From Candidatus Latescibacterota bacterium (GTDB taxonomy: Bacteria > Latescibacterota > UBA2968 > UBA8231), in assembly GCA_965223905.1 (NCBI GenBank), contig CBDCXV010000001.1, positions 448,001 through 512,000 on the forward strand: 64,000 bases of DNA. The letters are read 5' to 3'. Below are positions 1-64,000 of this stretch, one piece after another. The notes below the pieces were generated by a model. It was not told where the DNA came from, made no database searches, and worked only from the letters and a program-made list of their open reading frames with translations. A program made the translations under genes and the position numbers. Numbering within the stretch: position 1 is the first letter of the stretch; each line of letters starts with the position of its first letter.

Positions 1-2
1 AC

Positions 3-374
3 GGGCGCTACAAGGCGTTCCTTTTCGTCGGCGTCGCCTATCTCCTGACCGCCGTCCTCGGTTCGCTGCTGGTGCTCAAGATCAACGGCGTCGACTGGGG
101 CTTCCCGGTCAAGGGGGTCGTCTTGTCGACTGTAGCAGGAACCGCCGGCGCCATCGGGGCCTTCGGGGTACTGCTCGCCTTCGGGGCCAAGGGATCGCCG
201 GCCGTGGTGATGGCGATCGTCTTCGCCGGGGCCCCGGTCGTCAACGCCGTCGCCGCGATGATCTTGCACCCGCCCGCGGCCGGCCTCGGCGCGCTCAGCT
301 GGCCGTTCCTGCTCGGGATCGCCATGGCCGCAGGCGGCGGTTGCCTGGTCACCCTGTTCAGGCCGGGGTCGTAG
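3..374 (+). CDS. 5'-partial small membrane protein, DMT/EamA-like
   Basis: Frame open from base 3 (GRYKAFLFVGVAYLL...); several hydrophobic helices; GxxGAxG and 'PVVNA' motifs typical of DMT-like proteins. Confidence 0.6.
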   Translation, partial: GRYKAFLFVGVAYLLTAVLGSLLVLKINGVDWGFPVKGVVLSTVAGTAGAIGAFGVLLAFGAKGSPAVVMAIVFAGAPVVNAVAAMILHPPAAGLGALSWPFLLGIAMAAGGGCLVTLFRPGS

Positions 375-381
375 GCAGGCC

Positions 382-804
382 GTGGCCTCGGAGTTTCGCA
401 CCCGGCGCCGCATCGAGTTCGAGGACACCGACGCGGCCGGCATCGTCCACTTCTCCCGTTTCCACGTGTTCATGGAGCAGGCCGAGCACGCCTTCCTGCG
501 TTCCCTCGGCCTCAGCGTGCACATGCATTTCGAAGGCGACCTGGTGAGCTGGCCGCGAATGGCCTCCTCCTGCGAGTTCTACGCCGCGGCGAGGTTCGAG
601 GAGGTCGTCGACATCCACCTGCGAGTGGCGCGCATGGGTCCCCGGTCGGTGACCTACGCCTGCGATTTCTGGAAGGGGGAGGAGAAGCTGGCGAGCGGCG
701 AAATCTCTTCGGCCTGCTGCATCTGCAACCCTGGCGAGCCGATGCGGTCGATCGAGATCCCGGCCCTCATCGCCGCGCGGCTCGACGAGGCGCCGCCGCG
801 GTGA
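382..804 (+). CDS. Acyl-CoA thioesterase, 4HBT/YbgC hotdog family
   Basis: Motif RIEFEDTDAAGIVHFS; 140 aa. Confidence 0.9.
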   Translation: MASEFRTRRRIEFEDTDAAGIVHFSRFHVFMEQAEHAFLRSLGLSVHMHFEGDLVSWPRMASSCEFYAAARFEEVVDIHLRVARMGPRSVTYACDFWKGEEKLASGEISSACCICNPGEPMRSIEIPALIAARLDEAPPR

Positions 805-1517
805 GCGGCGACCGCGATCCCCATGGCGCCTCCCGGGCCGGGGGTTTCCGGCTCGAGGTCCGCGGCCTGCGCAAACAGTTCGAGCAGGGCGGGCAGTCGC
901 TGCGCGTCCTCGACGGGATCGACCTCGAGTTGGAGGCGGGCCAGTCGCTGGCGGTTACCGGCCCCTCCGGCTCGGGAAAGAGCACCCTTCTGCACATTCT
1001 CGGGACCCTCGACGAGCCGACCGGCGGGGCCGTGGAGATCGGCGGCCGCAACCCCTTCGCCCTGGCCGAACCGGAGCTGGCGCGGTTCCGCAACAAGGTG
1101 ATCGGCTTCGTCTTCCAGGACCACCACCTGCTGCCGCAGTACTCCGCCCTGGAGAACGTGCTGATTCCCGCGCTGGCCTTCGGCAGGCCGGACGCCGTCA
1201 GACAGCGGCGGGCGCGCGAGCTGCTCGAGCGCGTCGGCCTCGGCGAGCGGGCAGGGCACCGCCGCGCCGCCCTGTCGGGCGGGGAGTGCCAGCGGGTAGC
1301 GGTCGCCAGGGCGCTGATAAACGCCCCGCGCCTGCTGCTGTGTGACGAGCCGACAGGCAACCTCGACCGCGCCGCCGCCGGTTCGGTTGCCGACCTGTTG
1401 TTCGCGCTGCACCGGGAGGAGGGGAACATCCTGGTAGTGGTGACGCACAGCGAAGAGCTGGCCGCCCGCTGTGAACGGCGCATCGAGCTGATCCACGGGC
1501 GATGCGCCGAACGCTGA
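801..1517 (+). CDS. ABC transporter ATP-binding protein (LolD/MacB-like)
   Basis: Walker A GPSGSGKST, IGFVFQ, LSGGE, DEPTGNLD, VTH. Confidence 0.95.
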   Translation: MSGDRDPHGASRAGGFRLEVRGLRKQFEQGGQSLRVLDGIDLELEAGQSLAVTGPSGSGKSTLLHILGTLDEPTGGAVEIGGRNPFALAEPELARFRNKVIGFVFQDHHLLPQYSALENVLIPALAFGRPDAVRQRRARELLERVGLGERAGHRRAALSGGECQRVAVARALINAPRLLLCDEPTGNLDRAAAGSVADLLFALHREEGNILVVVTHSEELAARCERRIELIHGRCAER

Positions 1518-4500
1518 CGCATTTCTGGAAGATCAACGTCGCGGTCGCCCTCGGCGCCGCGGTGGCGACCGCGGTGCTGACCGGGGCCCTCCTGGTCGGC
1601 GATTCGGTGCGCGCCAGCCTCCGCTCCCTCGTCCTCGACCGCCTCGGATCCGTCGACTGCGCCCTCGTGGCGCCCCGGTTTTTCCGCGGTGGGCTCGCCA
1701 CCTCCCTGTCGATCGACGACGAGAGCGGCGCAGGTGCCGGGGTGGCGCCCGTCATCCTCCTCGAGGGGGCTGCCACCCACGCCCGCTCCCGGGCACGCGC
1801 CCCGGTGCAGATCCTCGGGGTCGACGACCGCTTCAGCGCTTTTTTCGGCGATAATGGCGGGCTCCCCGCGATGCACAGGCAGGGCCCGTTCCCGCCGGCG
1901 ATACTGAACGAGCGGCTGGCCGCAGAGCTCGGTGCCGCTGCCGGCGACGCGGTGCTGCTGGCGCTGCCGCGGCGTGCCGAGGTGCCGCGCGCGACGGTGT
2001 TCGGGCGCCGCGACTCCGAGGACGTGGTGCAGACCCTGCGGGTGGTGGTCGCCGCGATCATTCCGGACCGCGGACCCGGCGGCTTCGGGCTGCATCCTCA
2101 CCAGGCGGCGCCGCACAACGTCTATCTCGACCTCGGCGACCTGCAACGGGAGCTCGGTCTTCCCGGAAGGGCGAACGCGCTGCTGGCCAGGTACCCGGGG
2201 GTTTCGGGCACTATCGCCTCCGCCGCCCTGCAACGGGATTTGCAAGCGGCCCTGGGCCTGACCGACCTCGGCCTGGTCCTGCGGGAGCTGCCGGGCCGCG
2301 GCCTCTTCGCCCTCGAGAGCGAGCAGTTCATCCTCGGCGACGCGCGCGCCGGCCTGGCCGCCGCGGCCGCATCCGGGCTCGGCATTCCCCGGCTGCCGCT
2401 CTTCACCTACCTCGCCAACAGTCTGTCCGCGGGCGAGCGCTCGCTGCCGTACTCGACAGTCTCCGCCCTCGGCGAGGGCGCTTTCGGCGGCGGTTTCGGT
2501 GAGATGCTTCTGGCCGGCGGCGGGCGGTTGCCGCCACTGCGGGAAGGGGAGATCGCCCTCAACGAGTGGGCGGCCGCGGACCTCGCCGTTGTCGTAGGGG
2601 ATTCCCTGCGCCTGGAGTACTTCGTCGTCGACGAGGGGGAGCAGCTGTCGGAAAGGTCCGCCCGCCTGCGGGTCGCCGGCGTTCTGCAGATGCGCGGCCT
2701 TGCCGCGGACCCGGGGCTGACCCCCCGCTATCCCGGCATTCAGGACGCCCGCGACATGTCGGCGTGGTCGCCGCCGTTCCCCCTCGACCTCGACCGCATC
2801 CGCCCCCGGGACGAGGCGTACTGGGACGAGTACGGGGCGGCGCCCAAAGCGTTCGTCTCCGAGGGGACCGGAAAAAAGCTCTGGGGCAGCCGCCACGGCA
2901 GCCTCACCGCCCTGAGACTCGGCGCCAGGCCGGGGGAGCCCCCGGCGGCTGCGGCCGCGGCCTTCGAGCGCGCCTATCTCGCCGCGGTGCAACCGCAGCG
3001 GTTGGGGATGAGCTTCATCCCGGTGCGGGAGCGCAGCCTGAAGGCCGCAGACGGGGCCACCGATTTCGGCGGGCTCTTCATCGGCTTCAGCCTGTTCCTG
3101 ATCGCCGCCGCGGCGATGCTGATGGGACTCCTGTTCCGCCTCGGGGTCGAGCAGCGGGTGCGGGAGATGGGGCTTCTGCGCGCTCTGGGCATGCCGCTGC
3201 GGCGCGTGCGCCGCCGGTTTCTCGGCGAAGGTCTGGCGGTCGCCGCCCTCGGTGGGCTGCTCGGAACCGCCGCCGCCGTCGCCTACGCCGGGATGATGAT
3301 GGCCGGGCTGCGCACCTTGTGGCGCGAGGCCGTCGGAACGGCGCACCTGTCCCTGACCGTCACCCCCGCCACCCTGGCCATCGGCTACGCCGCCTCGCTC
3401 ATCGTCGCCGCCGCGGTCGTCGCCTGGACGGTGAGGACCCTCGGCCGCCTGGCGCCCCGCGCCCTGCTGGCAGGCGAACCCTCCCGCCCTTCCACGCGCC
3501 GCGGAAAAGGTGCGTTACTGTTCGCCGCCGGGGCCGCCCTCGCCGCGGGCGCCCTGTCCGCAGCCGGGTCGCTGGTCTCCGCGGCGACGGCCAGCGTCCT
3601 CTTCTTCGCCAGCGGGGCGCTGCTCCTCGCCGCCGGGGTGGCCGGGTTTGCGAGCTGGCTGAGAACCGGAGGGGGCCCTGCATCCGGACTGCCGCCGACG
3701 ACCCTCGGGCTGGCGGTCACATCCACGCGGCGTCAGCCGGGACGCAGCCTGCTGGCTGCCGGCCTGGTGGCCTGCGCCTGTTTCGCGATCACTGCGGTGG
3801 CGGCCAACCGCCGCGCCGGCCTGCCGGACGCAGCCGCACTGGAGAGGGACTCCGGCACCGGCGGCTACGCCGTGAGGGCGAAAGCCGACATCCCCGTGTT
3901 TACGGATCTCAACGAAGACGACGGGCTGATCGAAGAGGGGTTCACTCCGGAAGAGCGAGCCATGCTCGGCGGCTCCCGCATCTTCCGCCTGCGCGGCTCC
4001 CCCGGAGAGGACGTGAGCTGCCTCAACCTCTACAAACCGGCGCGGCCTACCCTGCTCGGCCTGCCTGCCGGCTTCATCGAACGCGGCGGTTTCCGGTTCG
4101 CGGAGGCCGCTCCGGAAGCCGGGTCCAACCCCTGGGAGCTGCTCACCGAAGAGCTGGAACCCGGAGTGGTGCCGGCGATCGGCGACTACAACTCCGTGCG
4201 CTGGATCCTCCATTCCGGCCTCGGGGAGGAGATCCTGCTTGCGGACGAGAGTGGCGGCGAGCTGAGACTGCGCCTGGTCGGGCTGCTCCAGGGCAGCATT
4301 TTCCAGAGCGAGATCCTGGTATCGGAGGAGCAGTTCAAGCGCCACTTCCCGGGCGCCGAAGGCTACCGCTACTTCCTGGTCGAGGGGGGACAGCAGGAGC
4401 CGGCCTTGACCGCCGCCCTGCTCGAACGGCGCATGGAGACGTACGGACTCGAGGCGACGGCAACTCCATCCCTGCTTGCGCGCTTCGGGGCGGTCGAGAA

Positions 4501-4882
4501 CACCTACCTGTCGACCTTCCAGACCTTGGGCGGGTTCGGGCTGTTGCTGGGAACCGTCGGGCTGGCCCTGGTGCTGCTGCGCAACGCCATCGAGCGCAGC
4601 GGCGAGCTGGCCGCATGGCGCGCCTGCGGGTTCAGCCGCGCGCGCCTGCGGAGCATCCTGGTGCTGGAGAATGCGTTTCTGCTGCTGGCCGGCGCCGCAA
4701 TCGGAACGGTTGCCGCCCTGGTCGCCGTGGCCCCTCACCTGGCCGTGCACTTGAGCGGCATTCCCTGGGGATCGCTGGCGGCGACGCTGGCAGCGGTGCT
4801 GGGGTTCGGGGTTTGCGCCGCAGCGGCCGCCTCGGGGTTCGTCCTGCGCCAGCCGCTGCTCCCGGCCTTGAGAAGGGAGTAG
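1502..4882 (+). CDS. Large FtsX-like ABC transporter permease
   Basis: 1126 aa; two FtsX-type repeats (REMGLLRALG, GELAAWRACG) with large extracytoplasmic loops; overlaps ATPase gene. Confidence 0.9.
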   Translation: MRRTLTHFWKINVAVALGAAVATAVLTGALLVGDSVRASLRSLVLDRLGSVDCALVAPRFFRGGLATSLSIDDESGAGAGVAPVILLEGAATHARSRARAPVQILGVDDRFSAFFGDNGGLPAMHRQGPFPPAILNERLAAELGAAAGDAVLLALPRRAEVPRATVFGRRDSEDVVQTLRVVVAAIIPDRGPGGFGLHPHQAAPHNVYLDLGDLQRELGLPGRANALLARYPGVSGTIASAALQRDLQAALGLTDLGLVLRELPGRGLFALESEQFILGDARAGLAAAAASGLGIPRLPLFTYLANSLSAGERSLPYSTVSALGEGAFGGGFGEMLLAGGGRLPPLREGEIALNEWAAADLAVVVGDSLRLEYFVVDEGEQLSERSARLRVAGVLQMRGLAADPGLTPRYPGIQDARDMSAWSPPFPLDLDRIRPRDEAYWDEYGAAPKAFVSEGTGKKLWGSRHGSLTALRLGARPGEPPAAAAAAFERAYLAAVQPQRLGMSFIPVRERSLKAADGATDFGGLFIGFSLFLIAAAAMLMGLLFRLGVEQRVREMGLLRALGMPLRRVRRRFLGEGLAVAALGGLLGTAAAVAYAGMMMAGLRTLWREAVGTAHLSLTVTPATLAIGYAASLIVAAAVVAWTVRTLGRLAPRALLAGEPSRPSTRRGKGALLFAAGAALAAGALSAAGSLVSAATASVLFFASGALLLAAGVAGFASWLRTGGGPASGLPPTTLGLAVTSTRRQPGRSLLAAGLVACACFAITAVAANRRAGLPDAAALERDSGTGGYAVRAKADIPVFTDLNEDDGLIEEGFTPEERAMLGGSRIFRLRGSPGEDVSCLNLYKPARPTLLGLPAGFIERGGFRFAEAAPEAGSNPWELLTEELEPGVVPAIGDYNSVRWILHSGLGEEILLADESGGELRLRLVGLLQGSIFQSEILVSEEQFKRHFPGAEGYRYFLVEGGQQEPALTAALLERRMETYGLEATATPSLLARFGAVENTYLSTFQTLGGFGLLLGTVGLALVLLRNAIERSGELAAWRACGFSRARLRSILVLENAFLLLAGAAIGTVAALVAVAPHLAVHLSGIPWGSLAATLAAVLGFGVCAAAAASGFVLRQPLLPALRRE

Positions 4883-4930
4883 CCGCGTACCGGTCGTCCC
4901 CGGAAGCAGCGGCTCGAATCGAGGTAAGAA

Positions 4931-5923
4931 ATGGTGACAGAAAGCCACGCGTCCACGATCGCCGTCGACGGTCTCTCGAAGACCTACCGGGTTCCGGTGC
5001 GCCAACCGGGCCTGGCCAATGCCTTCAAGAGCATCTTCAGACGCGAGACCCGCGAAGTCGAGGCGGTAAGGGAGATCTCGTTCTCCGTCGCAGCCGGGGA
5101 GGTGGTCGGCTTCCTGGGCCCCAACGGGGCCGGCAAGACGACGACCCTCAAGATGCTGTCCGGCCTGCTCAATCCCGACGCCGGGAGGGCATCCGTTCTC
5201 GGACACGAACCGTACCGCCGAGAGCGCGATTTCCTCAGACAGATCACGCTGGTCATGGGGAATCGAAACCAGCTGATCTGGGACATTCCCGTTTCCGATT
5301 CGTTCGAGCGCAATCGCGCCATCTACCGGCTGCCGTCCGCATCGTTCAAGGAAACGGTGGCAGGCCTGACCGACCTGCTCGAACTCGGAGAGCTGCTCGA
5401 CAAACCGGTGCGCAACCTCTCCCTCGGGGAGCGGATGAAGTGTGAAATCGCCGCGGCGCTGCTGCACAGACCGAAGATCCTCTTTCTCGACGAACCGACC
5501 ATCGGACTCGACGTCACCATGCAGCGCCGGATTCGCGCCTTTGTCGCCGAGTACAACCGGATCTTCAACGCCACCGTCCTGTTGACGAGCCACTACATGG
5601 CCGACGTCGAAGCCCTCTGCCAGCGCGTCATCGTCATCCACCACGGGCAGCTGCTGTTCGACGGCGACCTCGCCGACCTCGTGGAGCGTTTCGCTCCCCA
5701 CAAGACGATCGTCGTCGAGTTGGAAAGGGAAGGAGTCGACGTGACCCGGTTCGGGGAAGTGGTCGGCAGCGAAGGGCTGCGGCACACCCTGCTGGTGCCC
5801 AAGGAGGAGACCGCGCGCGTCACCGGTGAACTGCTGGCCGAGCTGCCGGTGGCCGACCTCACGGTCGAAGATCCCCCGATCGAGGAAGTGATCGAGCAGG
5901 TGTTCGCGCAGGAGGCGCCATGA
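4931..5923 (+). CDS. ABC-2 type exporter ATP-binding protein
   Basis: GPNGAGKTT, LSLGERMK, DEPTIGLD, TSH. Confidence 0.95.
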   Translation: MVTESHASTIAVDGLSKTYRVPVRQPGLANAFKSIFRRETREVEAVREISFSVAAGEVVGFLGPNGAGKTTTLKMLSGLLNPDAGRASVLGHEPYRRERDFLRQITLVMGNRNQLIWDIPVSDSFERNRAIYRLPSASFKETVAGLTDLLELGELLDKPVRNLSLGERMKCEIAAALLHRPKILFLDEPTIGLDVTMQRRIRAFVAEYNRIFNATVLLTSHYMADVEALCQRVIVIHHGQLLFDGDLADLVERFAPHKTIVVELEREGVDVTRFGEVVGSEGLRHTLLVPKEETARVTGELLAELPVADLTVEDPPIEEVIEQVFAQEAP

Positions 5924-6723
5924 TCGCGCTGGGCCGCATCTACGGCGTTCTGTTGAAGACCGACCTGGCGGTGATGATGCAGTACCGGGCGGCGATGCTG
6001 ATCTATCTCATCGGCGGGGTGCTGCAACCGGTCGTCTACCTCGTGGTCTGGCTGACGGTTGCCGAGGCCAGGGGAGGCACTGTCGGCGACTTCGACAAGG
6101 GGGAGCTGGCCGCCTACTACATCGCCTTCATGCTGGTCAGTCACGTGACCTTCGACTGGCACATGTTCGAGATGGGATGGCGCGTTCGCAGCGGCTCCTT
6201 TTCCCCTATTCTGTTGCAACCGCTGCACCCGCTGCACCGAGATCTTTCCGAGAACGTGTCGTACAAACTGCTGACCCTGTCGGTCATGGTTCCGGTTGCC
6301 GGTCTCCTCGTCTGGTTCTTCGAACCGGAGTTCCCGGCATCGGCCTGGGCATGGGGCGCTTTCGTGCCCGCCCTGGTGTTCGCATTTCTCGTGCGCTTCC
6401 TGGTCGAGTGGACGGTTGCCCTTCTCGCCTTCTGGATCACCGACACGTCCGGTTTGAACCAGGTCTACTACATCTCGGTAACCTTCCTGGCCGGCAGAAT
6501 GGCCCCCCTGTCGCTGATGCCGGAGTGGGTGCAGAACGCCGCGGCGCTGCTGCCTTTCAAGTGGATGGTGGCGTTTCCGGTCGAGCTTCTTCTCGGGCGC
6601 CTGACCCCGCGGGAAGCGGTCGACGGGTTCATCGCCCAGGGGGCCTGGCTGGTCCTGGCGCTGGCGCTACTGAGCCTGTCCTGGAGCCGCGCCGTGAAGA
6701 GATACTCGGCGGTGGGAGCATGA
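5920..6723 (+). CDS. ABC-2 family permease (DUF990 type)
   Basis: QYRA N-terminal motif, ~6 TM helices, ATGA overlap with ATPase. Confidence 0.9.
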   Translation: MIALGRIYGVLLKTDLAVMMQYRAAMLIYLIGGVLQPVVYLVVWLTVAEARGGTVGDFDKGELAAYYIAFMLVSHVTFDWHMFEMGWRVRSGSFSPILLQPLHPLHRDLSENVSYKLLTLSVMVPVAGLLVWFFEPEFPASAWAWGAFVPALVFAFLVRFLVEWTVALLAFWITDTSGLNQVYYISVTFLAGRMAPLSLMPEWVQNAAALLPFKWMVAFPVELLLGRLTPREAVDGFIAQGAWLVLALALLSLSWSRAVKRYSAVGA

Positions 6724-7505
6724 GCATCCTGAGGCTGCTCTGCGTCTTCTTTCGCATCGGTCTGCTCAACGAGCTGCAGTACCGGGCGAATTTCCTGCTT
6801 CAGCTGTTCAAGACCCTCTTCAACTTCGCCTGGTCGATCGGGGCGGTCGCCGTCGTTTTCGGGCATACGGATGATCTAAACGGCTGGCAGCCGGCCGAAG
6901 TAGTCGCCCTGCTGGGGGTGTTCGTGCTGATGGGGGGACTGATCGGCGTCGTGGTTCAGCCGAGCATGGAGAAATTCATCGAAGACGTGCGGGAAGGGAC
7001 CCTCGATTTCACACTGACAAAGCCGGAGGAGGCGCAGGTGCTGGTCAGTGTCAGCCAGGTGCGGGTCTGGCGCCTCCTCGACGTCGTCGCCGGTCCCGTC
7101 ATCATCGCCGCGGCCCTGTACCACCTGGGGCGCGGCGTCGGCCCGGAGGCGGCGGTGCAGTTCGGCGTCGCGCTGTCAGCCGGGAGCGTGATCATGTACA
7201 GCTTCTGGCTGATTCTGGCGACCATCTCGTTCTGGTTCATCCGCATCGAGAACATACTGATGATTTTCCAGAACATGTACGACGCGGCGCGCTGGCCGGT
7301 CACCATCTACCCGGGGTGGCTGCGGGCGGCGCTGACGTTCCTCGTCCCGGTGACCTTTGCGGTTACCGTGCCGGCGCAGGCGTTGGTGGGGCGGCTCACT
7401 GGGGACTTCCTGATCGCTACCGTGGCGCTTGCCCTGGTCTTGCTCGCCGGCTCGCGGCTGTTCTGGAAAATCGGGGTGCGCCACTATTCCGGCGCCTCGG
7501 CATGA
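6720..7505 (+). CDS. ABC-2 family permease (DUF990 type), second subunit
   Basis: Start MSILRLL at ATGA overlap (6720); QYRANF, GTLDFTLTKP, WPVTIYP motifs. Confidence 0.9.
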   Translation: MSILRLLCVFFRIGLLNELQYRANFLLQLFKTLFNFAWSIGAVAVVFGHTDDLNGWQPAEVVALLGVFVLMGGLIGVVVQPSMEKFIEDVREGTLDFTLTKPEEAQVLVSVSQVRVWRLLDVVAGPVIIAAALYHLGRGVGPEAAVQFGVALSAGSVIMYSFWLILATISFWFIRIENILMIFQNMYDAARWPVTIYPGWLRAALTFLVPVTFAVTVPAQALVGRLTGDFLIATVALALVLLAGSRLFWKIGVRHYSGASA

Positions 7506-7653
7506 GGACTTTTGAAGGCGAGGCGGTGATCGCGGGCGGCAACGAACCGGCCATTCCCCGGAAAATCTGGAAAGACAATTGCATCTGATCCCTGCCTGAA
7601 AGAAAAAAAGGGCGCATCGAATCGGATCGGTGGGCCCCTTTGTGTCTTGTGGG

Positions 7654-8046
7654 TTACTCGTTTTCTGTAGACGGGGTGATAAGACTGAGCTTTCCCGACA
7701 GATCAACGCCGCAAATAAACGGCCGCGGCGTCGTGGCGAAGGAGCTCTCCATCTTCTCCAGCGTCAGGACAAGAAGCTTCAGGTATTGCCAGCGGGTTGG
7801 GTCTTTTTTCTGCGTGAGGAAGAAGCAACCTTTTCCGTTTCCGAGGATGGCTCGCCGTTCCCCTGGACGGGTCCTGATTTTCTTGTCGCGTGTGATGACG
7901 AGCCAGCCCTCGGCACCTGCAACCGGCAGCCAATCAGTGTCCTTGGTGTCGTGCTGAAAGCGATCCTCCAACCAGAGTACATCATCTCGCACTGCTTTGA
8001 GCGCAGTGGCAACACTCTTGGGGATCGAGCGATCTATAAAGATCAT
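7654..8046 (-). CDS. PIN-domain toxin, VapC45-like
   Basis: IFIDRSI...DTKDTDWL...GWLVITRDKKIR, the VapC45/PIN-like pattern; coupled to upstream DUF433 gene. Confidence 0.85.
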   Translation of the reverse strand: MIFIDRSIPKSVATALKAVRDDVLWLEDRFQHDTKDTDWLPVAGAEGWLVITRDKKIRTRPGERRAILGNGKGCFFLTQKKDPTRWQYLKLLVLTLEKMESSFATTPRPFICGVDLSGKLSLITPSTENE

Positions 8047-8717
8047 GCAGCACGTTGCAACTCAAACTGAAGCGCACGCGCAACATGAAGCGGTTCGATA
8101 TTGAAGTCCGCTGAGATTTGCTCGTTTAGATCGCCCGCTTTGAATCGCTCCAGGATGATCTCGGTGCGCACTCCGGATCTTTCTACTACAGGAAAGCCGA
8201 AACCGTACTCCGGATCGATGACAACGAGGGCACTGCGTCCCAAGGGCCACCAGCGCGCTACAAGCTCTCCAGCGTACTCCAACTCCTCCAGGAACGGCTC
8301 CAACACCTGAATCCACGCCTGCATCCGCTTCTTTCGCCCCACTTCGATCAGGACATCCTCACGATTAACGAACACCTCGCGGCCGCCCGTCTTGAACCGC
8401 AATGTCGCTAGTGGACGTGGAACCTCCAGAATTTCCTGGCAATTGAGGACTATCTCGCGAACCATCCGCAGTGAAAAGCCCATCTCTTTCAGGCGTCCGA
8501 TAGCGGCAATCTCCACGAGATCGGTAAACGAGACGATCTCCTGCTCTTCTGCCCGTTGTACGCCGGGAGTGACAGGTGGTCGGACAACCCGCTGGCCGCG
8601 GGTATCGAAATAGGTATACCCCTCAAGCCAGCGCTTTGCAGTTCCACGGCTCACGTTGGCGAGGTAGTCTGCATCCGCAAAGCTGTAAAGAGGCCGGATA
8701 GCAAGGGTATCGTCCAC
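8043..8717 (-). CDS. Antitoxin VapB45-like (HTH + DUF433)
   Basis: N-terminal PLYSFADA...TAKRW, SFTDLVE; C-terminal IDPEYGFGFPVV...GVRTE DUF433 motif. Confidence 0.85.
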   Translation of the reverse strand: MDDTLAIRPLYSFADADYLANVSRGTAKRWLEGYTYFDTRGQRVVRPPVTPGVQRAEEQEIVSFTDLVEIAAIGRLKEMGFSLRMVREIVLNCQEILEVPRPLATLRFKTGGREVFVNREDVLIEVGRKKRMQAWIQVLEPFLEELEYAGELVARWWPLGRSALVVIDPEYGFGFPVVERSGVRTEIILERFKAGDLNEQISADFNIEPLHVARALQFELQRAA

Positions 8718-8937
8718 TGCTCTTCTCCTATCCGCTTACCTGTAGCATAAGTGTGTGGAGCCCTGCCATGCAGGGATCAAATTTAGTTCTACTGGTGGCT
8801 TGGCGATGCTGCCCCCCGGGCTTTCCCCGTCCTGCTTGATCTGATCCAATCCGGGGTCTGGCGAGGCGGTTGGGGGTAGAACTTACACCGCCTCCAATAC
8901 CGTGGAAATACATGGAGCATCAACCGAAAAAGTGGAA

Positions 8938-9750
8938 TCAGGCCGCCGCTTCCGCGGCGATCGGAACGTACTCCGGGAACACCTGCGGCCAGCACTGGCC
9001 TGTTTGGTTGTGGACGGTCTTCGCGTCTATGTAGCAAACGCTGAAAGCGCGGCGGGGCCTGTCGGTGGTGTTGGGCTCGGAGCGGTGCAGGGTCCAGTTG
9101 TGAAGGAGCACCACCTCACCCCGCTCCAGCTCGAGGTGCAGGCGCTTTTCGTCCGAGGCGTGCACGGGAATCTGCTCGGGGTAGAGCCCGTCGTGATTGG
9201 CGTTGATCATCGACTTGTGGGACCCTGGGACTATCTGGAGGCAGCCGTTGACCACCGAGGTCGCGTCGAGCGCCGTCCAGATGGTGACCACCGGGGAAAT
9301 GCTCAGGCCCCAGCTGCCGGTCCCGTCCTGGTGCCAGTTGAGCAGGGTCCCGCGCCCGGCCGGCTTGTTCATGAACATCGAGCGGAACGACGAGACCCTG
9401 TCGCCGATGATCTTGCGGGTGATGTCGCGGAACAGCGGCTGCTGGATGTAGGCGAGAAATAGCGGGTCCTGTTCGAGGTCTTGGATCTTGCGGTACGTGA
9501 GAGACGAGCCCTTGAACACCTTGGTCTGCCTCGCCTTCTCGGGATCCCCGGCGGACGGACACAGCTGCATCATCATGTTCGGGTAGCTCACCTCACCCAG
9601 CATGATCTCGTCGATGCGGTCGCAGAGCGCTTCGATCTCCGCCAGCGGGGCGACGCGGCCGAGCCGGACGTAGCCGTTCTCCCGCCAGTCTGACAGCTCG
9701 CTCTCGCTGATGGCCGGGGGGTGCAGCGCTTCCTCGTTGTTTCTCGTCAT
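8938..9750 (-). CDS. Phytanoyl-CoA dioxygenase (PhyH) family Fe(II)/2OG oxygenase
   Basis: WRENGY, WHQD, NGCLQIVPGSH, LHRSEPN; start MTRNNEE after GAGG. Confidence 0.9.
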   Translation of the reverse strand: MTRNNEEALHPPAISESELSDWRENGYVRLGRVAPLAEIEALCDRIDEIMLGEVSYPNMMMQLCPSAGDPEKARQTKVFKGSSLTYRKIQDLEQDPLFLAYIQQPLFRDITRKIIGDRVSSFRSMFMNKPAGRGTLLNWHQDGTGSWGLSISPVVTIWTALDATSVVNGCLQIVPGSHKSMINANHDGLYPEQIPVHASDEKRLHLELERGEVVLLHNWTLHRSEPNTTDRPRRAFSVCYIDAKTVHNQTGQCWPQVFPEYVPIAAEAAA

Positions 9751-9791
9751 TGGGAAACCTCGTTCCGTCGGGTTGTCGATAGGGATGGATC

Positions 9792-11558
9792 TCACCCGGG
9801 TCCCTGCCGCCAGCGGCCCTCGAAAACCTGCTGGAGCCAGAGCTCCAGCGTCAGGTAGCGGCAAAGCTGCCCGCTGCGGTCGCTTCCGTCCAGGTGCTCC
9901 TCGAGCGTTGCGGTCACTTCCTTCCTTGAAATGTAGCTCCGATACAGGGCGCCGGGGTTGGACAGCAATTCGGAAAAGGTGCTGCGGGCCGGGTCCCGGC
10001 GGATCCATCCGGAGTAATCGAAAAGGCCGGTGCGCTCGCCCAGGCCTCCGAAGCCCAGCCGTCGCGCAAACCCGCGGAACTTTGCCTGTCCCCTGACCGC
10101 CCACAAGGGCCAGGCGAGAGGCAGCCCCGTAGCCTGCCAGGGGATCTCCTTGAAATAGTCGGGGAAGGTGGTCAGAAGCATGGTTCGGTAGAGCCGGTTG
10201 TTCCGTTTCAGGGCGGTGGGGATGGCGAAGAGCAGCTCCTGAAACTGGTTGTCGAGAAAGGGGAGGCGGTAGTCGGCGCCTCGGGCGATCCACAACCGCA
10301 GGCCGTGGAGGGTGAAGCAGCGCATGCGTTGGGTGATGTAAAGGGCGTGGGCAGAGCCGGCCCGGGAGAACTCCTCCTCGAGGACGGCGGCGAGGGCGGA
10401 GGAGCGCTCCGGGTCGAGGTAAAGCACGTTGCGGGCATAAGCGGAAAAGCCGGCTGCTTCGAACAGGTGGCCGCCGCCGACGATTCCGTCTCCGCCCGCA
10501 CCCGACAGCGCCGTTGCAAACAGATCCCCCAAACCGGGATACTCGACGCCGTGCATGTGGTAGAGGTCGAGCTGGACGTCGGTCGTCCAGACTCCGCCGA
10601 TGCGGGGGAGAAACCAGTTCCCGGGACCGATCTCGAAGGTGTGGTGCCGGGCCCCCTTGCGCGCCGCGGCCATGGCGGCGATGCGGACCTCGCTGCTGCC
10701 CTCGGAGCCGAAGGTCAGGGCCGGGACCGGCTCCTGGCGCTGCGGCATGGCTGCAAGGATCGCCCGGGAGTCGAGCCCGCCGCTGAGGGTCAGGCCGACG
10801 CGCTCTCCCGGTCCGCAGCGCCGTTCGACTGCCCGCACGAACCGCCTGCCCAGCTCTTCGGCCAGCTCCCGGGGGGATGCTTTGCCGATGTCGGGAGAAA
10901 CCCTACTCCAGTCCCAGTAGCGCCTTTCCTGTATCGTCCGGTCGCGGAGGTCCCAGGTCAGGCAGGTTGCCGGCGCCAGACGCTCGACGTTTTCCATCCA
11001 GGTACGGTTTCCCATGAGGTAGCCGATGCCGAGAAAGGCTTTCAGGGACAGGCGGTCGAGGACGGGACTGAACCCGGGCAGGTGCAGCAGGGCCTTGGAC
11101 TCCGTCGCCCAGGCGAGGGCGTCTCCGCGGCGGGTCCAGCAGAGCTGGCGCAGTCCGTAGCGGTCGGAGACGAGGTGGATTTTCCGGTGCCGGGCGTCGT
11201 TCACCGCGGCGGCGTAGATACCGTCGAGGGTGGCGAGTGCGGAAAGGTAATCCCCGGTTCGGAACAGGGCGTGGAGGAGCGCAGGGCCGGACGCGGCCTC
11301 GGCGCCGGGAATGCCGGCGCTCTCGTCGCCGATGCGGCATTCACCATCCATCCAGACGGTGAGATCTTCGGTGCTGAAGACCTGTTCCTGGTGCGGGTTG
11401 GTGGAGACGCAGGACCCCCGCACCCCTGGGAAGGAAAAGCAGGCGCGGGGCCGGTGCTTTTCGTGGTACTGGAGTGCGTCCCGCATCTTGAGCAGGGCGG
11501 CGTCGGCCTCCTTATCGCTCCAGCCGGGGGGCGCGGTGAATCCGACTATTCCCGGCAC
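9792..11558 (-). CDS. Asparagine synthetase-like amidotransferase (AsnB family)
   Basis: DRYGLRQL, ATESKAL, LSGGLDSR PP-loop, PFLD; lacks N-terminal Cys (MPGIVG). Confidence 0.85.
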   Translation of the reverse strand: MPGIVGFTAPPGWSDKEADAALLKMRDALQYHEKHRPRACFSFPGVRGSCVSTNPHQEQVFSTEDLTVWMDGECRIGDESAGIPGAEAASGPALLHALFRTGDYLSALATLDGIYAAAVNDARHRKIHLVSDRYGLRQLCWTRRGDALAWATESKALLHLPGFSPVLDRLSLKAFLGIGYLMGNRTWMENVERLAPATCLTWDLRDRTIQERRYWDWSRVSPDIGKASPRELAEELGRRFVRAVERRCGPGERVGLTLSGGLDSRAILAAMPQRQEPVPALTFGSEGSSEVRIAAMAAARKGARHHTFEIGPGNWFLPRIGGVWTTDVQLDLYHMHGVEYPGLGDLFATALSGAGGDGIVGGGHLFEAAGFSAYARNVLYLDPERSSALAAVLEEEFSRAGSAHALYITQRMRCFTLHGLRLWIARGADYRLPFLDNQFQELLFAIPTALKRNNRLYRTMLLTTFPDYFKEIPWQATGLPLAWPLWAVRGQAKFRGFARRLGFGGLGERTGLFDYSGWIRRDPARSTFSELLSNPGALYRSYISRKEVTATLEEHLDGSDRSGQLCRYLTLELWLQQVFEGRWRQGPG

Positions 11559-11630
11559 GGTGTATGCAGGGGCTCGTTCAACCGAGACAGGGCCGGGGAA
11601 ATGTCAGGAGCACTCTGGCCACGGACCCCC

Positions 11631-12392
11631 TCAGGAGATCGCCTTGCGGAAATGTTTGAGCAGGGACCAGGCAAGGAGAACGGGAAGCAAGGGGGCCAGA
11701 ACCGGGCGGGCCGCGATCAGGTGGAGGAAAGCGCGCATCTCCCCGCTCCGCATCGCCCGGCGGTTCTCGCTCAGGCCCCCGGCCGTAAGCTGGGGCCGCC
11801 CCAGCTCGGTCAGCCTGGCCGGAGAGAAGTAGCAGCCATGTCCGGCCGCGGCGATCCGCAGCCAGAGATCGTAATCCTCGCTGTGCCGCATGCCCTCGTC
11901 GAACCGCTGGGCAAGCGAGCGGCGCAGCACAACCGAGGAGGTCTGGCCCGGGTTCGAAACCAAAAGCCGGCGCAGGGAAAGTCTGGCGGGAGCCGCCTCA
12001 ACCTCCTCCGGCTCCGTCGGTCCGACCGCGTAGCCGTGGGCCAGCCAGTCGATGGCGGGATTGTCAGTCAGCCAGGCATCGACAACTTCCAGCTTCTCCT
12101 CATCCCAGCGATCGTCGGCATCGAGGAAAGCGACGAAGTCCCCGGTGGCCGCAGCCCATCCGGTGTTTCTCGCCGCCGAGGGGCCGCGGTTTTTCGAGAG
12201 GGTAATGATCTTCAGCAGACCGCTGTCGCACTCGGCCGCAAATCGTTTCCGCAGCGATTCGGCGGGATGCTCGCTGCTGGCATCGTCGACGACGATGATC
12301 TCGTGGGGTCTCAGCCTTTGGTTCAGGCAGCTGTCGATCGCCTCGGAGAGATTCGGTGCATTGCGGGCGGGGATTACGGCGCTGAATCTCAT
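11631..12392 (-). CDS. Glycosyltransferase family 2
   Basis: SAVIPARN, VVDDAS, GPSAARNTG, FLDADD, EDYDLW. Confidence 0.92.
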   Translation of the reverse strand: MRFSAVIPARNAPNLSEAIDSCLNQRLRPHEIIVVDDASSEHPAESLRKRFAAECDSGLLKIITLSKNRGPSAARNTGWAAATGDFVAFLDADDRWDEEKLEVVDAWLTDNPAIDWLAHGYAVGPTEPEEVEAAPARLSLRRLLVSNPGQTSSVVLRRSLAQRFDEGMRHSEDYDLWLRIAAAGHGCYFSPARLTELGRPQLTAGGLSENRRAMRSGEMRAFLHLIAARPVLAPLLPVLLAWSLLKHFRKAIS

Positions 12393-12600
12393 TCGGGGAG
12401 TCCCGGTTGCGAACAGGTGTCCCGAGCACCAGTGGGGGCGATGGGAATGTCCGTCGAAGAAGCGTTCAAAATGTGAGCAGGTTGGCGGAGATCGCCCGAT
12501 GGCGACGGAACGGGCTTGAAATCACGGACGCCGCCGTTCAGCGGGGAATGATCGGGGAGGCCTGTTGTGTTGGGCAGGTGAAGCGAGACGGAGGGGTGTG

Positions 12601-13713
12601 TTATGACTCCATCAGCTTAAGCTGCCTGCCGAACTTAACGCCAGCAAGTTCGCAGGCAATAATGATTTTTTTCCGAATATCCCCTGTGCTGAGGTTATGA
12701 CCCAGCCACCATCCATTTTCCAAGTCCAGAGATTGTTTTTCCACGAAGTCGGGTCTATCCGGGAAGAGGTCATTAGGATTTCGTGCAACCAGCCTCCGCT
12801 TCCGAGTTGCGGTTTGGTCTGCAAAACGCACCATGAATTCGGGATCTCGACGGTCGAATTCTTTAACCAATTCACCCAAAGTTCGGTAACTAAACCCGGT
12901 TTCCACCTGCTTGTTGTCGAGAATGTAACCGATGATTCTTGTTGCCTTTTTCTTGTTCGACGGCGGCGGAGTGCTGGAGGAGGAGCTCTTCGATGGGGGG
13001 CGTGGGGCTGGCGGTGCGACACTCGACTTCCTTGGCAAAGTGTCGGAAAGCCGCTCCTTCAGAAACGACACGACATCCTCCGGTTCCGGCTTGGTTCCGC
13101 AGGATCTTTCTACCTCTTCAGCAAGCAGGTCACGAAGCATTTCGTCCGGAGTCTCTAGCAGAGTTCGCCAAGCGCCGGGAATTGCCTTACGGGCTTTCTC
13201 CCGCTCCCGGTTGCTCTCGTGTCGCTTTTCCGCTGAACGCCGGGCTTCTCCTGAAACGACGCGCGTTTTCCGAAGGTGTGTATCCAGAAAACGGGCGTAT
13301 TCGGGTATCCTCTCTTCCCGCGTCAACTCCGCCCTATAGAACCGTCGCTCCGCAGGGTCACCCGCCGCCATGCTGAGATAAAAATCCCAGAGGTCGCCGT
13401 CCGTCAGAATGAGAAACGGAACGCCCCTGTTCACCGCATATCGGAACAGCTGCTCCTCTCCCGCGATGTCAACACGACCAAGCCCTTTTGCTTCGATGAA
13501 GACCAGCGGCCCTCCTCCTTCCGGTATCAGCGCGTAGTCAACCCATCCCTTGCCAACGGAGAATTCCGGTTTGAACTCCGCGGGGTTAGTGTCGTCCCAA
13601 TCGAGGGCCCGAAGAATCGGCAGGATTATCGCCTGCTTCACCTGGGCTTCATTTTCCAGCGATCTGGAGCGAATGCGCTCGACTGCCACTTTCAGGATTT
13701 GTTCCAGACTCAT
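12601..13713 (-). CDS. HsdR_N-like PD-(D/E)xK restriction endonuclease with C-terminal SeqA-like domain
   Basis: NEAQVKQAIILPIL..L.W, PEF, VDYAL, FIEAK, QLFRY, ILTDG; Pro/Ser linker; C-terminal RRLVA...GWWLGHNLS; lower GC than flanks. Confidence 0.75.
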   Translation of the reverse strand: MSLEQILKVAVERIRSRSLENEAQVKQAIILPILRALDWDDTNPAEFKPEFSVGKGWVDYALIPEGGGPLVFIEAKGLGRVDIAGEEQLFRYAVNRGVPFLILTDGDLWDFYLSMAAGDPAERRFYRAELTREERIPEYARFLDTHLRKTRVVSGEARRSAEKRHESNREREKARKAIPGAWRTLLETPDEMLRDLLAEEVERSCGTKPEPEDVVSFLKERLSDTLPRKSSVAPPAPRPPSKSSSSSTPPPSNKKKATRIIGYILDNKQVETGFSYRTLGELVKEFDRRDPEFMVRFADQTATRKRRLVARNPNDLFPDRPDFVEKQSLDLENGWWLGHNLSTGDIRKKIIIACELAGVKFGRQLKLMES

Positions 13714-13930
13714 ATGCCGGGGTCCCACCGTTTCGATGCTACTTCAAGCCTCGAAATAAGCCCGCGTATCGAGAGTGGGTCAAGGAAGTTGCCCCGGTCA
13801 TCTCCGGCAGGAGAGGCCCATGTATTGGCGCTTGGAGAACCCTCAGATGCCCCGAGAACCAAGGGGTTTTCTGCAAGATCCTAATCCTGGTGTTACCTCC
13901 CTGGGTCGTGAGGGGTCGTAGTGTAGAGCG

Positions 13931-14760
13931 ATGGAAAGCCCATCCACAGATGCCCAGCTCGTCGCCGCGATTCTTTCCGGCCGCCTTTCCGCCTTCGAAG
14001 CCCTGGTGGTGCACCATCAGGACCGCCTCTACCTGCAGGCGCTGAGTTACCTGTGTGGCGAGGAGGAGGCCCGGGATGCTCTCCAGGATGCATTCCTGAA
14101 GGCGTTCGACCAGCTCGAGGCTCTGAAGGAGCCTTCTCGATTCCCGGCTTGGGTGGGGCGGATACTCCGCAACATCTGCCTCAACAGGTTGAGGGATCGC
14201 CGCCGTCGAGCCATGGCGGAGTCGGTTGTCGAGCGGACGGATACCGAAGTGCATCCGGAGCCGGCGGTCATCCGCCGCGCAGCGTTTCAGGAGCTGCTTT
14301 CCAAGCTTCCCGAGAAAAGCGTCCGGGCGCTTACACTGCACTATCTGGAAGGCCGTTCGATTCAGGAAGTGGCTCTTCGGACGGGAACAAACCCCTTCAG
14401 GGGTGAAACAGCGGCTGTACAGGGCGCGCAGACAGCTTCAGGAGGAGGTCACTCGTATGGAAAGAGACACCAGGAACAAGCAGGATCTGCCCGAGGGATT
14501 CGCAGCGCGGACCATTGCCCGCCTTTTGGAACAGGGCAGGAAGGATCGGTTGTACATGCGGATGGGTGACGCGCGCGCACGCTTCCGGGAAGCACTGGAG
14601 GTGTTCCCGGATCATCCCGAGGCATTGATGGAGCTCGGACGTACCTATGACCCCATCGAGGGGCCGTCCCAGGAAGAAGAAGCAACTCTTCAGCGAGCCG
14701 CCGTCCACCGTGCACACTACTTCGTACCACTTCCCGACCTGTATCTGAAGGCCGGCGGAC
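13931..14760 (+). pseudogene. ECF sigma-70 factor with C-terminal TPR extension; frameshifted and truncated
   Basis: Region 2 (EEARDALQDAFLKAF...FPAWV) and region 4 (LHYLEGRSIQEVA); frame changes near 14388-14400 to TPSGVKQRLYRARRQL, then one TPR (FREALEVFPDHPEALMELG). Confidence 0.75.
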
Positions 14761-14877
14761 CGGCTCGCCGCGTGCGGTCCGTGTCACGGAATTGTCAACT
14801 CCATTGCGAATATTGGATATTCACCCGCTTGGCACCTGCCGGGCTCTCCGGCAGACCCTCACCCCGGGAGGGAAGTT

Positions 14878-16332
14878 GTGACCGCAAACAGCTACACCTA
14901 TGACCTCGTCTGCATCGGCAGCGGTCCGGCCGGCCAGCGGGCGGCCATCCAGGCCTCCAAGCTGGGCAAGAAGGTGGCCGTGGTCGAAAGGCAGCAGATG
15001 ATCGGCGGCGTCTGCATCGAGTCGGGCACCATTCCTTCCAAGACCTTCCGCGAGGCGGTGCAGCGCGGCTATTCCCGTCCGGGCCTGGAGGCATCCGAGC
15101 AGTTCCGGCCCCGCTATCGCCCCACCATGCACCAGCTGATCGGCCACGTGGAGCGCGTCATCGAGCGCGAGATCTTCGTCGTCCAGGAGAACCTGTCGCG
15201 CAACGACATCCAAGTCGTGCGCGGGATCGCCTCGTTCCTCGACGGGCACACCTTGCAGGTGGAGGGCGTCGAGGGGCGCCGCAGGCTGTCGACGGACAAG
15301 GTGCTGATCGCCGTGGGCACGCGCCCCAGCGATCCACCAGGTCTCAAGGCGGACAACCAGACCATCATGAACTCGGACTGCCTCCTCGACCTGGAGAAGA
15401 TGCCGCGCAGCATCGCCGTGGTCGGGGCCGGGGTCATCGGCATCGAGTACGCCTCGATGTTCGCCGCACTGGGGGTACAGGTGACGGTGATCGACCGGCG
15501 TCCCAGGCCGCTGGAGTTCCTCGACCACGAGATCGTCGACGAGCTCATCCACCAGATGCGCAAGGCGGACGTCACCTTCCGCTGCGGCGAAGCGGTGGAG
15601 CGCATCGAGGTGGTCGAGGTTCCCCAGCGCAAGGGTCTCATCGAGCTCGAGTCCGGCAAGCACATCGTCGCCGACGTGGTGCTGTTCTCCGCCGGCCGCA
15701 TCGGTTCGACCGAGGACCTCAATCTCGAATCGGTCGGCCTGCAGGCGGACGAGCGCGGCCGCCTGAAGGTCGACGAGCATCACCGCACGGCGACGGAGAA
15801 CATCTACGCAGCCGGCGACGTCATCGGTTTCCCCGCGCTGGCCGCCACCTCCAGCGAGCAGGGACGCCTCGCCGCCTGCCACATGTTCGGGGTCGAGGCG
15901 CAGCCGATGGGCAGCCACTTCCCGGTCGGGATCTACGCCATCCCGGAAATCTCCATGGTGGGGGCGACCGAGGAGGAGCTCACCCGGGACCGCGTGCCCT
16001 ACGAGACCGGCATCGCCCATTACAAGGAGATCTCGCGCGGGCAGATTCTCGGCGACGATTCGGGAATGGTGAAGCTGATCTTCCACCGCGAGGACGGGCG
16101 CCTTCTCGGGGCCCACTGCATCGGTTCGGGGGCCACCGAGCTGGTCCACGTGGGCCAGGCGGTGCTGGGTCTGGGGGGCGGCCTCGACTACTTCATCCGC
16201 ACGGTCTTCAACTATCCCACACTGGCGGAGTGCTACAAGGTGGCGGCCTTCAACGCGGCCAACAAGCTCTCCCTCGTGCGCAGCGCCGTCATGACCCAGG
16301 AGACGGCGACGGCCGCGGCCCTGGATGTCTGA
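14878..16332 (+). CDS. sthA: Soluble Si-specific NAD(P)+ transhydrogenase
   Basis: GSGPAG, GGVCIESGTIPSKT (single Cys), GAGVIGIEY, FNYPTLAECYKVAA. Confidence 0.92.
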   Translation: MTANSYTYDLVCIGSGPAGQRAAIQASKLGKKVAVVERQQMIGGVCIESGTIPSKTFREAVQRGYSRPGLEASEQFRPRYRPTMHQLIGHVERVIEREIFVVQENLSRNDIQVVRGIASFLDGHTLQVEGVEGRRRLSTDKVLIAVGTRPSDPPGLKADNQTIMNSDCLLDLEKMPRSIAVVGAGVIGIEYASMFAALGVQVTVIDRRPRPLEFLDHEIVDELIHQMRKADVTFRCGEAVERIEVVEVPQRKGLIELESGKHIVADVVLFSAGRIGSTEDLNLESVGLQADERGRLKVDEHHRTATENIYAAGDVIGFPALAATSSEQGRLAACHMFGVEAQPMGSHFPVGIYAIPEISMVGATEEELTRDRVPYETGIAHYKEISRGQILGDDSGMVKLIFHREDGRLLGAHCIGSGATELVHVGQAVLGLGGGLDYFIRTVFNYPTLAECYKVAAFNAANKLSLVRSAVMTQETATAAALDV

Positions 16333-16639
16333 CGGACCCGACGCCGACCCTGGAATCAGCGTTTTGAGCGACGAGCCGATCGACCATCCGATCGACGGCA
16401 CCCTCGACCTGCACACCTTTCTTCCGAGGGACGTCGGTACTCTCGTGCCCGACTACCTCGAGGCCTGCCGCGAGAAGGGGATCTTCGACGTTCGCATCGT
16501 GCACGGGAAAGGCAAGGGGATCCTTCGCGAGAGCGTCCACCGGATCCTGGAGCGCCAACCCGGCGTCGAGTCGTTCCGGCTGGCGGGTGCAGGGGGCGGC
16601 AGCTGGGGAGCCACCCTGGTGCACCTGAGGCGGGAATAG
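16325..16639 (+). CDS. Smr/MutS2-C domain protein
   Basis: LDLHT, IVHGKGKGILR, GGSWGAT. Confidence 0.9.
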   Translation: MSDGPDADPGISVLSDEPIDHPIDGTLDLHTFLPRDVGTLVPDYLEACREKGIFDVRIVHGKGKGILRESVHRILERQPGVESFRLAGAGGGSWGATLVHLRRE

Positions 16640-16761
16640 GGAAAGGGAAAGGGGCGGCAGGGGAAAGGGCGTCCCGTTTGGCAGGCGCCAAGGGCCCGGG
16701 TTAGCTTGTGCAGCCAGGGATTTCGGGTACCAAAGAACCCCCTTCCACGGGCTTCGGAGCG

Positions 16762-17955
16762 ATGAGCGACAGGATAGAACAACTGATTCAGGCAGCCCTT
16801 CCCGGGCTGACGCAGCTGCGCCACGACCTTCACGAACACCCGGAGCTCGGCTACGAGGAGGAGCGCACCGCGGCCCGCATTCTCAGCGAGCTGCGGGAGC
16901 TTCCCGGACTGAGCATTCGCACCGGCGTGGCGGAGACCGGCCTGGTCGCCACCCTCGGTGCGGACAAGCCTGGGCGGTGCGTCGCCCTGCGGGCCGACAT
17001 GGACGCGCTGCCGATACAGGAGCAATCGGACAGGAGCTACGCATCCAAGGTGCCGGGCAAGATGCACGCCTGCGGCCACGACGGCCACGTGACCTGCCTG
17101 GTGGGCGCGGCGCGCGTGCTGACAGCGCTGGCCGACGAGCTGCCCGGTCCCGTGAAGTTCGTCTTTCAGCCGGCCGAGGAAGGGGGCGCCGGCGGCCGCC
17201 GCATGTGTGAAGAGGGAGTCCTCGCCGATCCCGAGGTGACGGCGATCTTCGGCCTTCACGGCTGGCCCACACTGAAGATCGGCGAGATCGCCCTGCGGCC
17301 CGGACCCGTCCTGGCGAGCTCCGACAAGATGGAGATCACCGTCCGCGGCCGGGGCGCTCACGCCGCCTTCCCGCACCAGGGCATCGACCCCATCGTCATC
17401 GCCTCCCACGTGATCGTCGCCCTGCAGACGATCGTCTCGCGGACCACGGATCCCCTCGACTCCGCGGTCGTCACCGTCGCCCGCGTCAGCGGCGGTACGG
17501 GCTTCAACATCATCCCGCCGCAGGTGGAGCTGGCCGGCACCGTGCGCAGCCTGAATTCGGCGACGCGCCAGAGGATCCACCGCCGCATCGCCGAGGTCGC
17601 CGAGGGCACCGCTTCCGCCCTGGGGGGAGCCGCCGAGGTGGAGATCTTCGACGGTTACCCGGTGCTCGAGAACGATCCGGTGGCCACCGAGGTCGTCGAG
17701 CGGACCGTCGCTGCCGCCGGCGCCGGCATTTCCTCCCTGCGGATGGACCCGGTTATGGGGGGCGAGGACTTCGCCTTCTACGCGCAGCGGATTCCGGCCG
17801 CCTTCTACGCTCTCGGAGTCTGTCCGGCCGGGGTGGACCAGTACCCGCACCTGCACCAGCCGAACTACGATTTTTCCGACGGGGCGATTCCTTGCGGGGT
17901 GCGCATGCACGTGGAGGTCGCGCGCCGTTTCTGGGACAACTGGCCAGGCAGCTGA
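16762..17955 (+). CDS. M20D family amidohydrolase
   Basis: HEHPELGYEE, RADMDALP, MHACGHDGH, FQPAEE, GGEDF. Confidence 0.92.
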   Translation: MSDRIEQLIQAALPGLTQLRHDLHEHPELGYEEERTAARILSELRELPGLSIRTGVAETGLVATLGADKPGRCVALRADMDALPIQEQSDRSYASKVPGKMHACGHDGHVTCLVGAARVLTALADELPGPVKFVFQPAEEGGAGGRRMCEEGVLADPEVTAIFGLHGWPTLKIGEIALRPGPVLASSDKMEITVRGRGAHAAFPHQGIDPIVIASHVIVALQTIVSRTTDPLDSAVVTVARVSGGTGFNIIPPQVELAGTVRSLNSATRQRIHRRIAEVAEGTASALGGAAEVEIFDGYPVLENDPVATEVVERTVAAAGAGISSLRMDPVMGGEDFAFYAQRIPAAFYALGVCPAGVDQYPHLHQPNYDFSDGAIPCGVRMHVEVARRFWDNWPGS

Positions 17956-17993
17956 AGCGGTTCGGCCTCCAAGCACCCACCCACGGCACGGCG

Positions 17994-18689
17994 ATGGAAC
18001 CATTACTCACCCCCGAGGAACTGCGCGTTCTCGGCTGCCTCATCGAAAAGGGGATCACCACCCCGGACTACTACCCGATGACCCTGAACGCCCTGACCGC
18101 GGCCTGCAACCAGAAGTCCAACCGCGATCCGGTGGTTCAGTACAACGAGAAGACGGTGGTGCGGACGCTCGATTCGCTGCGGGACAAGGAGCTGGTGCGC
18201 GTCGTCAGCGGACACGACACGCGGGTCCCCAAGTACTATCACCGGTTCACCGACGTCCGGGGGTTCTCCGAGCCGGAGGTGGCGGTGCTCTGCGAGCTGA
18301 TGCTGCGCGGGCCGCAGACGCCCGGCGAGCTGCGCAACCGCGGCAGCCGCATGCACCCCTTCGAGAACCTCGCGGAGGTGGAGGCGGCGCTCGAATCGCT
18401 GGCGAACCGGGAGGCCGGCGCCGCGGTCGTCAGGCTGCCCCGTCAACCCGGGTTCAAGGAGTCCCGCTTCGCCCACCTGCTCGGGGGTCCCCCCGAGATC
18501 GAGGAGCCTTCCGGCGACGGCTCGCCCGCTCCCGGAGAATCGGGCGGCGTTAAACCGGAAGCGGCGCGCCTGGCAGTGGCCGCGGAAAACGAGCGCCTGG
18601 ACCGACTCGAAACGACGGTGGCCGAGATGGCGGAGGGGATCGCTTCTCTGCGCGCCGAGCTCGAGGAGTTCAAGCGGCAGTTCGAATAG
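17994..18689 (+). CDS. YceH/DUF480 family protein
   Basis: RVLGCLIEK..TTPDYYPMTLNAL..ACNQKSNRDPV, LMLRGPQTPGELR. Confidence 0.92.
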   Translation: MEPLLTPEELRVLGCLIEKGITTPDYYPMTLNALTAACNQKSNRDPVVQYNEKTVVRTLDSLRDKELVRVVSGHDTRVPKYYHRFTDVRGFSEPEVAVLCELMLRGPQTPGELRNRGSRMHPFENLAEVEAALESLANREAGAAVVRLPRQPGFKESRFAHLLGGPPEIEEPSGDGSPAPGESGGVKPEAARLAVAAENERLDRLETTVAEMAEGIASLRAELEEFKRQFE

Positions 18690-18882
18690 GCAGCCTGCCC
18701 TGCCGGAATTACAGCATCCGGTTAACGGCACCGTCCGTGGTCTGTCTTGATGTTCCCCCCGCTTTGCCAGGGAGTACAGGACCGGACCGCGCTGCGAAGC
18801 AATCGTTCCCCCCCGAAGGGAACGCCGTTCTACCGGGGGCCCTTGGTGGGGGTTCGATGGAAAGCGGGGCGGTTCTTCCGGC

Positions 18883-19516
18883 TCAGTTCTGGCGTGAAAA
18901 GCTTAATCCCATACCCCAGTGGAAGTAGTAGTTCCCCCCCGGGTCCGTGAAGAGTCCGATTTCGGGATGAACCGTCATCCCCGCTGTCTCTTCGTCGGCC
19001 AATGAGAATCCGATGTTGATCCCCGTGAAATGATCCGCAGGTTCGTCAAGGGGGACGATGCCCTTCAATGCCAGGTTGAGCAGCTGCTTGGAGTTTCCGA
19101 AAGGGATGCTCGCGATGAAAGCAGGGTGAATCTGAATCGACTCCATCGAATCGATGTTTTCGCCGAAGAAAAATCCTGTCGGCAACAAAAAGGCCAATCG
19201 ATCTCTTACAATTGGGATCTTGGGATCGAAGGAAAGGAACTGGTATCCATCCTCGAGACTGATTCGGCTGATCCTGTATCCCATCTCCCACTTTTTCCAG
19301 GCCGTAACGGATTTGCAGATCCGCGACCGAGAACCTGTCGGTATAATCCAGATCGCGGCCGTCGATGGTGGCCAGGCGGCTAAGGCTTGGAGTTATCGAA
19401 CCATGCCCAGGGGGCAGCATTCGCGCCGATTGGAACAGGGAGAACGAATAGCATCCGGACATGTTGAGCGCGAGCGCCAGGGCTCCTGCGCAGAGAATGA
19501 GTCTTCCGGTTTTCAC
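18883..19516 (-). pseudogene. Outer-membrane beta-barrel lipoprotein-like protein, split by a frameshift near 19290
   Basis: GTG start MKTGRLILCAGALALALNMSGC (lipobox), FQSAR; frame shifts around the A-run at 19292-19296 into WEMGYRIS...YYFHWGMGLSF with amphipathic strands. Confidence 0.6.
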
Positions 19517-19673
19517 TTTCTTAACGGGAAGCTGATGTCCTGTCCCATCAATATCCTGCATTTCTTCCGCCAATCCATCCCGCCTCGCCGTGTTGCCTTC
19601 GCTCACCATTACACCCTCGGTACGACTCGCTCAGGCGCCTTCCGGGACAGGACACAGGGTTCGTGTTTCAGTT

Positions 19674-20744
19674 TCAATAGAGCAACCGCATGCCGAATGA
19701 GTGGACATATTTTTTGGTGTGGAAGGGAGCATCAGTCCAAAACCGGATCGGCGAATAGTGGAAAAGGATCTCGCCGGGAAACAGCCCCACCCGCCTTGGC
19801 GAAAGATTGATTCCCAACCCATAGCGATTGAAGAATCGGTATTGATCCGCGAATCCGTGGATCCAGCCGGTTCGCAGGGACAGCCAATCGTACAGGATGA
19901 GCTCAAAACCGAACCCTGCAAAATCGTCGTCATCAGACAAGGGAGATTCGAAACTCGATTTTTTGCCAGGATTGAGAAATCGCCGGTACTCCCCGGTAAC
20001 TACGAACCGAAGCGGAGGTGTGCCTTCCTCGGAAGGGCGGATGAGGTCGTACTTAAACCCTGTCCGAAGGTAAATCGGAAAAACGGCGTCGTACTCCGAT
20101 TCCCCATCCGGGGTTATGGATTTATTGGGATGTCCCGGGGACAGGTTTTGCAACGCCATGCCGAAGGAAAAGCCGGCGGGGTTCTCCGCGGTGCCTCCAG
20201 TGTGGTAGATCAGGCCTAAATCGAGAGCCGGGGCATACGTGGATTCGAAATTGTAGCCGGAAGGATAGCCGGAATAGGGGATAAAATACCTGTTGAACAG
20301 CTTGAGAACGGAACCTGCTCCGATCCTTCCCCAGGAGGTGGCGTATGCCAGGGAAAAAGTCTGGCCGTATCCCCGGGCATCGCTGGTCGTGCCTTCCTCC
20401 ATCCTGTTGAAGGAAAACCCGAACTTGCCTAGGCGAGTGGGTGAAACCATTCCGAAGGACCATGAATAAAGACCGTCAATATCCAGGTCATCATCGTCGA
20501 TCCAGTCGTAGGACCTGTAGCCGTAAAAGATTTCCGACCGCGAAACGGAAGCCAGGGTTGCGGGATTGGAGCTGAACGCCGCGGTGGAGTTTCCCGCATC
20601 TGCGACGGTGGACTCCCCCATCGCGATGCTTCGCGGGTCCGTCACGATATCGAAGGAGTTGAAGTCCGGAGTATATACCGGGTCCGGATAACAGTGAGTG
20701 CTTGTGAGACCTGAAATAACAGCGACGAGTGTCAGTTTATTGAT
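19674..20744 (-). CDS. PorV/PorQ/FadL-like outer-membrane beta-barrel
   Basis: DPRSIAMGES...NPATLA signature, alternating hydrophobic strands, C-terminal aromatic (RLLY); start uncertain (ATC at 20744 after AGGAG, or ATG at 20882). Confidence 0.7.
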   Translation of the reverse strand: MNKLTLVAVISGLTSTHCYPDPVYTPDFNSFDIVTDPRSIAMGESTVADAGNSTAAFSSNPATLASVSRSEIFYGYRSYDWIDDDDLDIDGLYSWSFGMVSPTRLGKFGFSFNRMEEGTTSDARGYGQTFSLAYATSWGRIGAGSVLKLFNRYFIPYSGYPSGYNFESTYAPALDLGLIYHTGGTAENPAGFSFGMALQNLSPGHPNKSITPDGESEYDAVFPIYLRTGFKYDLIRPSEEGTPPLRFVVTGEYRRFLNPGKKSSFESPLSDDDDFAGFGFELILYDWLSLRTGWIHGFADQYRFFNRYGLGINLSPRRVGLFPGEILFHYSPIRFWTDAPFHTKKYVHSFGMRLLY

Positions 20745-21032
20745 TTGAGTGAATCTCCTGTGGGGAAATACAGGGTGGCGAACGGCCTGCTTGCCAGGAA
20801 AGTGGATCGGGAAAAAAATTCGCACCCCGGTCTGGATCGGCAGGCGAGTTCCTTTCCGGTTTCGTCGCGCAAGCATATACATGCATATGCGTCCTGAAAA
20901 GGGCGCCTGCCCTTCTCATCCGGTTCCGGGATACCCTTCGTTTGCCGGAATCCCGGCCAGGAACTATTGTGACCGTCTGTTCGTCGCACAGACAGGTGGC
21001 TTTCCTGAAACAACGACACCAGATCCGAAACC

Positions 21033-21281
21033 ATGCCGAAAATCATCGCCTACCTGAATCCGGCCTGCCCCTGGGCGCGCGGAGTAGTCGATCTGCTCGA
21101 GCGCAACAGCCTCGAGTACGAGTATCGCGATATCATCGGGAACCCCGGCGACTACCGGGAGATGGTGGCCAAGAGCGGCCAGCACTCCTCTCCCTGCGTC
21201 GAGGTCGACGGACAGATGCTCGCCGACGTCGGGGAAGACGAGGTCGCCAGCTGCCTGAAGGAACGCGGCCTGATCGAGTAG
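21033..21281 (+). CDS. Glutaredoxin-like protein (monothiol CPWA)
   Basis: 82 aa; ACPWARG, KSGQHSSPCVEVDG. Confidence 0.8.
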   Translation: MPKIIAYLNPACPWARGVVDLLERNSLEYEYRDIIGNPGDYREMVAKSGQHSSPCVEVDGQMLADVGEDEVASCLKERGLIE

Positions 21282-21350
21282 CGCCGCCGCTGGCCGCCAG
21301 CTCCCCGCAAAGACCAGATACAGAGCCGCGGCCGGGGGCCGCCAGCCGGA

Positions 21351-23831
21351 CTAGCGGCGCGCGTGGTGGGAAGCCTCGGGAGCCTGGTAGGTTACCGACA
21401 GGTGCGGCGTTTCGAGCCGGGCGTTGTTCTGCGACCGGGACACGAGACAGCTTTCCTGGATTCCGTTGACGATCAGGGTGCGCTCCGCGGGAAACGCCGC
21501 TTTTCCGGTGACGATCGTCTCGACGATTTTCGCCACCAGCGAGGCTGAGTAGGTGACCGGCGGGGTCGGGGTGAGGAAGATCTGGGTCGACACCGGACGC
21601 TCCTCAGCGCTCAGCCTCGCGGCGAAGCAGTAGTCCCTGACTGCGCCGTTGAGCATCAGCAGCGTCGCCCGCAGGCCGTCGCGGAACTCGATCAGGTAGG
21701 CCGCCGGTTCCTCGGCGAGTCCCTTGACGTCGCCGCTGCCGACGAGGTCGTGCGTGCGTGCGTCTTCCAGCGTCGGGCCGCACGGCGAATCGGACCGCGA
21801 CAGCGCCGCCTCGAGCAGCTCCCACGACCAGAGGCGGTCGTCGCCTGCCTTCCAGACCGCGTCTCCGTCGAGCAGCTGCACCGCGGCGACCCCGGTCTCT
21901 CCGCCCCGGCGCCGCTCGATCATGCACTGCATCGTCTCGAGGGCGTGGTAGTCCATGGCGTCGGAGCCGCCGACGCCGACCATGAGGGCCTCCTCGATTT
22001 CGCAGCCGTGCGGCAGCTCGACGTCCGGCAGCCGCCAGGTGACCGGCAGCGACGATCCCGCTATGACGGGGAAGCCGAGGCGGTGCCCGTCGGCGACCAT
22101 CTCGCTCGCTTTTTCGAAGCTGTACGACAGGTGCTTGTCGTTGTAAACCGGCACCGCCCTTCCGTCCTCCTCGAACACCTCGACGCACTGCTTGAAGAAC
22201 TCGTAGCGCGGGTACTGCTTCTGCCCGAGCTCGTTGACGGGGTACTCGCCGTGCTCGCCGATGATGACGACGGCGTCGACGGCGAGCCGCTCTCCCCCGC
22301 ACCGGAGCGCTCCGGCGATGGTCGGATGGACGCTGAAACCGAACTCGCGGGCGCGGTCCTCGCTCTGGTCCCCTTCGGGCCGCTGGTCGACGTACATCGA
22401 CACCACCTGCATGTTGGGCCGGTGCCACGATCCCTCGTAGGCATAGCCGACCATGAAGCGGTCGCCGAAGTGCTGGCCGTGGGAGAGGTAACGGTAGATG
22501 CTGGCGATGATGGCGACGCGGACCGGCGGTTCCGCGGCGGTGCGGCGGTCGCTGACGATGTCGGCGTGAAGGGGCTGATCGTCGGGCGCCGCGGGGGCTG
22601 CCGGCTGCCCGGGTTCGCTGCCGGGCGCCCCCCAGAAAGTCGATTCCTCCTCCGCCCGGTAGGCGATGTCGAGGTGGGGGGTGTCGATTCTGACCTGTTC
22701 CCGGTGCAGGCTGTCGACGCCGGCAGCGACGAGACCGGTGGTCAGCAGGGTGCGTTCGACCGGGTACGACGGTTTGCCGCTGAGGAACATGCGCTCGACC
22801 TGGTAGCACTGGGGGCTGAAGAAATTGGCCAGGGTCGTGCGCACCGGGGGCATCGGCAGGTACATCTGGGTCGAGAACGGACGCTCGCTGCCCTCGAGCC
22901 GCGCCGCGAAGTTGAAGTCCTGCACCAGGCCGTTGAACAGGATCATCGTGCACCGGAGGCCGTCGAGGTGCTCGTAGTGGTAGGCGACCGGATCCTCGAC
23001 CAGGCGTTTCATCTCGTCGATGGTCGGGAACGGGTTGTTGAAGCCGCTGCGCGCTGGGGTCAGGGTGTGGCTTCGGCAGAGGGCGGTCTCGAACAGGTCG
23101 CGGGACCAGAGCCCGTCGCTGTGCGCCTGCCAGAAACGGTCGCCGCGGAACGCCTCGAGCCAGCGCACTCCGACCTCGCCCCCCTCCCTGCGCTCGACCA
23201 TGCACTGCAGGGTTTCGAGGGCGTGGAAGTCGTAGCTGTCGACGCCGCCGACGGCGACGCAGACCGCTTCCTCGACCCGTGCGCCCAGGGGCAGGTCGAC
23301 CGCTGGTGTGCGCCAGGTGACCGGCAGCGACGAGCCGGCCATGAAGGGGAATCCCATTGCCCGGGAGGTGTCGTACATTTCGCGCGCCCACTCCCAGTTC
23401 CAGGAGAGGTGCTTGTCGTTGAAGACAGGGGCGGTTCTGCCGGTGGTGCGGTAGACGGAGGCGATCTGCCGGAAGAACTCGTAGCGAGGGTAGAGGCGCT
23501 GGCCCTTCTCGTTGGTGCCGTAGGTGCCGTGCTCTCCGATGAGGAGGACGCCGTCGACGGCCAGGTCGCTACCGCCCAGAGTCAGGGCGTCGGCCACGGT
23601 CGGGTAGATGGTCAGGTGCTCGAAGCGGGATTCGCGCTCGCGGCTCAGGTCGGTTTCGGGGAACTGGTCGACGTACAGCGACACCAGATCCATCGCCGGG
23701 CGGTGGTGGCGGCTGCCCCAGCCGTACCCTTCGAGGAAGCGGTCGCAGATGTGCTGGCCATGGGAGTGCCTGCGGTACTCGGTGACGATGCCGGCGATTC
23801 GCGGGCGGGCTCCTTCAGGGGAAGTGGTCAT
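21351..23831 (-). CDS. Uncharacterised protein made of two tandem ~400-aa Gfo/Idh/MocA-like domains
   Basis: Both halves share SHGQH..DRF..GY, YVDQ, AVD.V..IGEHG.Y, YPRYEFF, NDKHLS, AGSSLPVTWR, HALET.QCM.ERR.GGE.GV, ERTL. Confidence 0.8.
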   Translation of the reverse strand: MTTSPEGARPRIAGIVTEYRRHSHGQHICDRFLEGYGWGSRHHRPAMDLVSLYVDQFPETDLSRERESRFEHLTIYPTVADALTLGGSDLAVDGVLLIGEHGTYGTNEKGQRLYPRYEFFRQIASVYRTTGRTAPVFNDKHLSWNWEWAREMYDTSRAMGFPFMAGSSLPVTWRTPAVDLPLGARVEEAVCVAVGGVDSYDFHALETLQCMVERREGGEVGVRWLEAFRGDRFWQAHSDGLWSRDLFETALCRSHTLTPARSGFNNPFPTIDEMKRLVEDPVAYHYEHLDGLRCTMILFNGLVQDFNFAARLEGSERPFSTQMYLPMPPVRTTLANFFSPQCYQVERMFLSGKPSYPVERTLLTTGLVAAGVDSLHREQVRIDTPHLDIAYRAEEESTFWGAPGSEPGQPAAPAAPDDQPLHADIVSDRRTAAEPPVRVAIIASIYRYLSHGQHFGDRFMVGYAYEGSWHRPNMQVVSMYVDQRPEGDQSEDRAREFGFSVHPTIAGALRCGGERLAVDAVVIIGEHGEYPVNELGQKQYPRYEFFKQCVEVFEEDGRAVPVYNDKHLSYSFEKASEMVADGHRLGFPVIAGSSLPVTWRLPDVELPHGCEIEEALMVGVGGSDAMDYHALETMQCMIERRRGGETGVAAVQLLDGDAVWKAGDDRLWSWELLEAALSRSDSPCGPTLEDARTHDLVGSGDVKGLAEEPAAYLIEFRDGLRATLLMLNGAVRDYCFAARLSAEERPVSTQIFLTPTPPVTYSASLVAKIVETIVTGKAAFPAERTLIVNGIQESCLVSRSQNNARLETPHLSVTYQAPEASHHARR

Positions 23832-24284
23832 TTTTCTCTTTCAGATTTTTCGGTTTGTGAATCGGCGGAGGGACCGCCGTTTGGGGGGGCAGCGGCCGGA
23901 AATGGCCCGGCGGCTGCCCGTGGCGGGAAAAGGTTCCGTGCGTTCGTTGAGAAGCGAGCTACCCTGGGATTTCGAAGGCGGTCCCCCTTGCCGGTCCCCC
24001 AGGCTCTCCCGGAATCCGTGCTATCCTTGAAAAGCCGGCGGACTCCGGCGACGCGTATCAGCTATTTTCATCTCCCGGTTTCGGAAGGGCCGGAAGATAA
24101 TCGGCCGAAGAGCAGGGTCAACGAACCGGTAAGGCGATTTCTACGGCGCGGGAAACCGTCGCCTGTCCGGGCTGCATGATCAGTCACTCACAGTCACCGC
24201 GCCACGGAATCCCGAAGGAACGGAGCATCCGATGACCGTTTACTACAAAGTCTTCCGGCAGACACCCGAAGAAGGAGGCGAGGC

Positions 24285-25346
24285 ATGAAAGCGGTATTCG
24301 ACGACCTGTTCTGCTGGTCAGTGTTCAGCGAGCGCCGGCAGATCGATTTCAACGGCCATCTCTGGGTTCGGGAGGAAGGCAATGTCCTGATCGATCCCGT
24401 GCCGATGATCGAGTCGGACCTGCGGCAGTTCGACGACCTGGGGGGCGCGAAGTGGATCGTGGTGACCAACAGGGACCACCAGCGGGAAGCCGCCGCCTTC
24501 CGCGAGCGCTGCGGCGCGCAGCTCGTCGCTCACGGCGAAGATGTGGAGGGTATCGAAGCGCAGGTCGATCGCACCGTCGGCGACGGCGAAGAGATCGTGC
24601 CGGGGCTGCGGGCAGTGCACCTCCGCTTCGGGAAGAGCGCCGGGGAAATCTCCCTGTACTGGCCGGAGAAGCGGACCATCCTCGCCAGCGACCTCCTGGT
24701 CGGGGCGCCCGTGGGCCGGTTCTCTCTGTTGATGGACGAGGTCCTGGAAGATCCTCCGGCGGCCGCCCTGGAAGTGCGCAAGCTGCTGGCGCTCGATTTC
24801 GACGCCATCGTCGTCGGCGACGGTCACTCGGTCATGCGGGACGCCAGGGAGCGGTTGCTGGAGTGCCTCGAAGAGCGAACGGACATCTACATCAACCGGG
24901 TCAGCAGCAGTGATGCGGTCTGGACCCCCTGCTCGCGCCGGGAAGGGTATGCCTGGGACACCAAGGAGATCGACGCCCTCATCGGCGCCCGCAACCTCGG
25001 CTACCGGTTGATTCGCCTGCCGGCGGGCCAGTCGACCTTTCCCCTTCATTTCCACCATCGCGCCGAAGAGCTGTTCTTCGCCGTCGAAGGGGAATGCACC
25101 CTCGTCACACCCCGTGGCAACCTGCCGGTGCGAAAGGGGGATTTCATCGCCTTTCCGCCAGGACCTCGCGGGGCCCACAAGTTCACCAACGAAGGGGCCG
25201 AGCCCTGCGAGCTGTTGGCTCTCGGCGACCGCCGGCACGGGGACGTCGCCGAGTACCCCGACTCTGGCAAAATCAACTTCATCCGCCGGCCCGGACCCCT
25301 CATCTTCCGCAAGCGGGACGCCGTCGACTACTGGGAGGGGGAGTAG
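24285..25346 (+). CDS. Degenerate MBL-fold domain fused to a cupin domain
   Basis: NVLIDP, TNRDH, GDGH (MBL-like); PLHFHHRAEELF...AHKFTN, EYPDSGK (cupin). Confidence 0.75.
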   Translation: MKAVFDDLFCWSVFSERRQIDFNGHLWVREEGNVLIDPVPMIESDLRQFDDLGGAKWIVVTNRDHQREAAAFRERCGAQLVAHGEDVEGIEAQVDRTVGDGEEIVPGLRAVHLRFGKSAGEISLYWPEKRTILASDLLVGAPVGRFSLLMDEVLEDPPAAALEVRKLLALDFDAIVVGDGHSVMRDARERLLECLEERTDIYINRVSSSDAVWTPCSRREGYAWDTKEIDALIGARNLGYRLIRLPAGQSTFPLHFHHRAEELFFAVEGECTLVTPRGNLPVRKGDFIAFPPGPRGAHKFTNEGAEPCELLALGDRRHGDVAEYPDSGKINFIRRPGPLIFRKRDAVDYWEGE

Positions 25347-26369
25347 GTGGACAGCTTCATCGTCGTTCACAATGGCTTCGACGGCGGCTGGCCCTGGGCG
25401 GCCGACCACTTCCGCGACCTGTGGCTGAGGCAGGGGGAGGTCGGATTCCGGCGCCTCGTCCACGGGGACGACCGCCGGCTCGCGGAGGTAGCCGGCGAAC
25501 ATGCAGTCTCGGTGGCCAGACTCGCCTGCCTCGGGGTGCGCGTCACCCTCGATTGCCTGGAGGCGTTTCCGTCGCTGCGGGAAGCGTCCTTCCAGGGCCC
25601 GCCCCACAGGCTTGGCGCCGAATGCGAGGCGGCGCTCGCCGGGAGGGGCGTCGCCCTGTACAGACAGCTTTCCGAGGGGTTCTGGGGACAGTCGGTCGCC
25701 GAATGCGGGCTGGCTCTCACCCTGTGCGCGCTGCGCCGCATTCCACAGCTGCACACCGGGATCGCCACCGGCACCCCGGACTGGGACTGGCGCCCGCCCG
25801 GAGGCATCGGCGCTCCGGGGCGGCGGGGGGCGCAGTACAGCGACGATTCGGCCTTCGCCAACGGCACCCTCGCCGGCAAGCGGGTGCGGGTGGTCGGCGC
25901 CGGCAACATCGGCAGCCGCTACGCGAGCTTCGCGAGCGCCCTGGGGGCCGAGGTCGCCGCCTGGGATCCGTTTGCCGCCGAACCCGCCTTCCACCGCGCC
26001 GCCGCCCGCCGCGAGCACCACCTTGCCCGCCTGGTGGAGGATGCGCAGGTGTTCGCCCCGATGGTTCCCCTGAGGGATTCCACTCGGGGGCTCGTAACCG
26101 CAGACCATATCGACGCCCTGCCTGCCGGCTGCCTGGTCGTTCTGGTGACCCGGGCGGGGATCTGCGACATGGGGGCGCTGCGGCGCCGGGTGCTCGTCGA
26201 CGAGCTGAGTCTGGCCGCCGATGTATTCGACCGGGAGCCGCTGCCGGCGGACGACCCGCTGATCGGCCGCCACAACGTCGTGCACACGCCCCATATCGCC
26301 GGGCGCACCGCCGACGCCAACCGCTCCTGGGCGGAGCACCTGGCGGACCCGTTTCAGCCGCGGGGTTGA
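25347..26369 (+). CDS. D-isomer specific 2-hydroxyacid dehydrogenase family
   Basis: GAGNIG, WDPF, VTRA, DVFDREP, TPHIAG. Confidence 0.88.
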   Translation: MDSFIVVHNGFDGGWPWAADHFRDLWLRQGEVGFRRLVHGDDRRLAEVAGEHAVSVARLACLGVRVTLDCLEAFPSLREASFQGPPHRLGAECEAALAGRGVALYRQLSEGFWGQSVAECGLALTLCALRRIPQLHTGIATGTPDWDWRPPGGIGAPGRRGAQYSDDSAFANGTLAGKRVRVVGAGNIGSRYASFASALGAEVAAWDPFAAEPAFHRAAARREHHLARLVEDAQVFAPMVPLRDSTRGLVTADHIDALPAGCLVVLVTRAGICDMGALRRRVLVDELSLAADVFDREPLPADDPLIGRHNVVHTPHIAGRTADANRSWAEHLADPFQPRG

Positions 26370-26714
26370 CGGGTTTCCGGAGGTTTGGCTGCAAGCCTCT
26401 TTGCCTCCCAAACAGGCCGCTGGCTCAGTCCGGCTGCACGCGGACATCGAGGCAGGTTCTCCGGAGGGAGCTCCACCGCGGTCAAAAGGCGGACCGCGGC
26501 ACCCTTCACTTCCAGGCATCGACTGCTTGCAAACAGGAGTGGCACCGCCGAACTTCCCGTTCGCGCGGCAGGTTTCAGGCCGCTGCGGTTTGGATATTTC
26601 AACCAGCGGAAAAACAATGAGTTACAACGAAATATCCACCTGTGCTCTAGTGACCATTCCGGCCAGCAAACCAGCGGTTTCCAGCATGGCTGCCGGCAAT
26701 TCGATCCAGGGTTC

Positions 26715-28973
26715 ATGAACGGGATGCAATCGGCGATTCAGGGTCAGGAGCGGCGCAACCGGAAGCTGCTGAAGTCCGCCGGCTACCTCGGTGCGGAGGT
26801 GACCTCCGAGGTGCTGCCGCTGCAGATCGACGTCGGCTCCCAGGAGAGCCTGACCCGCGGGCAGGCCGATCTCCTCGAAGCGCTGCAGATCCAGTCGGCC
26901 TGCACGGCGATCCGTTCGCTCGCCTCCCTGGCCGCCATCGGCGAGCTCGATCACCTCGGCGGCGGTCTCGAGCTGATTCCCGGCCTGCTGCTGACGTTGG
27001 GCTGCACCGATTTCGAGCGCATCGAGTACACGATCGAGCACGCCCACACCAGCATCGGCTACTACGCCAGCCTCGCCACCTTCGGCTACGTCGGGGAAGA
27101 GGCGGTTGTCGAGGGCTTCCGCCGCGGCCTGGACTTTCCCGGGCACGTCTCCTGGCTGCCCGGGGGGACCCAGCTCAACGGCGGCCGTCTCGGGGTGATG
27201 ATTCCGGTCGCCGTGGGGCAGGCCCTCGGCAAGCGCGCCCGCCACGGCCGCGCCTGGGTAATCACCCACTGCGGCGACGCCGGCTGGGTGTCGGGGCAGG
27301 CGCTCAACGGGTTCAACGGCGCCGACGTCGCCGGGGCGCCGGTCACCTTTGTCATGCACCGCAACGGCATCCAGCTTTCGGGTGCGACCCACAGCATCAT
27401 GGACAAGGACCCGCGCCCGATCATCGAGGCGCTGGGGATCCGCATCATCGAGATACCGACCCTGCACGACAGCGCGCGGCTGTACGAAGCCTACCGCGAG
27501 GGGTACCGCATGGCGCAGGAGGGGCGGCCGAACCTGATCTTCCCGACCGGCTACCGGTCGCGCGACGGCGAGGTCGTCAACCTCGACTGGTTCGCCGCGC
27601 AGCATGGGATCAAGCGGGAGACCAGGAAGTTCGCGAGCGCCCACGGCGTCCCCATGGACCGGGAGATCTGGGTCCCCGGTTCGCTGATGAGCTATCGCGA
27701 CCTCGTCCCGATGCTGGAGTGCCTGTTTCTCGTCAACCGGCTCCCGGGTGGCGAGGGCCACCACGACGGCCACATGAAGGGCCGGGACGCCGATGAGGTG
27801 CTCTCCAACCCGATGTTCCGCGTGAAAAGCAGGCAGCGGAAAGCCCTGGCCGCGGCGACCGGCGCCCCGAGGCGGACGGTGGTCACCAGGGCGCGGCCCG
27901 AGGCCGGCAGCCCCAACCTCATCCTGTCGCGGGAGATCCTGGAGGCGGTCGAGCTTCCGGCGGCCGGGGAGAAGGTCAGTCCGCGCGCCGGCTCGGAGGC
28001 CGGGTACGCCGCGGTGGCAGAGGCGCACCCGGAGAACGTGTTCGTCGTCAGCTGCGATCTCGACGCCTCGACCAAGCTCGGCAAGGCGCGCGGCTTCCTG
28101 GCGCCCGACCACCAGTTCGAGATGAGCATCGAGGAACAGGCATCCGCCCTGCTCGCCAACGGGCTGGCGATGAGCGGCCCGCAGCCCCAGCTCAACGTCA
28201 TCTCCACCTTCGCCGCCTTCTTCGAGGGAATCGCCCGCGAAGGGTTCGACATGTGGCGCTACCAGCGCAATCTGAACGGCGTCAACGAAGGCCTGAACGT
28301 CACCTACCACCTCTCGCACGTCGGCGCCTGCACCGGCCGCGACCACTTTTCCGGGTGGGGACTGGACTGGATCAACGTCGGCCTTACCTACCTGCCGTAC
28401 CTGCATCGTTTCTACGCCCCCGCGGACGCGCGCGCGGCCTTTGTCGCGGTCCGCGATCTCGCCGCTCGCTACGGAGGACACGTGATCGGCATTCCGCGCG
28501 ACGAGCTGCCGATCCTCGACAGACAGGACGGCTCGGGGCCGCTGTGGCGGGCCGACGACGACTGGCAGCCGGTCACCCCGTACCGGACCTGCCCGGGAGC
28601 CAGGCGCGCCATCCTCACCTTCGGCGCACCTGCCTTCCTAGGGGCGGAGGCGGCCGCCCGGCTGGAGAAGAAGGGGGTGGCCGCCGACGTCCACATCGTC
28701 AACGGACTGCCGCTGTCGCCATCGGCTCTCGAGAAGCTGCTGGCCCCGTACACCGGCGGGGTGGTGACGGTCGAGGACGGATTCATCGGCACCCCACGGA
28801 CCGGCCTCCGGGGGTTCGCCGGTCTGGTCGCCGGCGCGGCGAGCCCCGGACAGCCGCGGGCGCACATAGGGATCACCGACCCGCGCATCGCCCCTTCCGA
28901 GGGGCACATGGAAACGTGGGAACACTTCGGCATCACGGCGCGGGCGATCGCTGCCGCCGTTGCCGGCATATAG
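26715..28973 (+). CDS. Transketolase-like ThDP enzyme (single chain)
   Basis: DHLGG, FPGH, GRLG, GDAG...HRNGIQ ThDP motif, DLDAST, SIEEQ, STFAAF, VTVED. Confidence 0.8.
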   Translation: MNGMQSAIQGQERRNRKLLKSAGYLGAEVTSEVLPLQIDVGSQESLTRGQADLLEALQIQSACTAIRSLASLAAIGELDHLGGGLELIPGLLLTLGCTDFERIEYTIEHAHTSIGYYASLATFGYVGEEAVVEGFRRGLDFPGHVSWLPGGTQLNGGRLGVMIPVAVGQALGKRARHGRAWVITHCGDAGWVSGQALNGFNGADVAGAPVTFVMHRNGIQLSGATHSIMDKDPRPIIEALGIRIIEIPTLHDSARLYEAYREGYRMAQEGRPNLIFPTGYRSRDGEVVNLDWFAAQHGIKRETRKFASAHGVPMDREIWVPGSLMSYRDLVPMLECLFLVNRLPGGEGHHDGHMKGRDADEVLSNPMFRVKSRQRKALAAATGAPRRTVVTRARPEAGSPNLILSREILEAVELPAAGEKVSPRAGSEAGYAAVAEAHPENVFVVSCDLDASTKLGKARGFLAPDHQFEMSIEEQASALLANGLAMSGPQPQLNVISTFAAFFEGIAREGFDMWRYQRNLNGVNEGLNVTYHLSHVGACTGRDHFSGWGLDWINVGLTYLPYLHRFYAPADARAAFVAVRDLAARYGGHVIGIPRDELPILDRQDGSGPLWRADDDWQPVTPYRTCPGARRAILTFGAPAFLGAEAAARLEKKGVAADVHIVNGLPLSPSALEKLLAPYTGGVVTVEDGFIGTPRTGLRGFAGLVAGAASPGQPRAHIGITDPRIAPSEGHMETWEHFGITARAIAAAVAGI

Positions 28974-28987
28974 ACAGGAGTCGAGCC

Positions 28988-29644
28988 ATGAAACGCATAC
29001 TCGTTGCGGCCGCCGCGGTCGGCATCGTCGCCGGGGGTTGCCAGGAAGAAGAAGGGACGACAACCGGCGAGGCCAACATGGAGGCGCTGATGAATCCGGA
29101 CGGCCCGGAGATGAAGAAGACGGCGCCGGCCTCTTACAAGGCGAAGTTCGAGACCTCTGCCGGCGACTTCGTGATCGAGGTGACGCGGGACTGGGCTCCG
29201 CACGGGGCGGACCGCTTCTACAACCTGGTGAGAAACGGCTTCTACAACGGCACCCGCTTCTTTCGCGTCATTCCGGGGTTCATCGTCCAGTGGGGGATGC
29301 ACGGGGACCCGGAAGTGACCGCTAAATGGCATGGAGCGAGGATCCCGGACGACCCGGTCAAACAGGGGAACGAGCTCGGCACCGTAACCTTCGCCAAGGG
29401 CGGCGGAAGGGACAACCGCACCGTGCAGGTGTTCGTCAACTTCGCCGACAACACCAACCTCGACGGCCAGGGATTCGCCGCTTTCGGGAAGGTGGTCTCC
29501 GGGATGGAGGCGGTTGAAGCGATCAATCCTGAGTACGAAAAGCGCACCCCCAACCAGGGGCAGATCGCCCAGAAGGGGAACAAGTACCTCGACAAGCTGT
29601 TCCCCAACCTCGACTACATCCGGTCCGCCAGCATAGTCGATTGA
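28988..29644 (+). CDS. Cyclophilin-type peptidyl-prolyl isomerase, lipoprotein
   Basis: Lipobox AGGC; WAPHGADRFYNLV, FFRVIPGFIVQWG, FAAFGKV. Confidence 0.92.
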   Translation: MKRILVAAAAVGIVAGGCQEEEGTTTGEANMEALMNPDGPEMKKTAPASYKAKFETSAGDFVIEVTRDWAPHGADRFYNLVRNGFYNGTRFFRVIPGFIVQWGMHGDPEVTAKWHGARIPDDPVKQGNELGTVTFAKGGGRDNRTVQVFVNFADNTNLDGQGFAAFGKVVSGMEAVEAINPEYEKRTPNQGQIAQKGNKYLDKLFPNLDYIRSASIVD

Positions 29645-30555
29645 GCGAAGCGGCGGTTCCTGCCCGCTACAGCGCCGAGCGCATAGGGGCCGGCGCCGCC
29701 AGCCTCGCCCTGCTCGCCTCCTTCCTGTGGGGAGGCAACCAGGTTTTCATCAAGATCGGGCTGCAGGGGATGCCCCCGCTGGCGATGGCGGGGGCTCGTT
29801 TCGCCATCGGCCTGCTGGTGGTGGGAACGGCTGCGGCCGCCTCGCGGGAGCCGCTTCGCGCATACCCGGGGGAGCGGCGGCAGCTGCTCTTCCTCGCCCT
29901 CCTCTTCCTGGTGCAGATCGGCCTGCTCAACCAGGGAGTCTTCCACACCACCGCCAGCCGCGCCAGCGTCGTCATCGCGGCGCACCCGTTCTTCCTCGCC
30001 CTCTTCTGCCACTACTTCGTTCCCGGCGACCGCCTCACCCCGCCCAAGGTCGCCGGCATTCTGCTCGCCTTCGCCGGCGTCGTGCTCGCCTTCGCCGAGT
30101 CGGTGTCGCTTGCCGACGCGAGCCACCTTTCCGGGGACCTGATGATCCTCGGCAGCGCCGTGCTGCTGGGACTGCGGCAGACGGTAATGAAGCGGATGGT
30201 GCGCGGCTTTCACCCCTACAAGGTGCTGTTCTGGCAGTCGCTGCTTAGCCTGCCGATGTTCGCCGCGTCCAGTGCCTGGCTCGAGGGGGACGCGGTCTAC
30301 GACTTCACCCCGGAGGTCGTCGTGGCGGTGCTTTACCAGGGGGTCGTGGTGGCGGGGCTCTGTTTCATTTCGTGGGTGTTCCTGCTGCGCCGGCACAGCG
30401 CCAGCCAGCTCGGGGTGTTCGCGTTCACGACCCCGGTAGCGGGGGTGGCGCTGAGCGCGCTGCTGGTCGGAGAGGAACTGTCCTGGATGCTGCTGGTGAG
30501 CATGGTCCTGGTGGCGTCCGGGATTGCGATCGCGGCGCGCGGGCGGCGTGCCTGA
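29641..30555 (+). CDS. DMT/EamA family transporter
   Basis: LWGG, ARF, ~10 TM helices, two EamA repeats. Confidence 0.9.
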   Translation: MSEAAVPARYSAERIGAGAASLALLASFLWGGNQVFIKIGLQGMPPLAMAGARFAIGLLVVGTAAAASREPLRAYPGERRQLLFLALLFLVQIGLLNQGVFHTTASRASVVIAAHPFFLALFCHYFVPGDRLTPPKVAGILLAFAGVVLAFAESVSLADASHLSGDLMILGSAVLLGLRQTVMKRMVRGFHPYKVLFWQSLLSLPMFAASSAWLEGDAVYDFTPEVVVAVLYQGVVVAGLCFISWVFLLRRHSASQLGVFAFTTPVAGVALSALLVGEELSWMLLVSMVLVASGIAIAARGRRA

Positions 30556-30842
30556 AGACCAGGCAGATTCCGCTTCCTCCCGGCTGGTTTCGGATCTGTC
30601 AGAGAAGGCTTGGCCGGCGGTATCCCATTGCTTCCACACTGATGCCTGAGCGATTCGTGCCCCGTGAGTACGGCGAGCGAAGCAAAGCCGCGAACCGGGA
30701 AAACAGACTGCGCCGAGTTCGCGGGGAATTCGCGTGCGCAGGCACCAAGGTTGCCTGTCTGCCGGGAGAAGACTTGGCGGCCCACGGTCTCCGGGTTGCG
30801 CTCGATTCGCCGAATCCTCGGGAGCGTCGGGCTCGCCCCGTT

Positions 30843-32090
30843 CTACCGCACCTTCTCCTGCAGCTCAGCCGCCCCGGGGACCGCTGAGAACACCCTCTCC
30901 TCCTCGGCGCTCATGCGGTAGTCCCGCCTCGCCACAACCCGGCGCGCCACCGCGAGGGCCCGATCCGCGTCATACGGTTCGACCCGGTCGCCGTCGATCC
31001 AGGTGAAGCTGGGCACGAACCTGGGGGGCCGGGCCGCGGCGACGCTGGAGCTGAACCCGACGACGGCGCCGGTCGGGAAGCAGACGCCGATCGCGGCCTT
31101 GGAGTGGTCCCCCATCACCATGCCGGCGAAACGCTTTCCGGTCTCCACCTCTTCGCCGTTGATCGGCACCCGCACCGTCCCGTAGGTGTTCTTGAGGTCG
31201 CTGATGGTGCAGCCGGCGCCGAGGTTGGTCCACGAGCCGATGTAGCTGTGGCCGAGAAAGCCGAAGTGCTGCTTGTTGCCGTACCCCTGCAGAATGGAGG
31301 CCTCGATCTCGCCACCGACCCGGCAGGCCGGACCCAGCGAGGTGCCGCCGCGGATTGCGGCGTGAGGCTGCAGGATGCTGCCGGGGCCGATGCAGGCCGG
31401 CCCCTCGATGTAGGCGTGCGGGCGCACGCGAACGCCGGTGTCGATGTACACCGGTCCGTCGCGGCTGTCGACGACCGTCCCCGGATCGAGCCGGGCGGAG
31501 CCGGCGACAAAGACATCCTCACCCAGCACCGTGACTCCCGGTCCGATCTGGCCGCGCTCGGAGCGGCCAAGGCCCAGCTGCTCCCACCCGGAGGCAAGGG
31601 CCTCGGGGTTTGCACCCACGATTTCCCACGGCCAGGAGAACAGCCGGCAGCGGTCGCCGACGTCGCGGCGCGGGACCCCCTCCAGCAGCCGGGAGATCGC
31701 GGCGTCCTCCTGCAGGCCTTCGGCGGCGAGGGCGGCGGTGAGCTCGGCATCGGCAAGGACAGAGGCGATGCCTCCGTCAGCCGCAGTGCCGACCCAGGGT
31801 TTTTCATCTGAGTTGCAGTCCGGAAGGGAAGACCAGAGGGCGCGGCCGTTGAGCAGCAGGGAAGGACCGGTCAGCCTCTCGTTGACCCCCAGGCCGGTCT
31901 GTTCCTTCACGAGGCCGGCGAGCCGGGGCCGGCAGGAAAGGGAGAGATCCGCGGCCGGCAGCTCCCGCAGCAGGGTGTGGACCCGGGACAGCAGGTCCCC
32001 CATGCCGCAGCGCAGCTGGAAGACGGTGCGCGTGTAGACGAGCGGCAGCAGCCGCGGCCAGCCTCCGTCTTCGTAGAGGACGACGTTCAT
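30843..32090 (-). CDS. GlmU-like sugar nucleotidyltransferase/hexapeptide acyltransferase (Bacteroidota-type)
   Basis: LLPLVYTR...LRCG N-terminus, GPVYI, NKQHFGFLGHSYIGSWTNLGAG, SDLKNTYG; directly downstream of glmS. Confidence 0.85.
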   Translation of the reverse strand: MNVVLYEDGGWPRLLPLVYTRTVFQLRCGMGDLLSRVHTLLRELPAADLSLSCRPRLAGLVKEQTGLGVNERLTGPSLLLNGRALWSSLPDCNSDEKPWVGTAADGGIASVLADAELTAALAAEGLQEDAAISRLLEGVPRRDVGDRCRLFSWPWEIVGANPEALASGWEQLGLGRSERGQIGPGVTVLGEDVFVAGSARLDPGTVVDSRDGPVYIDTGVRVRPHAYIEGPACIGPGSILQPHAAIRGGTSLGPACRVGGEIEASILQGYGNKQHFGFLGHSYIGSWTNLGAGCTISDLKNTYGTVRVPINGEEVETGKRFAGMVMGDHSKAAIGVCFPTGAVVGFSSSVAAARPPRFVPSFTWIDGDRVEPYDADRALAVARRVVARRDYRMSAEEERVFSAVPGAAELQEKVR

Positions 32091-32137
32091 GGAAGGTGGC
32101 GCTGACTCCGGGGAGGCCGCGTGCCGCGACGCCTCCC

Positions 32138-33970
32138 TCACTCCACGGTCACGCTCTTGGCGAGGTTTCTCGGCTTGTCGACGTCGTGGCCGCGGATGAG
32201 AGCGGCGTGATAGGCCAGCAGCTGCAGCGGAACCGTGGTCAGGATGGGGGACAGCAGCGGCAGCGTCGGCGGCACGTAGAGGACTTCCTCGGCCAGCCTC
32301 TCCAGCTGGCTGTCTCCCCGGTTGGCGACGGCGATGACGCGGCCCTGGCGGCTGCGCACCTCCTCGATGTTGGCCAGCACCTTGTTGTAGGTATGGTCGC
32401 GCGGGGCGATCACCACCACCGGCATGCCGTCGTCGATCAGGGCGATGGGGCCGTGCTTCATCTCGGCGGCGGGCAGCCCTTCGGCGTGGATGTAGCTGAG
32501 CTCCTTCAGCTTCAGGGCCCCCTCCAGCGCCACCGGATAGTTGACCCCGCGGCCGAGGTAGAGCCAGTTGTCCCACCCGGTGAGCCGGTCGGCCAGGGCC
32601 GCCACCTGGCGGTCGAGCTCCAGGGTTTCAGTCACCTTGTCGGAGATCTTCTCGAGCTCCTTCAGGATGGCGACGGTGCGCTCCGCCGAAAGGTGGCGCC
32701 GCCGCCCGAGGTCGAGGGCGATCATCGCCAGCACGGCGATCTGGGCGGTGAAGGCCTTGGTGCTGGCGACCCCGATTTCCGGCCCGACGTGCAGATAGAC
32801 GCCGGCCGCGGTTTCCCGGGCCAGCGTCGACCCGACGGCGTTGACGACGCCGAACGCCGCGGCTCCCTTGGTGCGCATTTCGGACAGCGCGGCGAGGACG
32901 TCGGCGGTTTCTCCCGACTGGCTGATGGTGACGCAGACGGTGCCGGTCTCGACGACGGGATTTCGGTAGCGCAGCTCGCTGGCGTACTCGACCTCGGTCG
33001 GGATGCGCGTCCACTCCTCGAGCAGGTACTCGCCGATCAGGCCGGCGTGCCAGGCCGTGCCGCAGCCGGTTAGAACCAGCCGGCCGCAATTGGCCAGCTC
33101 TTCTTCCAAGGCCTGCAGTCCGCCGAGGTGAACGCGGCCGGAGCGCAGATCGAGGCGCCCGCGCATGCAGTTGCGAAGCCCTTCCGGCTGCTCGTGGATC
33201 TCCTTGAGCATGAAGGACGGGTAGCCACCCAGCTCGATCTGCTCGAGGGTGGTCTCGAGGACGTCGGTTTCGCGATGCACCGGCTGCGCGTCCCCTGTCG
33301 ACACGTGCAGCCCGTCGGCGTCGATGCGGGCGATTTCGTGGTCTTCGAGGTAGAGGACCTGGCTGGTGTGCTCGACGATGGCGTTGCCGTCCGAGGCGAC
33401 CAGGTATTCCCCGTCTCCCACGCCGACGATCAGCGGGCTGCCGCGGCGTGCCGCGACGAGGGTGTCGGCGGCATCGGTGCAGACCAGGGCGATGCCGAAG
33501 GTGCCGTCGACTTCCTTCAGGGCGGTGCGCACGCTGTCCATCAGGTCGCCGGACCCGGCGTAGAGGAACCCGATCAACTGCACCAGGGACTCGGTGTCGG
33601 TTTCCGTCAGGAACTCGACCCCCTCTCTTTCGAGGTAGGCGCGCACCGCGGCGTGATTCTCGATGATGCCGTTGTGGACGAGGGCGATGCGGCCGGCCGC
33701 GTCGACGTGGGGGTGGGCGTTGCCGTCGGTGGGTGCGCCGTGGGTGGCCCAGCGGGTATGGGCGATTCCGACCGAACCGGCAACAGGTTCGCCGTCGAGG
33801 CGGGATTCCAGGTCGGCGATGCGGCCCGCGGTCTTCCAGAGGCGGAACGACCCGGAATCGAGGGAGCAGACCCCGGCCGAGTCGTAGCCGCGGTATTCGA
33901 GCCGGCGCAACCCGTTGAGGAGCACTTCGCGGAGGGATTTCCTGCCGGCGTATCCGATTATTCCACACAT
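32138..33970 (-). CDS. glmS: Glutamine-fructose-6-phosphate transaminase (isomerizing)
   Basis: MCGIIG, LEYRGYDSAG, HTRWATHG, SQSGET, VASTKAFT, PRNLAKSVTVE. Confidence 0.98.
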   Translation of the reverse strand: MCGIIGYAGRKSLREVLLNGLRRLEYRGYDSAGVCSLDSGSFRLWKTAGRIADLESRLDGEPVAGSVGIAHTRWATHGAPTDGNAHPHVDAAGRIALVHNGIIENHAAVRAYLEREGVEFLTETDTESLVQLIGFLYAGSGDLMDSVRTALKEVDGTFGIALVCTDAADTLVAARRGSPLIVGVGDGEYLVASDGNAIVEHTSQVLYLEDHEIARIDADGLHVSTGDAQPVHRETDVLETTLEQIELGGYPSFMLKEIHEQPEGLRNCMRGRLDLRSGRVHLGGLQALEEELANCGRLVLTGCGTAWHAGLIGEYLLEEWTRIPTEVEYASELRYRNPVVETGTVCVTISQSGETADVLAALSEMRTKGAAAFGVVNAVGSTLARETAAGVYLHVGPEIGVASTKAFTAQIAVLAMIALDLGRRRHLSAERTVAILKELEKISDKVTETLELDRQVAALADRLTGWDNWLYLGRGVNYPVALEGALKLKELSYIHAEGLPAAEMKHGPIALIDDGMPVVVIAPRDHTYNKVLANIEEVRSRQGRVIAVANRGDSQLERLAEEVLYVPPTLPLLSPILTTVPLQLLAYHAALIRGHDVDKPRNLAKSVTVE

Positions 33971-34087
33971 ACTGGTATCAGCTGATCGATTCGAGAAAAC
34001 AGGGGACGGGAGGGCAGGCGGGCGGGAGGAACGCCGTCCGACAAAGATAGCGAAATGCCACTGGAGACGTGGCCGCGCCTGACCGCT

Positions 34088-35887
34088 TCAGCCGGCGAGG
34101 GCGGCAGCCTCGTCGACGCGCTGCCGGATGAGGTCGCACCCTCCCTGCCAGAAATCGCGCGAGGACACGTCGATTCCGAGGCCGGCGAGCAGTTCGGCCG
34201 GTGCCCGCGAACCCCCGGCAGCCAGCAGCTCGAAGTAGCGTTCGACGAACGCTTCCCCCTCGCTCCGGTAGCGGGCGTAGAGGGCGAGCACCAGCAGTTC
34301 CCCGAAGGCGTAGGCGTATACGTAGAACGGCACGTCGACGATGTGGGGGATGTAGAGCCACCAGCAGGCGTGGTCGTCGCCGAGGGTGAGGGCGTCGCCG
34401 AACATCGCCTGCATGTTGCGCTGCCAGAGCTCGTCGAACCGTTCGGAGGGCAGCTCTCCCTCCTCGCGGCGGGCGCGGTGGGCCTGCTGCTCGAAGCGGT
34501 ACATCGCTATCTGCCGGAAGACGGTGGCGAAGGTGTCTTCGATCTTTCCGCACAGGAGGGCCAGGCGCTCCCCGTCCGATTCGAGCTCCCCCCGCAGGCG
34601 GTCGAACACCAGCATCTCGGCGAAGGTGCTCGCCGCCTCCGCCATCGGCAGCACGGGGTGGTAGTCGAGAAGGTGGTTGCCGCTGGCGAGGACGTCGTGA
34701 ATCCCGTGGCCGAGCTCGTGCGCCAGAATCATGACGTCCCGTGGCGAGTCGGTGTAGTTCAGGAAGACGTAGGGATGCAGGTCGGGTGTGATGCCGGCAC
34801 AGTAGGCGCCCCCGCGCTTGCCGTCGGCCAGGGCGGCGTCGATCCAGCGCCTCTCGAAGAAGGGCTCGCAGATGTCGAGGAGGCGGGGCGAGAACTCGCC
34901 GAACGACCCGAGCACGATGTCGCGCGCCTGTCCGAAGGGGATTTTCGATTCCTCGCCGGATATCGGGGCGTAGCGGTCGTAGTGGGTGAGTTCGTCGAGG
35001 CCGAGGAGCTGCCGTTTGAGGTGGTAGTATGCTGCCACGGTGCCGTAGTTCGCGGCGCAGACCTCGCTGACCGTGTCGACGACGCCGCCGCTCAGCTCGT
35101 TGTTCAGGTGGCGGCTGTCCTCAGGCGTGCGGTAGGACCGCAGGCGGTCGAGCACCTCCTTTTCGTGCAGCAGGGTGTTGTAGATGAAGGTGCCGACGTG
35201 GGTGTTCCGCCGCAGTCCCCCGGTGATCGCCGCGGCCGCCCGCCTGCGGGTGTCGCGGTCGGGATCGTAGAGCAGCACGAGGATTTCACTCTGCGTTTTC
35301 TCGACCACCTCCCCCTCTTCCTCTATCCGGAACCGGGTCCGCGAGTTGACCTCGGTGGCGAGGCGGGCGAAAGCGCTCCCCCGCGAGTTGGCGGTCTCGA
35401 CGAGGATCTTTTCTTCCGGTTCGCTGAGATTGTGCGCCGCCATCCGGCGCTCATGGTCGAGGTAGTGCCGGTAGGGGGCCAGCTTCGGAGCGTCCTTGAT
35501 GCGATCGTACGTCTTCAGTGGAATGCGGCCGATCTCGAGGTCGAAGAAGACCAGGTGGGTGGCTGTGGAGCTGTCGAATTCCCGCGTCTTCTGCAACAGC
35601 GCCCCGCGCGCCGGATCGGTGGTGTCGGTCGAGTAGAGCAGACCGGCGTAAGCCCCCGGTTTGTACTGCAAGGTCAGCAGATCCTCGTAGTCGGCCAGGG
35701 CCTGGCGAAGATGCGCCGCGGAGAGGCCGGAAACGGCGATCGAGCCTTTGTACTTCCGCTCGAACTGCTGCGCCCGCCGGGCCGCTTCCCCCATGTCGCC
35801 GTCGAGACGCGGATCCTCGCCGCCGGCATAGAGGTCGGACAGGTCCCAGGTAGGAAGGGCTTCGGTTTCCCGAGGGGATCGGGTCAT
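34088..35887 (-). CDS. M3B oligoendopeptidase F
   Basis: WDLSDLY, GKRGGAYC, HELGH, AEAAS, YIPH, FYVYAYAFG. Confidence 0.93.
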   Translation of the reverse strand: MTRSPRETEALPTWDLSDLYAGGEDPRLDGDMGEAARRAQQFERKYKGSIAVSGLSAAHLRQALADYEDLLTLQYKPGAYAGLLYSTDTTDPARGALLQKTREFDSSTATHLVFFDLEIGRIPLKTYDRIKDAPKLAPYRHYLDHERRMAAHNLSEPEEKILVETANSRGSAFARLATEVNSRTRFRIEEEGEVVEKTQSEILVLLYDPDRDTRRRAAAAITGGLRRNTHVGTFIYNTLLHEKEVLDRLRSYRTPEDSRHLNNELSGGVVDTVSEVCAANYGTVAAYYHLKRQLLGLDELTHYDRYAPISGEESKIPFGQARDIVLGSFGEFSPRLLDICEPFFERRWIDAALADGKRGGAYCAGITPDLHPYVFLNYTDSPRDVMILAHELGHGIHDVLASGNHLLDYHPVLPMAEAASTFAEMLVFDRLRGELESDGERLALLCGKIEDTFATVFRQIAMYRFEQQAHRARREEGELPSERFDELWQRNMQAMFGDALTLGDDHACWWLYIPHIVDVPFYVYAYAFGELLVLALYARYRSEGEAFVERYFELLAAGGSRAPAELLAGLGIDVSSRDFWQGGCDLIRQRVDEAAALAG

Positions 35888-35920
35888 GGGGTTTCCTGTT
35901 GAATAACGGAAACTCCGGAT

Positions 35921-37051
35921 TCAGTCTTTACGCACCAGCTGCCCCGCCCTCACCGTCGCCAGCGGCTCCCAGCAGCCCCCCGGCCGCTCGACGTCCAGGG
36001 TGTCGCGCAGCCGGCCCTCCTCGTTCCACTGCAGCAGCGCCAGGTCGGCGCAGGCCCCGGCCGCCAGGGTGCCGGCCTCCCCCTTCAGCCCGAGCAGCTC
36101 GGCAGGCCGCGCCGTTGCCCGCGCCAGGACCTCGGCTTCCGGCATGCCGGCGGCGATGAACTTCGACATCGTTCTCGGCAGGTCGTGCTGCGGGTCGCTG
36201 CCGACGTGGCGGCTGTACTGATCGGTGGAAACGGTGTCGGGGTAGAACCTCTCGGCGATGGCGGGCTCGACGTGGGCGAAGCTGAAGGACCTCATGCCGT
36301 GGCAGCCGTCGAACAGCACCCCCCGCTCCTTCGCCTCCCAGACCGCCGATCGAACCTTGCCGCCGGCGATGATGTTGTCCTCGAGGAAGCTGAAGGTGTA
36401 GGTGACGAGGTCGCCGGCCCGCAGGCAGGGCAGCTGCTCCTCGAGGGGGTAGTCGCTGTTGAACCGCGGTCCGTAGAGGACGGGGCGGCCGCTGCGCCCG
36501 GCCGCCTCGATTCCCCGGCGCATGATCTCTCGCGGGTCGTGGGAGACCGCGGGGTTGTACATGGTGTTGAAGGCGATGCCCCAGATCTCCTCCCCGGCCG
36601 CGGCGATGGTGCCGGCGCAGAGATCGACATCGGTGTTGTCGAGGTGCTCGAAACAGTGGGCTTCCTGCGACTCCCCGTGCTTCGACAGGTGCAGGGCCAG
36701 CCGCACCCGCGTGCGGCAGCCGCCGATCACCTCGTCCCGGTAGGCCGGCCAGTTCAGGGCCCCGGCGTCCCCCTGCGACATGCAGGTGGTGACCCCGCGC
36801 GGCAGGAAGTGCTCGTCCGGGTCGACGCCGTAGCGCGACCCGCCCAGGGCCGGGTGGGCGTGCATGTCGACGAGACCGGGCAGGAGCAGGGCGTCCGGGT
36901 AGTCGAGGGTTTGCGCGGCGGATCCCGAGATGTCGGGTCCGGCCGCGGCGATGCGGTCGCCGCGCACGGCGACGGCGCCCGGGCCGTCGAGGCCGGTGTC
37001 GGCGCAGAAGACGCGGCCGGCCGTAATCAGCAGATCGTAGTCGGTCGTCAT
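35921..37051 (-). CDS. Amidohydrolase/dihydroorotase-like metallohydrolase
   Basis: PGLVDMHAH, GVTT, GDAG, SFSF, TVSTD, GTLAAGACADL. Confidence 0.85.
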   Translation of the reverse strand: MTTDYDLLITAGRVFCADTGLDGPGAVAVRGDRIAAAGPDISGSAAQTLDYPDALLLPGLVDMHAHPALGGSRYGVDPDEHFLPRGVTTCMSQGDAGALNWPAYRDEVIGGCRTRVRLALHLSKHGESQEAHCFEHLDNTDVDLCAGTIAAAGEEIWGIAFNTMYNPAVSHDPREIMRRGIEAAGRSGRPVLYGPRFNSDYPLEEQLPCLRAGDLVTYTFSFLEDNIIAGGKVRSAVWEAKERGVLFDGCHGMRSFSFAHVEPAIAERFYPDTVSTDQYSRHVGSDPQHDLPRTMSKFIAAGMPEAEVLARATARPAELLGLKGEAGTLAAGACADLALLQWNEEGRLRDTLDVERPGGCWEPLATVRAGQLVRKD

Positions 37052-38115
37052 GGGGATCGCAGATCCTGCCCGGCGCTTTCGTTGTTGACTGCCTGCACGA
37101 GCGCCCGCATGTAGGCGATGGAATAGGCGGTGCCGGCACGGCTGCCGCCGATGATCTCGGGGATGTGGTCGGGGATCACCGCCCCGTCGTACTCCACCGC
37201 CCGCAACGCCTGCATCACCCGGTGCATGTCCTGGTAGCCGTCGTCCATCAGGGTCTCGACGCAGAGCTCCGGCATCGGGTTGGAGACGTTGCGGAAGTGG
37301 ACCTTGAACAGCTTTTTGCGGCTGCCGAAATAGTGGACCGCCTCTTCGACGCTGCCGCCCATCCCCTGCTTCCCCCCTTCGAGCCAGCAACCGACGCAGA
37401 GGCAGACGCCGATGTTGGGGCTGTCGGCCATGTCGATGGCCCGCTTGTACCCGGCGAAGTTGCCGAACAGGCAGCGGGGGACGCCGCCGAGAGCGTAGAC
37501 CGGCGGGTCGTCGGGGTGGATGCCGACGTAGACTCCGGCCTCCTCGGCGGCGGGGGCGAGCCGGCGAATCAGGTAGTCGTAGTTGTCCCACAGCTCTTCC
37601 TCGGTGTAGCGGCGGCCGTGGGTCAGCTCCCCCGAGAAGGTCCGGTCGTCCCAGCGGCCGACGGCGTTTCCGACGTCGATGGTGCGGGCGGTCATGCCGC
37701 CGCGGCGGGTGGCTTGGGCGGTGCTCCAGATGCCGTTGCCCATGTGGGCGTAGGTGTGATAGTGGATGCCGGCCTCGCCGAGGTTGCGGATGAAGCGGAT
37801 CAGCTCCTCGACCTTGGCGTCCCGCCCCGGCAGGTTCAGGGTGATTTCAGGGACGTTGTGCACCCCGTGGTGGGCGATGCGGTAGATCTGCAGGCCGAAC
37901 CCGGCGAAGCGGGCCTTGAGCCGCTTGTAGGTCTCGACCGTGTGCAGCGCCGGGTCGTCGATGCCGACCATAAGCCACTCGAGGCCGAGCTGCTGGAAAA
38001 ACCGCAGGTCTTCGTCGCTGGCGTCTTGGGAAGTCTGCCCGGCGACCTGGATTCCCGGTGTCGTCGAGAAGAAGCCGGGAACGGCGCGCAACGGGTAGGG
38101 TTTATCGGTGCTCAT
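37048..38115 (-). CDS. Mannonate dehydratase (UxuA) family
   Basis: EEELWDNY, PAAEEAGV, HPDDPP, CLCVG, VHFRNV, IPDH. Confidence 0.88.
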   Translation of the reverse strand: MSTDKPYPLRAVPGFFSTTPGIQVAGQTSQDASDEDLRFFQQLGLEWLMVGIDDPALHTVETYKRLKARFAGFGLQIYRIAHHGVHNVPEITLNLPGRDAKVEELIRFIRNLGEAGIHYHTYAHMGNGIWSTAQATRRGGMTARTIDVGNAVGRWDDRTFSGELTHGRRYTEEELWDNYDYLIRRLAPAAEEAGVYVGIHPDDPPVYALGGVPRCLFGNFAGYKRAIDMADSPNIGVCLCVGCWLEGGKQGMGGSVEEAVHYFGSRKKLFKVHFRNVSNPMPELCVETLMDDGYQDMHRVMQALRAVEYDGAVIPDHIPEIIGGSRAGTAYSIAYMRALVQAVNNESAGQDLRSP

Positions 38116-38136
38116 GGGACTCTTTGGGGCCGCGGT

Positions 38137-38517
38137 CTAAACCTCGAGCGGCTCCGGGGTCTTCAGCACGAAGAACTTGCGGACCGCCTTCCTGACGTTC
38201 CAATGGGCTTTCAGCCCGATCGGAAAGTGGGCCATGTCGCCGGGGCCGACGTCGTAGCTCCTGCCCCCTTCTTCGGTGATCGTCACTTCTCCTTCGAACA
38301 GGTAGACGAACTCGTCCCAGGTGTAGGTCCAGTCGAACTCGCCCGGCTCGCAAGTCCACAGACCGCTGGACAGGGTCTTGTCCGCCGATTGGTTGAGCAC
38401 GGCGCCGCGTGCGACCGGATTGCCGGCGGTGATCGAATCCCCGTCGATGGGCATGTCGGGGAGGGAGCCCTCCGGCTCGCTGGCGGTGATCATGGCGATG
38501 GTGCTGAGGTCGGTCAT
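38137..38517 (-). CDS. Cupin, DUF861/EutQ-like
   Basis: SGLWTCEPGEF..WDEFVYLFEG..GPGD..FP.G..W.V..VRK. Confidence 0.9.
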   Translation of the reverse strand: MTDLSTIAMITASEPEGSLPDMPIDGDSITAGNPVARGAVLNQSADKTLSSGLWTCEPGEFDWTYTWDEFVYLFEGEVTITEEGGRSYDVGPGDMAHFPIGLKAHWNVRKAVRKFFVLKTPEPLEV

Positions 38518-38620
38518 GGGATTGTCTCCGGTGGGAGGTGGGAGTGCGATTGCTGCCGGCTCATGCGATGAGAACCGGGGGCCGAACGGTCGAAACGAAG
38601 ATCGGCGTCACACACAGGGT

Positions 38621-39577
38621 TCAGGCAGCCGCGGCGCAGGAGACGGCGCGGATTTCGGAGGAGGCGCTCCAGACCGCCTGCCAGCGCCGGCCGCGGTCGC
38701 CGCTGCGGTACAGCGTCCCCTCGACCGCGGCCCAGGCGACGCCGGCGGCGTCGAAGGCGACCCGGAAGGTGTCGACGTTGTCGCGCGCAACCTCCGGGAA
38801 GCCGTCGCGGACGTGCGCCCAGGAGCGCCCGGCGTCGTCGCTGCGGAACAGCTTGCCCGTGCCCTCGGCGTGCGGCCCCCTGCTCACCGATGCGAGCAGG
38901 CAGTCCGGGTCGGCCGGATGCACGGCGACCGCCCTGCCGTAACGGGCGGGCAGTCCGCCGGAGCGGTGCTCCCAGGAGTCGCCGCGGTCGCCGCTGACGA
39001 ACACGGCCTGCGCGGTGTTGGCGTACACCCGCTCCGGGGCCGCGGGGCAGACGGCGACCTGGTGCACGTCCTGGTGCAGGCCGGGGGTCACCGGCTTCCA
39101 GGACTCGCCGCGGTCGGCGGAGCGCATGATGCTGCCGACGTGGATGTCGGCGTACACGTCGGCGCCGGAATGGGCGAGGCTGCGCACAGCCGGCGGGCCT
39201 CCCCAGGGGGTGTACCAGTCGTCGCGGACAGCGAGCCGGGCGAAGGATTCGATCCGCCGTGCCGGCGTTCCGCGTTCCATCCGGTAGACGTGGGGCGGCT
39301 CGGTCCCGATCAGCAGCACCAGCGGATCCTCGGCGAGAAGGTGCAGGCAGCAGATCTCGTCGTCGATGCCGCTCTCGCAGCGCTCGGCCCCGTCCGCGCC
39401 GATGCAGGCGACCTCGCCGTTGGGCAGGGCCACGACCCCACCCCCGTTGACGGCGGCCTCGCCGGCGATCGCGGCTTCGTCGAGCACCCGTACCGGTTCT
39501 GGTTCCGGGGCCGCTTCGTCCGCTACGTATACGGTCTCTTCCGTCAGTATCAGCAAAGGGTCGCTCGCGGCCGGCAA
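38621..39577 (-). CDS. BNR/Asp-box beta-propeller protein
   Basis: Four SxDxGxSW-type Asp boxes (SADRGESW, SGDRGDSW, SDDAGRSW, SGDRGRRW); GTEPP; start uncertain. Confidence 0.82.
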   Translation of the reverse strand: MPAASDPLLILTEETVYVADEAAPEPEPVRVLDEAAIAGEAAVNGGGVVALPNGEVACIGADGAERCESGIDDEICCLHLLAEDPLVLLIGTEPPHVYRMERGTPARRIESFARLAVRDDWYTPWGGPPAVRSLAHSGADVYADIHVGSIMRSADRGESWKPVTPGLHQDVHQVAVCPAAPERVYANTAQAVFVSGDRGDSWEHRSGGLPARYGRAVAVHPADPDCLLASVSRGPHAEGTGKLFRSDDAGRSWAHVRDGFPEVARDNVDTFRVAFDAAGVAWAAVEGTLYRSGDRGRRWQAVWSASSEIRAVSCAAAA

Positions 39578-39637
39578 GCCCGGCGGCGAACCCTCCTTTC
39601 CATTGGATGGCGATTGCGTGACATACGGCGCTCGCGG

Positions 39638-39666
39638 TTGTCAAGGCATATATACTGCGCTAAAAT
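39638..39666 (+). promoter_or_regulatory. Putative sigma70 promoter for phoX
   Basis: TTGTCA-17 bp-TAAAAT. Confidence 0.5.
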
Positions 39667-39841
39667 GAGCGCGATCAAGCAGGCACGAAAACTCAGCAGC
39701 CCTTCCAAGGATAGTTGCCATGCCGGGGAGCGGGGGAACCGCGATGGGAGTCCGGATGTTGTTTCACCGAAGCCGGGATGGATCGGCGGAAGAGTTGCGA
39801 GGTGTTGACGAGACAGGACGCCAGGGAAAGGACCGGGAAAA

Positions 39842-41230
39842 ATGACCATCTCACGCAGGACGTTTCTCCGCAGGACCGCGGCCGTATCGGCCGGCTTCGC
39901 AGGTCTCCGCGAGCTTTCGATGGTGTACGGCGCCGAGGCCCCCGAACAGATTTTCGATTCTCTCGAGAAGGACCCGAACGGCCTGCTCGAGCTGCCGCGC
40001 GGCTTCGGCTACCGGGTGATCTCGCGGGTCGAGGAGCGCATGGCCGATGGTTTCCTGGTGCCGTGGGCTCCGGACGGCATGGCTGCTTTTCCCGCCTCCA
40101 ACGGCAGAACCTTGCTGCTGTGCAACTCCGAAGCGAGCCCCTCTGACGAGAAGGATGGGCCGATGGGGGAGCAGGCGAAGCTGCTGGCGCAGCTGCCGGA
40201 ACGGCTGGTCTACGACCCGCGCGAGGACGACGGCCAGTGTCTCGGCGGGGTGACGACCATCATCTACGACACCCGCACCGGGCTCGTGGAGAAGCAGTTC
40301 TTCAGTCTCGCCGGCACGGTGCGCAACTGCGCCGGGGGGCCGACGCCGTGGAACAGCTGGATCACCTGCGAGGAGACCACCGACAGGGCGGGGGACGGGT
40401 ACACAAAGGACCACGGCTACAACTTCGAGGTGGCCGCCTCGGAGAAGCAGGAGCTGCAGGAGCCGGTGCCGCTGCTGGACATGGGCCGCTTCGTTCACGA
40501 GGCGGTGGCCGTCGACCCTGCCTCGGGGATCGTCTACCAGACCGAGGACCGCGGCGACGGCCTCATCTACCGGTTCATTCCCGACAAGCCCGGCCGCCTG
40601 CAGGAGGGGGGGCGGCTGCAGGCGCTGGCTTCCTGGGACAAGTCCTCCCTCGACACCCGCAACTGGCGGGGCGAAGGGGCCTCCGCGGCGACGGAGATCC
40701 CGGTCGGGACCGAGTTCCCGGTGCGCTGGATCGACCTCGAAGACGTGCAGTCCCCCGACGGCGACCTGCATCTGCAGGGGTTCAACAAGGGGGCGGCGCG
40801 CTTCGCCCGCGGCGAGGGGATGTGGTACGGGAATGGAAGCGTCTTTTTCGTCTGCACCAGCGGCGGCCACGCCGGACAGGGGCAGGTCTGGCGCTACACC
40901 CCGAGCCCGCACGAGGGGACCGCCGGGGAGCTCGGGGCCGGGGCGGGAATGCTGATGCTCTACGCCGAGCCGAACGACAAGGGCCTGGTGGAGAACGCCG
41001 ACAACCTCACCGTCGCCCCGTGGGGGGACGTGATCCTCTGCGAGGACGGCGGCGGGCCCGACCGCCTGGTCGGCATCCGGCCGGAGGGGACGTTCTACGA
41101 GCTGGCGCGCACCGTTTCTTCGTCGGAGCTGGCCGGGGCGACCTTTTCTCCGGACGGCAGCACCCTGTTCGTCAACGCCCAGCAGGACGGGGTGACCCTG
41201 GCGATCACCGGCCCCTGGCCGGCCGCCTGA
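39842..41230 (+). CDS. PhoX family alkaline phosphatase (DUF839), Tat-exported
   Basis: SRRTFL Tat motif; PDGM, NCAGG.TPW.SWITCEE, GRFVHEA, EG.W, ADNL, ELAG. Confidence 0.9.
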   Translation: MTISRRTFLRRTAAVSAGFAGLRELSMVYGAEAPEQIFDSLEKDPNGLLELPRGFGYRVISRVEERMADGFLVPWAPDGMAAFPASNGRTLLLCNSEASPSDEKDGPMGEQAKLLAQLPERLVYDPREDDGQCLGGVTTIIYDTRTGLVEKQFFSLAGTVRNCAGGPTPWNSWITCEETTDRAGDGYTKDHGYNFEVAASEKQELQEPVPLLDMGRFVHEAVAVDPASGIVYQTEDRGDGLIYRFIPDKPGRLQEGGRLQALASWDKSSLDTRNWRGEGASAATEIPVGTEFPVRWIDLEDVQSPDGDLHLQGFNKGAARFARGEGMWYGNGSVFFVCTSGGHAGQGQVWRYTPSPHEGTAGELGAGAGMLMLYAEPNDKGLVENADNLTVAPWGDVILCEDGGGPDRLVGIRPEGTFYELARTVSSSELAGATFSPDGSTLFVNAQQDGVTLAITGPWPAA

Positions 41231-41239
41231 TCTTCCGCC

Positions 41240-42420
41240 TCAGCAGGCTCGCTCCTCGAGCCATTCCCTGCTGATCTCGAGCCCGAACCCCGGGGCGCCG
41301 CTGGGGACGACGAAGCCGTTCTCGACGACCGGGGTCCCCGGCAGTCTCACCATCTCCGCCAGCGGCACTCCCGGCGGGGAGACCCCCTCCGAGCGTTCGC
41401 CCCAGGCGACGGCAGGCATCGCGAAGGAGAGGTGCTGGCCGTACGGGTAGTTCATGCCGCCGTGGGCGAGCACGTGCTGGCCGTGGGCTTCGGCGAGGTG
41501 GCAGATGCGCAGGGGGCGGCGCTGATGCCGCCGACCCAGCGGACGTCGGGCTGGAAGATGTCGACGAGGCCGTTGGCGGCGGCGAAGGCGAACGGCGGGA
41601 TGGAGTACCAGTGCTCGCCGGTCGCCAGGATCTGGTGGGGAATGCGCTCCCGCAGCTTGACGTAGCTGCCGAGATCCTCCGGCCGCACGTAATCCTCGAA
41701 CCACTTGATGCGGTACGGTTTCAGGGCTTCGGACAGGCGCACGACGTACTCGACGTCGAACGACATCCAGGCGTCGACCATCAGCTCGCGCTCGTCGCCG
41801 ATCAGCTCGCGGGCGGTGGCGACCAGCTCCTCGTTGCGGCGCAGCCCCTCCATGTCGTCCTCCGGGCCGTGGCGGAAGAAGACCTTGACCGCATCGAAGC
41901 CGAGCTCGAGGAACCACTCGATGCTGTTCTCGATGCCGTAGTTGTGCCCGGTGGCGCTGGCGTAGCAGGGGATGGCGGTCTTCTGCGGCCCGCCCAGAAG
42001 CTCGTAGACCGGCCGCTGCAGCAGCTTGCCCTTGAGATCCCACAGGGCCATGTCGACGGCGCTGATCGCGTAGCTCGCCAGGCCGGAGGTGCCGTAGTGG
42101 GCGGTGGCGCGCTGCATCGCGTCGAACAGCTTCTCGGTGGCCATGCAGTTCTCGCCGGTGATCATCGGGCCGAGGTGGTCCTCGATGATCCCGGCTACGG
42201 GAGGTGAGAAACAGCCGAGGCCGAAACCCCAGGTGCCGTCCCGGGCGGTGACGACGCAGGCGACGTCCCGCCAGTCGCCCCGGGAGCGGGGGAGCAGGCC
42301 GGGGTAGCGGTGCATCGGGCTGACGATGGGAGGGGCGTCAGGTATCTCCGGAACGCGCGGCTTCGTCCTCTGGCGGGGTGCCGTCTCGATGGGGAAGGCG
42401 CGCACTTCGGCGATTTCCAT
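41240..42420 (-). pseudogene. Mandelate racemase/L-rhamnonate dehydratase-like enolase, frameshifted near 41512-41516
   Basis: SAVDMALWDLKGK, PVYELLGG, MVDAW, WFED, TGEH, QPD; continues in another frame as ICHLAEAHG...APGFGLE after a G5 run. Confidence 0.85.
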
Positions 42421-42437
42421 CTGTCGAATTCTCCGGT

Positions 42438-42466
42438 TTGTCTGGGTGCGGGGGAACCGCTATACT
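42438..42466 (+). promoter_or_regulatory. Putative sigma70 promoter for the EndoQ-UvrD gene
   Basis: TTGTCT-17 bp-TATACT. Confidence 0.5.
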
Positions 42467-42542
42467 CGAAAAACCGTTCGCTCTCCCCCGCACCTCCGTT
42501 CGCAAGCTCCCCCCCATCTCCGGCTCTCCGCAAGGAAGGCAT

Positions 42543-45500
42543 ATGTCGCGTCGCGGCAGCAGGCGTTTTGTGGCCGACGTGCACCTGCACTCGCGCCACT
42601 CGCGCGCAACCAGCAAAGAGCTCAATCCCGAAAACCTCCACAAGTGGTCGGCGCTGAAGGGCGTAGACGTCGTCGGTACCGCCGATTTCACCCACCCGGA
42701 ATGGCTGGCGGAGCTGAAAGAGAAGCTCACCCCTGCCGAGGAGGGGCTGTACCGGCTGCGCGACGACCTGCTGGAAGCGGTGGAGCAGGAGCTGCCGGCT
42801 TCCTGCCGAAGCGAGGTCAGGTTTCTTCTTTCGGTCGAAATCAGCTCCATCTACAAGCGCCACGGCCGCACTCGCAAGGTGCACAACGTCGTCATCCTTC
42901 CCGACTTCGCCGCGGCCGACCGCTTCAACCGGCGCCTGGGGCGGATCGGCAACCTCAAGTCGGACGGGAGGCCGATCCTCGGCCTCGACAGCCGCGACCT
43001 GCTCGAAATCTGCCTCGAGGTCTGCCCCGAGGTGCTGTTCATCCCCGCCCACATCTGGACCCCCCACTTCGCCGTGCTGGGGGCCAGCTCCGGGTTCGAC
43101 AGCATGGAGGAGTGCTTCGACGACCTGCTGCCCCACATCTACGCGGTCGAGACCGGGCTTTCCTCCGATCCGCCGATGAACGGCCGCCTCTCGCAGCTCG
43201 ACCGCTTCGCCGTGGTTTCGAACTCCGACGCCCACTCGCCGCGCAAGCTGGCGCGCGAGGCGACCTGCTTCGACACCGACCTGTCGTACCGGGGGATGCT
43301 CGAGGCGCTACGCGACCGCGATCCGCAGCGCTTCACCGGCACCATCGAGTTCTACCCGGAAGAGGGGAAGTACCACTACGACGGCCACCGCAAGTGCGGC
43401 GTCTGCTGGACCCCGACGCAGACCATCGCCGCCGGGGGGCTGTGCCCGGAATGCGGCCGCAAAGTGACCGTCGGCGTGCTCCATCGCGTCGAGAAGCTGG
43501 CCGACCGCGGCGAAGGGGAAGCCGCGCCTGAGCGCCGGTTCGAGTATCTCATACCCCTGGAAGAGGTGATCGGCTCGGCCCTCGGCGTCGGCCCCAACAG
43601 CAAGAAGGTGCAGCAGATCTACCACGCCCTCGTCGCGCAGCTCGGCCCGGAGCTGGACGTTTTGCGGACTGCCGACATTGCGAAGATCGCCCAGAGCGGA
43701 GGCCAGCCCCTGGTCGCCGAGGGCGTGCGGCGGATGCGTAGCGGCAAGGTGGCGATCGCGCCGGGATACGACGGCGAGTACGGCAGGATCGAGGTGTTCA
43801 GCGACGAGGAGCGCCGCCGGATCGAGGGCCAATCGCAGCTGTTCGACATGGGGGCCGTCCTCGACGAGGAGGCGCTGCAGGCGGCCGAGGTCGTCGAGTC
43901 GATGGCGGGAGAAGCGGGCGGGCCCAGGCCGGAGGCCCTGATGGAGCAGGGCAGCGCGGTGCTGGAACGCCTGCTGTTCTCCGGAACCGCGCTCGACGAC
44001 GGGCAGCAGGCCGCGGTCGAGGAGCCGGCGGGGCCGGTGGTGGTTGCCGCCGGGCCGGGCTCGGGCAAGACGCGAACCCTGGTGCAGCGGATAGCCCACC
44101 TGGTCCGCCGCGAGGGGGTCTCGCCGGGCAAGATCTACGCCGTCACCTTCACCAACCGCGCCGCCGACGAGATGCGGCAGCGGCTGCGCGCCATGGACCC
44201 GCCGCTGCGGAACGTCGAGCGGGTATTCACCGGCACCTTCCACCGTCTCGCCCTGCAGCTGATGGGCAACTTTCGCCGGAGCCCCGAAGCCGCCGTCATC
44301 GACGCACAGGACGCTCGGGCCATCGTCGCCGCGGTGATCGAGGAACAGGGCGCCGGCTTGCGCCCGGCCGCGGCGCAGGAGCAGATCTCGCGGTGGAAGG
44401 CGGAGGGGCGGCTGCCGGCGCAGGTGCCGGCTGCCGAGGCCGCGCTCGCCGGCGTGTACGAGGGATACCGGCGGCGGCTGGCGCGCCTTGGAGCGCGGGA
44501 CTACGACGACATCCTCCTCGATTTCCTGCACCTGCTCGAAGAGGACGAAGGGTTCGCCGCCTACGCCGCCGGCTGCATTCAGTGCCTTCTGATCGACGAG
44601 TTTCAGGACGTCAACGCCGTCCAGTACCGCCTGGCGGTCAGGATGGCCGGCGACGGCCGCGGCCTCTTCGTCATCGGCGATCCCAACCAGTCGATTTACG
44701 GCTTCCGCGGCGCCGACCCGGTGTACTTCGACCGCCTCGGGTCGGCTTTTCCGGGAAACAGGCGCATCCACCTGACCACCAACTACCGCTCCGCCCCTTA
44801 CCTGGTGCGGGCAGGTCGTTCCCTGATCGGCCTTGCAGAAAAAGCCGGCGGCAACGGGGCGGGCGCCGCGGCAGCACGCGGCGCCATCCGCATGGTCGCG
44901 ACCGACAGCGAAATGTCGGAGGCGATCGCCGTCGTCAGGGAGATCGACCGCCTCGTCGGGGGCGCCGACATGATCGCGTCCGACAACGCCGCGGGAAGCG
45001 TCGGCGGGGAATACAGCTTCGGCGACGTCGCCGTGCTGTTCCGCACCGGGAGGCAGGCGGAGGTGCTGGAGACCTGCTTCCTGACCGAAGGGCTTCCGTA
45101 CCGCCTCATCGGTCAGCGAGGTTTCCTCGAGACGCCCGCGGTGCGCCGGGCGCTGGCCTTCTGGCGCTACGTCGCGCAGCCGGACAGCGGCCTGCGGCTG
45201 CTCGAGGGGCTGCGACGGAATCCGTTCAACCCGGGGCGCGCCGCCATGTCTCAGATCACCGCGGCAGTGCTAGAGACCTCCGGGCCGGTGGACCTGGCGA
45301 CCCTCGGCGCAGCGCTTTCGGAACGGGAGCGCGCGAAGATCGCGACCCTGACGGAGGCGGCAGGGCGCTACCGGAGCCGGGCAGGGGAGCCGCCGGCCGA
45401 CCTGCTGCGCTCCTGGCAGCAGGAGTTCGGTGACGCCGCGGCGGGGGAGGAGACGGGCTTCTCCCGGTTCGTCTCCCTGGCGGAAAACGCGGAATCCATG

Positions 45501-45893
45501 AAGCAGCTCCTCGAGCGGGTGGTGCTCGGTCAGGACGCCGACATCGAGCGCCGCGGCGGCGCCAGGCAGCCTGAGGCGGTCAGCCTGATGACCATGCACG
45601 CCGCCAAGGGACTGGAGTTCCCGGTGGTGCTGATCTGCGGCGTCGAGGACGGAGTGATACCGCTGGCCGAACCGGGGAGGGAGTGCGACGAAGAGGAGGA
45701 GCGGCGCCTGTTTTACGTCGCCGTTACCCGCGCCGGGAAGGAACTGGTCCTGTTCCGCGCCCGCAGCCGCATGCGGCACGGGCAGCGGGTGCAGTTGCAG
45801 AAGTCGCGGTTCGTGGGCATGATACCCGAGGCGCTCGTGCGGGAAGAGGCGATGTCCGAGTCGCGGCGGGGGCGCCAACTGAGCCTGTTCTGA
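42543..45893 (+). CDS. Endonuclease Q (PHP) - UvrD/PcrA helicase fusion
   Basis: DVHLHS, IPAHIWTP, NSDAHS, CxxC/CPECG zinc finger; AGPGSGKT, DEFQD, GDPNQSIYGFRGA, TMHAAKGLEF, EERRLFYVAVTRA; ends QLSLF. Confidence 0.92.
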   Translation: MSRRGSRRFVADVHLHSRHSRATSKELNPENLHKWSALKGVDVVGTADFTHPEWLAELKEKLTPAEEGLYRLRDDLLEAVEQELPASCRSEVRFLLSVEISSIYKRHGRTRKVHNVVILPDFAAADRFNRRLGRIGNLKSDGRPILGLDSRDLLEICLEVCPEVLFIPAHIWTPHFAVLGASSGFDSMEECFDDLLPHIYAVETGLSSDPPMNGRLSQLDRFAVVSNSDAHSPRKLAREATCFDTDLSYRGMLEALRDRDPQRFTGTIEFYPEEGKYHYDGHRKCGVCWTPTQTIAAGGLCPECGRKVTVGVLHRVEKLADRGEGEAAPERRFEYLIPLEEVIGSALGVGPNSKKVQQIYHALVAQLGPELDVLRTADIAKIAQSGGQPLVAEGVRRMRSGKVAIAPGYDGEYGRIEVFSDEERRRIEGQSQLFDMGAVLDEEALQAAEVVESMAGEAGGPRPEALMEQGSAVLERLLFSGTALDDGQQAAVEEPAGPVVVAAGPGSGKTRTLVQRIAHLVRREGVSPGKIYAVTFTNRAADEMRQRLRAMDPPLRNVERVFTGTFHRLALQLMGNFRRSPEAAVIDAQDARAIVAAVIEEQGAGLRPAAAQEQISRWKAEGRLPAQVPAAEAALAGVYEGYRRRLARLGARDYDDILLDFLHLLEEDEGFAAYAAGCIQCLLIDEFQDVNAVQYRLAVRMAGDGRGLFVIGDPNQSIYGFRGADPVYFDRLGSAFPGNRRIHLTTNYRSAPYLVRAGRSLIGLAEKAGGNGAGAAAARGAIRMVATDSEMSEAIAVVREIDRLVGGADMIASDNAAGSVGGEYSFGDVAVLFRTGRQAEVLETCFLTEGLPYRLIGQRGFLETPAVRRALAFWRYVAQPDSGLRLLEGLRRNPFNPGRAAMSQITAAVLETSGPVDLATLGAALSERERAKIATLTEAAGRYRSRAGEPPADLLRSWQQEFGDAAAGEETGFSRFVSLAENAESMKQLLERVVLGQDADIERRGGARQPEAVSLMTMHAAKGLEFPVVLICGVEDGVIPLAEPGRECDEEEERRLFYVAVTRAGKELVLFRARSRMRHGQRVQLQKSRFVGMIPEALVREEAMSESRRGRQLSLF

Positions 45894-45896
45894 ACG

Positions 45897-46739
45897 ATGA
45901 CGGACACCCGGCTGACGCAGCAGCAGATCGACTTCTTCAACACCTTCGGCTACCTCTGTTTCTCCGGCCTGCTGGCCGACTGCATCGACGGCATCATCGC
46001 CGAGTTCGAGCGCGTCTGGGAGCGGCACGGCGGCGGCCACCACGGCAGGCCCCACGACGAGGACCAGCGCTCCTGCATCGTGCCGTTCCCCGACAAGAGC
46101 GAGTACCTCAGCAGCCTTCTCGACGACCCGCGCATCCACGACATCGCCGCCGGCCTGCTCGGTGAGGACTTCAACTACACCAGCGGCGACGGCAACCTCT
46201 ACGTCGGCGACACCCGCTGGCACTCCGACGGCTACAGCGGCACCCGCATCCCCAGCATCAAGATCGCCTTCTACCTCGACCCGGTGACCGCCGACACCGG
46301 CGCCGTGCGCGTCATCCCCGGCAGCCACCACTGCGGCGACGCCTACGCCGACAGCCTCGAGCGATCCGTCAGGGAGAGCAGTGAGCAGTGGGGCATCCCC
46401 CCCGAGGAAGTGCCGGCCGTCATCGTCGAGACCGAGCCGGGGGACATCGTCGTCTTCTGGCACAACACCAAGCACTCGGCCTTCGGCGGCTCGGTGCGAC
46501 GCCGCATGTACACGATGAACTTCTACGAGCACGTCCCCGAGGAGCGGCTCGAGGATTTCCAGAACGTCCTGGCGAACGAGGGCCGCTTCTGGATCGACCA
46601 CATCCTGGGTGAAGAGATGCTGAGAACCGCGGGACCGGAGCGCATGGTGCACCTGCGGCAGGTCATCGAAAACGACTTCAAGGTGAAGGAAGTGCACGCC
46701 CGCCTGCGGGCCGAGCGCCCGGAACCGTCCCGGGGATGA
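45897..46739 (+). CDS. Phytanoyl-CoA dioxygenase family protein
   Basis: FFNTFGY, WHSD, VRVIPGSH, PGDIVVF, KHSA. Confidence 0.88.
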   Translation: MTDTRLTQQQIDFFNTFGYLCFSGLLADCIDGIIAEFERVWERHGGGHHGRPHDEDQRSCIVPFPDKSEYLSSLLDDPRIHDIAAGLLGEDFNYTSGDGNLYVGDTRWHSDGYSGTRIPSIKIAFYLDPVTADTGAVRVIPGSHHCGDAYADSLERSVRESSEQWGIPPEEVPAVIVETEPGDIVVFWHNTKHSAFGGSVRRRMYTMNFYEHVPEERLEDFQNVLANEGRFWIDHILGEEMLRTAGPERMVHLRQVIENDFKVKEVHARLRAERPEPSRG

Positions 46740-46936
46740 GGGCTGGGCGGGCCTGGGCAACACATGACAAATAGGGGAGCAAGCCCGCGATCTTGCCGGG
46801 CGATACTTTCTCCAAATCCCCTTCCTACCGATATATCCCGTTCGAGCTTTCTGTTCCGGAAGCTCGCATTCCCACCTGACTTTGGCGCGCCACGGCTGCG
46901 GTACATGGCCGGAGCACCAAGCCTCGGATCCGAAGG

Positions 46937-47710
46937 TTACTTCCGGGGAAGGCCGGCTGTCGAAGAGTAGCCGTTTGCCGCTATGGCGTCCCGCAGAAAA
47001 TCGAACGGAAGGGCACGAGGTCCGGCCTCCTTTTTCCAGCGGCCGGCCGCCTCCGGCCGTACCACGATCCGTGCCAGCGGGATGCCCAAAAAAGCCTCGA
47101 GTCGTTCGAGCGTCTCCTCCTGTTTCAGCACGAAGTCCTCGAACCGGATCTCGGTTACATGTTTCGGCCTCGGTGTGGCTTTCATCAGCTGGTATTGATA
47201 GAACCAGGAGATCGCCCGCATTTCGTGAACGTCCTCGGTCCGTGGGTAATCAATCCCGAACTTGCGTAAATCGTCCGTTTTGTGGCCGCCCAGAATGCAA
47301 TCCCTCGGATCGCGGATCCAATGAATGAACCGGGCCTCGGGAAACAGGCGGGAAATCCACGGATAGACGAGGGTCGTCTCGGGTATCTTCCACCCCTTGT
47401 GCGCGGACGAGTTGTGCATCACGTCTTCCAGGTAGGTGTGGATGTGCCGCTCGAACTCGCGGTCGATCGGCATCGAAAACAGGGGATCGAAGTTCCACGA
47501 CAACCCACCCTTCCATTCGACGTATTGGGCCATGACCCGGCAGGCGTCGTACATCGCCTGCCCCGGGATCTTGTCCCCGGATGGGTTCAGCCGGCTTCCC
47601 ATGTAAACCCCACTGGCGTACAAGGTGTGGGAAACGGCACGCGTCCCGGAATGACCGCGGCCGATCACTGTGATCAGAGTTTCCATATGCGTTGAGTGCC
47701 TGTCCGTCAT
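46937..47710 (-). CDS. Sulfotransferase
   Basis: GRGHSGT 5'-PSB loop, GWKIP, RDPRD 3'-PB, RFEDF; start may be 47689. Confidence 0.85.
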   Translation of the reverse strand: MTDRHSTHMETLITVIGRGHSGTRAVSHTLYASGVYMGSRLNPSGDKIPGQAMYDACRVMAQYVEWKGGLSWNFDPLFSMPIDREFERHIHTYLEDVMHNSSAHKGWKIPETTLVYPWISRLFPEARFIHWIRDPRDCILGGHKTDDLRKFGIDYPRTEDVHEMRAISWFYQYQLMKATPRPKHVTEIRFEDFVLKQEETLERLEAFLGIPLARIVVRPEAAGRWKKEAGPRALPFDFLRDAIAANGYSSTAGLPRK

Positions 47711-48115
47711 TCAGCGAACAATAGCCTTCGAGTTGAAAAATGCAGCGCTCTCATCAACGCAGGCGCGAATTTCAGCACCCCGGAAGGTGATCGCCAAGTG
47801 CCTGAGCTCCTCCTCGAGCCAGGCGGGACGGATGTGCGGGATACACGCGAGCACGGCACCGACGGGGATGCAGGCCTCCGGCAAGAGTGGTCCGGGGCAG
47901 CAGCTTGGAGCCGTTCCAGGTCTGAGGGGAAGATGATTCATCGAGGCATCGTGTCCGGGAAATCCCACGCGAATCGGAACGATACCGCCCATGAATACAC
48001 TGCCGGAAAATCTGGACACATGAAGTCCTGCAGCGTAGAGTTCCGGCCTTTCGGCAAGGCCGGGGGTGGTTTCCGCCCAGGGCCCTGAAAAATTCACTCC
48101 CACGGAGATTGCACC

Positions 48116-48874
48116 ATGAGCTCAAATGGAAAGGTCGCCCTCGTTACGGGGGCGGGAAGCGGTATCGGTCAGCGCACCTCCCTGGCCCTGCTGAAGGAGG
48201 GATACTCGGTGGCGCTGGCCGGCAGGCGCGAGGAGGCGCTGCAGTCGACGGTGGATCTCGCCGGGCAGGATGGGGAACGCGCCCTTTCCGTGCCGTCGGA
48301 CGTCACCGATCCCGATGCGGTGCGGGCGTTGTTCGCGAAAACGAAGGAGGAGTTCGGGCGCCTGGATCTGCTGTTCAACAACGCCGGCATGGGGGCGCCC
48401 GGGGTGCCCCTGGAGGACCTGACCTTCGAGCAGTGGACGGCGGTCGTCAACCTAAACCTGACCGGGGTGTTCCTGTGCACGCAGGAGGCGTTCCGGATCA
48501 TGAAGGACCAGGATCCGCGCGGCGGCCGCATCATCAACAACGGCTCGGTGTCGGCGCACGTGCCGCGGCCCAACTCGGCGCCGTACACGGCGACCAAGCA
48601 CGCCGTTCAGGGATTGACGCGGGCGACCTCGCTCGACGGCCGCAAGTACGACATCGCCTGCGGGCAGATCGACATCGGCAACGCCGCTACGGATATGACC
48701 CAGCGGATGAATGACGGGGTTCCCCAGCCGAACGGGTCGATGATGGTGGAGCCGCGCATGGACGCCGACGACGTGGCGCGGGCGGTGGTGTACATGGCCA
48801 GCCTGCCGCTGGAGGCCAACGTGCAGTTCATCACGGTGATGGCGACGAAGATGCCGTATATCGGACGGGGGTGA
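48116..48874 (+). CDS. Short-chain dehydrogenase/reductase
   Basis: [17 protein letters not shown]. Confidence 0.95.
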
Positions 48875-48971
48875 GACGGTCCTTCGGGCCGTCCCGGACC
48901 GGTGACGAAGCAGGGATTTCGAGAAGGGATTTGGGGGAAGCCGATGTGCAGGCGGTAACCTCGGGGGGAAG

Positions 48972-50936
48972 TCAGGTGGCGCTCGCCGCCTCCGCCGGCT
49001 CCGGGTTCAGCAGCGTCGCGATGTGAACCGCCTGAAACAGCGTCGCCGGCTCCAGCTGCGTTCGCAGGGCCCGCTTCCTCGGCAGCAGCGTCGTTTCACC
49101 AAGCATAGGGGGCGACACCACCACCTCGACGCGGCCGGGGTTGATGTCGAGGTTGCCCCGCGGGCACTTGGGCCAGACCTGGTGAATGCCGCGAAATGCC
49201 AGCGGCACGATCACCGTGTCCTGCGGCAGGTAGGCGAACAGGGCGTGCTGCATCGGCAGGATCTGCAGCGCGAAAGCGGCCACCGTCCCGGCTCCGTATA
49301 CCACTCCCGCACGCTGCTCCAGCAGCTCGGCGAACCGCTGCGTCGGGTTGCCGGTGTCCTTGCTGCGGCGCAGGATGACGTAGCCGTCCACTTCTTCGCT
49401 CAAGGTGTCGATGCGCTCCGGGCCGATGCCGATCAGCGAAAACTCCCTTCCCCCGATCCGGACCGCGGTGGCGTCGAGCAGCCGCTCCCGCGACAGAATG
49501 GTGCACGGCCGCGGCCTTTCCCATCCCATTGCCCGGCACAGCTGCGGCGACTGCAGGACGCAGTACATCACCGGGTGGTCGAGCAGGCTGAGATGGGTCG
49601 GCAGGAAGGCGACCTTGCGAGCCCCCGGCTCTCCCAGGCGCAACTCGCGGGCCATCTCCTCGAACAGCGGGTCGACGATCACATCCAGCTCGATGCCGAA
49701 CAGGTCGAGCACCTTGTCGCCCATGTCGAGCATGCTCTTCCACGCCTCCTCGATGCGCATCTGCTCCGGGACCTCGGGGCGCCAGAGCTTCATCTTGATC
49801 CTGCGTGTCTTGCGGAAGAGCCGCAGCCACGCCAGCAGCCGCGCGCGGCGTTTCCAGGAGGAGATCGTCTGCTTCTTTCCGACGCCGGGGTGCTCGAGGA
49901 AACGTCCTGTCTTGCCGTCGTGGAAAAACAGGGGCACCTCCACCGGGGGAATCTCCTCCCCGCCGCGGGCGCGCTTGAGCAGGGCGTTCGCCTTGGGGAT
50001 CAGGGCGGTAACCAGGTCGATCATGTCCCGCGTGAGATAGCTGTACTGCTGGCCGTACCAGTATTCGCGCGGCCGGATCTGGGCCGGATCCTCGAGGTGG
50101 GCCTTGAGGAACTCCAGCAGCATCCCCTGCGCCAGGCGCACGTGCAGCTCGAGCTTCTCCAGCCAGCGGCGCCGGATCTTGCCCCGCAACTGCGAGACGA
50201 GAAGGTCGAGGTCGGTGACCGCCTTCCATATGGAGATCCCGAACCAGATGAAGTTGCTGAAGGTGTTGAAGCGGACGGCGAGGTGCTCGCCGGCGGCGAG
50301 CATGTCGACCACGGCTTCGGCAATGCCGGTGAGAAGGTCGCGCAGCGTCCCCGTACGCCGTTCTCCCGAGGCGGTGGTGCAGGAGTACTCCTCGGCCCAG
50401 CGGGGATCGCCGGGGTCGGCGTTGCGGTGCACTCTTTCCGCGACCGAGCTCGCCAGCGCCAGGGGAGCGCGGGCGACGCGGAACTCGACGAGAGCCGCCT
50501 CTCCCGCGTCGAGGGGTACCGGGTCTTCGCGGCGCAGTGCTTCGAGGTAGACGGCCTGATAGAGCTGCAGGAAGTCGCGCTCGTCGCCGGCGCCCCGTTC
50601 CCGGAACTGGTGCTGGACCTGGGCGAAGAGGCGGTTGCTTTCGTGGTAGGCGGGAAGCCTTTCGCCGTAGCGTTCGTACGCTTCACCGAGGCGGCTGTCG
50701 CGGCGGGAGGGCGTGCCGTCGTAGATCTCGGCGATGAGAACGGCGCGTCTGGCGAGGGCCTCGGTGCCGGGCACCTGCCCCGGACCCGGGCTGCAGGGCC
50801 ATGCGACATCTTCGGGATTCCAGCCGGCGAAGTGGCCGTCGGCGCGGGCCACGCGCAGAAGCTCCTGCGCGGCTTCGTCGTACCTGGAGAGGATCTCCTC
50901 GAGATTTTCGCTGACTTGGGCGAGGGCTTCCTTCAC
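48972..50936 (-). CDS. Unknown N-terminal region fused to a PlsC-like acyltransferase domain
   Basis: PTHLSLLD (HxxxxD), VIVPLAFRG, PGRVEV in C-terminal third; GC3-rich coding signal throughout. Confidence 0.65.
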   Translation of the reverse strand: MKEALAQVSENLEEILSRYDEAAQELLRVARADGHFAGWNPEDVAWPCSPGPGQVPGTEALARRAVLIAEIYDGTPSRRDSRLGEAYERYGERLPAYHESNRLFAQVQHQFRERGAGDERDFLQLYQAVYLEALRREDPVPLDAGEAALVEFRVARAPLALASSVAERVHRNADPGDPRWAEEYSCTTASGERRTGTLRDLLTGIAEAVVDMLAAGEHLAVRFNTFSNFIWFGISIWKAVTDLDLLVSQLRGKIRRRWLEKLELHVRLAQGMLLEFLKAHLEDPAQIRPREYWYGQQYSYLTRDMIDLVTALIPKANALLKRARGGEEIPPVEVPLFFHDGKTGRFLEHPGVGKKQTISSWKRRARLLAWLRLFRKTRRIKMKLWRPEVPEQMRIEEAWKSMLDMGDKVLDLFGIELDVIVDPLFEEMARELRLGEPGARKVAFLPTHLSLLDHPVMYCVLQSPQLCRAMGWERPRPCTILSRERLLDATAVRIGGREFSLIGIGPERIDTLSEEVDGYVILRRSKDTGNPTQRFAELLEQRAGVVYGAGTVAAFALQILPMQHALFAYLPQDTVIVPLAFRGIHQVWPKCPRGNLDINPGRVEVVVSPPMLGETTLLPRKRALRTQLEPATLFQAVHIATLLNPEPAEAASAT

Positions 50937-51004
50937 GCCGCCAAGATAAGCCAGGGCCGTACAGGGCTACAAATGCCAACCTGTCGCGGAGGTGCGTCCC
51001 GGAA

Positions 51005-52084
51005 TCAGGGCTTGAGGGCGCGAATGACGCGGGTGCCGTCCGTGAGCTCGCGCAGCTCGGGATCGGCGAAGCCGGCCTGGCGCAGCCAGTCGCCGTGCTC
51101 TTCCTCGGTGTACGAGCGCCCTTCCTCGTAGATGTTGAGGAAGACGAGGTTGAACAGCGCTCCTTTGGCAGGTGTCGTACGGCCGTCGTCGAGGATGCCG
51201 GCGCCGATGACGTAGAGGGCGCCTCCCGAGCGCAGGAGCCCGGCAGCGCGGCCGACGACCCGGGACGCCTGTCCGGGGTCCAACACCTGCAGGAAGGAGA
51301 CCATCAGCACCGCGTCGAAGGAGCCGGGGGCCAGCCGGGAGCGGTCGGGTTCCGGCATCGCCACCCGGCCGGCAGTGAGGTCCGCGGGGACGATTTCGAT
51401 TCTCTCCGCGGCCGGGGATTGCGAGACGAAGTCTCTGGTCACCTCGGCGACGTCGGGCAGCTCCACCGCGGTGGCATGGAGTTCGGGCAGTTCCTCGGCG
51501 AGGCCGATGAGGAGACCTCCCGAACCGCTGCCGATATCGGCGACGCGGCCGCAGCCGCCGAGCCACTCGCTGCCCGCCAGCTCGCGTCCTCGCTGGAGAG
51601 CGGCGGAATGCAGTCCCCCGAGAAAGGTGGTCAGCTCCTCTCGGGGCATGGCGGCGAAATCCTTCTCTGCAAGCGGCCGGCCAGCCCGGATCGAATCCGC
51701 GCTTTTCAGGGCGGCGTCCCAGAGGATGGCGAGCAGCTCCTGGTGGCCGGCGAGGTACCCCGCTTTTCCCGGCACGAGGAAGCGGCTGGCCTCGGGGCTG
51801 TTGCGGAAGCGGGGCTCACTTTCGTCCGGCATCCCGGGCGCGGCCGGTTTTTCGATGGCGAGCAACTCGACCGCAGCCAGGGCGTACAGCAGCTGGCCCA
51901 GGCGCCGGCTGTCGGCGCCGAGCCGATCCCCCAGTTCGGCCGCGGTGGCAGGACCGTTTTCCAGCAGTGCGAAAAGGTCGAGCCGCAACCCCGCCAAAAG
52001 CGCGAAGGAGGGCAGGATCTCGAGCAGCTTCTCGAGCCGTTCGCTGCCGGCTGCGTCTGTCGGAACCTTCTGGTATCTGGACAT
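51005..52084 (-). CDS. SAM-dependent O-methyltransferase with dimerisation domain
   Basis: LDLF..L..GP, FRNSP..SRFL, ADIGSGSG, RSYTEEE. Confidence 0.9.
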   Translation of the reverse strand: MSRYQKVPTDAAGSERLEKLLEILPSFALLAGLRLDLFALLENGPATAAELGDRLGADSRRLGQLLYALAAVELLAIEKPAAPGMPDESEPRFRNSPEASRFLVPGKAGYLAGHQELLAILWDAALKSADSIRAGRPLAEKDFAAMPREELTTFLGGLHSAALQRGRELAGSEWLGGCGRVADIGSGSGGLLIGLAEELPELHATAVELPDVAEVTRDFVSQSPAAERIEIVPADLTAGRVAMPEPDRSRLAPGSFDAVLMVSFLQVLDPGQASRVVGRAAGLLRSGGALYVIGAGILDDGRTTPAKGALFNLVFLNIYEEGRSYTEEEHGDWLRQAGFADPELRELTDGTRVIRALKP

Positions 52085-52131
52085 GGGGTCGAGTGGTATT
52101 TAGCGGCAAGTCCCGGGTAGGAAAGCGGCTG

Positions 52132-52500
52132 TTATTCCCCCTGTGAATTGGCGGGCCGCTCGGCGATTTCCAGGGTGTTGCCGTCCGGGTCGCAGACGAG
52201 GATGTCGCGCAGGCCCCAGGCCTGAAGCCTCGGCGGCTGTTTCACCGTGACCCCGGCGGCAAGGCAGCGTTCGTAAAGCCGATCGACCGAGTCGACGGAC
52301 ATGTGGCAATGCCCGTAGCCGGCGGCCTCCGGGTCGAGGCCGATATGCATGTCGACGCCGTCCCGGTGGAGGATGGCGAAACAGACCGGATCGCCGTTGG
52401 TAAAGGTCACCGCGAAACCGAGGGTGCCGGTCCAGAACTCCAGCGCCCGCTTCATGTCGCTGACGTGAAGGCCGGGGACTGCTCGGTGAAAGGTCGTCAT
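52132..52500 (-). CDS. VOC/glyoxalase/bleomycin resistance family protein
   Basis: LHVSDMKRALEFW..LGF, WGLR...DPDGN. Confidence 0.9.
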   Translation of the reverse strand: MTTFHRAVPGLHVSDMKRALEFWTGTLGFAVTFTNGDPVCFAILHRDGVDMHIGLDPEAAGYGHCHMSVDSVDRLYERCLAAGVTVKQPPRLQAWGLRDILVCDPDGNTLEIAERPANSQGE

Positions 52501-52809
52501 GGCTTTTTTCGGTGGAGAACAGCGAAAAGCATCCCGCCGGGGGATTTCCGCTGAAGGGCACCTTTCCGGCAAGAAGGCCGGGGTGTGAACGGAGCAGCGC
52601 AATGGGCCCCTGCTTTTCGAGCAGGCGCCGCTTTGGCCGAGTTTCCGAATTCCTGTGAAAGGTGCCGGCAATTGCGGCAAAAGGTCAATCGGCAGCTTGT
52701 CGACCTCGCGAGAGTGGTTCGCCCCGTCCTCGAAGCGCCGCCGGCGCGGCGCGAAATCCCGCGAGAGAGATTCGGTCGCGGCGGCATGCACAAATGGAGC
52801 CGGCTCAGG

Positions 52810-52847
52810 AAAAAACAGGGCCGGCCCCCGGAATGGGAGCCGGCCCT
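52810..52847 (-). terminator. Rho-independent terminator after the small-ORF pair
   Basis: Minus strand AGGGCCGGC...GCCGGCCCT stem followed by GTTTTTT. Confidence 0.75.
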
Positions 52848-52925
52848 TGTCGTTCCGGGAGGGACTCGAACGGATGCAGCCGGAGTTTCCGGATAAGCTT
52901 GTCGCAGGCTGCTATCTCTGCAGCG

Positions 52926-53042
52926 CTATCCCGCCTCCAGGGGGCCGTGGATGGCAAGCGTCAGGGACAGGGCCAGCACCCACCAGAACAACCGTTGAAC
53001 TGCAGCCGTCGAGGCGCTCCACATTCGCAATCTGTGAATCAT
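52926..53042 (-). CDS. Putative small hydrophobic protein (38 aa)
   Basis: AAAGGAG RBS 6 nt before ATG; MIHRLRMWSASTAAVQRLFWWVLALSLTLAIHGPLEAG. Confidence 0.5.
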   Translation of the reverse strand: MIHRLRMWSASTAAVQRLFWWVLALSLTLAIHGPLEAG

Positions 53043-53154
53043 CGCAATCTCCTTTTCATCGCATGGTCGGGTCGACGGAGACAATTGGATCCGTCCCCTC
53101 GGCAGGTTCTTCACGCCTTTCACGAGACCTGTGCCTCGACCGTTGCCGCGCCGC

Positions 53155-53238
53155 TCAGGTGACGAGCGGAGCGACGATGAACACGAAGAGGCTGACGAGT
53201 CCGTACATCAGGCCCTGGTTCAACAGCTCGCGTCGCAT
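53155..53238 (-). CDS. Putative small single-TM protein (27 aa)
   Basis: AAAGGAGG RBS 7 nt before ATG; MRRELLNQGLMYGLVSLFVFIVAPLVT. Confidence 0.6.
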   Translation of the reverse strand: MRRELLNQGLMYGLVSLFVFIVAPLVT

Positions 53239-53324
53239 GGGCATGCCTCCTTTCGGGTTTGAGGTTGCCTTCGATTCCTGAATCAGTATCTCTGCTGCTT
53301 CTCGCGCCTGGCGGTGCCGGCACG

Positions 53325-53357
53325 AAAAAGCCGCAGACACTCCAGGTGTCTGCGGCT
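53325..53357 (-). terminator. Intrinsic terminator/attenuator inside the leader
   Basis: Perfect 12-bp stem AGCCGCAGACAC/GTGTCTGCGGCT, 5-nt loop, then a T run. Confidence 0.8.
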
Positions 53358-53564
53358 CGTCCCGCCGGACAGGGACCCGTGAGGGGCCGGTCCGGTCATT
53401 TGCAGGGTCGTCGGCTCCGCCGGGCCGCACTCGCACACACCTTCATTTTTTCTCGAAGGAGAACTGGCTGAGTGCGATCGGCAGCGTTCTTATCTCAGCT
53501 CGTTCCTTCGGTTGTCAACAGATAAGCCATGCGTTCCTCGAGTCTTTGCATGGTGAACAGTTGC
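53325..53564 (-). ncRNA. Candidate sigma54-dependent sRNA or structured leader RNA (~240 nt)
   Basis: Bounded by a sigma54 promoter and an intrinsic terminator; alternative helices present; no convincing long ORF. Confidence 0.45.
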
Positions 53565-53575
53565 ACCAACCAATT

Positions 53576-53591
53576 CGCAACATTTGTGCCA
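53576..53591 (-). promoter_or_regulatory. Sigma54 (-24/-12) promoter
   Basis: Minus strand TGGCAC-AAATG-TTGCG matches TGGCAC-N5-TTGC. Confidence 0.75.
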
Positions 53592-53660
53592 GTTGCCGGA
53601 CGCAGAGGGTAACTCCCTGTGCGGGAAGCGGATGGCTTGTGAAGCGTTCCGCCGGGCTGG

Positions 53661-53714
53661 TGCAACGGGGGCAATTTCTGCAGCTATTGCAGGGGGTGCG
53701 CTGCAACAATTGCC
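53661..53714. promoter_or_regulatory. Putative enhancer (bEBP binding) boxes
   Basis: TGCA-like half-sites every 9 bp (53661, 53670, 53679, 53688, 53697) plus TGCAACAATTGCC at 53702; 70-120 bp upstream of the -24 element. Confidence 0.45.
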
Positions 53715-53922
53715 TCGCTGCCACCAAGTCCTCGGGACCGGCAGCAAGGGACTTGGCGCCGCGGACGGTCGTTTGCTCGCGGGTTATGTGCTGCCAGGGC
53801 GGGTAAGGATCTCGTGAGGTCACGTTTCTGCCGCTATCGCGGGAGTTTTATCTTTGGCCCTTGAAAGGCGGCCGATTGCCGCCGTTGAAATGCACGAAAA
53901 AAGCAGACGCGGAGGTGAGTTG

Positions 53923-54969
53923 TTGGGAAAACGCAGCTTCGTCAGCGACAACAACGCCGGCATTCACCCGGAGGTGCTGCAGGCGATGATCGACGCCAAC
54001 GTCGGTCACGAGGTGGGGTACGGTGAGGATCCGTACACGGAAAGGGCGGTCCAGGCCTTTCGCGACCACTTCGGGGAGGAGACCGAGGTGTTTCTGGTAT
54101 TCAACGGAACCGCTGCCAACGTCGTCAGCACCGGCGGTGTCTGCACCCCGTACCAGGCGCTGATTTGCGGCGACTGCTCCCATATCCACGTCTCCGAAAG
54201 CGGCGCCGTCGAGCGCTTTGTCGGATGCCGCGTTTATCCCGCCCCCACCGTCGACGGCAAGTTGACGGTCGACGCCATAGAGCCGCTGACCCGCGAGGAG
54301 ATTCCCGGACACAGCAGCCAGCCGCGTCTCCTTTCGATCACGCAGGCGACGGAGATGGGCACGGTATACACCGTTGAGGAGACGCGGTCGCTCGCGGACT
54401 TCGTCCACGAACGGGGGATGCTGCTGCATCTCGACGGGGCGCGTCTCGCCAATGCCGCGGTCGCCCTGGGACTGTCGTTGCGGGCGGTGACCCGGGACGC
54501 CGGGGTCGACATCGTCAGCTTCGGAGGCACCAAGAACGGCATGATGATCGGGGAGGCGGTGCTGTTCTTCGATCCCGGACTGGCGCGGGACTTCGGCTAC
54601 GTGCGCAAGCAGGGGCTGCAGCTGGCGTCTAAGATGCGGTTCATCAGCGCCCAGTTCGAAGCGGTGCTGCGCGGGGATCTGTGGCGCCGCACCGCCGAGC
54701 GCGCAAACCGGATGGCTCAGCTGCTGGCCGCAAAGGTCCGCAACGTGCCGAACCTGAAAATCCTCTATCCCGCCGAGAGCAACGGCGTGTTCGCCGAAAT
54801 CCCCACCCCCTGTGTCGCCGAGCTGCAGAAGGAGTTCTACTTCATCGGCTTCGACCTCAGCGGTCCCACCTGTCAGGTGCGCTGGATGGCTTCTTTCGAC
54901 ACGACCGAGGAGGACGTCGAGCGGTTTGCCGCCGCGGTCGACAGAATCGTCGGCGGCTACGCCGGCTGA
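53923..54969 (+). CDS. Low-specificity L-threonine aldolase family
   Basis: FVSDN, YGEDP, FNGTAAN, HLDGARLANA, GGTKNG, KMRF; GGAGG RBS before TTG. Confidence 0.9.
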   Translation: MGKRSFVSDNNAGIHPEVLQAMIDANVGHEVGYGEDPYTERAVQAFRDHFGEETEVFLVFNGTAANVVSTGGVCTPYQALICGDCSHIHVSESGAVERFVGCRVYPAPTVDGKLTVDAIEPLTREEIPGHSSQPRLLSITQATEMGTVYTVEETRSLADFVHERGMLLHLDGARLANAAVALGLSLRAVTRDAGVDIVSFGGTKNGMMIGEAVLFFDPGLARDFGYVRKQGLQLASKMRFISAQFEAVLRGDLWRRTAERANRMAQLLAAKVRNVPNLKILYPAESNGVFAEIPTPCVAELQKEFYFIGFDLSGPTCQVRWMASFDTTEEDVERFAAAVDRIVGGYAG

Positions 54970-55981
54970 TGCGAGTATTTGCCGCAACCTGCTTCGCCGC
55001 AGCCCTGTGCGGCTGTCAAAGCGCGATCACCGCGGGCAAGGCGTACTACGAGGAAGCGAAGGATTACGACAAGGCCCGCGAGTACCTGGAGCTCGGGATA
55101 AGACAATCGCCCAGAAACCCCGAAGCCCACTTCTGGCTGGGGCAAGTACATGCGGCCCAGGGCAACTATGAGGCCATGGCGGAGGCGTTTGCGCGTTCGC
55201 TCGAGCTGAGCTCGGAATATTACGTCACTATCGCCAGAATGCGGGCCCGCTATTTCACCGAAGAGTACAATCGCGGCATCGGCCTGGTGCGTCACCCCCC
55301 GGCCGACTACGCCGGGGGGGGCGGGTCGCTTTCCGCAACGCCGTAATTATCAATCCGGAATCGAGGGATGCCTTGAGCAACCTCGCGTACGTCTACTACA
55401 GTCTCGACAGTCTCGCCGCCGCCGAGGGAGCGTACCGCGGCATCCTGGAAAGCAATCCCGCGGACGAGGATGCTATACTGAACATCGGCACCGTCTACAT
55501 CGCCATGGGCCGCTACAGCGACGCCTCCGACGCCTTTCGGAGGCTCCTCGACCAGCACCCCTTTCACGACGAGTGAACGCGAAAGCTCGCGGCCCTCTGC
55601 GAGCAGCTCGGCGACCTGGAAGAGGCGGGCGAGCTGTACCGGCAGCTGACGCTGATGGATGCCGCAGATCCGTCGTCGCTCGTAGGCCTGGGGCGGGTCC
55701 AGCGAGCCCTTGGAGAGCCGTCGCTGGCAATCGAGGCCCTCGAATCGGCCCTTGCCATCGACCCGGCGGACGAGGAAGCGCTCTATCACCTGGGGATGGT
55801 GTACGCGGAACAGGGAAACAGCGAAGAGGCGATACCGAGGTTGGAGGTGTTGACGGTCCGCATGCCGGAGAGGGGGGAAGTCTGGGCCGAGCTGTCCAAG
55901 CTGTACGCCGCCAAGGGCTGGAACGAACGGAGCGGGAGGGCCGCAGCCCGTGCGCGGGCCCTGTCCGAAGCGCCCGATTGA
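54969..55981 (+). pseudogene. TPR-repeat lipoprotein, disrupted by a frameshift (G8, 55314-55321) and an in-frame TGA (55574-55576)
   Basis: Lipobox LCGC; TPR repeats continue across three ORF pieces (PRNPEAHFWLG, NPADEDAILNIG, DPADEEALYHLG). Confidence 0.75.
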
Positions 55982-56021
55982 AGGCTTCGGCGGCGGCGGC
56001 CCGGAAACCGGGTGCGGCCGC

Positions 56022-57050
56022 TCAGAAGCCGAGAACCATTGTCCAGAAAGGGGACTTCCCGACCTCGATATCGTCTCCGAACGGCTCCAGGCGGCCGGAC
56101 TCCTGGTCGACGCGGAAGCAGCGCATCTGGTTGGCGGCCTCGCCGGTGCAGTAACAGAAGCCGCCGCCGGGATCGATGTTGAACGAACGCGGGCTCGAGG
56201 GCACGGGGAAGTGGCCGAAGGGGGACAGCCTGCCGTCGCCGCCGATCTCGAATCCGACGATGGAGTCGCCGGGGCCGCGGTTGGAAGCGTAGAGCCACCT
56301 GCCGTTGGGGTGGACTTCGACGTGGGCGCAGTGACTGGTCTCGGCGTAACCGTCCGGCAGGGTCGACACAGTCTGGAAGATCTCCAGCGTTCCCCCATCC
56401 GCGTCGTAGCGCTGAGCGGTGACGCTGTTCCCCTGCTCGTTGACGGTGTAGACGACGTCGCCCCCGGGGCCGAAGCACATGTGGCGCGGTCCGGTGATGT
56501 CGTCCGGCGGCGTCACTTCGGCCGGGTCGTTCGCCGTCAGCTCTCCCGAACTGCTCTCGAAGCGGAATTGGGAGGTCTTGTTGTTGGGACAGACGTGGGG
56601 GATGAACACGAACCGCTCCGTCGGATCGATCAGCACGGCGTGGGCTTTCTCCCCGGTGTCGACCCGCTGTGCCAGGTCACCGATGGAGCCGTCGTCTGCG
56701 ATTGCGTGCACGGTCACCCCGCCTCCGGTGTAGTACCCGGCGATCAGAAAACGGCCGCCTCCGCAGGCGACCGCGAGACAGGGAGTGGCGTGGCCTGTCG
56801 CCACCTTGTTGATATGCTCCAGGGCTCCGGTGGTCCTGTCCAGGCGGTAGCTCGACAGCTCCGTCGAGCCGACGTGGGCCCCGTAGACGCGGTCACCGGA
56901 GGGCCCCAGGGTCAGGGCGCCGATCGGTCCGTGCGCGGGGCTGACCCCGGCCAGTTTCAGGGCGCCGCTGCCGGCGTCCATCGAATACGTTCTGATCTCC
57001 TCGTCGCCGGTGAGAGCGACAAATACGAAAAACCGGGAGGCGTCCGTCAT
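56022..57050 (-). CDS. Lactonase family 7-bladed propeller (6-phosphogluconolactonase-like)
   Basis: AHAVLIDP, GPRHM, VNE, LYASNRG, PRSFNIDP. Confidence 0.9.
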   Translation of the reverse strand: MTDASRFFVFVALTGDEEIRTYSMDAGSGALKLAGVSPAHGPIGALTLGPSGDRVYGAHVGSTELSSYRLDRTTGALEHINKVATGHATPCLAVACGGGRFLIAGYYTGGGVTVHAIADDGSIGDLAQRVDTGEKAHAVLIDPTERFVFIPHVCPNNKTSQFRFESSSGELTANDPAEVTPPDDITGPRHMCFGPGGDVVYTVNEQGNSVTAQRYDADGGTLEIFQTVSTLPDGYAETSHCAHVEVHPNGRWLYASNRGPGDSIVGFEIGGDGRLSPFGHFPVPSSPRSFNIDPGGGFCYCTGEAANQMRCFRVDQESGRLEPFGDDIEVGKSPFWTMVLGF

Positions 57051-57136
57051 TTTCCTTGCTCTTCTGTGGAGGTTTGGACCTGCCGCCGGCTCAACGCCGG
57101 GTGCTCGGAGGAAAGGTAGCGAGATCCGGCGGACTC

Positions 57137-58663
57137 TCAAACGGCGCGATCGAGGGTGCGGTACTGTATCGCCTCGGAAATGTGCTGTTCCGAGATTTCG
57201 TCGGCGCGGTCGAGATCGGCGATCGTCCGGCCGACTTTGAGAATGCGGTCGTAGGCTCGCGCCGAGAGTCCAAGGGTTTCGATGGCCCTCCCGAGCAGCT
57301 TCTCGCCGCCGCAGGTGAGAGGACAGTAGCGGCGAATGTCCCTGGCCTCCATGTGGCCGTTGCAGAAGAGGTCCTCGCGCCCTTCGAAGCGGCGCCGCTG
57401 TATGCGGCGCGCCTCTTCGACGTGCCGGCGGAATTCAGACGACGGCGCGCGCTCGGACCGGGACGCGAGCTCGCGGTACTCGACACCCGGTACGTCGATG
57501 TGGATGTCGATGCGGTCGAGGAGCGGTCCGGAGATTCGGGCGCGGTAGCGCTCGATCAGCAGCGGCGTGCAGGTACAGTCGCGCCGCGGGTCGGAAAGAA
57601 AGCCGCACGGACAGGGGTTCATGGCGGCGATCAGCATGAAACGGGCGGGAAAGGACAGGGTCATGGCAGCGCGGCCGATGGTGATGCGGTGATCTTCCAG
57701 GGGTTGCCGCAGGGCTTCGATCACGTGCTTCTGGAATTCCGGCAGCTCATCGAGGAAGAGCACGCCGTGATGGGCAAGGGACACCTCCCCCGGGCGCGGA
57801 TGCGAGCCGCCACCGATCAGCCCGGCATTGGAGATGGTGTGGTGAGGCGCCCGGAACGGGCGCGAGGAAACGACAGCTTCACCGGCAGGCAGCGCCCCTG
57901 CCACCGAGTGAATCTTGGTCGTCGCCAGCGCCTCTTCGAGGGACATCTCGGCGAGGATCGACGGCACCCGGCGGGCGAGCATGGTCTTGCCCGAACCGGG
58001 AGGTCCGATCATCAGGATGTTGTGGGAACCCGCCGCGGCGACCTCGAGGGCGCGCTTGGCGTGCTGCTGGCCGCCGACGTCGGCGAAGTCGAAATCGGCG
58101 GGGGTAGCCTTGGGGAGCACCTGCGAGGGGTCGAAGTCGTGGGGCGCCAGGCGTACGCTGCCTTCGAGTATCTCCACGGCCTCGCGAAGGGTGCCGACCC
58201 CGTAGACGAGGGGTCCGCCGGCGAGAGCTGCCTCGCGGGCGTTCTGCCGGGGCACGATCATGCCGTAGACCTCCGGGTCCATGTCGGTGGCCACGGAGAG
58301 CGCACCGGTGACCGGGCGCAGACTGGCGTCGAGGGAGAGTTCCCCCAGGAGCACGAAATCGCTCAGGCGGCTGGTATCGACCTGGCCGGAGGCCACGAGG
58401 ATGCCGACGGCGATCGGCAGGTCGAAGGCAGCCCCCACCTTGCGAATACCCGCGGGGGCGAGGTTCACGGTCACGCGCCGCCGCGGCCACTCGAATCCCG
58501 CATTGCGGATCGCCGCCATGACCCGCTCGCGGCTTTCGCGCACAGCGCTGTCGGGAAGGCCGACGACACAGAAGGTCGGCAGGTGGCGGTCGGTGTCGAC
58601 CTCGACGTGGACGAGATAGGCGTCGATACCGAGGGTGGCGGCGCTTAGCACGGTGGCCGGCAT
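57137..58663 (-). CDS. comM: YifB/ComM Mg-chelatase-like AAA ATPase
   Basis: VGLPD.AVRES.ERV, GPPGSGKTM, RPFRAPHH, LFLDELPEF, AMNPCPCG, SARAY. Confidence 0.93.
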   Translation of the reverse strand: MPATVLSAATLGIDAYLVHVEVDTDRHLPTFCVVGLPDSAVRESRERVMAAIRNAGFEWPRRRVTVNLAPAGIRKVGAAFDLPIAVGILVASGQVDTSRLSDFVLLGELSLDASLRPVTGALSVATDMDPEVYGMIVPRQNAREAALAGGPLVYGVGTLREAVEILEGSVRLAPHDFDPSQVLPKATPADFDFADVGGQQHAKRALEVAAAGSHNILMIGPPGSGKTMLARRVPSILAEMSLEEALATTKIHSVAGALPAGEAVVSSRPFRAPHHTISNAGLIGGGSHPRPGEVSLAHHGVLFLDELPEFQKHVIEALRQPLEDHRITIGRAAMTLSFPARFMLIAAMNPCPCGFLSDPRRDCTCTPLLIERYRARISGPLLDRIDIHIDVPGVEYRELASRSERAPSSEFRRHVEEARRIQRRRFEGREDLFCNGHMEARDIRRYCPLTCGGEKLLGRAIETLGLSARAYDRILKVGRTIADLDRADEISEQHISEAIQYRTLDRAV

Positions 58664-59053
58664 GGGGACGGAGCCGCAAATCACATGCCCGCGGAGCCAC
58701 CCCGGAAACCGGGGCGCCGCCGCGTCGCGTTGTATCCTATGGGTTACAGTCCGTACCCTGGGGGAGCCGGGACCCCTTTGGGCAACCCTCCACGAATTCC
58801 GGAAAACCCCATTGCCCGGTAGCTGGTTTTCCAGGCAGGTGCACTGCCTGACGCTCCGGCGTTCCCGCAAATTCCGTCGTGCCATGCGGCCCGGGATTTG
58901 GCCCGTTGCCGGAAAGGCTCCGAGCTACAGGGCTGCTTGAGACAGGGGAAAGGTTGCGCAATATTCTGATTCAAAGAGCAATGCGCACCAGGCGAGTGCG
59001 AAAATCGCTCGATCCCACCGACCAACCCGCATCCCGGACGCATCGAAAAACAA

Positions 59054-59812
59054 TTGTCCAGCGAAAACGAGCAGCTGTCCAGCGAAAACGAGCAGCTCGA
59101 CACCCTCGAACGCGACGGTTTCGTTCACGTTCCCGGGGCGCTCACGGCAGCGGAGACCGAGGGGGTAAGGAAGCGGATAGACCACGCCCGCGAGATGGGA
59201 TGGGAAGAGGGCCTCAACGAGGTCGGCAACATGTGGTTCGACTCGCTTCTCCAACGCGAGCCGGGGAACTTCCGGTTCCTGGTTGCTCACCCGAGCGTGG
59301 CTCCGCTTCTCGAGGGCATGATGGGCAGGCAGTGCCAGCTGCGCAGCCTGCGCTGCCACACCAATCCCGGGCCCTACCTGCAGGAGTGGCACATGGACTT
59401 CTACGGGTACTGGGAGGAAAAGCGGCGCGTCGGGCAGCACCGTCTCGCCGTGCAGCCCGCCGGGGTCAACACGACGTTCTACATGCAGGACAACAACCCG
59501 GGGGACGGCCATCTGAAGTTCATCAAGGCTGGCCACCTCGTGGAGCCGCCGCATCTGTACCCGCTGGACCGCCCCCGGTTCGAGGAGTGGTGCCAGGCGC
59601 AGGAACACGTCGTTCTCCACCCAATGGCGGGAGACGCCGTGGTGTTCCTGAGCCACATCCCGCACCAGGGAGCCAAGGAGAGGAACGACATGGAGCGCAG
59701 CAACGTCGTTTGTCACTACCACGTCGCCCCGATGTACGCCGGCGTCTGGCACGTGTCGCGGCCACCCGGAGAAACAACGGACACCTTTCCCTTCGCCTCC
59801 GCCCGCTCATGA
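59054..59812 (+). CDS. Phytanoyl-CoA dioxygenase family protein
   Basis: ERDGF, EWHMD, AGDAVVF, IPHQG; start uncertain. Confidence 0.8.
   Translation: MSSENEQLSSENEQLDTLERDGFVHVPGALTAAETEGVRKRIDHAREMGWEEGLNEVGNMWFDSLLQREPGNFRFLVAHPSVAPLLEGMMGRQCQLRSLRCHTNPGPYLQEWHMDFYGYWEEKRRVGQHRLAVQPAGVNTTFYMQDNNPGDGHLKFIKAGHLVEPPHLYPLDRPRFEEWCQAQEHVVLHPMAGDAVVFLSHIPHQGAKERNDMERSNVVCHYHVAPMYAGVWHVSRPPGETTDTFPFASARS
59055..59097 (+). repeat. 21-bp tandem direct repeat (2 copies)
   Basis: TGTCCAGCGAAAACGAGCAGC twice, encoding (L)SSENEQ twice. Confidence 0.85.
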
Positions 59813-60309
59813 AACGGGTGCGGTGCAAATGGTTGGCCCTGCTGGGGGCGCTCTTCCTGGCTGCCGGCTGCGGCACCAAACCCGAACCGACTCCCGGCAA
59901 TGCATCAGGCACGGAACAGGACAAAACCGCCGGCCTGGACGGCGCTCTCCTGTACTACCTCATGGCACAGGAGGCCTTGGCCAACGACCGCTTCGAGCCG
60001 GCAAAGCAGGCCCTGGAGACGCTGCAGGGGCACATGGATCCGGAGCATGCAGAGGTGGCCGCTGCCGCTGCCGCCGCTGCCGACATCGAGGCGCTCCGCT
60101 CCGCGTTCCTGCCGCTGTCGAACGCCTTGCTCGACAGCGAGCTCCCGGAGGGCTATCGCGTCGCCCACTGTCCGATGGCCTTAGACTACGAGGGGGCGCA
60201 CTGGATTCAGGAGGCTGGGGAGATCGCGAATCCATATTATGGATCGGGGATGCTGCACTGCGGCGTGTTCGTGGAACTCGAAGCGAAACCCGAAGATTCC
60301 GGCAACTGA
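59809..60309 (+). CDS. DUF3347 domain lipoprotein (CusB-associated metal-binding type)
   Basis: Lipobox AAGC; HCPMA...WIQ...NPYYG.GML.CG. Confidence 0.82.
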   Translation: MKRVRCKWLALLGALFLAAGCGTKPEPTPGNASGTEQDKTAGLDGALLYYLMAQEALANDRFEPAKQALETLQGHMDPEHAEVAAAAAAAADIEALRSAFLPLSNALLDSELPEGYRVAHCPMALDYEGAHWIQEAGEIANPYYGSGMLHCGVFVELEAKPEDSGN

Positions 60310-60371
60310 ACGATCCGCCTCGCCGCAATGCTGAAGCTTGCCCCCCGGCACCTACTTTCCAGGGAACCCAT

Positions 60372-61148
60372 ATGAGGACGATTGACCTGACGGTCCGTTT
60401 TTTCCAGGACAGCCCGCCGGAGGGCCAGCCGTACCGCGAGGAGCTGTTCATCAGGCGCGAGACGACCATGTCCCTGCCGGTCGGTCAGACGGCCCTGGTG
60501 CTGGTGGACGTGTGGAACAATCACTTCATAGAAAGCTGGCTGGAGCGGGCATCGCAGGTGACGCGGGAGGCAGTGGTTCCCGCCCTCGAGGCCGCCCGGG
60601 CTGCGGGCCTCGCCATCGTTCACGCTCCCTGTCCCGAAGTGGCGGCGCAGTTCGATCAGCTCGCCCGCCACCAGCCGCCGCCGTCCGAGCCGGAGCCGGA
60701 CTGGCCCCCCGCCGGGTTCCGCGCCCTGCAGGGCGCCTATGCCGCCTTCCGCGGTCCTCGCGACCAGCCCCCCGGCATTCCCCGGATCGAGTCGCTGGGC
60801 ATGTCGTCGGCCATCGAGGTCGCGGCCGACGACTTCGTTGTCGCCACCGGCCAGCAGCTGCACGACCTCTGCCGAGAGCGCCGGATCCTGCACCTGGTGT
60901 ACGCCGGCTTCGCGACCAACTGGTGCATTCTGGGCCGCGACTACGGGATGCGAGCCATGCGCAGGCGGGGCTACAACCTGATTCTGCTGCGCGACGCCAC
61001 CATGGGCGTTGAGTTCCCGGACACGCTCGGTGAACTGATGGCGACGGAGCTGGCGATTCGCGAAGCGGAGCAGCAGATCGGGTTTTCGGCCTCCAACGAG
61101 GATTTCCTCGCGGTCTGCAGGGCGCGGGTTAGTTCTGTTCAGGTCTGA
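60372..61148 (+). CDS. Isochorismatase-like cysteine hydrolase
   Basis: TALVLVDVW, VHAP, GFATNWC, LRDAT. Confidence 0.85.
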   Translation: MRTIDLTVRFFQDSPPEGQPYREELFIRRETTMSLPVGQTALVLVDVWNNHFIESWLERASQVTREAVVPALEAARAAGLAIVHAPCPEVAAQFDQLARHQPPPSEPEPDWPPAGFRALQGAYAAFRGPRDQPPGIPRIESLGMSSAIEVAADDFVVATGQQLHDLCRERRILHLVYAGFATNWCILGRDYGMRAMRRRGYNLILLRDATMGVEFPDTLGELMATELAIREAEQQIGFSASNEDFLAVCRARVSSVQV

Positions 61149-61178
61149 AGTTCACGCTGTATTGCGCGCAACAGTAGA

Positions 61179-61754
61179 CTAGTTGAGCTCCAGGCGCCGC
61201 AGCATGCCTTCATACGGTCCGGCCTGCTGGCCGGGACGCATGTAGACCTTGCGCATGTAGTCGAGCGCCCCGGAGATCGACTCGAACTCGACGGCAAGCG
61301 CCTTGAACACCGATGCCTGTGGGGACATCGTCATCTCCATGCGCTCCGCTACGATGCCGTATGCCTGTTGCCCCTGCTCGAGGTAGTAGCCCAGCAGCGA
61401 TTCCGCCTCCAGATGGGCCCGGAAAAGGCCGCTCATGAACAGGGTGTAGTCGCCGCAGTGCCGCCTCACCTCTACTTCGCGTTCGAAACGGTACGGGGCC
61501 GCAGAGTTCCATGCCCGCATCAGTTCGAGCAGCATGCCGGCCACCGTTTCCAGGGGCCGGCCGCGAGCGTCGCGGATTCGGTAGAGCTCGTCGGTGCGCG
61601 CAAAGTCGGCGAGCAGTCTTGTAACGTAGTCGATCAGCTCGCGGCTCTGCAGGCCCAGCATGCCGAACGAAGGGGCCACCATGTGCTGGAAAAACCGGCG
61701 CAGCCCGGCCTGAGATTCGGCCGTGACCGGCCTGTTTCGAATCGATCTCGACAT
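61179..61754 (-). CDS. Conserved-looking hypothetical helical protein
   Basis: 191 aa, coding-like; motifs YVTRLLADF, RHCGDYTLFMSGLF, YLEQGQQAY; TATAAT at 61783-61788 upstream. Confidence 0.65.
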   Translation of the reverse strand: MSRSIRNRPVTAESQAGLRRFFQHMVAPSFGMLGLQSRELIDYVTRLLADFARTDELYRIRDARGRPLETVAGMLLELMRAWNSAAPYRFEREVEVRRHCGDYTLFMSGLFRAHLEAESLLGYYLEQGQQAYGIVAERMEMTMSPQASVFKALAVEFESISGALDYMRKVYMRPGQQAGPYEGMLRRLELN

Positions 61755-61887
61755 GTCACACCGTAAGCCGGAATAGTGTCATATTATATCCACATGCTTT
61801 CCCGAAAAAGAGTCATCCCCGCTGCGAAAGGGATCTGCAGCTGTCCGGGGTGCAGGCCGACGCAAAAAACCGCGGCTGCATTTCGGG

Positions 61888-62679
61888 ATGTCTCCGAATC
61901 GAACCCCTTCGACGCGACAGGATAGCACCGTGTTTCCCGGGCGCAAACTGACGCTGTTGCTCATCCCAGAAGAGGGCGGTCGCATCTACGAATTCAAGAT
62001 CCCCCGCATCTTTGTCGGGCTCTCCGCGCTGCTGGCGGCAGGCGCCGGCGTGCTGCTGGTTATCGGGGCTCGCTATCTTTTCGAGGCGCATACCCTCTCT
62101 TCCAGGCTGGAGCGGCTGGAGAGGGAACGGCGGCACCTCACAGAGGCAGTGATGCAGATCGACGAGCTCGAGAAAACCCTCGGCCGCCTGCAGAGCCAGA
62201 GTGACCAGCTGCACCGCATACTGGGCAGCCAAAGTGGCTACCACTTACCGCAGGAAGGCTCGACCGCCGACCGCTACCGCTACGTCTCTTCGGTATTTCG
62301 GCTGCAACACGGGCAGGTCCGCACCGTCCCGGCACTGTGGCCTGTCCGGGGTGTCCTGCGCCAACCTTTCGGAAGCCAGGGCGTGCTCATCGCCACGCCG
62401 GCGGGGAGCCTGGTGAGGGCAACGGCAGCCGGCCGCGTGACGGAGGCCGGCTATGACCGGCGGCTCGGCCACGCATTACGCATCGATCACGGCAGAGGTC
62501 TTTGCAGCTTGTACGGACACAACCGCATTCTCCTTGCGGAAGCCGGGGAGTACGTCTTCCGCGGACAGCCGATAGCGTTGTCCGGCGCCCCGCCCAGTGG
62601 GGGAGAACCGGCCCTTTTGTACTCCGTGTTGGAAGATGGGCGGCCTCGCGACCCAACTCGTTTCCGTCTGTGGTTGTGA
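61888..62679 (+). CDS. M23/LytM peptidase-like protein (TM + coiled coil), probably degenerate
   Basis: WPVRG, VRATAAG.V, IDHG, YGHN, GQPIA; HxxxD motif not evident. Confidence 0.82.
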   Translation: MSPNRTPSTRQDSTVFPGRKLTLLLIPEEGGRIYEFKIPRIFVGLSALLAAGAGVLLVIGARYLFEAHTLSSRLERLERERRHLTEAVMQIDELEKTLGRLQSQSDQLHRILGSQSGYHLPQEGSTADRYRYVSSVFRLQHGQVRTVPALWPVRGVLRQPFGSQGVLIATPAGSLVRATAAGRVTEAGYDRRLGHALRIDHGRGLCSLYGHNRILLAEAGEYVFRGQPIALSGAPPSGGEPALLYSVLEDGRPRDPTRFRLWL

Positions 62680-63065
62680 AAACCGCACGCAAAAAAGAGG
62701 TGGACGGCACCGTGATCGGGCCAGGAGCGCAGGTAGACGGGGTGTTCAATATCGACCATCCCGTGCGCGTCGACGGCAAGCTCAGTGGGCGCCTGAGTAC
62801 GTCCGGCCCCTTGATCGTAGGTGAAAACGGCTTCGTGGAAGCCGAGGAGATCGAGGTGGGAGAGGCTGTCATCCGCGGCCGCGTTGCGGGCAGAATCGTG
62901 GCCAGCGGGAGGGTCTACCTGGCCTCGACTTCCCGGTTTCGAGGTTCCGTCAAGACTCCCCACCTGGTGGTCGAAGAGGGGGCGCAGATCGAGTATTCCT
63001 CCCCGGAAGGAACCGGCGCGTCTAATACCACGCCTCCGGGCTCCGCCGAGCGCAACGACTCCTGA
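62676..63065 (+). CDS. Bactofilin (polymer-forming cytoskeletal protein)
   Basis: TVIGPG..VDG, VRVDG, LIVGENG.VE, LVVEEGA; GTGA overlap with M23 gene. Confidence 0.9.
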   Translation: MKTARKKEVDGTVIGPGAQVDGVFNIDHPVRVDGKLSGRLSTSGPLIVGENGFVEAEEIEVGEAVIRGRVAGRIVASGRVYLASTSRFRGSVKTPHLVVEEGAQIEYSSPEGTGASNTTPPGSAERNDS

Positions 63066-63107
63066 GGGCGGGACCCCCGCGGGCGGCCGGAATCACGGCG
63101 AAACAGA

Positions 63108-63146
63108 AAGGGGGTTCCGCTGTTTCTGCGGAACCCCCTTCTCTTT
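63108..63146. terminator. Bidirectional intrinsic terminator between bactofilin and groEL
   Basis: 13-bp stem AAGGGGGTTCCGC/GCGGAACCCCCTT with T-rich tails on both strands. Confidence 0.8.
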
Positions 63147-63164
63147 CGCATCGCCTTGAGGCGA

Positions 63165-64000
63165 TCAGTACATGTCACCGCCCGGAGGGCCCGCCGGAGC
63201 CGGCGGCTTCTCTTCCGGAATCTCGGCAACCAAGGCTTCGGTTGTCAGCAGCAGACTGGCGATGCTGGCTCCGTTTTCAATGGCGGTGCGCGAGACTTTG
63301 GCCGGGTCGGTGATGCCGGCCTTGACCAGGTCTTCGTATTTCTCGGAGAGGGCGTTGAAGCCGTAGGACGCCTGTTTGCTGGCGGCGACCTTCTGCACGA
63401 CGATGGCCCCTTCGTGACCGGAGTTGGCGGCGATCTGGCGCAGCGGCTCTTCGAGGGCGCGGCGCACGATGTTGACACCCGTCGCCTGGTCCCCTTCGAG
63501 GTCGAGGTCGTCGAGAGAGCTCAGAGCGCGGATGAAAATCACACCGCCTCCGGCGACGATGCCCTCTTCGACCGCGGCGCGAGCGGCGTGCAGCGCGTCT
63601 TCGACCCGGGCCTTCTTCTCTTTCATCTCCGTCTCGGTAGCGGCGCCGACGTTGATGACGGCCACGCCCCCGGCCAGTTTGGCCAGCCGTTCCTGCAGCT
63701 TCTCCTGGTCGTAGTCGGAGGTGGTCTCTTCGATCTGGGAGCGGATCTGCTGGACCCGGCCCTTGATGTCGGCCGGCTTGCCACTGCCTTCGACAACGGT
63801 GGTGTTGTCCTTGTCGATGGTGATGCGCTTGGCCTGTCCGAGGTCTTCGAGGGTGGTGTTCTCGAGCTTGAGACCGGCGTCCTCGGAGATGACGCGGCCC
63901 CCGGTCAGGGTGGCGACGTCCTCGAGCATCGCGGTGCGGCGGTCGCCGAACCCAGGGGCCTTGACGGCGGCTACCCGGATGGTCCCGCGCAGCTTGTTGA
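63165..64000 (-). CDS. groEL: Chaperonin GroEL (5'-partial)
   Basis: [45 protein letters not shown]. Confidence 0.98.

Follow-up and report, generated by a model that had tools for sequence, protein, structure and literature searches.

Several small RNAs are transcribed from sigma-54-dependent promoters under the control of NtrC-family activators, such as GlmY with GlrR in enterobacteria, CrcZ with CbrB in Pseudomonas and Qrr with LuxO in Vibrio. Enterobacteria also have micro-proteins under two-component control (YncL, PmrR and YniD) that are about 30 aa long and combine a basic N-terminus with a single hydrophobic helix; MgrB is a further stress-induced single-span micro-protein of these bacteria. 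An RpoN-dependent sRNA is reported in Campylobacter (PMC11187230). In the Caulobacter FlbD/ftr system, enhancers lie downstream of the sigma-54 promoters (Mullin & Newton 1993; Gober & Shapiro 1992, cited in PMC3096577).

Here, we describe a locus of a sponge-associated Latescibacterota genome that shares features with several of these systems. Like GlmY, CrcZ and Qrr, it combines a TGGCAC-N5-TTGC promoter and activator sites about 100-150 bp upstream with a structured RNA that is a few hundred nucleotides long and has an intrinsic terminator at its end. Unlike these sRNAs, the RNA has no sequence or structure relation to them (no Rfam match), no Hfq or CsrA was found in the genome, and the RNA directly precedes two micro-ORFs without a recognisable promoter of their own, so that it probably gates them in cis. 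One of the encoded micro-proteins resembles YncL, PmrR and YniD in the features named above. As in Caulobacter FlbD/ftr, five genomes of a second genus (g18) have the pair of activator-site palindromes downstream of the sigma-54 promoter, where it would function as an enhancer; the locus differs from Caulobacter in its activator (another member of the family), in its motif and in its target genes.

Results

A conserved sigma-54-type unit in an apparently empty gap

The window, that is, the whole 64-kb stretch of DNA analysed, contains an apparently empty gap that in fact holds a conserved sigma-54-type unit. A preliminary description had placed the following elements in it, and direct reading found all of them there, co-oriented on the minus strand:

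53703..53713, minus strand: enhancer site 1 (predicted), GCAA-N3-TTGC palindrome GCAATTGTTGC, centre about -143 from the predicted start
53680..53690, minus strand: enhancer site 2 (predicted), imperfect palindrome GCAATAGCTGC, from direct reading
53671..53681, minus strand: enhancer site 3 (predicted), GCAGAAATTGC, 21 bp from site 1
53577..53591, minus strand: sigma-54 promoter TGGCAC-N5-TTGC (-24/-12), TGGCACAAATGTTGC, exact consensus match
53322..53566, minus strand: leader RNA, about 245 nt, five predicted hairpins, non-coding, from folding and alignment
53325..53357, minus strand: intrinsic terminator 1, end of the leader, from direct reading, folding and alignment
53155..53238, minus strand: sORF1, 27 aa, predicted single-span membrane micro-protein, MRRELLNQGLMYGLVSLFVFIVAPLVT, from reading and coding signal
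52926..53042, minus strand: sORF2, 38 aa, hydrophobic, R-x-(L/F)-W-W-x-x-A-L core, from reading and conservation
52810..52847, minus strand: intrinsic terminator 2, from a terminator scan

Comparison with relatives confirmed that the unit is real and conserved, from the activator-site palindromes and the promoter, through the folded RNA ending in a terminator, to the two tiny membrane-protein genes. Paired identity figures below compare this genome with G002 and G001, in that order, both of the same genus (g1). The spacers range from 22/39% to 85/74%. The presence of rpoN, which the preliminary description had left to be checked, was also established (Sigma54_DBD, 202.8 bits at C1:1104795-1105271). 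Because the elements keep high identity amid diverged spacers and rpoN is present, the locus goes beyond chance.

Relatives with the ltaE synteny keep the elements, in 3/3 genomes of genus g1 and in 6/6 of the g18 genomes in which the micro-ORF is present; each of the latter has a strict sigma-54 promoter, sORF1 and sORF2 beside a divergent ltaE. On these comparisons, the core that is conserved comprises promoter, enhancer and the pair of micro-protein genes. The leader RNA is specific to genus g1. Two opposite-strand ORFs (52655-53281, 208 aa, and 52662-53162) are not genes and are split into different frames in G002. The same goes for a 93-aa extension of sORF1, which G002 splits across frames. 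ARAGORN detected nothing.

The promoter shares its enhancer motif with two other loci

The promoter is the sole TGGCAC-N5-TTGC match within the window, where 0.09 were expected and at least one match occurred in 9 of 100 shuffles. Transcription is predicted to start near 53564-53566 on the minus strand. Identity of the promoter is 100/87%, with the -24 and -12 elements invariant in the three g1 genomes and all differences confined to the N5 spacer, which varies in G001. Genome-wide, we counted 36 strict matches against about 11 expected by chance, the latter extrapolated from the window figure.

These expected chance matches favour a reading in which neither the promoter match nor the boxes have a function, the region being a long spacer, 5' or intergenic, and the micro-ORFs are expressed from elsewhere or never. 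The RNA-library data are compatible with it as well. Four runs gave one contig each (52857-53010, 53012-53164, 53055-53213 and 53412-53665; 154-255 nt, no strand or end information), and their depth of 2-4 does not demonstrate transcription. The contig at 53412-53665 extends across the predicted start into the enhancer, part of which it covers, as would be expected from DNA carry-over or from a start further upstream rather than from a clean sigma-54 start.

Against this reading stands the conservation of the -24/-12 elements and of the palindromes amid diverged spacers. The preliminary description had seen periodic "TGCA boxes" upstream of the promoter; boxes are indeed present, but they are really GCAA-N3-TTGC palindromes. 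Three putative activator sites precede the -24 element by 90-122 bp, within looping distance for a predicted activator, in a block that is 90/76% identical. Site 1 has the same letters in G002 and G001, and site 2 in G001 is a perfect GCAATTGTTGC. The strict palindrome has 38 copies in the genome, and at 3 of the 36 strict sigma-54 promoters one is found 101-122 bp before the -24 element (0.04 expected). Searching with the composite palindrome and promoter pattern gave three loci, orthologous across G000, G001 and G002, with 0 matches for the reversed control, and across the bacterial family it gave 34 matches in 24/76 genomes, again with 0 for the control. This recurrence at orthologous loci also speaks against a non-functional match, as does the independent sigma-54 promoter that precedes the same gene pair in genus g18. 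We therefore regard a non-functional promoter as very improbable.

The other two loci suggest a regulatory context. On another contig, C11, the promoter lies directly behind a gene with Response_reg, Sigma54_activat and HTH_8 domains and drives a PTS_EIIA_2 (PtsN-like) gene and a sigma-70-family gene, while the promoter of the third locus drives another sigma-70-family gene. The layout of regulator, enhancer, promoter, EIIA and sigma genes is also present in the g18 genome G019. The regulator gene (REC + Sigma54_activat + HTH_8) ends at C11:1891651 and adjoins an identical enhancer and promoter; from this gene adjacency alone, the NtrC-type response regulator that it encodes is the likely activator of our unit. 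The genome has 16 strong Sigma54_activat genes, a number that counts against a firm assignment. No bona fide activator gene was found within the 64-kb window, and the enhancer motif links the unit to a three-promoter regulon, so the locus is not the "self-contained" system first proposed.

The position of the enhancer differs between genera. The palindrome pair (GCAA-N3-TTGC, N21, GCAG-N3-TTGC) is also present in the five g18 genomes, 60-120 bp downstream of the sigma-54 promoter and inside the leader. In genus g1 and in G086, the pair is upstream of the promoter.

A terminator-ended leader RNA in genus g1

The leader folds with a minimum free energy of -95.5 kcal/mol (z = -2.26; 3/200 shuffles fold equally well) and is 96/81% identical, above its flanks. 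Mean column identity in the three genomes is 93%, and the indels are not multiples of three; since they break the frame, we consider the leader non-coding. A candidate 18-aa leader peptide (ATG at 53552) was rejected, a 1-nt insertion in G002 shifting its frame. Terminator 1, described earlier as a perfect 12-bp hairpin, has an 11-bp G+C-rich stem at 53356-53330 (12 bp counting an A-U pair), and TTTTT comes next at 53329-53325. The stem is retained by 3/3 g1 genomes, among which one pair varies between G-C, A-U and G-U and the U-run between 5 and 6. Although read directly and folded, terminator 1 is missing from the output of the consensus terminator scan, in our reading because the stem extension runs into the T-run.

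Among the three closely related leader sequences, 14 of the 73 predicted pairs vary. In the automatic alignment, 6 of these are broken in G001, and a two-sided change is seen at just one; realigning hairpin 4 by one base, done by eye, adds a second compensatory change. When cut before the 3' arm of the terminator, the leader is predicted to take an alternative fold in which the 5' arm of the terminator pairs with the 3' arm of hairpin 3. This alternative fold of the shortened leader is a computation and not evidence of regulation.

Searches for related RNAs point to a narrow distribution. No Rfam 15 family reached its gathering score (best score in 52300-54100, 19.4 bits against thresholds of 40-111), and five related loci likewise gave nothing at threshold. 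When 76 genomes from the bacterial family were searched with a covariance model of the leader, the three g1 copies alone were recovered, weak matches at E = 0.09 and 0.86 being dismissed. Run without filters on 11 other sORF1 loci, it gave hairpin-level matches only (at most 11.3 bits). Eleven metagenome contigs with a 19-base word of the leader were chance matches, none passing the model at E up to 1. By these searches, the leader RNA is restricted to genus g1. Independently of g1, G086 has a long leader whose terminator lies about 50 nt before sORF1. The five g18 genomes have no U-tract terminator and have the enhancer pair downstream of the promoter, and the gate therefore lies outside the conserved core.

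We asked how these data fit a 245-nt RNA that is an independent sigma-54 gene for a trans-acting sRNA, regulating mRNAs or sequestering a protein, with the micro-ORFs as separate genes behind an unrecognised promoter. Such an RNA would be discrete, as this one is, bounded by a promoter at its start and by a strong terminator at its end, and its conservation above the flanks agrees with this. In g18, the micro-ORFs are present and the RNA is absent, so the two are separable. Two conserved A/G-GGAAC motifs, located in the loops of hairpins 1 and 2, also suit a trans-acting function. However, neither Hfq (PF17209) nor CsrA (PF02599) had a match in this 93.6%-complete genome. A CsrA-sponge reading, prompted by the GGA loops, of which the leader has only two that are conserved, was dropped as no CsrA gene was found. 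The lack of an Rfam match also counts against a trans-acting sRNA. Duplexes of the leader with the start regions of sORF1, sORF2, the downstream VOC (glyoxalase-family) gene, the C10 sigma-70-family gene and the PtsN-like gene were no better than with shuffled targets, 17-37 of 40 shuffles performing equally well. Finally, the promoter scan found no sigma-70-like promoter across 52000-54500, and hence none between terminator 1 and sORF1; the sORFs would therefore depend on read-through. Taken with the points in its favour, a separate trans-acting sRNA is possible but rather unlikely.

Two micro-protein genes behind the leader

sORF1 has GGAGG 7 nt upstream of its ATG, an alternative in-frame ATG at 53244, and 92/95% identity. 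In G002, its start codon is ATC, so that the ATG 6 nt upstream would be needed, only 1 nt from the Shine-Dalgarno sequence. Of the codon differences, 38% are synonymous in frame, compared with 15% and 9% when the frame is shifted, a coding signature in the aligned genes. The signal is weaker for sORF2 (25% against 18% and 6%), which has AAGGAG 6 nt upstream of its ATG and 90/83% identity. In genera g1 and g18, 9/9 loci have the sORF2 reading frame with its Shine-Dalgarno sequence, and in each it closely follows sORF1. tblastn with sORF2 was significant in g1 only; the homologues in the second genus lie beside the sORF1 homologue, behind a sigma-54 promoter and next to ltaE. By eye, the 47-aa second ORF of the g14 type-A loci has no evident similarity to sORF2. 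A complex prediction with the sORF1 and sORF2 homologues of G019 scored 0.03, which speaks neither for nor against binding. Terminator 2 (52847-52817, 13 pairs, then a T-run) is present here as described earlier and 84% identical in G001, but it is missing in G002, where a deletion spanning window positions 52902-52695 takes it out.

The sORF1 family was found in 38/76 genomes of the bacterial family and in 0/92 genomes from 13 other families of the phylum, and it forms 44 clusters among 1.84 billion representative proteins. The closer set has 13 invariant residues. Searched against Pfam (E up to 1) and NCBIfam (E up to 10), sORF1, sORF2 and the 30-aa G004 homologue matched 0 families. By language-model features, the nearest ESM Atlas clusters are YncL, PmrR and YniD, with scores of 0.80-0.83, where 0.9 marks more than a lead; unlike these proteins, sORF1 has no Pfam or NCBIfam match, and its MRRExxNQGLMY motif is restricted to one Latescibacterota family. 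In databases, the sole name given to its homologues is "hypothetical protein". The idea that gene callers miss the sORFs needs correction, as homologues of sORF1 are called elsewhere, but these calls are unnamed. Judged from these searches, sORF1 represents an unnamed micro-protein family confined to one bacterial family.

The peptides have the size of type I toxins and a single hydrophobic span, and a structured RNA gene adjoins them, which recalls a type I toxin-antitoxin-like module where sORF1 and/or sORF2 would be restrained by the adjacent RNA. However, this RNA is upstream and co-directional, neither antisense nor overlapping, and has no significant complementarity to the start regions. 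Most of the loci that carry the peptide do so without the RNA. Moreover, sORF1 is vertically conserved family-wide with its invariant residues, occurs in one copy in this genome and 1-2 in others rather than as a patchy multi-copy element, and in genus g14 lies beside ssb and dnaN, a stable housekeeping neighbourhood. A toxin-antitoxin function is thus highly unlikely.

Discussion

We consider it reasonably likely, from the arrangement and conservation of its elements, that the locus is an enhancer-dependent sigma-54 operon for two membrane micro-proteins, gated in genus g1 by a structured leader that ends in a terminator. An NtrC-family response regulator, likely the REC-AAA+-HTH protein of C11, would bind at the GCAA-N3-TTGC palindromes, which precede the start by 110-145 bp, and activate RNA polymerase-sigma-54 at TGGCAC-N5-TTGC. 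Transcription would begin near 53565, and the first product would be the 245-nt RNA with its five hairpins, ending at the strong intrinsic terminator. Most transcripts are expected to end there as a stable short RNA, and those that read through would continue to terminator 2 and include both sORFs, each of which has a ribosome-binding site of its own. The leader would therefore act as a gate (attenuator) on expression of the micro-proteins, with termination that is partial and presumably regulated, and the micro-proteins may have their role in the membrane.

Because the regulon also holds two sigma-70-family genes and a PtsN-like EIIA gene, the unit probably belongs to a response to stress or nutrients. 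A wider reading can be offered as a tentative suggestion: a lineage-specific stress regulon would join the micro-protein pair to an NtrC-type regulator and sigma-54, together with two alternative sigma factors and a PtsN-like protein. It is conceivable, at the same tentative level, that the 245-nt RNA newly arose in g1, between the promoter and the micro-protein genes, as a new attenuator or riboregulator free of Hfq and CsrA. No more confidently, one may suppose that the enhancer moved from downstream to upstream between genera and that the MRRExxNQGLMY and R-x-L-W-W proteins share a membrane target.

The locus overturns no principle and is a clean new instance, not a new type of system. It gives a testable, compact case of a sigma-54 promoter followed by a terminator-gated leader and micro-protein genes in an organism in which neither Hfq nor CsrA was found, and a natural case of the same enhancer pair standing upstream of a sigma-54 promoter in one genus and downstream in another. 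The catalogue of small proteins gains a conserved family of 27-31 aa that ordinary annotation partly missed. For this uncultured phylum, a regulon can be rebuilt from sequence alone, with a likely regulator, the motif of its enhancer, three promoters and, downstream of them, two sigma factors.

A conserved sigma-54 unit between ltaE and a glyoxalase-family gene

The unit occupies a 1.4-kb gap between a Beta_elim_lyase gene and a glyoxalase-family (VOC) gene in G000, the Candidatus Latescibacterota genome under study (7.9 Mb, 64% G+C, 11 contigs); the window covers C1:448001-512000 of this assembly. The preliminary description had proposed a sigma-54-driven unit with a leader, two micro-proteins and terminators, and direct reading of the sequence located every listed element on the minus strand where it had been placed. 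Its "TGCA boxes" resolved into three 11-bp sites, and rpoN, whose presence it had left to be confirmed, was found in the genome.

Features of the unit and its flanks (window coordinates)
ATG at 53890, plus strand: Beta_elim_lyase gene (ltaE-like), one flank of the gap
53713-53703, minus strand: enhancer site 1, GCAATTGTTGC, from sequence reading
53690-53680, minus strand: enhancer site 2, GCAATAGCTGC, from sequence reading
53681-53671, minus strand: enhancer site 3, GCAGAAATTGC, from sequence reading
53591-53577, minus strand: sigma-54 promoter, TGGCACAAATGTTGC, from sequence reading
about 53566 to 53322, minus strand: leader RNA, predicted fold with five hairpins
52847-52817, minus strand: terminator 2, listed by the consensus terminator scan
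ATG at 52500, minus strand: glyoxalase-family (VOC) gene, other flank of the gap

The strict promoter pattern TGGCAC-N5-TTGC occurs once in the 64-kb window against 0.09 expected (at least one match in 9 of 100 shuffles), and 36 times in the whole genome. No sigma-70-like promoter was found on either strand between 52000 and 54500. Terminator 1, the last leader hairpin, has a G+C-rich stem of 11-12 bp with UUUUU after it; it was absent from the list of the consensus scan, though terminator 2 was listed there.

We searched the 931-base unit in 41 genomes, G000 included, and found it in both other species of the genus, G002 (90% identity) and G001 (82%); G004 gave a 60-base match only, corresponding to sORF1. 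The unit is real and conserved. Its footprint was taken from a three-way alignment of G000, G002 and G001 and from per-segment identities, with G000 as reference.

Identity of each segment to G002 / G001
ltaE-to-enhancer spacer: 88 / 39%
Enhancer block: 90 / 76%
Promoter: 100 / 87%, every difference inside the N5 spacer
Leader: 96 / 81%
sORF1: 92 / 95%
sORF2: 90 / 83%
Stretch after sORF2: 22 / 39%

G002 lacks the sequence corresponding to 52902-52695, which includes terminator 2. The long opposite-strand ORFs in the gap are not genes, being broken across different frames in G002, and a 93-codon upstream extension of the sORF1 frame is broken there in the same way.

RNA libraries containing parts of the stretch were labelled as sponge metagenome. 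Four sponge metatranscriptome runs gave one contig each (52857-53010, 53012-53164, 53055-53213 and 53412-53665; 154-255 nt, depth 2-4, strand and ends not readable), the last of which spans the predicted transcription start.

The two micro-proteins

Both sORF1 and sORF2 are real genes. By tblastn, the sORF1 peptide (MRRELLNQGLMYGLVSLFVFIVAPLVT) matched in 38 of the bacterial family's 76 genomes, spread over 6 of 18 genera; its profile found none in the 92 genomes searched outside the family, which represent 13 other families of the phylum. When one genome for each of 185,579 species was scanned with a peptide pattern, 46 loci were returned, all in MAGs of the Latescibacterota group (40 labelled Candidatus Latescibacterota, 6 under the older Gemmatimonadota/Gemmatimonadetes). 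Thirteen residues are invariant across ten distinct sequences, and among 34 distinct nucleotide versions the synonymous share of codon differences was 38% in frame versus 15% and 9% when the frame was shifted. Against 1.84 billion representative proteins the profile matched 44 clusters (E up to 1e-3), whose members were 29-33 aa long or were longer calls with sORF1 at their extreme C-terminus; we read the latter as over-extended starts. "Hypothetical protein" was the sole name in the 10 clusters looked up, and neither Pfam nor NCBIfam had a model. In G002, ATC replaces the sORF1 ATG; an alternative in-frame ATG lies 6 nt upstream in all three genomes of the genus, 1 nt from GGAGG, and P0009, a database relative, is called from the upstream ATG.

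For sORF2, significant tblastn matches were limited to the genus. Weak matches in genus g18 sit directly behind sORF1 homologues, in 43-47-aa ORFs with a Shine-Dalgarno sequence, and reading of the loci showed an ORF of this kind with the core R-x-(L/F)-W-W-x-x-A-L in 9 of 9. The codon signal was weaker than for sORF1 (25% versus 18% and 6%).

A candidate regulon of three promoters

G000 has 38 copies of the strict palindrome GCAA-N3-TTGC. When the 220 bp preceding each of the 36 strict sigma-54 promoters were searched, three promoters had it, at 101-122 bp before the -24 element, against 0.04 expected.

Promoters with the palindrome and a strict sigma-54 promoter
Unit in the window (contig C1), minus strand
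C10:1740480, minus strand: leader of about 235 nt, then a gene with Sigma70 regions 1.2, 2, 3 and 4
C11:1891791, plus strand: directly behind histidine-kinase and Response_reg + Sigma54_activat + HTH_8 genes; followed by PTS_EIIA_2, then a second sigma-70-family gene

A composite pattern (palindrome, 85-115 bases, promoter) matched exactly the three loci of this list in G000 and their orthologues in G002 and G001, one locus in G019 and none in G089 (both of g18), and the reversed control matched nothing in these five genomes. The G019 match also has the layout regulator-enhancer-promoter-EIIA-sigma. Across the 76 family genomes there were 34 matches in 24 genomes and none for the control. No strong Sigma54 activator gene lies in the window; the genome has 16, the nearest about 89 kb away. 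Because of its gene adjacency, we infer that the NtrC-type regulator on C11 probably binds the palindrome and activates all three promoters.

The C11 locus (C11:1889468-1893305) comprises histidine kinase, NtrC-type regulator, palindrome, sigma-54 promoter, PTS_EIIA_2 (PtsN-like) and sigma-70-family factor, and at C10:1738966-1742081 a second such factor stands behind a matching enhancer-plus-promoter arrangement. Leaders at both loci carry additional GCA-N5-TGC-like sites downstream of the promoter.

Separately, near-identical sigma-54 promoters with conserved flanks form three families in G000, of 6, 5 and 4 copies. Members of one family stand before secreted-looking paralogues of about 790 aa; those of the remaining two come in pairs, 0.7-3.5 kb apart, before paralogous exported-looking proteins.

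Near-identical sigma-54 promoters
Single sites: C1:1620128(-), C9:415973(+), C9:822949(+), C9:835524(+), C10:100136(-), C11:64238(-)
Pairs: C2:595582/597867, C10:1307652/1311163, C11:694663/695437, C11:1219079/1219727

The module in other genera

Six g18 genomes (G019, G084, G086, G089, G090 and G091) contain the module, though their leader differs: divergent ltaE, strict TGGCAC-N5-TTGC promoter, leader, sORF1, sORF2 and, about 20 nt on, an O-methyltransferase gene. Five of the six leaders contain the pair GCAAAGATTGC, N21, GCAG(A/G)AATTGC, downstream of the promoter and with the spacing found between sites 1 and 3 in the window. Enhancer elements downstream of sigma-54 promoters, as in these five genomes, reportedly have a precedent in Caulobacter. 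Unlike them, G086 has a palindrome upstream of the promoter; its leader of about 400 nt has a terminator at its end, about 50 nt before sORF1.

The g18 promoter lies about 87 nt (own count) from the g18 ltaE start. In the window, TGGCAG-N5-AACC (53796-53782, minus strand) stands 94 nt from the ltaE start; it may be what is left of a decayed ancestral promoter that lay upstream of the enhancer, and showed no conservation in G001 or G002. A 654-aa protein (48972-50936, minus strand; no Pfam match even at E up to 5) is 59% identical to its g18 orthologue, with its position downstream of an O-methyltransferase gene kept.

In genera g3 and g14, sORF1 paralogues have sigma-70-type promoters and adjoin ssb or dnaN. 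No sigma-54 promoter was found within 900 bp of sORF1 in the 27 loci examined, a two-mismatch match at -708 in L033 being the sole near-match and discounted; the G047 and G006 loci likewise had none. In two g14 type-A loci (L010, L020) a 27-aa sORF1 paralogue precedes a hydrophobic ORF of 47 aa, then a small basic protein (helix-turn-helix-like on our reading) and ssb, and the array diverges from a glyoxalase-like gene; a glyoxalase-family gene also adjoins the unit in the window. L011 (G004; minus strand, about 1680-1990), L028 and L033 (both g14) share a conserved RNA-like element with a strong terminator and compensatory-looking hairpin changes, between dnaN upstream and a 30-aa sORF1 paralogue downstream. 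Its one Rfam match, to Ms1, was below threshold (24.3 bits versus 162), and ARAGORN found nothing. About 330 nt upstream of the paralogue in L028 and L033, the palindrome TGAAC-N4-GTTCA, which we take to resemble the GAAC-N4-GTTC type of LexA operator, overlaps a TTGACA-type promoter.

The leader RNA

The predicted leader fold has a minimum free energy of -95.5 kcal/mol (z = -2.26), equalled by 3 of 200 shuffles. Since its indels across the three genomes have lengths other than multiples of three, and since an 18-codon frame opening at 53552, considered as a leader peptide, is shifted in G002, the leader is non-coding. With three sequences covariation is almost uninformative: 14 of 73 pairs vary, of which 8 remain paired and 6 are broken in G001 under automatic alignment, with one two-sided change. 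Trained on the three copies, a covariance model matched those copies alone among the 76 family genomes. Run without filters on 11 other sORF1 loci, it gave matches at hairpin level at most, and it found nothing in 11 metagenome contigs sharing a 19-base word. The unit belongs to no curated RNA or protein family among those checked.

When the terminator 3' arm was removed, the predicted fold joined the terminator 5' arm to the 3' arm of hairpin 3, and an antiterminator conformation is possible. The leader would be a cis-acting gate on the sORFs and would leave a stable short RNA as well. Alternatively, it could be an independent trans-acting sRNA. Searches of the G000 genome found no Hfq and no CsrA, and complementarity of the leader to five start regions was not better than in shuffles. 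Since no promoter of their own is recognisable for the sORFs, and since G086 has an analogous design, we favour the cis-acting gate with a stable short RNA over the trans-acting sRNA. By analogy, the unit would work like sigma-54-dependent regulatory RNAs with NtrC-family activators, and like two-component-induced membrane micro-proteins.
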